A stretch of 57,750 bases of DNA, counting the filler, from Streblomastix strix (lineage: Eukaryota), in NCBI GenBank assembly GCA_008636045.1. It is 3 parts of 3 records of this genome, joined end to end, with 100 filler letters (N's around TTAATTAATTAA, not from the genome) between each part and the next. Parts side by side here need not be neighbours in the genome. Positions count along the whole stretch, not along the records: positions 19,287 to 38,471 come from SNRW01000539.1; 2 more parts are not named here. One strand, given 5' to 3'. Shown one piece after another: positions 1 to 57,750 of this stretch (positions are counted from its first letter, which is position 1; each line of letters starts with the position of its first letter). Position numbers and translations under genes: made by a program. The notes beneath the pieces are model-generated. The model did not search any database, was not told the DNA's origin, and worked only from the letters and a program-made list of their open reading frames with translations.

Positions 1-15271: not shown

Positions 15272-15606
15272 ATCTAAAAAATTTACAAGAAAAACGAATA
15301 TTTAAATTACAAATAAAATCAATTTGACTTTTAAGAGCAGGTATATAGTGCAAAAAAACGCATTTTTATATTTTATTTTCCATATCGCTCATTTCCACTT
15401 TGAATAAGTATATTTTTAATTGGATATATTATTTAATTGTTTACTATATGCATACAATATACTCTTATGGCTGATTTGAAAAGTACAATAGACAAAACTT
15501 TGATCTGTTAAATAAACGCGAAAAATCTATAATTTTGACTTTATATTTATTAATTTACTCATAAATAAAATTATAAAATTATTATTTATATATTTATAAC
15601 TCATAG

Positions 15607-16206
15607 ATGGGGAAAAGGGCAAATAAGCATGCTTTTGATTATTAACTTTTAAATCGGCTCTTATTTGCAAACAACGCTTGCATTACAATCAATTTTTATA
15701 ATTTTTTCATAGAAAATAGCCAGCCAAGCGATAGCTAAACACACAAACACTGAAAGTCGGTGCATTTGCTGGTGGATTATGTGATTCATTAGGAAGACCA
15801 CTTATAAAGCTTCTTCGCGATGTTTCAAGAAAAATGAATACACCACTGTATGTCATTTTCTTCCCTATTTCAAAAAAATATTGTATATTTATTCATATAT
15901 TCTGTTATACAACCCAAACACAATAGAGGATCTGAAATTAAAGATCATTTTTGTAAGAGATGCAACACAGTATTCGTAGATGGAAGAAATTGTTTCAAAT
16001 AGACCTAAGATAATATATTAACTGTTCGATGTTTAACGTGCGGGTATATGAAGAAGCGTTATCTTGGATAAAAGAAGCCAAAGATATTAAAACCAAAAAC
16101 AAAATAAATGAATAAATGGGAAAAGAAAGATTAAAACAATTAGAAGAAAGTGGAAGAAACTAACAAAAATCAAAAATTAAACATTTAAGAAAAAATGAAA
16201 CCATGA
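15607..16206 (+). CDS. RPP21: RNase P/MRP subunit Rpp21/Rpr2 family zinc-ribbon protein, 3 exons
   Basis: Spliced protein reads NRLLFL...LRDVSRKMNTPLGSEIKDHFCKRCNTVFVDG...LTVRCLTCGYMKKR, with two CxxC pairs in the Rpr2/Rpp21 arrangement. Proposed introns are 15667-15734 (GC-AG) and ~15848-15926 (GT-AG). Stop is TGA at 16204-16206. Divergent from the kinase across a 335-bp intergenic region. Confidence 0.75.
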
Positions 16207-16247
16207 TTTTATTATTATTACTCTAATAAATTTTTAAATTTTTTTAC

Positions 16248-19186
16248 TCATTTCTTGTTCATTCAAACATTATTTCCTGCTCTATCAAATGTTATTTCCT
16301 TCTGTATCTGATTATTTTAAGTCGATGATTCAGGTTATTAGTCTTTCTCCATCATTAAAGAAGGAGCACCAAATTTCTTCTGCAGATTCTGCTTATACTG
16401 TTATTGCTACTCAAGTGCTTCTTGTATTTCTCTCTCAAGAGTTGCATCCAAAGCCAAAGAAAACTCATCCTGACCTTAACTTGGATTCAAAGCCTCTGCA
16501 CCATTCCCTCCAAGAATGAATTCTGGCTGAAGATCCATTTATAATCCAAACTCTTATATTTGTCTTTTATTAAATAATGGATCATTTTCGTTAATAATCC
16601 CAGCTTCATCATTTTCATCTTTCAAAATAAAGTCCTCCTTTGAATTCTAAACTTCATTTTCTCCACTCTTCCCTTATTCAATTTATTTGCCATCTTTTCC
16701 AAGAGGATCTAAACCTCTCCACTACTCAAGAATGATTCTCTCTTCTTCACTTTCATTAAGTAACGTTGATTTTAACCTTTTCCTTCCTTTTTTCTTCTGT
16801 AACTTTGTATTCATTGGTGTTTCTAACATATTGAAGTTTAAATGCTTGAAAAGGTCATCAATATTCAAGTTTCCAACTAAACTGATCTATTTCGTCTGAC
16901 CAATACTCACAACTGCATCTTCTTCTTTTGGTTGAATGTGAATATCTTATTGAATTTGAATAGTTGGTTAATCTTATTAACTTTCAATTGTGTCTTTTGT
17001 TTCTATAATTTCTTCATCTCCCAATTTCTCTTCCTCTTCTTTTTTGATATTTTTTTCTTTTACTTTTTATTTTGCTTCTTATTTGAGTCTTCTTCTCTCC
17101 TTCTTTCCTTCATCCATTAATTCTTTCTTCTTCAAAGTAAGAATGTATTTCAATTCATCTATTTTCTTAATTTATTCCTGCCTCTGTGAATCTGTATCTG
17201 ATATTTGCTTCTGATAATACACTCTCATATACACACGCATCCATTCATTCATTATTTATCTGAATTTCTCTTAATATAATTCTTCAATTCTTTTTTCATT
17301 TTCTTTTGCATTAAAATATGCTTCTAAATTTTCTTATTCTTCTTTATTTATTTCTTCTTTTTATTAGCCATCTTCACCGAATTCTGTTTCCTGATTCTCT
17401 TTTTTAATTTCTAAATCTTTTTCTATCTTACTTTCAACTTCATTCTCATTCTTGTCCTACAATTCTATATCTTAATCTTTTTCCATTCCAATCTCTTTCT
17501 TATTTATTTAATCTTCATCTTTCTGCATCAATTATTTCTCTCTTTACTCTTTCAATATTTAATCTCTCACTTATTTTTCAGCCAATTATCTGGCTCTAAT
17601 AATAATACCTTTCTAATTCATAACTGGAATAATCTTCTGTTTCTTAATACCTAAACTTGGCCTTCCTCTTTTCTTCTTAATTTATGAAGATGATTTCTTA
17701 TTGTTCTTTTCTCTTTTATAATCAGATTCATCTATAGATTGAGTATCACTACTAACTGAAGTACTTAATGATTGAGCATTTGATTAGCTCTAACTCTGGG
17801 ATTATACATCCTCTCCTTAACTTGGTAACTCATATGTTCCATCTTAATCTGAATCATCCACATTTGTTCCTCTTCTTTTCTTTCCTTTCTTTTTTCCATT
17901 CAAATTTATCTCATCAGAATCAGAATCAGCAAATAAAGCCCATTCGAGTTCGAGGTCTTCATCATTAATCTCTGCTTATCCTCCTTCACGAATCTTCTTC
18001 ATTGTCATCATCCTCTTCCATTATTCACTCATCTTCTAATCAGCTTGCTTATTCAATGCGGAGTTGGATCTTTTCTTCTTCCATATGTTGATGTCACTTT
18101 TATTATTCTCTGTTTAGGATTATTTATTACTTCCACTTCCTTCTTCATCTTTCTATTTAATTGATCCACTATTTTGATTCAATCTTTTCTATTTCTTTTC
18201 TTTCTTTTCTATTTCTCTCAATTCTCTTCTTATTTATTATTCTTCTCTTCTTCTTTATCTGTCTTCTCTTCTTAATCTTTTTGATTCTTCTTCTTTTTTC
18301 TCTTTTTTAGATTTAATGATTGGTTTAGACTCAACATCTTCTTATAACTATAAAGCAGTCTCAATGTCCAGATCATTCTGTGATTCAACTTCCTGTTCTT
18401 CATCTTTGATCTCCATATCTTCAGATTGAATCTTCCTTTTATTAGGATGATCAGTGTTTTGTGAGTAACGGAAATGTCTGATCAAAGATTATTTAACTGT
18501 TGGTCATCCTCTTTTCTTCAGTGATTTGGTGCTCAATTCTTTTATGGATTTTGATTTCTTTCTTTATTATTTTGTAGTGTTTTATTCATCTTGATTATCA
18601 ATTGTTTACTAATCAATATCATTTTCATTGTTATTTTCATTTTAATCCAATTATTATTATTATTATTATTCATCTCCTTATTCTTTTTCTTATTATTCCA
18701 TCTTATCCTCAATTTAATCAGGATTTAATGTTTTCTTCTTCTTTTTCATCTTAATTTGCTCTTTTGGAGTCTTAGATCTTTTCGTAGACTTTCGTTCTTG
18801 TGGGGTTTTCTTAACTTTTGGAGTTTTCCTAACTTTCGGAGTTTTGAATTCATCATTTTATGTTTAATTCTTTTCATTTTAATTCTAAATATTCTACAAT
18901 TTAATTTCATCAAAGTTTTCATTTCCAATTCCAAACTAATTTTCATATATGCTGTCATCTGGATCAACTTCTTCTCTTGGTTCCCAAATAAGTTGTGTTC
19001 TATCAAATAAAAATGATGTATTCTTTTGTCCAAATAAAGAAAATGGTGATGAAGATGATGATGATGAAGATGAAGAAGATTGTTACAAACTATTTTTATT
19101 ATCTACTTTAATCTTCATTTCCCTTAATTTATCCAATTTCTATTATTATTCATTAAGTTCTTTATTTATCTTTTATTAATTAATTC
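16248..19186 (-). CDS. K/E/Q-rich low-complexity protein with AT-hook motifs, 5' end lost in gap
   Basis: One long frame with TAR=Gln. It contains KKKRGRPSLG (~17650-17680), KKRG*PTVK (in-frame TGA 18504-18506) and repeated KTPK motifs (~18760-18845). It ends at TGA 16263-16265 or at the in-frame TGA 16248-16250. Confidence 0.65.
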
Positions 19187-19286
19187 NNNNNNNNNNNNNN
19201 NNNNNNNNNNNNNNNNNNNNNNNNNNNNNNTTAATTAATTAANNNNNNNNNNNNNNNNNNNNNNNNNNNNNNNNNNNNNNNNNNNN
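19187..19286. other. Assembly gap with artificial spacer
   Basis: N44-TTAATTAATTAA-N44, exactly 100 nt, identical to the second gap. Confidence 0.97.
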
Positions 19287-22015
19287 GATAGTTATGATGG
19301 GGATCAATGGCTTTCATAACCAGTATAAGATATCTAGTCCTGATGAAATATTCATACACTCACTTTTAATTAATTTTAATTTAATCAAACATTCGTCTCA
19401 TTTACTTTGTTTGTTTATTAATTTTACTCCCAACAGCCTCTAGGGATAGATCATTTATATTTTATCTTAGATTTTACCAATTTATTATCCTTTGTTACTA
19501 TATTTGTATTGTATATTTATGTACACATAGCGAATAAAAGAGTGTAGTTCTCATTCGTCTCTATCGCTTCGGCTTCGCCGAGGCTCCTTAATTTTTTCAA
19601 AAAAAATTTAAATATTTTTCATTTATTTAATTTGATTTCTTTAATTTATTATAGTTTAAAAAAAATTAATTAATGTATATTGATTTTCATGCCCGAAAAT
19701 GCACTTCATGCTGGAACTCAAAGCCTAAGATATAAGCAAGAATCGTTTCAACAATGATTCCAACATTCAATTAATTTTAGAATATGTCCATAATATTTTT
19801 TTATATATTGCGATATAATCAATAGAAATGCAGATAATCCAGAGGGACGTATATAATCGGTTATCAGCTCAGAAATAAATGATTGAATAGAAGTTTGTAC
19901 AAAAAATTTTGATACGACTTGATAAATAAATTGAAAAGAAATGGATTAGAAGTAGCAAAACAGCTTCATAACACTTGCGAATTTAAGCAACCTGGGATGT
20001 TATCAAAAGAAAACTTCTGTTTAAATTACGGAATATGTACAATTTATGAAGTTTATCTATTATACAGCTTATACTCCATTATTATTTTCTGTTACGATAG
20101 CAGATAAATTATGGAACTTTATATACGCAGCAATGAAGCTTAAATGAATAAAAAATATATACACCTTTGGAGATTTGATTTCAAAAATCAAAAAGACTGT
20201 TAATTAACAACAAATTAATAAATATTACAAATCATACAATAATTCAGCAAATATATGCAATTTGTGTATAATGGACAATAATTTGTATTGATTCAGTAAA
20301 AATTCTTGGATAAGTTGTAGCAAATGTAGTAATACATTTCCTTTCCCTTAATATCAAATCACTTCCCCTGATATCACATATTGATGACAAATCCTGTACC
20401 ATCTTCATCGAATTTGGGATTAAATTATTTCATATACATAATAGCAGAGGTATTTGAATCTTTTCAATAACCACAGGCACTTTGAGATAATGTGTAAAAT
20501 CACAAATTTGATTATGTCTAAACCATTTTAATAAAAATCTGTAAAATTATTATAATGTAGAATTGACAATTAAATATTATGATAAATATAAAATTTTTAA
20601 GGAGCAAAATTATAATATTTTATAATTAATAAATATATTTATTATAAATTTTAGTTGTTCATGAAAGATATTTAATTTTTTTGATTAATTTAAAACAATA
20701 TTTTACAAAGTATTAATTAAATTTTAATTTAAAAAATATAATTTTTTAATTAATAAAATTGTAAATTTTAAATAAACGAATTTAAGTTTCACTTTTTATA
20801 ATTGAACATAAATAAAAATATAATATATGTTACATTAACTTAAAATAGCAACGATTTTATTAATTATAACTATTTCGGAATAATTGTATCGATTTAAAAG
20901 TTTTACAAATATTAAATTACAAATTAAATTTGATAAAAATATTATTTATCGAAATAATTATCTTATTAAGAATTTTTTAGAAATATCATCATTATAAGTG
21001 TTTATAATAAATTATAAACATTTATAAATATATTTTTCAATTTAAATGTTTAAAATTAGGAAAGTTAAAAACTAAACTAGAGAACAATTTGAAAAACAAT
21101 AAATAAATTTATTTTGACACGAATATATTCTTAATTCAGCAATATTTATGCATAATGAATATTTAGCCCAATTACTCTATTTCATAATCGCCCTTCAATC
21201 GTTTTGCAATTTTTTAAAATAGAATTTTCTTCTTGAAAGTGTTTAAACACATCCAATATTTAATAAATTTTTATATATTATTTTTATTGAGAAATATGAT
21301 AAGTAGATGCGTTAGGAATACCAAATGTTGTATTCGAAATGAATTCTGATGAAATTTCAAGAATAGCTTATGATTTTCATGATATATTTACTATAGATTT
21401 TACAATATTTTTGCCATTACTTGCATTTCCGCATATTCATTTTCAAATATCAATATTTTTCATATAGATTAAAAAGAATGAAGCTTCAAAAATAATCAGT
21501 AAAGATATATAGAATAATAATAGAGAAACTTCAGAATTGTTGAGATAAGGCAAATATATTATTAATAAATTATTTTCAAAAATAAATAAAAATAAAAATA
21601 AGTTTACATTTATGTAATAATTTTAATATTTTTGAAAAGTAATTTTTAAAAATACATTTAATAAAATATTATTATAAAAGAATTAAAAATAAATTTTATT
21701 GTTTTTATTGCAAAATATCCATTTAAATCAAAATTATTTAGTAAAATTGTAAAAATATTGATTTAATAAAAAATTCAATATTTTATATTTATAAGTAATT
21801 TTTATTCAGAATCATCTTTTGTATTAGATTACTTCATTAGAATTGAAAAATATAGAAAGATTTCGATAATTCTCAAAAAATTTTTTTAAATATTGATTTA
21901 AGTTTTTCGTTCAGAGTTTCTATTGCTTTAAGATACTAATCGGACGTAGACAAATATGGTGAATAAGCAGGGTATTCAGTACGATCGAATTAACTTTCAT
22001 CAATAAATTATTGTG

Positions 22016-22275
22016 AAAAATTCGATAGAAGGATTTGTAATTGTAGTAAAAAATATGCAAAAAATATAAATTTATAAATAATTCTTAGCCTTGTTTTATA
22101 GTTTAATTAATAAATATCATAATTGTATCAAAATGTTTAAATAATTTTGAAAATTTTTCATAGAGCTGTTTTATTAAAAAAATATAAAAAAAACTTAATA
22201 ACAAAGAATTATTTATAAATTTATATTTTTTGCATATTTTTTGCTACAATTACAAATTCTTCAATAGAATTTTTT
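22016..22275. repeat. MITE-like long inverted repeat
   Basis: 22016-22086 (aaaaattcgatagaaggatttgtaattgtagtaaaaaatatgc...ataattctt) is the near-perfect reverse complement of 22204-22275. The spacer is ~117 nt and non-coding. Confidence 0.75.
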
Positions 22276-24844
22276 TATAATGATTATTAAATTTAATAAC
22301 AACTTTTCGCTTATTAATTCTGGATTTTTTAGAATTAATAAATACTTAGTAAAATCATTCCTTGAAATTCTTATCTGTCAATTGGTTTTTTTATCTTGGA
22401 GAAAATTATCCTTTTTTGAAAATATGACAAAAAAAGTTTTTAAAAATAACTACTATCGTAATTGAAATCAAATCTGAAGAATATTATAGAAACTTTATAG
22501 ATATTTTTGATGATAAATACTTGTAATCTTGTAATAATTCACTAAAATTGTAAACATATTTATTAATACTTATAAAAATTAAAACGATACGTTTTATTAA
22601 TCCAAATGACTTCTTGGATGTATTTTATAAAGATTAATTTTCTTGTATTGAGTGAAGGATGCTTTGCAAAAAATTAAAAAAATGTATAAATTCTATATAG
22701 AATAGAATTAATCAATTAATAAATAGTATCTATTTGTACACATTGATAGAGGAAAAAATGCTGCACAATCAATGATATTTATCAAAATTCACTAAACACA
22801 TATAATTAAGAAACCAATTTTGTACGCAATTAAGAAAATTTAAGGAAATATTGAAAGCTTCAAAGAATTAACTTGTGAGTTATAGAATTAATTTGAAAAG
22901 TAAAAAGTGTATCAATCACGGTTTATGCATATAATTGACTTATCATAAGTAATTAGATACAATCTGAAAAATTAATTGAACTTTAGTTCAAACTCCAATA
23001 ATAGTTTCGTACTTCTGTTGCCCCAATGATATTCATGTGTTATTATTATTTTGGTTAATAAACATTTATTTAATTCGTGTTTTTTTATAATAATTAATTA
23101 GATAAATTTAAAGATTTAATAAATCTACTAGGAAAATATTAAACTAAAAATCTGTTAAGTATGAGACATCCAACAGTAACAGAATCACTACAGTGAATAT
23201 ATTGTTATAAAATAACTTATAATGAAAAATTGTTCAAAGTTCATTGAAATGAATTTACAGATTTAAATTAGATTTTAGCTACAGAATTCACGAAAGTGAT
23301 AAGCTAGAACAAAAAATGGTGAATAGTTCGTTTTGATATGTACAAGTTGGAGAGAATAGAAGTATTAATTATTTTTAATTTATTTTCCTTTAAGTGGTTT
23401 TTTTGTTTCAAACGCAATTAGAATTATGTAATAAATGACTATAAATTATATTTAAACTAATTTCTTTATTTAAACCTTAAAATGAAAAAAAAAAAAATTT
23501 TGAAAAATTTTACACAATATTATTTGTAATATTTTATGATAATATTCTACATAATAATAGTCAATAACTGTTTTTAGAAATATTTTAAAAGTCATAAATC
23601 ATCAAAATCAAAAATTTAAATTTTTTATTTTTTTTATTATATTTTTTCAAATTTTGCTATAAAAGTTCCATGCCAATCAAGCGCAGTTGGTACGGAAAAA
23701 GGTGTGCAGTAACGGCGGAAACATTCAACTTAAAGAAGAATCTAATCAATTATTATTTAAATTTCGTTTTTATTCTGTTTAACAAGATTAACTTTGGTCA
23801 ATATTTTTGTTCTTTGATTACAATCATAATTTTGCCTCTGATAAACTCAAAATAATTCGCTGATACGAGTGGAATTTCGCAGATCTACAATTTGCTCAAT
23901 AACTTCCCAGATACTTCGTTTTTTTTTATATTTAACAATCAATATTTTTATTATTTGCATAATTACATAATATACAAATTAAACTTATAACAATTTTAAA
24001 GCAAATACACTTGATCAAACATTCAAAAATTTTGAATAATTTGACTTGCAAATTTTGATAGTGCCAAAGCACAATTGCAGTTCAAACTATGAACGAATGC
24101 GAATTGTATAAGTAGACATTATTTTACATTAATACTTATCAGATTAATTATTTTTTTATCTTTCAGAATCCAGTCTCAAGTTTGTTTTGACCGTACATGC
24201 AACATTTTAGCTAAGCAATGTTTGTTTCCATCCACTTTTAAAAGATTATATTCATATAAAACACTTTTTATCTGGAGATATGTTCAAAATTAGAACAATA
24301 TAGATTGGAGTTGGTAGAAATTTTAATAAATAGTGCTATTCCAGCGATCTACCCAATTAATTTCACCCAAAATCATAATTTATGTAGATTTATTATTTTA
24401 CTTAAGTATTTATCTTTTTATTTTGTGTTTAGCTACCGATTTTTAAATAAACTTTTTTTTTTTAAATTTATTTTCGTTTAAAATCGTCGCTAACGACAGA
24501 TTCAATAATACAATTTAAGTTTAAATACATTTTCCTGCAAATTAGTTCAATTTATCGTTTCAATTTTTCATTGGTACTAAAATATTTTCTGAAATTAGCG
24601 CGTATTTGGTTTTTTGGAGTGGACTAGTAAAAAAGCTTACGAAATACTAAAAACAAAAACCGACTGTAATGAAAAATTTGATAAACTTAAAAATGTATTT
24701 GATACATTTGTAAATTAAATAAACAAAATAAAATAAAAATCAAAGAAAAAATTAAAATTATTTCTATTTTTAAAAATTTAACGCTAGAATGGGGCTCTTA
24801 AGTAAAAATTCGCTAAGTCATAACTTCTTGATATTTATCTTTTG

Positions 24845-27800
24845 ATGAATCGCGTTAAAGTAACTTTAGTAGGTGGGAAGGGTACAAAAGGATAAAATCA
24901 ATAATAGACCGCCACACTGGATCCATTCATAGTGCTGACACTCAACACACAAAAATACACTTCGTCGGTCAGGCGCGGCTTGGATCGTATATATAATATT
25001 TTTTTTATTATTATTATATATTAATTTTTTATTTTCAAACAGCAATGTGGAATGAAGGGTTCGTCTTCATGCTTGGGCCGTTCCCTCCAGTTCTTGAGGT
25101 CAAAGTTCGCCACCAAGATCGAATGAAAATGACACCTCCAGAGGATATTGGAGCTAATACAGTGGATCTTACTGAGGCAATGCAAAAATTACCTTAAAAC
25201 GTTGGGGCATGCCTATAAATTAATTTTAATTTTATTTTTTTATTCTGTACTTTATTTTTGCTCCTGCTCTACATATTGAATTTTTATTCAGGTAACAACT
25301 TCTTGGGGTCATATTCTCCTCCGTATTGAGGATCCTGATAAGGAGCCGCTACTCACATACACGCCAGCTCACATCGAAATGTCTCCATTCGCGAATGCCC
25401 AGGCCGCCATTGCATAAACAATCCCTCCAACAAATAAAACTGATAAAATTATCGTGCACACTACTTCAAAGCAGATAATACTAATGGGCGCTCCAGCATC
25501 TGGGAAGGGAACGCTCTGCGACAAATTAGTTGCAAAATACGGTTTGCTTCTTTGGACAATTTATTTTAATAATAAATCTATGTTTTTTATGTGAAATTTA
25601 CTTTAATTTTATAATATTTATGTTTCATTCTTTGTTATATCACATTTCAGGCATTGTTCACATTGGAACTGGCGATATCCTGAGAGCTGCAGTGAAAAAT
25701 AAAACTGAGCTTGGCCTCAAGGTGGCAGATTTCATGGAGAGAGGATAGCTTGGTTTGATCGTCATACAATAATATTATTCATTTTACATAACTTTGAAGC
25801 ATTTATACAATATATTTTTTTTCCTCATTATTTATTCAATATAATTATTCAATATATTTATTTTCCAAATATTTATTTATTTATTTAGTTCCCGACTCGC
25901 TCGTAATCCAAATTGTGAAAGAGAAACTCGAGACCCAGGAAGTAATGAAGCATGGATGGCTCCTTGATGGATTCCCGAGAACCCACGTTTAAGCACAAGC
26001 AATGAAAGCACAGAATATTAATCCTACTCATGTGATACAGATTGATATTCCTGATCATGAGTTGATGGATCGTGCTTTGGGAAGAAGGTATAACATGTAT
26101 TTTATATATTGAATGGGTTGGTTTATTCATTGTTTTATTCAATTATTTATTATAAATAATAATAATCTATTAATAATTTATTTCATATTTAATTTAATAT
26201 ATTATTCATATTCATTTTCCAAATATACAGAATCGATCCAGTAACCAATAAAGTGTATCACATAACAGCAAAACCTCCTCCAACTGAAGAGATCAGACAG
26301 AGAATGATACACAGGGATGATGATAAGTAGGATAAGGTTTATATTAATAAAATATGAACTTGATTATATTATTATATTGTATTATATTATTATTATATTG
26401 TATTAAATAATTATTAGATTAAATTATTTAATAATATAGTTATATTAATTATTGATGAGGTTTATTATAATTATTTTAATTGTTATTATAATTTATTTAG
26501 GTTCTTTATCGTCTAAGATAGCATTATGAGAATCTAATTCCATTACAAGAAGCATATAAGGTATAAATAGTCATTATATTAAGTTATCATATTAAATATA
26601 TTTTTATTATATTATTATATTAATATAATCTTCATATTCATATTCATATATATTATTATATATAATCTTCATATTCATATTCATACATATTATTATTATC
26701 TAATATTCATATATATTATATTAATCTAATCTTCATATTCATATTCATATATATTATTGTATACAATCTTATTCAATAGGATGATATTATTCGTGTAACT
26801 GGGAAGAACTCTGATGAAATCTGGGAAATTGTGCAGAAGATTCTGGCAGGAGATGAAGAACTGATTAAGAAGTTGTAGGTGTGGAATATATATAAATAAT
26901 GAATATTTTATATACGAATCAATTTATATATAATAGTAAATCAATTTAACTATTTTTTATATTAATTATATTCAATATATCATATTATTTATATTCAATT
27001 TATATATATTCAATATTTATCATCATCAATCAACCAGTCCAAAGACATAACCACCTACATCCTATCATTGGGTGGTTCCTTAGTTGCAACTCCAGGTCCA
27101 AATATTAGTTTCATTAAAGATATCGCTAAGATGGTTCTTAGATTGATGAAGAAGAACATACATGTGCATGTAGTTGTTGGAGGTGGGAGGATTGCTAGAG
27201 ATTATATACAGGCAAAGAAGGATTGCGCAGCTGGAATGAACCCGGATTTGACCGATTTTGAGGTACGAATTAGTAAGAAAAGATAATAGATTGAATTTAT
27301 TATTATATATTTATATATATTTATTATTGTATATTTATATATATTTATTATTATATATTATTATATATTTATTATTATCTATCATACCACATATACCAGA
27401 ATGACCAATGCGGCATCCTAGCCACCAGATTAAACGCGCACCTACTATTAGCAGCAGTAGGTGAATATGCCAAGAAAGAAATCCCACTGGATACAACAGC
27501 AGATTCAGTAGTACCAGGAAAGATCACAATTATGGGTGGAACATTTCCTGGATAAACAACAGATGCAGTTTCAGTGAAACTTGCCAGAGCAATAAATTGC
27601 AAGTATGTGATCAACGCTACTAATGTTCCCGGGGTCTATGAAAAAGATCCAAAAGCTAACCCCGAAATACCGTTGTTGAAAAGAATGACATCTAAACATC
27701 TAGTTGAGATTGTTGGCAATGAGCACAAACCTGGCAATTCAGTAATTGTTGATCCAATCGCAGCTGGCATTCTTTTGGAGGAGAAGATAACGTGCTATGT

Positions 27801-27888
27801 TGTAGATGGATCTGATATTGATAATCTGGAGAGGTGCATTTTGGGGCAGGATTTCACTGGAACTACAATTGAGTATGAGGATGAATGA
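24845..27888 (+). CDS. C2 domain + adenylate kinase + archaeal-type UMP kinase (PyrH) fusion, 10 exons, 611 aa
   Basis: Exons 24845-24986, 25043-25206, 25292-25541, 25651-25752, 25889-26087, 26231-26336, 26501-26560, 26780-26878, 27038-27262 and 27400-27888 sum to 1836 nt in one frame. C2 motifs: LDPFIVLTL...PMWNEGFVF...QDR...DIG. AK motifs: [43 protein letters not shown] motifs: LSLGGSL, VVVGGGRIARDYI, DQCGILATRLNA, GGTFPGQTTDAV, NATNVPGVYEKDP, VDPIAA, GTTI. Confidence 0.9.
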
Positions 27889-28765
27889 AGATAAAGATGA
27901 ATATATGAGTAAGAATTATATAGGATTAATAATTATATATGAATAATAGAAATGCAATATTATATTATATGATATTAAATTAAACATTCATAAACACATA
28001 TACAATCACTTCTCTTCATATTATCAATGCATATCTTCTCAAAAAATACACAATTCACATTCAATAATTACTTTTATTTCTAAAGAGTGATTTTTGTTTA
28101 ATTTTTACTTTATTTTTATTTATTTGTTGTTATTTCAGATCTTTAGAGATTATCATTTGTTTTATTTTTGTATTATTTGACTGTTTTTTATTTATTTTAT
28201 TTGATTTGCCCTCATTAAGAGTGTATGCTGGTGTTCTATACCAGCGCTTATCATATATTTTTTATTTTTCAACCATTTGCTTAATAACTTAAATACAAAT
28301 AGTACTAAAAAGTATAAAATTGGGTTAAATTTTCTTATTTCTTAATGATATCATCATATTACAATTTAAAAATAACAAACAATTGGGAAAAATTCAAAAG
28401 AAAATTTTATTAGAATTTTTAATTTATTTTTTTATTGTATTCTTTTTTCTCACCATACATGATAAAGCCATGTATAGTGAAATATTTCTATATATGTGAT
28501 TGTGTAATGCAATGGGAAAAATAACTTGAAATTAATATGATACCAAATAAATCATTCAGAAATAAAAAGTAAGGTATAAAACTAACAGTTTGGAAATAAA
28601 TAGATGATTATATATCTCGTTGATGATGATAATTAATTCTTAGCATTAATTTGTTAAGTATTTCACTCCATCATCTTCATTATAATCATTTCTAATCTAT
28701 TTAATTCACATCTTTTATTTAATAATCTTTATTATTCTTTTAATTCATATTAATTTTCATAGTAT

Positions 28766-32197
<3,432 letters not shown>

Positions 32198-32708
32198 AAT
32201 CAAAGGCGAGTCACCTTTCTGCAAAATAAAAATTATAATAATAAGTATGAAAAAAAATAACGATGAAAATGAATAAATAAAGCGATGAAGATGTTCATGA
32301 ATATATGGAGTTGTAATCTTCAGAATGTGTTCAAACGAATAAAATTATTAAATTAATCATTCCAAAAATGTTGCCAAATTAGCCATTGCGTGCAGAACGT
32401 TTCAAACAGTTAATTTAAATGTTACTATGCATTAATTCGAGCGAATGGGTGGTGTTAGTAGAGTTAATAATAACAATATTCCTAATAACTATTTGTAACT
32501 AATATTTAGTACATGTGAAAAGCAAAATTAAACTTCTCTATTATCGGAAATATTGTTTTTAATTTTAATTGAGTAAAAATATTTGAAAATGATGGCTATA
32601 CTATGGGAGGTTAGAAAATTTTGAAAACTATTTATGAATTAAAGAAATATTTGAGTGTGATTAAGATGGTTGCCAAACAGACGACCTGCAAAATGGCCCA
32701 ACTTCTAA

Positions 32709-35700
32709 ATGGCTCAACTCACTGCTTAAGCTACAGCACTACTCTCAGACGTATGCATTGAATATTAAGTTATGTTTGCTTAATCCATTTTTTCTGGAAA
32801 CATAGGACAGACTGGCAAAACGGCGCGAAGTTTGGAAAAACTTCCTCTGGCTTTCACAGACCCCACGTGGTTCTGGGCATCCTGAACCTGTTAGAACTAA
32901 GTTGTTAGAGCTAGTGAGATCGATGGGTCATGAAGCAGATATTGATAGCGCAGGAAATGTTCTGGTGCGAGCAAAGGCAAGTTCTGGAGAAGAAGGACGT
33001 CCGTGGCTGTGCCTACAGGCGCACTACGACATGGTTGCTGTGAAAGATGACACTTCATCCATTGATCTAATAAAAGAAGGAGTTGGCAGTGGAATAAGAT
33101 TAATTGATACAGATTCAGAACTTCAGGGTAAAACTGGCATGATGGCCACAGGTTTGTTAGATAGATTTACAAACTGTTCACTCATTTATTCCTCAACACA
33201 ATCAGGAACCAGTCTTGGTGCCGACAACGGAATCGGAGTTGCAATTGCACTCGCCATACTGGAGGACAAAGAAATTAAAAGAGGACCATTGGAAGTGTTA
33301 TTCACTCGTGATGAGGAAACATCGATGGCTGGAGTGAAGAATATTGATGCATCTGAATTGAAGAGCGATTTTCTTATAAACCTGGACTTTGAGGAATAGA
33401 GAGTGATTTGTATTGGGTATGAATAATAATAATATTTAAATTTTATTTAAATATAAATATATTTATAATGAAATAAGTTTATCTATTATATTATTCATTA
33501 ATATTTTTTCATACTTATTATTTTTTCATAAAATTTTTTTCATTTATTTCTTAATCTATCTATACATCCTTATTTCAGCTCCGCCGGTGCCTTCGACGAA
33601 GAGTACGACCTCAAACTGGACATTAACACACCCATAGAAAACAACCATAACATTAATTACATCCAAATTGAGATTAGAGACCTTAAAGGCGGTCATTCTG
33701 GAGTGGAGATTAATACTGGAAGAGCGAATAGCTCTAAATTACTTGGATTCGCTGTTGGATAAGCGGTTAATAATAGTGGGTTGGGAGGTTTGATGATGTT
33801 TGTGTGGGAATTGGAGATGGAATGAAGTGGATATATTATATTATTATTTATTCATTATTTATCATTTATTTTTCATTTATTTATTTTTATATTATTAATT
33901 CATTATTTATCATTTATTATTATATATTATTGAAAAACTACTGCATTTATTTTTTTATTATATTCTATATTTATTTTTCATTTAATTTTATTATATATTT
34001 ATTTTATTATATATAGATAATTGGGGCATATCCTCATTCGTTTCAGGATCACAGCACAATGTAATCCCTAATAAAGGTGTAGCAATTGTCTCAATATTCA
34101 CTGAACAAGGAAAATAAAAAGAATTAATCGAATTAAAAGAAAAATTTATCAACGAAATAAAAAAAATTGAATCAAAACTTCAGAAGAAGTGGAAATAAGT
34201 TGAACCAAATCTGAAATTAATTGTAACTGAGCTTGTAGATGAAAAATAAGATAAAATTAGGCTGTGCTATACAAGTTAATCATCATTGAGATTATTGGAC
34301 AGTTTGTAGATACTGCCACATGGTATGAAGGATGGAATGGAATACATATATTCATTTGTATTTATTATATAGATATTTATACTATAAATTATTTTCTCTA
34401 TATATTGTTATTTAATATTTATTTATTATATAGATATTTATTCTATAAAATATTTTTTCTATATATTATTATTATATTTATTTATTTATTCACTATTCAA
34501 TTATTATAATATAATATCCACTATCATATGTATTTTCAATTACAGGAGTACTTAAATTATCTCCAATGTCAAATGAATTAGTAGAAACATCCATTAATTT
34601 AGCAGTTGTCAATCTGATTGAACCAGAAATTGAAGATTTGAATGAAAAAGAATAAATTAAAGAGAAAGAATAATTAAAAGAAAAGAAAGAAGAAGATGTT
34701 GAAGATGTATAGAATTGGTGGAAAGCTAAAAGTATTGATTATATTTAATTTTTATTCTGAATAACATTTAAAGTAATTTAATTATAATAATTTAATTATT
34801 ATTTATTTATATTGCAATTTAATATATAATTCAATTATTAATTTTTTTCTAATTAATTGTATTCAAATATCAGAAAATACTGCAATCATTCATTTAATGG
34901 GCAGATCAACTGATTTCAAGCAGTTAGAATATGCTCATGATTAGATACAAGCAACTGCTAGACTACTTGGAGCAACAACTAGTATGTGCATGGTAATATA
35001 TATTATTATATATACAAACTATGTAATAAAAACCATTTTTACAAAATTAATAGATAAAAATTAATTTATGTTGATATTATCTTTTTATTTATTTAATAAT
35101 TCTTTCATTTATTTTAATATTTTCCTATTTATTATCAGGTGGAATGACCAACACTCAGAATGCTTGGGAACCTGATCTCACAAATCCACTTCTTCATATT
35201 GGAATACAATGTTACACTCAGGTTATAATGAAATTATTTATTATTATTATTATTATATAAATGTAAAATGAATATTATTATCATTATTTTATTTATTATT
35301 TAAATAATTTGAATATTATTGTAATATAATTATAATATGTTATTATTTATTATAAAATCATTTTGAATATAATTTGAATATTTTTGTAATGTATTATTAT
35401 TTATTATTATATGTATAAATAAAGGTGTATAAACGAGCTCCAATCATTTATGTTGTTCATGCTGCTCTGGAATGCGGAATATTGAAGAGGTTTAATAATA
35501 ATAAGAATTATAATTATTGATACTAATTAATTTATAAATAAATTCTAATTAATTTATAAATTAATATTTATTTATATTTATTTATATTTATTTATATTTA
35601 TTTATATTTATTTATATTTATTTATTTAAATTATTTATATTAATTTATATTAATTTATATTTATTTATTATTTTAATCACAAAAGCAAAAAACCATCATT

Positions 35701-35955
35701 GAAAACCATTTCTATTGGTCCAACAGTTGTACATGTTCATTCACCTTAGGTATAATAAATATTATATTCATTAGTTATTAAATACATAAATATCTATTTG
35801 ATTTAATATATTTTTTATATTGATTTATTATTTATTTATTTTATTTAATTTATTTTATTATATTTATTTAAAATAAAAATCAGGAATTACTATATGTTGA
35901 AACTGTTCCATTGACATATGAGTTGACTGTCAAAATACTGGAGAACATTAAATGA
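32709..35955 (+). CDS. pepD: Aminoacyl-histidine dipeptidase (PepD, peptidase M20C), multi-exon
   Basis: Motifs PRGSGH, LQAHYDMV, GTSLGADNGIG, LEVLFTRDEETSMAG, LINLDFEE, GGHSGVEI, VHAALECG, ISIGPT and VHSPQE. Introns are GT-AG. Stop is TGA at 35953-35955. Confidence 0.9.
35565..35630. repeat. (TTTATA)n microsatellite inside a pepD intron
   Basis: Tandem tttata units are directly visible. Confidence 0.8.
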
Positions 35956-36365
35956 TTGAATATTTATGATTAACGCTCGTCCATATTTATTTAATCACTC
36001 ATTCTTTATATTTAGTCATTATTTTTGTGATCAGATTATTTTTAGTTAATTTTCTTATTTAATAAATAAATTAAAAATATTTTCTATATACCTGGCTAAT
36101 TTTTTAGTATTCTATCATAATTTATTTGTACAATATATATGTTGATTATTTATCATTATTATATCAATCAATTCTTTCTCTATTAATTTTTAGAATTTTT
36201 TAGAATTAAATTTTTTTTTCTTGATAACTTCGAGATTAAGGAGTACCGGAATTTACATATTTCGCAAGAAGAATGTCATATAGCATTATTTAACAAATTA
36301 CTTAGAAATATTAGATTAAGCCCATAATTCACATTTTTTTGCAAAAACATAAAAGTTTAATTAGA

Positions 36366-38471
36366 ATGACTACAGACAAAGTCTAATCGAGAGTATAATC
36401 AAATCCAATATGCATTGAAGAGACAGTTTGCATGACATATGTGGTAGAGCGTATGCTTGCATCAGGAAAATCTTCGACTGTTTTTGTTGCCCGCGCGAAG
36501 GACGATACAAAATAGAATTGTGTTGCATTGAAAGTAGTACCAATTGGGAACGGGCATTCAGCACTGCTTAATGAGATTGCCGTATTGAAGAGCGTTGGAT
36601 GTATTTAAAATTAAATAATTAAAATAATTATAAATAATTTCTCTTTTTTTCAGGTCGGGAACACTTTACGAAGCTGTTTGGAATTGGATTGCACAGACAA
36701 TACAAATTTCTTGCTATGGAATTACTCGGGCCTACACTTTAGTTTGTTCAGCTGTTCATTACATAATATCAATTTTTTTTCATTCTTTTATTCTTATCCA
36801 CTTCAGCGACATAATACATCGACCACAAATGCAGAAGCTGAGCCTTTCTTCTGTAGTTAAAATTGGAATATAAAGTTTGGAAGCACTTTCTACGTTGCAC
36901 AGAGCTGGATTTGTTCATGGAAAAGTCAGATCGGTTTGCCCTTTTAATTTTTATTGATTTATTTCTTCCTTATAAAACTAATTTAACAGGAAAACTTGAT
37001 GATTGGATACAATAAGGAGACTTCAGGGAAGATATATTTGATTGGTTTTTCATAGAGCATACAAATCGATGGAAATTAAATCAATTTGAATAATTAAGAT
37101 GAAAAAAGATTAAATTCTGAAAATTCCACAGAAATGAAATCATCAATAAAGCTTATATAGAATGATTTATATTGTTTATTGGAGATGATAATGACTTTAT
37201 ACAGTGGTGTTGAAGAAGTTTGAATAAGAAATGAAATAAAAAATATTTATATTTTTTAATACTAAATTTTTAATTTGATTTAATTTTATTGTAGGATTAA
37301 GTTCATTTGAATGAAGAAGAATTTAATTATAAAGATTATATTGACATTCTGTATGAAATTAAGCTATTTGAATAAGAAATCTCATAAATAGATAATAAGA
37401 AAATTGGCTAATACACAGAATTGAAATAAATATTATTGATGATGATTTAATAGAACAAAGAAGATATTAAGAAACCATTTGAATGGGAAATTAAAATTGA
37501 AGTTGAAATTGATGAATAAATATAAAAGATTGAACATCATAATGCATAAATATAGAATTAGAATTAGAATTAGAGTGAAATATTAAATCAAAGACTATAA
37601 TTGGGCTCATTAATAAGAACAAACACCCCAAATAACAATTAATTATAAACATAATCAAAATCATTAAAAACTGAATCATAATTTAATTCAATTGATTTGA
37701 AATCTGACACATAACATCAATTTCATTAATTAATATCTTCAATTAATGAATCAATTATGAATACTTTTTTACCAGTTAAGAATTGTGAATAATAAATTTT
37801 GCAATATCCTTTGAAACAAATAGTTAACATAGATATAAATTCATCATTCAATAATAATAACATAAATTAATAATAAACAACAAATAATAAATAAATTCCA
37901 AAAGGATTGCAATTGAATAATTCATAAGAAAGTTTGATAAGTTTACATGAATATAATAATTAATCGCGCAAACTTCTTCATTGTGCTCCAGATCGTAAAA
38001 GTTGTGAATCTATTTTAAGCAGTTGCGAAACTATATTAGTTGAACATAGTATGAATAGTAGCAATAGTTTGATTTATTATTAATAACCACAATCAAATAA
38101 ACCATTTGGAAGTGTTAATTAATAATTGAATTCAATACCCAGATCAAAATGTGCATAATAAATACTTGACAAATCAAATAATAATGAAATTCATTCACAA
38201 CTGTAAAACAATATAATATAACATAATCAAATTCATCACAATATATTGCAACAAAATCAACAATATTTTACTGAATATTATAACAATAACAACAATCTAA
38301 TTTTCTAAAGTTTCATGACTGATGAACCAAACTTTATTGACAATGCTTCATATTTAAGCTAAAGTTTCATAACTGCAGATCCTGATCCTTTATCTAAACA
38401 TCATAATGCAGATAGATCAAATTCTTCAATATTTTCAGATATTTCATCAATTGAATGGAATGATCATATTT
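36366..38471 (+). CDS. Casein kinase 1/TTBK-family probable pseudokinase with N/Q-rich tail, 3' end lost in gap
   Basis: Spliced frame reads LASGKSSTVF...VALKVV...LLNEIAVLK...FLAMELLGPTLSD...LEALSTLHRAGFVHGKVRSENLMIG...IYLIGFS...PFEWE. CK1 motifs are present, but HRD reads HGK and DFG reads GFS. Confidence 0.75.
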
Positions 38472-38571
38472 NNNNNNNNNNNNNNNNNNNNNNNNNNNNN
38501 NNNNNNNNNNNNNNNTTAATTAATTAANNNNNNNNNNNNNNNNNNNNNNNNNNNNNNNNNNNNNNNNNNNN
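38472..38571. other. Assembly gap with artificial spacer
   Basis: N44-TTAATTAATTAA-N44. Confidence 0.97.
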
Positions 38572-39657
38572 ATAAAGGACTATATATTGAAGCCGTTAAA
38601 GCAGTTCTATAGACCTTACTTCTCTAAATCATTAGGCTCATGGGAGATAGATATTGTATTCGATGGAAAGTAAGATTACCTGTTCTGCATTAATATCAAT
38701 ACTAAATACTTAGTTGTCTATGAGATAAAGAATAAAACATAAAAAGAGATATTAAGGTGTCTTGATTAATTAATCAAATAGTAACATGTAAATAATCTAA
38801 GATCTGATAGTGAAAGCGCTGTCAGTAGTAAAATGGTATAAGATTTCTTATCATCTTATCGTATATAATATTACATGAGTAAATGAAAATTCACTAATAA
38901 AAATAGAATAGTTGATAGAGTTATTCGTTCCATTAGAGATGCTTTTTTTGATTAAGATTTGGCTAATCAAAAGTTAATATAATCGCTAGTTAAATATTAT
39001 AATGATAAACCTCATAAAGAGTTTGAATTAAAATACAATCCAAGATAGGTTAATTATGATGAAGATTTAAAAGGTAAATATATTCAATAATAGATTAGGA
39101 AATTAGACACTACTAAATATTAGTAGAATTAACTTACTAAACTTATAAAAGGAAATATCATATTGATTCATCTTGATTTTTCTAAGACATCTCATTAATT
39201 TAAAAAATAACGTAGATAGTTTAATGAGTTAGTAATATTTGAAAAATATTAGCACGGGAATATAATCTGTAGTTTAATGAAATAATATAAAGATATATAA
39301 TAAGTTGAAATATATATTTATTTATCTAAGAATGTAAGTGATGATCTAGAAAATTTAGAAATTAAATTTAAATAGATATTTTGTTTAATGAAAATGGTAC
39401 CAGTAAATGAATAAATCAATGAAGCTCTTTAATAATAAACTGGTCCTATTAATACAAAACGTAATTATGAAAGAAAAGAAGGTTTTAAATGTGATAGACC
39501 TAAGAATTATTATACAATAGAAGAAGCTAAAAATAAAGCAAGAGAATAACGAAGTCTATTTAAAAAGAAACATTATATATAATTACTAAATAATTTAGAT
39601 AAATAAGTTCTGAATTATAACATACAGCTATTCGATAGATTTAAAAGGTAAAACTGA
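38572..39657 (+). pseudogene. Retroviral-like (rve) integrase, possibly running into a small basic downstream ORF
   Basis: GSWEIDIVF...YLFCININTKYL...LRSDSESAV...KNRIVDRVIRSIRD...YYNDKPH...YNPRQV. The catalytic triad appears as D..D-35-D. There is one internal TGA at 38884-38886. Confidence 0.75.
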
Positions 39658-40013
39658 ATGAATAAGATATAATCACTATACTTAATATACTTGATAAATA
39701 TAAACAAAAGCAAAAATAAGATTAAAACTAAATCATTGATATAGAATAATCTAATAGTAGTAAATGAATATATCATCTATTTATTTTTCTTAACACCTTT
39801 AATGATGGTCTAAAGACTAATCTTTTATCGTCTAACATAATCGTTAACAATAATAATGCTTCTTAACTAATTATTTAAGCTTATTCTATAATCAATTTTA
39901 ATTGTTCCATCTTCAATCGTTTATTATATTATCATAGAATGAATCATAGTTCTATTGTTGTATCTGATTTAGTAGCTAAACATAGTAATGGTGATAGAAA
40001 TTAGATATATCTC

Positions 40014-41016
40014 ATGTATTCTTATACTTACATTTTTCATTAATTAAAACGACTTACATATCTTAAGCTGATAAAGATACACTTATAAGACTATCTGGTA
40101 GATTAGGACTTAAACATTAAATGATAATAAAGATATAATAAAAGATAATATTTAGAGACATTTAACTAGAATTAATATCATTAGTAAAACTATAGAATAG
40201 ATTATTTAAGATCTAGATGTTAAACATAAGGGATCAAATTAATAGAATTAACCAAAATTGACATTACCATTAACTATGGCAGATTTGAGAGCTACACATG
40301 AGACATAATCATTTTACGGAAAATAAGATCTCAAATTCAAAAGTTATAGGGGTGAACCAAGTGTATCTTATAAATCGTCAGATCAAATTTCAATGTAATC
40401 GTTAGCTTAGAATCTATTATATAGTTAAATGAATGTATATTTAAGAGTAAAAATTATGATTGATAATTCAGTTGGAATAGGTGATCCATCGCTAATTGAT
40501 ATACCTAATGTTAATGTTTAAATTACTTCAGGAATATATAATTATAAAGATCTAAGACCTTATGATAATTTCAATGAATTTTCTGATTAATAATCATAGG
40601 ATTTAGGAAATAAAGAACCACTTAATAATGAAAATTATTAAAGATAAAAGAATATAGAAGAAAGAAACTAAAAAGAGAAAGAATAAGGGTTTTAAAAAGT
40701 TAAATAGCTTGTAACTATAGAATAATAGGAACAATAAGGTGATGATTTGTTAAATACAACACTTTAATTTTCAAATTAATCATAAGATTAATAAAAATAA
40801 CTAGTAGTAGAAGAAGATGAATAAAAGGAAAAAGAAAATTTATTAACATAAGAATTTGATCAATTAGAATTATGCAATGAATTATAAGCTTGGGTCAATG
40901 GATTGGGGATTGACTGCTCTTAATTCAAATTAATTTCCATTAAAGAAAATAAGATTGAGTATTCACGATAAAACACCTTTATACATTTAATTGAATAATG
41001 TGTTAACGAAAGCTGA
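40014..41016 (+). CDS. Hypothetical Q/E-rich element protein; 5' end uncertain, likely frameshifted near the start
   Basis: An open frame with TAR=Gln runs from ~40120 to TGA 41014-41016. No recognisable motif. Confidence 0.45.
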
Positions 41017-41083
41017 GAAAATAAATTAAGCTAAACTTAAGAAGAATTACACTAGTGAAAAGGAAAAGATGTCAACAATATAA

Positions 41084-44000
41084 TCATAGAAATAACTCAA
41101 AAGAAAGAAAGGTAAAAAATAAATGAAAAAGAAATCTACTTGATTCGCAATCTATATAACTTTCAGTAGTGAATTCATAGATAGATGGTAAACAACTTTA
41201 ACTATTTTTAAGTATTATCATCTTAGTTTAAAAACCTGTTAACGCATTCTTAGTTGATAATAACTTACTCATACAATAAGTCTTGGATAATTAATCTTAT
41301 TAATCTGATTATTAACTTAGTCTTATATTAGTTCCTTGTGCTATTTTTCCACTAACGAAATTATCAATCACGTCTTATTTGTTTATTTTGCTCTATCTAA
41401 GATTAACTCCTTTAAGCTTAATTACATAGATTAACTTCTATTATTTAAATATATGAATATAATAATTCTTAGGGGCTAATGCAAATTTCTCATCTCCTTC
41501 ATTTTCAATAGAATAACCTAGTCATTTTTTTTCATCTGATTTATCACCATCGATAGTTGGAAAAAATTAATCGCATTATTAGCATAAAACAGCTTGTTAT
41601 TAATAACACATTTGAAACCTTAATGTAAATTATCTTCGTACTCTTAAAAATTGATTAATTACTTATCTTAATAAATCATAGGTAAATGTTTTTTACTAAT
41701 TGTCCAATAAGCTGAATCAGTATCTCCTTCTATGAAATGTAATTTATTCATATCTAAGCATTTAAACATGAAATTATATATGAAATTAAGGTAACAATAT
41801 TTAGTGTTATCTAATGAAAAATAAACTACTTATAAAAAAGAATTGCATTTACAATCATTAAGGTTAAATTAAACAGCATAAAGGTTATCCGCTAATTTAC
41901 AATCATTTATCCATGATTATTTGGTATGAGCTTCTTTAGTCTTATCTTTAGTAAGTAGTTTGATCTTGTTATATTTCTCAGTATTCATACCATTAGATCC
42001 TTAAAAAGCGTTTAAAATCAACTTATAAAATTTTTATAATCGACTATTCTTTTATTTAATATCTTCAATACGTTTATTCATGAACTCATTAACGAAAGCT
42101 TTAAACTTAATATGCTTAATGAAAGTAACTATCTGTTTAATATCATCGATTATGAAAATGCAATCATCAATTAAGAACAATAAGTAATGAGAACTAAATA
42201 TCATATATTAAATTTGAGTAGATAATAGATTAGTTAATTTTCTTTCTTATATATTAGTTCTAACACCAACTGATTTCATCTAATCATATATATATTCACC
42301 GATAACGTTTTTATTAGTTGTATAAGATAAGTTATGGAATATTGGGGGAAATTAATTAAGTCGTTAATGTAGTGCTCATCAATATGTCCCTTCAGCTATG
42401 CAATTAAATAGTTATCCATTTTCATTGAATCGATCGTTTGATTTAATTATTTTTCTAGCTAATTCTAAATCTTTAATAATACCTCTAACAGAACCACACA
42501 TATATATAATATCGTTAGTATACTTGTTAAATGGATGATATTAAGATGAAAAACAAGATGGATATAACTAATTAAAATCTAGTCCACAGATATGAGAAAT
42601 AGTATGATTAGTATTGATTACTGTTATAGTTTTATTCTACTCATTATAATATTTTCGTTTAATTGTATCAATATTAGCTCTATTATATCGATGCATTACA
42701 TTAGATAGTCCACCAGTTATATTTCGTCTTATGAGTTAATATACTTCATCGTTTACAATTGTTTAAGGGAGATGGTTAATGTTATAAAATCGTCGAAGTT
42801 AAATAAATAGTTTAATGATTTTTTTATCCTTGTTTGATTTATAACGATTACTATATAAGCAACATGGCTTGCAATTTGATTTAGTATGAGGAAGGTGATT
42901 ATCAATACGATCTAATATAGGATTATTATCTATAATAAATTTATCACCTCATATAACATAGGCAAAGTGTTCGAATAGATCTTTATAATTATCGAAATCG
43001 TTAATGTTAATGTTATTGTTTGTCTTTCTATGTTTAATATTATCTTAAGTGTTATATACAATTACTTTATATTTCCAATAGCTTTGATATTGAATGAAAG
43101 AGCTGGAGTTATTAATTGTTTAAGAATAATTAGTGTTAAGATCAAAATCTTTATAAGCCATAGCATATTTAATAGCATTTGCATTAGCAGCTGAGCTCAT
43201 AAAACTAAGCATATCAACGTTGTATTAATAGAACCAGTTAGTCAAGTTGTCTATTCGTTGTATCATTATCTATGTGTCGAATTCATTATAGTGTTATAGT
43301 GAGTCCCATCTTGTTTGATAGTCTTTAGCATCATCTAGATATAATTGGTAATCTTCATTAGACATAGTTTTATTTTTCAACATTGAATCATACGATCTAA
43401 TTGGAAAGGGTTACGACTTAATTAATTCATAATTATAGTTATCATAAGTGATCCCTTCATATGTAAATAGCCCTATAGATTAATTATTTTTTTTGCCAAA
43501 ATCCTTAGCGAATTTGGCTAAATCAGTAGGTTAAGTGTAGTACATTGCATCAAAGAAACTAATACATTATTTAAACTGTATATTTTAAACTATTATCTGT
43601 TTACCTTATCCATAGCCACCGATGTAGGATTAGATAGTCCACTTATCACAATGAACATATTTAGAGAATAGAGCTTAATCGAATCTGCTTGAATTGAATC
43701 CTAAAATTGATGCATTTTAGTTATATGGAATTTGCTCATCATCATACTTATTATCTATTGAAACTTGTTTAGCCTCTTCGAATACCTACTCGATCCATTA
43801 TGTTATAAAATCAGGTCCATTACGTAAGTCAAAATAAATAGTCTTCAACGCTACTAGTCCAAGTGGAGTTTCAATTTTTTATTATGGTTATCATTACTAT
43901 ATTATTCTCCCCATTTAAGTTTAATAGTTGAAGCTACGGATAGGGGTTCGAAAATTAATATCCATTAGCTATTTCGTTTAATTTGTTTGTTACTTATCCC

Positions 44001-45681
44001 ATTAACGATCTCTTATTATTGATTATCTTTAAGGATAGGTTTACCAAAAAAGACAATACTTTAAGTTCAATTGCTTCAAAATCATATGTGATATAATAGA
44101 GAGTTAGCTTAAACAATTGATTCTTTCCATTGGCTAATAGATATGTGTAAGTTTCATTGCGTTAGATATGTGGACAGTAGGGAAATGGATATTCTTCTAA
44201 TTTAACCATCATAACTATTTTACCATTGTTAATCTTACATTAGTTAACATGATTTTCGTTATATCTTTAGATATGATCACCCTTAGGGTAAAATGATTAT
44301 TAATAACATTGAAGACAATATTTTTCTCTAGTTAATCCATCTGTATTAGTAACATAGAATACCTGATAAATGTCTTAATTATCGTTAATTATTGAGATTA
44401 GTAGAATGATAAATATAAGTAGCATATCATTGGTTCATTCTTCTTCTTATATTTCAGAATTATCATCGACATTAATGTTCTTGATCTTGCTGTAATTCAA
44501 TTTTTATCCTAAGTAACAAAGTTTGTCATCATTATCGTAACAGAAGAAATTAACGTTAATCTTCTTCTTAATAACGAATTATTTAAACTCAACAACGATG
44601 TCAAATCCTTTATAATCGTTAATGAATGTATCGAATTATTTCTTCAATAGGTTATAGAATTCATGCATCTATTTTTTAGATTCACATCTAATTTGTCCAG
44701 GAGATACTTTGTTTTTTAATATGAATCTAACGAATGATAATTAGAAGTAATTATTGAATTCGGATTACTGATAGAATAGTTATTTTTTATGAGCTTTATA
44801 ATATTAATCTAATAATTCTTTCATGCATAATCCTGCTAGGGGAAATTAGCTAACCTTTATCATTATTGAATATATACCAATAAATCTATTTTATTTGATT
44901 CCTTTATTTGAAAATCTTCCATCTCAATTACAAAACTTTTAACTTATTATTTATACTAGGCTATTGATTATTCATTAGTGATCATAGCTGGAGCGTATTG
45001 TTATATATTTTTTTCTTATAGTGGTTAATGATCATAGATAATATTACTATATGATAATTCCTCACTAATTGTACCGAATAACAATTGTATCTTAAATGCG
45101 CTTCTAGTGTTTTCACTGTATACCACATCAATTGTATTGCCAATATTTTATGCTGATATAATTTGATTATCAAAGTATTTAATTGATACATCATCTATTA
45201 CTTCAAGTATTGCTTCAGTATCATACCCTTGTCTTGCTTCAATTATCGCTTATCTACAAGCATCATTATCTTATGGTTTAGTGAATAGCAAACATTCAAA
45301 GTAATTAATGTTATCATCATCTTCTCTTTAAGTTTAATCTTTGCATAAGTTTATTTTCTCATATACTTCATCGATCTCTTGTTAAGTAAAGTGCAATAGT
45401 CTAATTAATTGCTATTTAGTCTATTTGAAGTTTACTGCTTTAATTATCTATTTTTAAGCTTTGAGTAAATATTCTTGTATGACTTAGTCAAATAATTGAT
45501 CTATCTATTTTTCGACCACAAATGATATAACCTTAATGAACATAGTTCTACCCCCTCGTCTAGGAAACTATAACTAGTCTAATAATTAGTTTACCTTCAA
45601 ATTGAGCTATTAGACAGTTCTAATTGAAGAGATATCGTAAACTTTCAAAATTGATTATAATTAAGATTTATTTAATACCAT
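41084..45681 (-). pseudogene. Protein-primed family B DNA polymerase (Polinton type), degenerate
   Basis: ExoI YITYDFE, ExoII GFNSSRFD, ExoIII YNEFD, RRNITGGLS, motif A GLDFNQLYPS, motif B KLILNAFQG, motif C FIEGDTDSAYW. The span is not a multiple of 3 and several conserved residues are mutated. Confidence 0.85.
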
Positions 45682-45747
45682 TTATTTTTAAAAATAAAAT
45701 ATTAAGTTAGTTTATTTTCATTACGCAAAGATAATTGAACATTTAGC

Positions 45748-46047
45748 AGAAGATATTATTGGCGAGACTGGCAATATTTCTAAAATGTAGGGACAAATAT
45801 ATTTAATAAACCAGCAGAATTAAGCGATCTGTTTTGAGGTAATGAAACTGTTATGATGATAAGTTGTACTTCTGTACGTTTAATTTTAAGCATTAGTTTA
45901 TGTTTGATTCACATCGATTTATAATGTTAATTCTTGAGACTAGTATATTACTTTAGCTGTTTCAGGCCAGCTTAATTCTGGCGCGTTTATTATTTGGATT
46001 TGTCTACGATTTTGAAAATAGTGCCAATCTCACCATTAATATCTTCT
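45748..46047. repeat. Imperfect ~78-bp inverted repeat between the divergent PolB and helicase genes
   Basis: 45748-45825 (agaagatattattggcgagactggcaatattt...agaattaagc) pairs with 45970-46047. Confidence 0.7.
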
Positions 46048-46064
46048 AAGATACAACCGAATAA

Positions 46065-47796
46065 ATGAATGATGAACTTGCATAAGTTTGTATTGATGGG
46101 TTGAAGAATCTTGATTTAGATAATTATCCATAATCAATCAATATCGAAATATATCTTCTAAGTTTATTCTGTGGATTATATGGAATCAGTAATGAATCAA
46201 TTAGAGTTGAAGGATTAAGTAATATACGCAAATTCAAAAAGCTAGCTTCAAACGCTGATAAGAACTATGGATAAGCTTCATCTAATGGAGAACGTAAGCC
46301 AAATCCATGGATCTTAACAAAATTCTTAACGTATTATAATAAAAACTACTATGAATAGATAATTAAACCATTATTGAAACAGAATTACGAAGTGAAAAGG
46401 TAATCGAAAATATTTTATACGGTGAAATAAATTGAGAAACATGAAATTGATCTGAAAAATGTGTTAACATTAACAGATATATCTAGTAAAGCACTAAATG
46501 GATAATATTAAAATTAATTTGAATTAGTTGCTGAAGATTTGCTTAAAATAATAAAGGTTGTACCTTGCTAAAACGGATGGTGTTTCATCATTAAAGAATA
46601 CGATTGTTTACATAGTACTAATACAATTCATTATAAAAATAAGACAGCGATCTATGACTAATTAAATTCAATAAGACTTTGGTAAGACGGAAAGAAACAA
46701 ATCATTGCAATCGATGCTTTAGAATAATATCATTCCCTATTCGAGAAGGTAGGTATAAGATACATTAGTTAAAACCCTAAGATTTTCAGTGTATTCTAAG
46801 GATATAAGTACTTACAATTAGAAGAAGTGAACTATACAAAAATAGAAGGATTCCTAGGATTACTGAAAGATACAATCTCTGCAAATGATGAATTGATTTA
46901 TGAATATTTACTAAATTGGTTTGCTTATATTGTGTAGAATGCTGGTAAGAAAACTGAAACTGCTATTATACTTCAAGGATTATAAGGCATTGGAAAAAAT
47001 GTATTTATTAACGTATTATGTGAACTATTGGCAGGATACTCATCGAAGAACATTACTGATATAGATGATTTTGTTGGAAAATTCAATGTAGCTATCGAAA
47101 ATAAGATGCTTGCAATTGCTAATGAAATGAAGAATTTTGGAGAATCGAGAATGTCTAATATCGATGCGTTAAAGTCAATAATTACTGAATATTCATTTGT
47201 TGTTAATGAAAAATATATTCCAAAGCATGAGGTTGAGAATGTAGTGAATATGATACTTGTTACCAATAAAATCTTTCCTATAAAAATAGAGAATAATGAT
47301 AGATTCTATGTTGTATTCAAATGTAATTCAGTTCATCGAGGAGATCCAGCTTATCTCACTAATCGTTGCAATATTTTTGATGAAGATTTTTTTTAATAAT
47401 TTATTTACATTCTTTATAACTAGAGATATTTCTTAATTTGAACCAAGAAACATTCCAATAACATAAGATATGAAAGATATAATAAAAACATCATGATCAA
47501 AAGTTGATGATATTATAATTGATCATTTCAAGTAGTTCAAAGATGATGTAATCATATCAAAAGTCGAGCTATGGAAACATCAAGATATGGTTCTAAAAAA
47601 TTATCAGTTAGCGATAAATAATATATGCAGCCAAGTATGAAGAACAACAAACGGATAAAGAAAATGGTACCATAAAATGAAAGAAGAAATGGTTAAAATA
47701 TATGATAATATGTTAGATGAAGAAATTGATGAGAAAGAAGCTGAAGTATAAACAGTTGTACTAGAAAGGTAATAAAAAGGTAATGAATACGTATGA
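46065..47796 (+). pseudogene. D5-like superfamily 3 helicase (C-terminal part of a primase-helicase), degenerate
   Basis: YLLNWFAYIVQ...AIILQGLQGIGKN (Walker A)...GKFNVAIENKMLAIANEM (Walker B)...LKSIITE...NEKY...MILVTN...IENNDR. Frameshift in a poly-T run near 47395 and internal TGAs further downstream. Confidence 0.8.
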
Positions 47797-47863
47797 ATAA
47801 AATTTGCACGTTCAGTTAAATGCAAGAATTTATTTTTGTGCTAGAATCATTGCGTAATGAATC

Positions 47864-48910
47864 AATTTGTCCATCTGCACGGGGTGCACGGCCAGCATGA
47901 GGTAAGTTGATTCTATCTTTTTTTTCAGCTATATTAGCCATTAGACCATATTCTTCAATTTGTATCATAATTTGAAGAGTTAGCGAACTTAAATAAATAG
48001 AGTACTGCTATTAACATTCAATTATGGAATTTGCTCAGACTAACTAAAAAATAATTCAAACCTATAGATAGTTATTTGTATTTAACATAAAGGAAATGTT
48101 TGATGAAAAATTGTTATACAATAATCTGTTCGATATCGATTAAGACAAATATAATCACGATTGATATGATAAAGATTTCATAGATAAATTTATTGAACAT
48201 AATAGAGGAAGAATATCATCAGGTAAAACATATACAGCAATCTGTAATATGTGTCCTACAAATATAGTTACACAAATATTCCATGATTTAAACTTCCCAT
48301 TATTAAAGAAACGGATTTTGGAGTATAAGAATTGAAAGAAATATGAAATGTATTATTCAACTAAGTTAGAAATTTGAATAAATATTTTTGTTCTATAATC
48401 TTGAAGTAATTGATTGATTTGTCCACCTGTAAGGGGACTATGAAATTCAAACCTGATATGGCGCCATAAGTTATGACATTAGTGAATGAATCTAGTTTTA
48501 TAAGCTAGTGTTGTGGAATATTAATATGAAGAGTTCAATTCAGAATTCTAATTGCATAATGGAAAATATGGCAGGAAAAAAGGGTAGAATCATTTTACTC
48601 CGTACAGGCCGTGCACCCCGTGCAGACGGATAAATTAATGTAAATCTCCAAGTCAGAACATTAATTCAAGAATTATCTTAAGATAGTTCCCTTGAAGTGC
48701 ACATGCACTCGAAATATTTGACACAATATCTCATTTGCACATACGTAATTAACGCACATCATTAACGTTAAAATAAATCAGAGCGACCGACCGACCGACT
48801 TTTTAAATTTTGGCCATTTTAGGGGTCTCAACCCTGCACACCTACACAGATGGACAATTCACTTCATTTATCCACTTCGCTAATGCACATCATTAATGCA
48901 AAAATAAATC
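47864..48910. repeat. GC-rich inverted and dispersed repeat cluster
   Basis: 47864-47943 pairs with 48557-48636, including a perfect 20-bp core (tctgcacggggtgcacggcc). Degenerate copies lie near 48419 and 48835. A direct repeat, gcacatcattaa..aaaataaatca, occurs at ~48753 and ~48885. Confidence 0.8.
48024..48377 (+). CDS. Small hypothetical ORF (117 codons) enclosed by the inverted repeats
   Basis: MEFAQTNQKIIQTYRQLF... runs in one frame to TGA 48375-48377, with internal TGA at 48162 (HD*YD) and 48333 (KN*KK). Confidence 0.4.
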
Positions 48911-51529
48911 AAACTCTTTGGTTATATCGATCAACTATATCACTAATTTAAAGTAAATCCTGAGTGTTAGTTATGATAGTTTTCTTAAGACGTAGAATTA
49001 AGATTAATTAAAAATCATTTGCAGATTCACGGAATTCATATCGTTGAATTCTAAATTTTTATTGGGCACATGAACGTTATTCTGCAGCAATGCGTTCGGC
49101 TTCGCATGCTTATAAACAAATCATACTCTAATAATATTCAATAATTTTATAACTAATTTATTAGTATTATCATCTAAATCTAATGTGTAATATTATTATT
49201 TTGTTCGTTAATTATCATTAATTATCTCATAAAATCAACTCAAACATTATTCATATTTATCTACTCTTTAGATCACAGCATCACCACTCTTGATCTATCG
49301 TTTCTTCATTATTTCTCCTAAACTGATGAGCTTGAATATTTTATTCATAAATTGTTATATTTACTTATTATATCTTAATGCAGTTGATAGCGGAACAAGC
49401 GAATCAGTCAATTAATATATATTTTCTGGAAATATTAATCTCTTCATTGTTTCATTTCCATCTTCATGCTTATGAATACGTTCGTATAATAGATTACACA
49501 AAAACATAAAAATAACATTTAAAATTTAAAAAAAAAATAATTAAATTAATTAATTATATCTATTAGAATAATCATTATTTGCAAATTAGTTCATTTAATA
49601 CAAATCTCCGAATAATAGCTAAATTCTATTAAATTACTGAAAACTGGATAAATTTTGAATAAATTTGTTATAAACAATAGTTTAATATAAAGTACAAAAT
49701 TAAAATTATAGTGAGAAAGCTATTGTAATAGAAATAACTCTGAAGACATAATTATAATTTGAATTATATATTAATAATTTTAAAATAAGATTAGAAAATG
49801 TAAAATTTGCAGATTAAACTTTCAATTTATATTTATAATTCAAAAACTTTCTATAAAATATAACTGAAGTAAAATTTCTATTTAATTAATTCAAATATTA
49901 TTAATTTTTCATTATAATCTAAAATTTTTGTAATTTATTTTTCAAAAACTGATAAATATAAATTTTGAAATAAATGCTTAAAAATGCGAACCGTTGGATA
50001 TTCTTCCAAATATTCATATAGCAGTTTATATTACGATAACGAAAGTTCTAAATTTAAAAAATTTATTTTAAATAATAAAAATACAAAAGTGAATCAAACT
50101 ATTTTTAAAATTGGAACTGGATGATTTGGAGGATTTTTGCACCTTGATTTGGAGCAATGGTATTTACATAACTTAAAATTTATTTTCTAATTTCACTTTG
50201 CATTGGAAGAGGAAAATATTTATATTGATCTTAAATGAATTTTTTTCATTTTACATTTTAATTCATTTATAATTAATTCGATTTAAAAAAATATATTTAT
50301 TTAAATTTAAATTTTTTATTTAAATTTATTAAATTGTAATTTAATTTTATTTATTTTAAAATATTTTTATTGATTATTTTAATTTTTCAATACAATCAAT
50401 TGAATTGTACTTAATAATTTGTTTCCCTAATCTTTCCAATCTCTATAGGATTTAGAAAAAATATCTAATAAAATAGACAAACATTTGATGAATATCCTCG
50501 TAGTTACTATTCAGCTTTTGGTTAAATCGAATTATTACTGTATTAGGCTAGTCATCACATGAAAATCGCATATTATTGTCCTTTTAGGAAATGCAAAAAA
50601 GATGTATGGGACATCTGAGCAAGCCAAGGACCATTACATAAGAGTTCAAATGACAACGGCATTTTTCAAAAAAATATTTATAAAAATCTCATTATACAAA
50701 TTTTTTAAAACTAAAAATTTTTTGTGTAAATTATTAAATATAGAATAGATAATATTTAATAAAACTGAAGGAAAAATAAGAAATTTATAAACAATTTAAA
50801 AAAAAAATTTTTTTTAAATAAAATTAAATTTAAAAATTAAATTTTTTAAGTTAAATTTGAAAATTAAATTTTTTAAGTTTATTTTTCATTTATAAGGTCA
50901 TTAGCAAACTGCGACCCGGTTGGTAAACTGCGATCTGTTAAATTTTATTGACTCTAAAAATCATTTTGGTAGAAGTTTTTGATCATTATTCTTAAAACAG
51001 TTTAAATTCTTTTTATTTTTTAAGTCTTTATAACTCTAAGCTTTAGAAAAGTTTAGTCAGGATTATTCCATACTATCTTTTTTTAAATTCTTTTTTAATT
51101 CTAGATTTTCAATGAATTTATTTTCATTATCTTTTCGTTTCGATCGATTTTCATTTAATTTAAAACTTAAACTTTCAAAATAAAAGCACATATAATAATC
51201 TAAAACTTCGTCTCTTGCATTTTATTAATAGTTTGCTGCATCAAAATCTTGATAAATTCTAATATATGAGATTATTCGTTGGCCCATTTTTAGCTTATTT
51301 TGTATAATTTCACAATAATCAATTTTTAAAGCTGGTTTTAAATTCAAATTCATAATTTAAGTGTTTTAAATCAATTCATTACTATTTAACAACTTCGTTT
51401 ATTTCTTCTCTTAATATATCATCACCTCCTGAATATTGTCCTTTGGGTTGATTATGTTCAATTTCTTATTATTTAGAGTAAATTTTTTTAATTTTTTTAT
51501 TCTTTTTATATTAAGGAAGGATTTTGTTA

Positions 51530-53100
51530 TGAACGTTGAATAATGATAGAAAGAATATTTTGATTTAGAAAAGAAACTTGATGTATTAAAGAGAATGCAG
51601 TTAGAAAATCGAATTATTGTTCTATTACTTTTATATTTTTTGTTATATTAAATTTCAAATTTGAAATGAAACATTGATGGCGAACAGAAGGATTATCAAC
51701 CTCATAATTTCTGTGAGAATGCAATGAACATTGTTCGAAATGATGATTTAAGAAGAGTTTTGGTTTCTTTGTGAAACAAAAAGAATTTATCGTGATCCTA
51801 GAGTTACTAAACAAGTGTTATATACCATGGTACATTGCTGCATTATGGATTTTGTTTAAATTGAAGGATATGACTGTAGATACAAATTGCAGAAATATTC
51901 GAATAAATTAGACCGGAGAATAGATACCCATTAAGAGAGAAAGTTACTGATAAGTAACATTCAACTCCGTAACTCTTATAAGCACATTGAAATCAAATTG
52001 CTGTAGTTCTATAGTTTTTACAAATAATTTAAACATTCTCAGATGATTTAGAGCGGAGATCTCTATCGTATAAAAGATGCTTTTGCAAATATAGCAAAAT
52101 TAATTTTGGTAACGAAAGTTTGAGAATTAATGATAAAGAAAATGCATAATTTGTACTAAATGATAGGAATGGTTTAATTAAATATATATTGAACAAATCG
52201 CAAAATAATTCAGCTATGGAGAGGTGTTAAATGCAGATGAATTAAATGTAAACTTGGTTCCAGATGTGCTTGAGGCAAAAATTGGTAAAAAATATCGTGC
52301 AGTAGTAGTATCTTCCGGTTCAGTTAACTATATTTTGATGATGATGTCCGTATCCTTGGGCAAAGAATAAACACTGACATTTTTTGTTTTGAGAGGATTT
52401 GAAAAGATCCCGGTTGAATCAGAGACATTATGAAAAACCTGCAGAGGTGTATTTTGCATGAATATAAGCAAGAATAAAGACACATTAATCTTTTACATTG
52501 TTCTGTAAAATACTTGCAAAATGTGTATAAAAATTAGGATAATTTGGATTCTTCTACGAAAATGAGCCCATCCTATTGTTCTTGGATGAACATAATACAA
52601 AAGTTAATTTTAAAGCAAAACATATTTTGAAAATAAGTAGAATTACAGTATTTGCGTTTTCTGGATGTCTCACTCATATTTTATAACATAATGATCGCAT
52701 ATTGATACGTTGATGGAGAAGGAAATATATAAAACTTCTAAAAAAAATATAAAATATGTTTAAAAATTGAAAATATGAGAAAAAAAGGCGTTACTGTGAT
52801 TTTTAGGGTTCATTTAAATTTAAAAAATAATTGGAAATTGATGATTTACTGTTAAGTGAATGTTAATCAAAAAACTTTAATTCGTTCAAACCGTATTTAG
52901 TCTTTCGCAAGTTCAGGGTAGTGACCATTATCAATTTAAAATGCTTATAATATCGTATACATTAAGGATGAAACGCAAAATCTCTAATATTCAAAGGGAA
53001 GAGTAACAAAAAGGCATGAAATTTATTTTTCTGTTCTATTAGAACGCTCTATTAGTCAAAAAAACAAAAACTTTAAAAAAAAAGACTCTAAACTAAAAAA
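51530..53100 (+). pseudogene. pogo/Fot1-like (DDE_1) transposase relic, DD35D
   Basis: NEPILLFLDEHNTK...VFAFSGCLTHILQHND (52561-52695) has 35 residues between the two Asp. Upstream is PG*I (GW motif) and downstream is FASSGQ*PL. Multiple frameshifts. Confidence 0.7.
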
Positions 53101-53121
53101 CAAGCAGTAAGTTAAAAGGAT

Positions 53122-53710
53122 ATGAATGAAAAGCAGCAAATGCTTAACATTTGTAGTCGAAATGAAGATTTCTGCGACAGAGAACAACTTTTCAATGCAT
53201 ATTAAACGTTTTTTGCTAAGGATTCCGATTCATGTTAGGAGAAAATGACAACAGATGAAAAATTAAAATATGAAAAAGAAATGACAAAGAAAGCAACAAC
53301 TCTCTCGCTTCAAGAGATGAGAGATGACCTCGATGGTATAAATCGTGATGTTTACAATAATCAAGGAGATCGAAACTGATGATTTATGGTCGTCTCGCAC
53401 AAAATATATGGATCAAATGCTATGCACTCAGAAATTCGTAAAAATTGAGTCAAAAAGCTGAATAAAAATAAAGAAAGATTCATTGAAGACTTCACAAATA
53501 ATGATAGAACATTAGAAAATTTTGCAAATATAACGCCAACTCTTGGAGAAGACGCTGATGAGAGGATGAATTGACCCATCTGCGTTGCTTATTGGATCAA
53601 CTTGCGTAATTAGTAAGACAACAACAAGTTTGAAGTCATCGATAATCACGCAACAACATGGATTGAAATTGCGCATGTTGATCAAATTCTCCATGTTTTT
53701 GAAATTTGAT
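53122..53710 (+). pseudogene. OTU-like cysteine protease domain relic downstream of the transposase
   Basis: NQGDRN**FMVVSHKIYGSNAMHSEIRKN*VKKLNKNKERF...IEIAHVDQILH follows the OTU pattern GDGNCLFRA...G....H..LR...V..L..N...F. Confidence 0.55.
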
Positions 53711-54814
53711 CACAAATTTAATCATTCCACAATTAAAAATGGTGGCTTCTATTGCCAAAACTTACAATAAACAACATCAATTATCATTATGGCTTTAAAT
53801 TAAAATTATGGTTATTTGAATTGGGAGTAATTAGTTCCAATTCTGCATCTGAATCTTCTTCACTTGAATCTTTTTGAATTCTTTATTTCTTAGTTTTAAA
53901 TTCGATATTTGAAGATTCATGATTCTTCACTTCAATGAAAACTGGACTTTGAATTAAAAATAACAAATTATTTTTGTAAATACAAATAAAACTTATTTAT
54001 AAAAATTATTACATATTAAACATTATTTTTTGCAATTTCTCGTGCAACACTATCCAATTTTACTTTATACATCCAAATTTGTGTCAATTACTAAACAAAA
54101 TGGCCAAAACTTAAAATTCTAGTTTTAACTACGCATATGTGTTACAATTTTGTAATTTACCTTATATTCAATATAAAATGATGTTATATTTTAATTACTG
54201 CCTTTCTTATAACGCATTGAACATCATATACTAGAATAACAAATCTTCTTGAAAAAAGTTTTTTCAACCATATATTAATATTCAATATCAATTTGTAATA
54301 TACATTTCTTGCTAATAACATATTTAATATAATATTTTATCTCATTTATACATTTCTATTTGACACTTGCAGTTGTACGCACTTTTAATTGCATAATTAA
54401 TTAATTCAACATTACTCGAGTTCGAAATTAGATTAATCATTTATGTGAATATTTTTTACTTTTATGCGCACGATTGCATATTTATTATTACATAAATATC
54501 AAAACTATTCATTATTAATAGAGAAAAGGACTTTTTTTTTTCATTTTAACACTTTTTTCAGGATAAACATTACATTTAATAACTTTATTTTTAATTTCAT
54601 AATCCAGATGCAATAATGCTTATCTTTGGATAGTTTTGATGACCTTTCTTCAAATTCATAATTTCTATTTTACACAACGCCGAACAATATCCATTTTCTT
54701 ATTTCATAATCATTATTTTCTTTACTCTATATTCTCTTACTTCATACCATTATTTTCTATGCTATCCATTCTCTTACTTCATATTCATTGCTTTCTATAT
54801 TTTTCTATCAAAAG

Positions 54815-55381
54815 ATGTCTGCAGAAGAACCAAAACCCGAAGATAAGAAAGAGGGAGGTGAATGCAAGAAAGGAGGACCTTGCGGTGGAAAGGGTGGCCA
54901 TGGAGGCCATTGGCACAACCATCGTCACCACGAAAAGGGAGCCTGGAAGAAGCGTCAAGCAGAAGGTGGTGACAAGGAAGGAGGACCACACCATTGTCAC
55001 AAGGGACCAGGAGGAGAAGGAAAAGAAGGTGAAGGAGAACATCCACATCCCCATGGACCACATGGAGGACGACACGGAGGACCACCAGGACCAGATGGAG
55101 TAGTAGCGAAAGATGGAGATGGAAAAGAACATCCACATTGGCACGGTGGACCACCAGGAGCTGAAGGTGGACATCCAGGAGGTCGTGGACGCGGATTCTG
55201 GAGACATAGACGCCATTTCCATGGACCAGGATGGAAACCTCATGATAAGAAGGGAGGAGACAAACCCGAAGAGAAGAAAGCTGAAGAAGCTGAATTGCCA
55301 AAACCCGGCGAGGAAGATGCAAGTTACAGCAGCTCAAGCAGTGGTGAAGAACCCGAAAAGAAGGAAGGTGATGCGAAATGA
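54815..55381 (+). CDS. His/Gly/Pro-rich intrinsically disordered protein, 188 aa, single exon
   Basis: A clean GC-rich ORF, MSAEEPKPEDKKEGG...GGHGGHWHNHRHH...HPHPHGPHGGRHGGPPG...EKKEGDAK*, with sharp AT-rich flanks. Confidence 0.8.
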   Translation: MSAEEPKPEDKKEGGECKKGGPCGGKGGHGGHWHNHRHHEKGAWKKRQAEGGDKEGGPHHCHKGPGGEGKEGEGEHPHPHGPHGGRHGGPPGPDGVVAKDGDGKEHPHWHGGPPGAEGGHPGGRGRGFWRHRRHFHGPGWKPHDKKGGDKPEEKKAEEAELPKPGEEDASYSSSSSGEEPEKKEGDAK

Positions 55382-55578
55382 ATGAACTCGCTCGAATGAA
55401 CTTGAAGTCCGTTAATAATGGATATTTATTTATCTTGTTTCAAACGATCAATTGAATATTTCTCGTAAATGTTTGTTTCATTTAATTCTTAACAACTTAG
55501 TATAGCACTATAAATTTTAAAATTTTTTATTTCAATCTGATTGAGATTTAGTTTGTTTTATGGTTAAAATATTCAAAA

Positions 55579-56416
55579 ATGCGAAACACGAGGTAACTGG
55601 AACCTCGGGAGCAGCAGCGTGCATTGAGATAAAAAGTTGTATGCAATGTTTTACATGAATTTATTTAAATTTTGCTACTTTTGCTAAGGTTCGTACTCAG
55701 ATAGATGAGTATGCGCGCGCTTATGCCAGGAGGAGCGCTGAGCTTCGCAAGAAGAAGCAGACAGATGAATAGCAAAAATCTCAAGTTTATTATTACTAAT
55801 TTTTCAAATTTATTTATAATAATAGCTGTTTTATGCCGATATTAGGCAGCAAAACTTCGCGAGGCCGAGGAGCGGGAAATACTTCGATTAGAGATGGCAC
55901 GGTTTAGGATGGAAACAGAAAAAAGCGCAGATGTCATTGCTTAAGAATTTTAGATTGGAATGAATTTGCTGATAGATGAAGTTTGAATAAGATTTTTTTA
56001 GCCAAATTTTTCACATTAATTTCATATTAATACAGCAAGAAGAATTGAGAAAATAATAAAGAACTTCAGATAGATTTAATTCAGCTTTAGAACAGGTTTA
56101 TATATCAACATTTACTTGATTTCTTCTTATTTTTAATTTTTTTTTGAAGTTGCGAATTGAAAAAGAGATTGCTGAAGAATTAAAGGAAATAAAACGTTTG
56201 TAGAGAGACGAGATAAAAAGAATTGAAGAGTATTTACTTATTTTAATACTTTTAATGTAATTATTATATGCTCATCTAATTCAGCCTGATGGTATTAAAA
56301 TTTATATAAATTTGATTATTTTAATGTTAAAATGATAATTTCACTTGTATTATTTGTATAATAGAAATAAAAGAAAAGAAAAATTAAATAAATTTATTAT
56401 TATGTGGAATAAATGA
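55579..56416 (+). CDS. Small coiled-coil protein, ~6 exons
   Basis: Exons joined by GT-AG introns read MRNTRQLEPREQQRALRQKV|VRTQIDEYARAYARRSAELRKKKQ...|AAKLREAEEREILRLEMARF...|QEELRKQQ...|LRIEKEIAEELK.... The last exon and stop are less certain. Confidence 0.6.
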
Positions 56417-56419
56417 TAG

Positions 56420-57530
56420 AGATTAGTTTTATAAAGATTTTGAAGAATTATTAATTTCAACTGCATCTTTCAAATATAAAATGTCTTCAAAAGATTATTA
56501 TGTATATCTAACTTGATTTATTCCTTAAAATATCAATTCTTCTTCTCTTTTTTTCTTTCTTAGGTTTTATTTAAGTTATTTTGTAAGTATTTCCAACTTA
56601 ACATTTTCTTTTTTACTATCTCTTTTCGATTGATCAATTTTAATTTCATTTTGTTTTTAATATTTACATTATTCAAATATAAACCACGTTCGTTTTCTTT
56701 TTGCTTTTTAACCGTGTTTTAATTTGTATAAATTTGATCTTATTAATTACTGAATTATTAAAGAATTTTCTGAACAAAAGTTATTATCTTTCTTCCAATG
56801 TCTCTTTATCGCATTTTATTGTATTGATCAATACCTTTAAATTATTTTATGTTGATGTGAACTTGTTGAGTGCCTATCACAAATTAATAGCAAATTATTT
56901 CCGTTATTATGATGCTGTGTCTTAATGGAGAAAATTAAGTATAGAAGAGAAGTAAATGGCGGTTTTAAGTACGGCTAATACGCAGTTATCACAAAGATAC
57001 AATACAGAAGTTGGATGTGGAGGAAATATTATTAAATTAATATTGTTTAGTGCAACAAATTTTAATATTTTTTAGGATTTTCTCGATTTATGTCCGTCAA
57101 TGAATAATTAAAATAGTTCATCTTTAAATTAAATTATTTTCTATTTTTGATTAATTGATGAAACTATCCAGAATTGAATTAATTATTCAAAAATTTCCTT
57201 ATTATTCTATTCATGACATGGGTAGAAGAAGAGTTATGACGAAAAATAAAAGCGCAATTCAATAGTTACAGTTGCATGATATATTAGAACAAATTTTGGA
57301 AATGATTACCCGTCTGCATAAATGAATGGTATTATTGATGCCCCGACTATTCTTTTTTTATTATCGGGTTAGAAGAAAGTTTCAATTCAGTTTATTGAAA
57401 TTTTTTCTTCTTTTTTATTATTTAAATTAGCATGGAACCGAATATATGATTCTAGAAATGAACATTCAAATTCTTACAAAAGAAGTCCAGAATGTTATTC
57501 GGTCAAATTTTAAAGTTTCCAATTCAATTC
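56420..57530 (-). pseudogene. Second pogo/Fot1-like (DDE_1) transposase relic, DD35D
   Basis: Minus strand reads FIYADGQSFPKFVLIY...LFIDGHKSRKSQKILKFVALNNINLIIFPPHPTSVLYLCDNCVLAVLKTA, with 35 residues between the two Asp. Decayed. Confidence 0.72.
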
Positions 57531-57698
57531 AAAAATTTTAAAAGTTTTATATTATTGAAAAAACAATTTTATTTTTTTTTAAAAAATTAAAATATAAAAA
57601 ATTTTATAAAAAAAAATTTAAAAATTATAAATATATATTAAAAATAAATTATTATTAATTTTAATATCCAATTCAGAGATTTTAATAAGAAATTTCTG

Positions 57699-57730
57699 TT
57701 AGTGGCAGCAAAAAACTTTTAGTGGCAGCA
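57699..57730. repeat. 12-bp direct repeat, possibly a subterminal transposase-binding site
   Basis: ttagtggcagca at 57699-57710 and 57719-57730 within near-pure AT sequence, upstream of the minus-strand transposase. Confidence 0.45.
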
Positions 57731-57750
57731 TTTTTTTTTAAATTTCATTC

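Follow-up and report, generated by a model that had tools for sequence, protein, structure and literature searches.

A predicted C2–adenylate kinase–UMP kinase gene of Streblomastix strix, probably joined at an inherited intron

Does one gene of Streblomastix strix encode a C2 domain, an adenylate kinase (AK) and an archaeal-type UMP kinase, and how could such a protein have arisen? The question concerns a locus within a window of 57,750 nucleotides, the whole stretch of DNA analysed here, for which an initial annotation had proposed a single 611-amino-acid protein made of these three parts. Using NCBI table 6, ten predicted exons were found to form one open frame closed by TGA, in line with this proposal. 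The coordinates of the focal gene, its domains and a neighbouring paralogue are summarized in Table 1.

Table 1. Predicted features of the focal gene and of its convergent paralogue (positions in the window).
Feature	Position	Strand	Remarks
Whole gene	24845..27888	+	10 exons, predicted 611-aa C2-AK-UMP kinase; TAA/TAG = Gln, TGA = stop
Exons 1-5	24845-24986, 25043-25206, 25292-25541, 25651-25752, 25889-26087	+	NCBI table 6 reading
Exons 6-10	26231-26336, 26501-26560, 26780-26878, 27038-27262, 27400-27888	+	NCBI table 6 reading
C2 domain	24845..25340	+	about residues 1-118, from exons 1 and 2 and the first part of exon 3; intron 2 likely GC-AG
AK domain with 9-residue linker to the splice donor	25469..26878	+	AK about residues 162-365
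Junction intron	26879..27037	+	159 nt, phase 0, contains an in-frame TGA; coincides in alignment and phase with the AK1-AK2 intron of the paralogue
Archaeal-type UMP kinase domain	27038..27888	+	residues 375-611; split by the phase-0 intron 27263-27399
Convergent paralogue C2-AK-AK	28766..32197	-	604 aa, 16 exons; likely source or sister of the focal C2-AK half

In a pairwise alignment the start methionine of the focal gene lines up with that of the paralogue, and the focal gene is free of N. The region is AT-rich, with a GC content of 30-46% in the exons and 7-25% in the introns. The length of 611 residues results from a GC donor of intron 2 at 25207, while a GT donor at 25201 yields 609 residues. 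The GC donor closes a two-residue gap versus the paralogue and scores 4.0 bits compared to 1.4 bits for the GT donor; the first intron of the paralogue, as modelled, is likewise of the GC-AG type. Both gene models were built from frame and homology in the present analysis, and the splice-site matrix used below is therefore not independent of them. With respect to the genetic code, TAA encodes the Gln residue in two motifs, "QA" of the AK and PGQTTD of the UMP kinase, thus at aligned Gln positions in both halves of the protein. TAG occurs where the P-loop of the paralogue has its Gln, as well as at four further positions within the focal frame. Since conserved Gln positions of both genes are affected, the TAR = Gln code, reported for Streblomastix and a Cryptocercus oxymonad in the available part of PMC13002328, is borne out locally.

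The C-terminal domain had been annotated as a UMP kinase of the archaeal type, neither bacterial nor eukaryotic, and this classification was confirmed. On TIGR02076 its two exons gave 45.7 and 149.5 bits (profile positions 2-58 and 64-222), which add up to 195 bits against a cut-off of 158.05, a rough sum as the domain was scored exon by exon. The bacterial TIGR02075 gave 22.5 and 38.1 bits on the same exons. Five full-length members of the Preaxostyla clade described below pass TIGR02076 with 189-206 bits versus 158. The closest PDB sequences were those of archaeal UMP kinases from Archaeoglobus (2IJ9), Pyrococcus (2BRI/2BMU) and Sulfolobus (2J4J). Aligned with 2IJ9 and 2BRI, the motifs GGS, GGG..AR.YI (with the equivalent of Arg49), GGT.PG.TTD and N..GVY..DP were located at residues 384, 422, 495 and 522. 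Pro replaces Asp in the DGVYxxDP motif, as it does in the M. exilis and Blattamonas enzymes. In part, the roles of these motif residues are described in PMC12404492 and PMC3082897. As a proxy for the focal domain, the AlphaFold model of the 59% identical relative P0009 was employed (pLDDT 94.7), which reached TM values of 0.82-0.88 to Pyrococcus/Sulfolobus UMP kinase chains (ranks 1-8) and of 0.70-0.76 to bacterial ones. The claim that the domain bears an intron was found correct as well, with one intron inside it (Table 1).

For the AK, PF00406 and TIGR01351 each matched on single exons, with an exon score of 63.5 bits on TIGR01351 compared to 26 on TIGR01359. An alignment of the focal AK to the paralogue, P0160 and archaeal Adk shows that it keeps the P-loop, LDGFPR, GRR and RDDD motifs, with Gly in place of the usual Ser in the H-I-S-T-G-D motif. 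Judged from the alignments, both active sites of the focal protein look intact. The focal AK is 58-60% identical to the AK units of the paralogue, AK1 and AK2, and represents the most diverged of the three units; its identity to P0160 is 40%, that of the paralogue's units 49-50%. An AK8 chain gave the top total score to the focal AK exons, while per domain AK8 reached 46.6 bits versus 55.4 bits for the maize chloroplast AK, and the N-terminus is a C2 domain. This AK8 likeness, not clear per domain, is the one pointer to a putative flagellar location. By its sequence, the focal AK is native and not co-transferred with the UMP kinase. Transfer of an archaeal adk-pyrH pair was ruled out by an identity of 41-42% to archaeal Adk encoded near pyrH compared to 58-60% to the paralogue, and by the introns common with the latter. 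Such a transfer had been considered since in 7 of the 119 loci fetched (L019, L029, L033, L046, L054, L056, L066) adk precedes pyrH in the same orientation, at a distance of 0.1-2.8 kb; these prokaryotic neighbours are a parallel pairing of the two activities found in the focal protein.

The C2 domain was matched weakly by PF00168, with complementary halves of the profile on separate exons (positions 2-44, E 0.015, 16.0 bits; positions 49-94, E 0.0074, 16.9 bits), each under the Pfam cut-off of 22 bits, versus 34.6 bits for the C2 domain of the paralogue. Its frame is intact, and 58 of 115 aligned residues (50%) are identical between the two. We take five acidic positions in C2 loops 1 and 3 to be the calcium ligands. 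Compared to 1WFJ and the paralogue, the first of them is absent from the focal domain and the third is His (Asn in the paralogue), and 2 or 3 of the five acidic positions are left, fewer than the five of calcium-binding C2 domains. Calcium-independent binding is therefore likelier than a calcium switch.

Whether the two kinases belong to one gene depends on the junction intron (GT-AG, 14% GC). With a leave-one-out matrix of the 24 introns of both genes its donor ranked 6 and its acceptor 16, and both scores fall inside the range of the other 23 introns. The fusion requires TAG to be read as Gln, as this is the last codon ahead of the junction. According to the initial annotation the spliced frame has neither a stop nor a separate ATG here. 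No in-frame ATG precedes the first motif of the UMP kinase, the first one at 27131 lying past this motif. The intron itself carries an in-frame TGA after seven more codons, and one roundabout start can be drawn (ATG 26899, donor 26936, acceptor 27044). Intron retention would thus end the C2-AK protein, and a shorter C2-AK form is possible. Read as two genes or isoforms, the locus would produce a C2-AK protein stopping at this TGA and a UMP kinase transcribed alone. The formal ATG-GT-AG start just given exists, and all named relatives are stand-alone UMP kinases. Moreover, two Streblomastix models in PMC10703272 bear consecutive numbers, st3905 in a UMP kinase orthogroup and st3906 in an AK one, which fits neighbouring genes and is compatible with a split gene or with a fused gene beside the AK paralogue. 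Nevertheless, we regard two separate genes as very unlikely. The acceptor of the roundabout start scores -5.5 bits, under all 24 modelled acceptors, and 9 of the other 23 introns offer a similar start. Furthermore, 159 nt offer little room for a 3' end plus a promoter, compared to the 877 nt which separate the convergent stop codons of the focal gene and its tail-to-tail paralogue.

The strongest argument comes from this paralogue. All eight introns of the focal C2-AK part match it in aligned position and phase, the paralogue having one extra, and the eighth match is the junction itself: the AK-to-UMP kinase splice of the focal gene falls precisely on the site of the AK1-to-AK2 splice in the paralogue, which speaks against two genes. 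A 9-residue linker, similar in both, leads from the focal AK and from AK1 to the respective donor, while the terminal AK2 stops at the domain end. On this comparison of sequences, the C2-AK half is part of a local family including the adjacent C2-AK-AK gene, and this explains the junction. The gene model claimed before was confirmed, with its junction splice as a prediction; the local C2-AK family and the neighbour behind the junction had been overlooked. We also considered whether the locus is a chimera of the assembly or a degenerating pseudogene copy, given the mobile-element remnants and four N runs elsewhere in the window. This is highly improbable, even more so than the two-gene reading: the focal gene has no N, its ten exons are in frame without internal TGA, the join coincides with an inherited intron whose phase works, and TAA is read as Gln at aligned Gln positions in both halves. 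Overall, the focal locus is very probably a single gene with a predicted junction splice.

Further frames were noticed in the window. Just upstream of the paralogue lies an M20/M28 peptidase frame (32641-33468, minus strand). A Ser/Thr kinase frame at 15385-13001 (minus strand; Pkinase E 2.8e-71) resembles Fused/STK36; beyond it, on to 1730 on the same strand, very long frames of 310-1818 aa follow, without a Pfam match among those scanned, and the entire stretch 15385-1730 is possibly one giant gene. A DNA polymerase B2 fragment (41371-42375, minus strand) and a DUF5906/VapE-like primase-helicase frame (45849-47438, plus strand) are likely remnants of a Polinton-like element. The frame at 54452-55378 (plus strand) ends in a Gly/His/Pro/Lys-rich low-complexity stretch and gave no Pfam match.

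Turning to the origin of the UMP kinase, the focal domain and the stand-alone P0009 share 59% identity across 226 residues. A HMMER search of 1.84 billion representatives yielded two proteins near 60% identity, followed by a fall to 50% or less. Among the best 120 of 999 matches of a profile search confined to proteins of 41-410 aa, a range that cannot reveal fusions, a Preaxostyla group ranked above the archaeal matches. This close group comprises the enzymes of M. exilis (231 aa, KAH7831700.1), Paratrimastix pyriformis (231 aa, KAJ4460835.1) and Blattamonas nauphoetae (251 aa, KAK2962207.1) plus seven further sequences; the databases already name these stand-alone enzymes. The PyrH phylogeny proposed as a check was run with FastTree (53 selected sequences, 42 of them fetched proteins and 10 from the 39 genome loci; 223 columns; midpoint root, no bacterial outgroup). 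The focal domain nests among the Preaxostyla enzymes, forming with ten relatives one clade with a support of 1.0, from which Paratrimastix splits first; the archaeal sister of the clade was not resolved by this tree. The nesting rules out a recent transfer. In agreement, orthogroup q2007863 of PMC10703272 is represented by a single gene per species in five Preaxostyla, with blanks in 14 other metamonad columns. Hence, of the suggestion that a laterally acquired PyrH had been fused to an AK, the archaeal type and the predicted fusion were retained, while transfer and fusion turned out to be separate events, with a gene that stands alone across Preaxostyla. Judging from the sequences, the lineage likely acquired the archaeal UMP kinase gene ahead of the diversification of Preaxostyla, with the fusion likely being a later event. 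Relative to the M. exilis Met, the focal UMP kinase begins two residues earlier; a splice acceptor formed shortly before the former start would produce this pattern.

Among 80 metagenome and 39 genome loci none was close to the Preaxostyla clade, the best segments being 32-48% identical to P0009; the locus read in detail (L001) has an archaeal-like gene content. In five clade members of 145-150 aa (P0010, P0163-P0166), the initial Met lies directly behind the site of the intron in the focal UMP kinase, a hint that other oxymonads share this intron. Another member, P0162 (281 aa), carries an N-terminal Ser/Thr/Lys-rich low-complexity extension of about 45 aa, unrelated to AK. Outside Preaxostyla, a figure key in the accessible part of PMC4967989 lists both UMP kinase and UMP-CMP kinase for diplomonads, so the enzyme may extend beyond Preaxostyla among eukaryotes.

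How was the chimera formed? We consider it reasonably probable that the locus is one spliced gene in which an old archaeal-type UMP kinase was joined behind C2-AK, probably by exon shuffling at a phase-0 intron, with a coupling of both kinases deduced from their known reactions. The C2-AK front end of a C2-AK-AK gene would have been copied up to the AK1-AK2 intron and placed ahead of a formerly free-standing UMP kinase gene. Tandem AK-AK proteins outside the Preaxostyla lineage, namely P0160 and the AK8 chain with its two matching stretches, favour C2-AK-AK as the older state, with the UMP kinase taking the second slot. AK1 and AK2 of the paralogue, however, are 90% identical at the protein level and 82% over 823 nt of DNA, introns included. 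This near-identity appears as a sign of recent duplication or gene conversion, and the AK-AK arrangement of the paralogue may consequently postdate the fusion, so that the order of events is not fixed.

A real fusion could also be functionally incidental: a duplicated C2-AK captured a neighbouring UMP kinase gene, and UMP kinase activity maintains the chimera, to which AK and C2 add little. The relatives manage with a stand-alone enzyme of 231-251 aa, a C2-AK-AK gene adjoins the focal gene, the focal AK has diverged most among the three units, and the extension of P0162 shows that additions at this end are tolerated. The branch of the focal UMP kinase is also long (0.44 versus 0.14 for M. exilis), and the greater divergence of both focal kinases compared to their relatives would fit relaxed selection as well. 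Still, all recognisable catalytic motifs of the AK have been kept at a mere 58-60% identity, which points to selection on AK activity, and the C2 frame has stayed intact at 50% identity to the paralogue. We judge an incidental fusion to be rather unlikely, and favour joining by shuffling together with coupled activities.

In such a coupled protein, the UMP kinase would convert salvaged UMP to UDP (ATP + UMP -> ADP + UDP), and the attached AK would use ADP to form ATP and AMP; a single ATP could then suffice for two UMP. From the known reactions of both enzymes the net conversion would be ATP + 2 UMP -> AMP + 2 UDP, although free diffusion of separate enzymes would give the same net chemistry. 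Pyruvate phosphate dikinase (PPDK) uses AMP and could return it to ATP. PPDK has been reported in Streblomastix and Trimastix (accessible part of PMC1665464), and M. exilis is described in the available sections of PMC6759080 as relying on nucleotide salvage without de novo pyrimidine synthesis; together, these reports give the coupling a plausible pay-off. The C2 domain might anchor both kinases to a membrane or scaffold, probably independently of calcium. Prokaryotic UMP kinases form hexamers, the archaeal ones being UMP-specific and not stimulated by GTP (PMC12404492, portions available). If the focal UMP kinase kept the hexamer of its family, a particle with six C2-AK arms would result. 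More speculatively, and in our view improbable as a complete picture, a hexameric archaeal UMP kinase might be the hub of a eukaryotic nucleotide-recycling particle, with six C2-AK arms, a tether to membrane or cytoskeleton, two UMP phosphorylated per ATP and PPDK restoring AMP, serving as the main UDP route in a salvage feeder lacking mitochondria. Were this true, shuffling at one inherited intron would have built a laterally acquired gene into a multidomain protein of the host, in a traceable way.

The fusion was found in one genome only. In search of another fused form, the last UMP kinase exon was compared with proteins of 285-2000 aa and gave one match among 1637 candidates, a 316-aa protein without AK. 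In search of another C2-AK, the C2 frame of the paralogue was compared with proteins of 469-2000 aa and gave one match among 1286, an AK-AK protein without C2 annotation. The HMMER search described above, run against 50% representatives, yielded 1208 matches, of which the best 150 are 116-462 aa long and none matches the C2-AK half. Within the limited reach of these protein searches, neither a second C2-AK-UMP kinase nor a C2-AK protein elsewhere was retrieved; since they also missed the product of the focal gene itself, the absence of a second fusion is only weakly shown. In the literature consulted, no description of the fusion or of an archaeal UMP kinase in Preaxostyla was found, and table S9 on lateral transfers in PMC6759080 may list the M. 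exilis transfer. Judged from these sequences, C2-AK-UMP kinase is a genuine domain architecture that combines known enzymes, is restricted to one lineage and has apparently not been described before.

Papers on bacterial enzymes (available parts of PMC12847342 and PMC3082897) describe the UMP kinase fold as lacking a eukaryotic counterpart. In contrast, Preaxostyla do carry the archaeal version, and one lineage has apparently fused it to an AK. The adjacent paralogue keeps the intron at which the fusion likely occurred, making the route from transferred gene to chimera readable in 7 kb of DNA. With the focal protein it would also be possible to test directly if an anaerobe saves ATP through the fusion of two unrelated nucleotide kinases. 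Altogether, we regard it as an evolutionary and enzymological curiosity of one lineage and not as a new class of system.

Compared to known systems, the UMP kinase domain resembles archaeal PyrH (TIGR02076; 2BRI/2BMU, 2J4J, 2IJ9) in its amino-acid-kinase fold and in its motifs throughout the domain, with about 36-43% identity to prokaryotic members. Unlike those, it is eukaryotic, split by an intron and located at the C-terminus of a C2-AK protein. With the stand-alone Preaxostyla UMP kinases it forms one clade and has in common an insertion after the ARxYI helix, whereas these enzymes are 231-251 aa long with no AK or C2 annotated. The AK half is closest to AK8-like and chloroplast AKs (AK8 chain of 9FQR, maize 1ZAK, P0160): 9FQR and 1ZAK are the best PDB matches of its exons, and the short lid region is alike. 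AK8 and P0160, like the paralogue, have two AK units, while the second unit of the focal gene is a UMP kinase of unrelated fold; in contrast to the AK8 and chloroplast enzymes, the focal protein is led by a C2 domain. The usual eukaryotic route from UMP to UDP is the UMP-CMP kinase (available part of PMC12404492). This enzyme (TIGR01359) has the AK fold in common with the AK of the focal protein, yet the focal UMP kinase domain is of a different fold.
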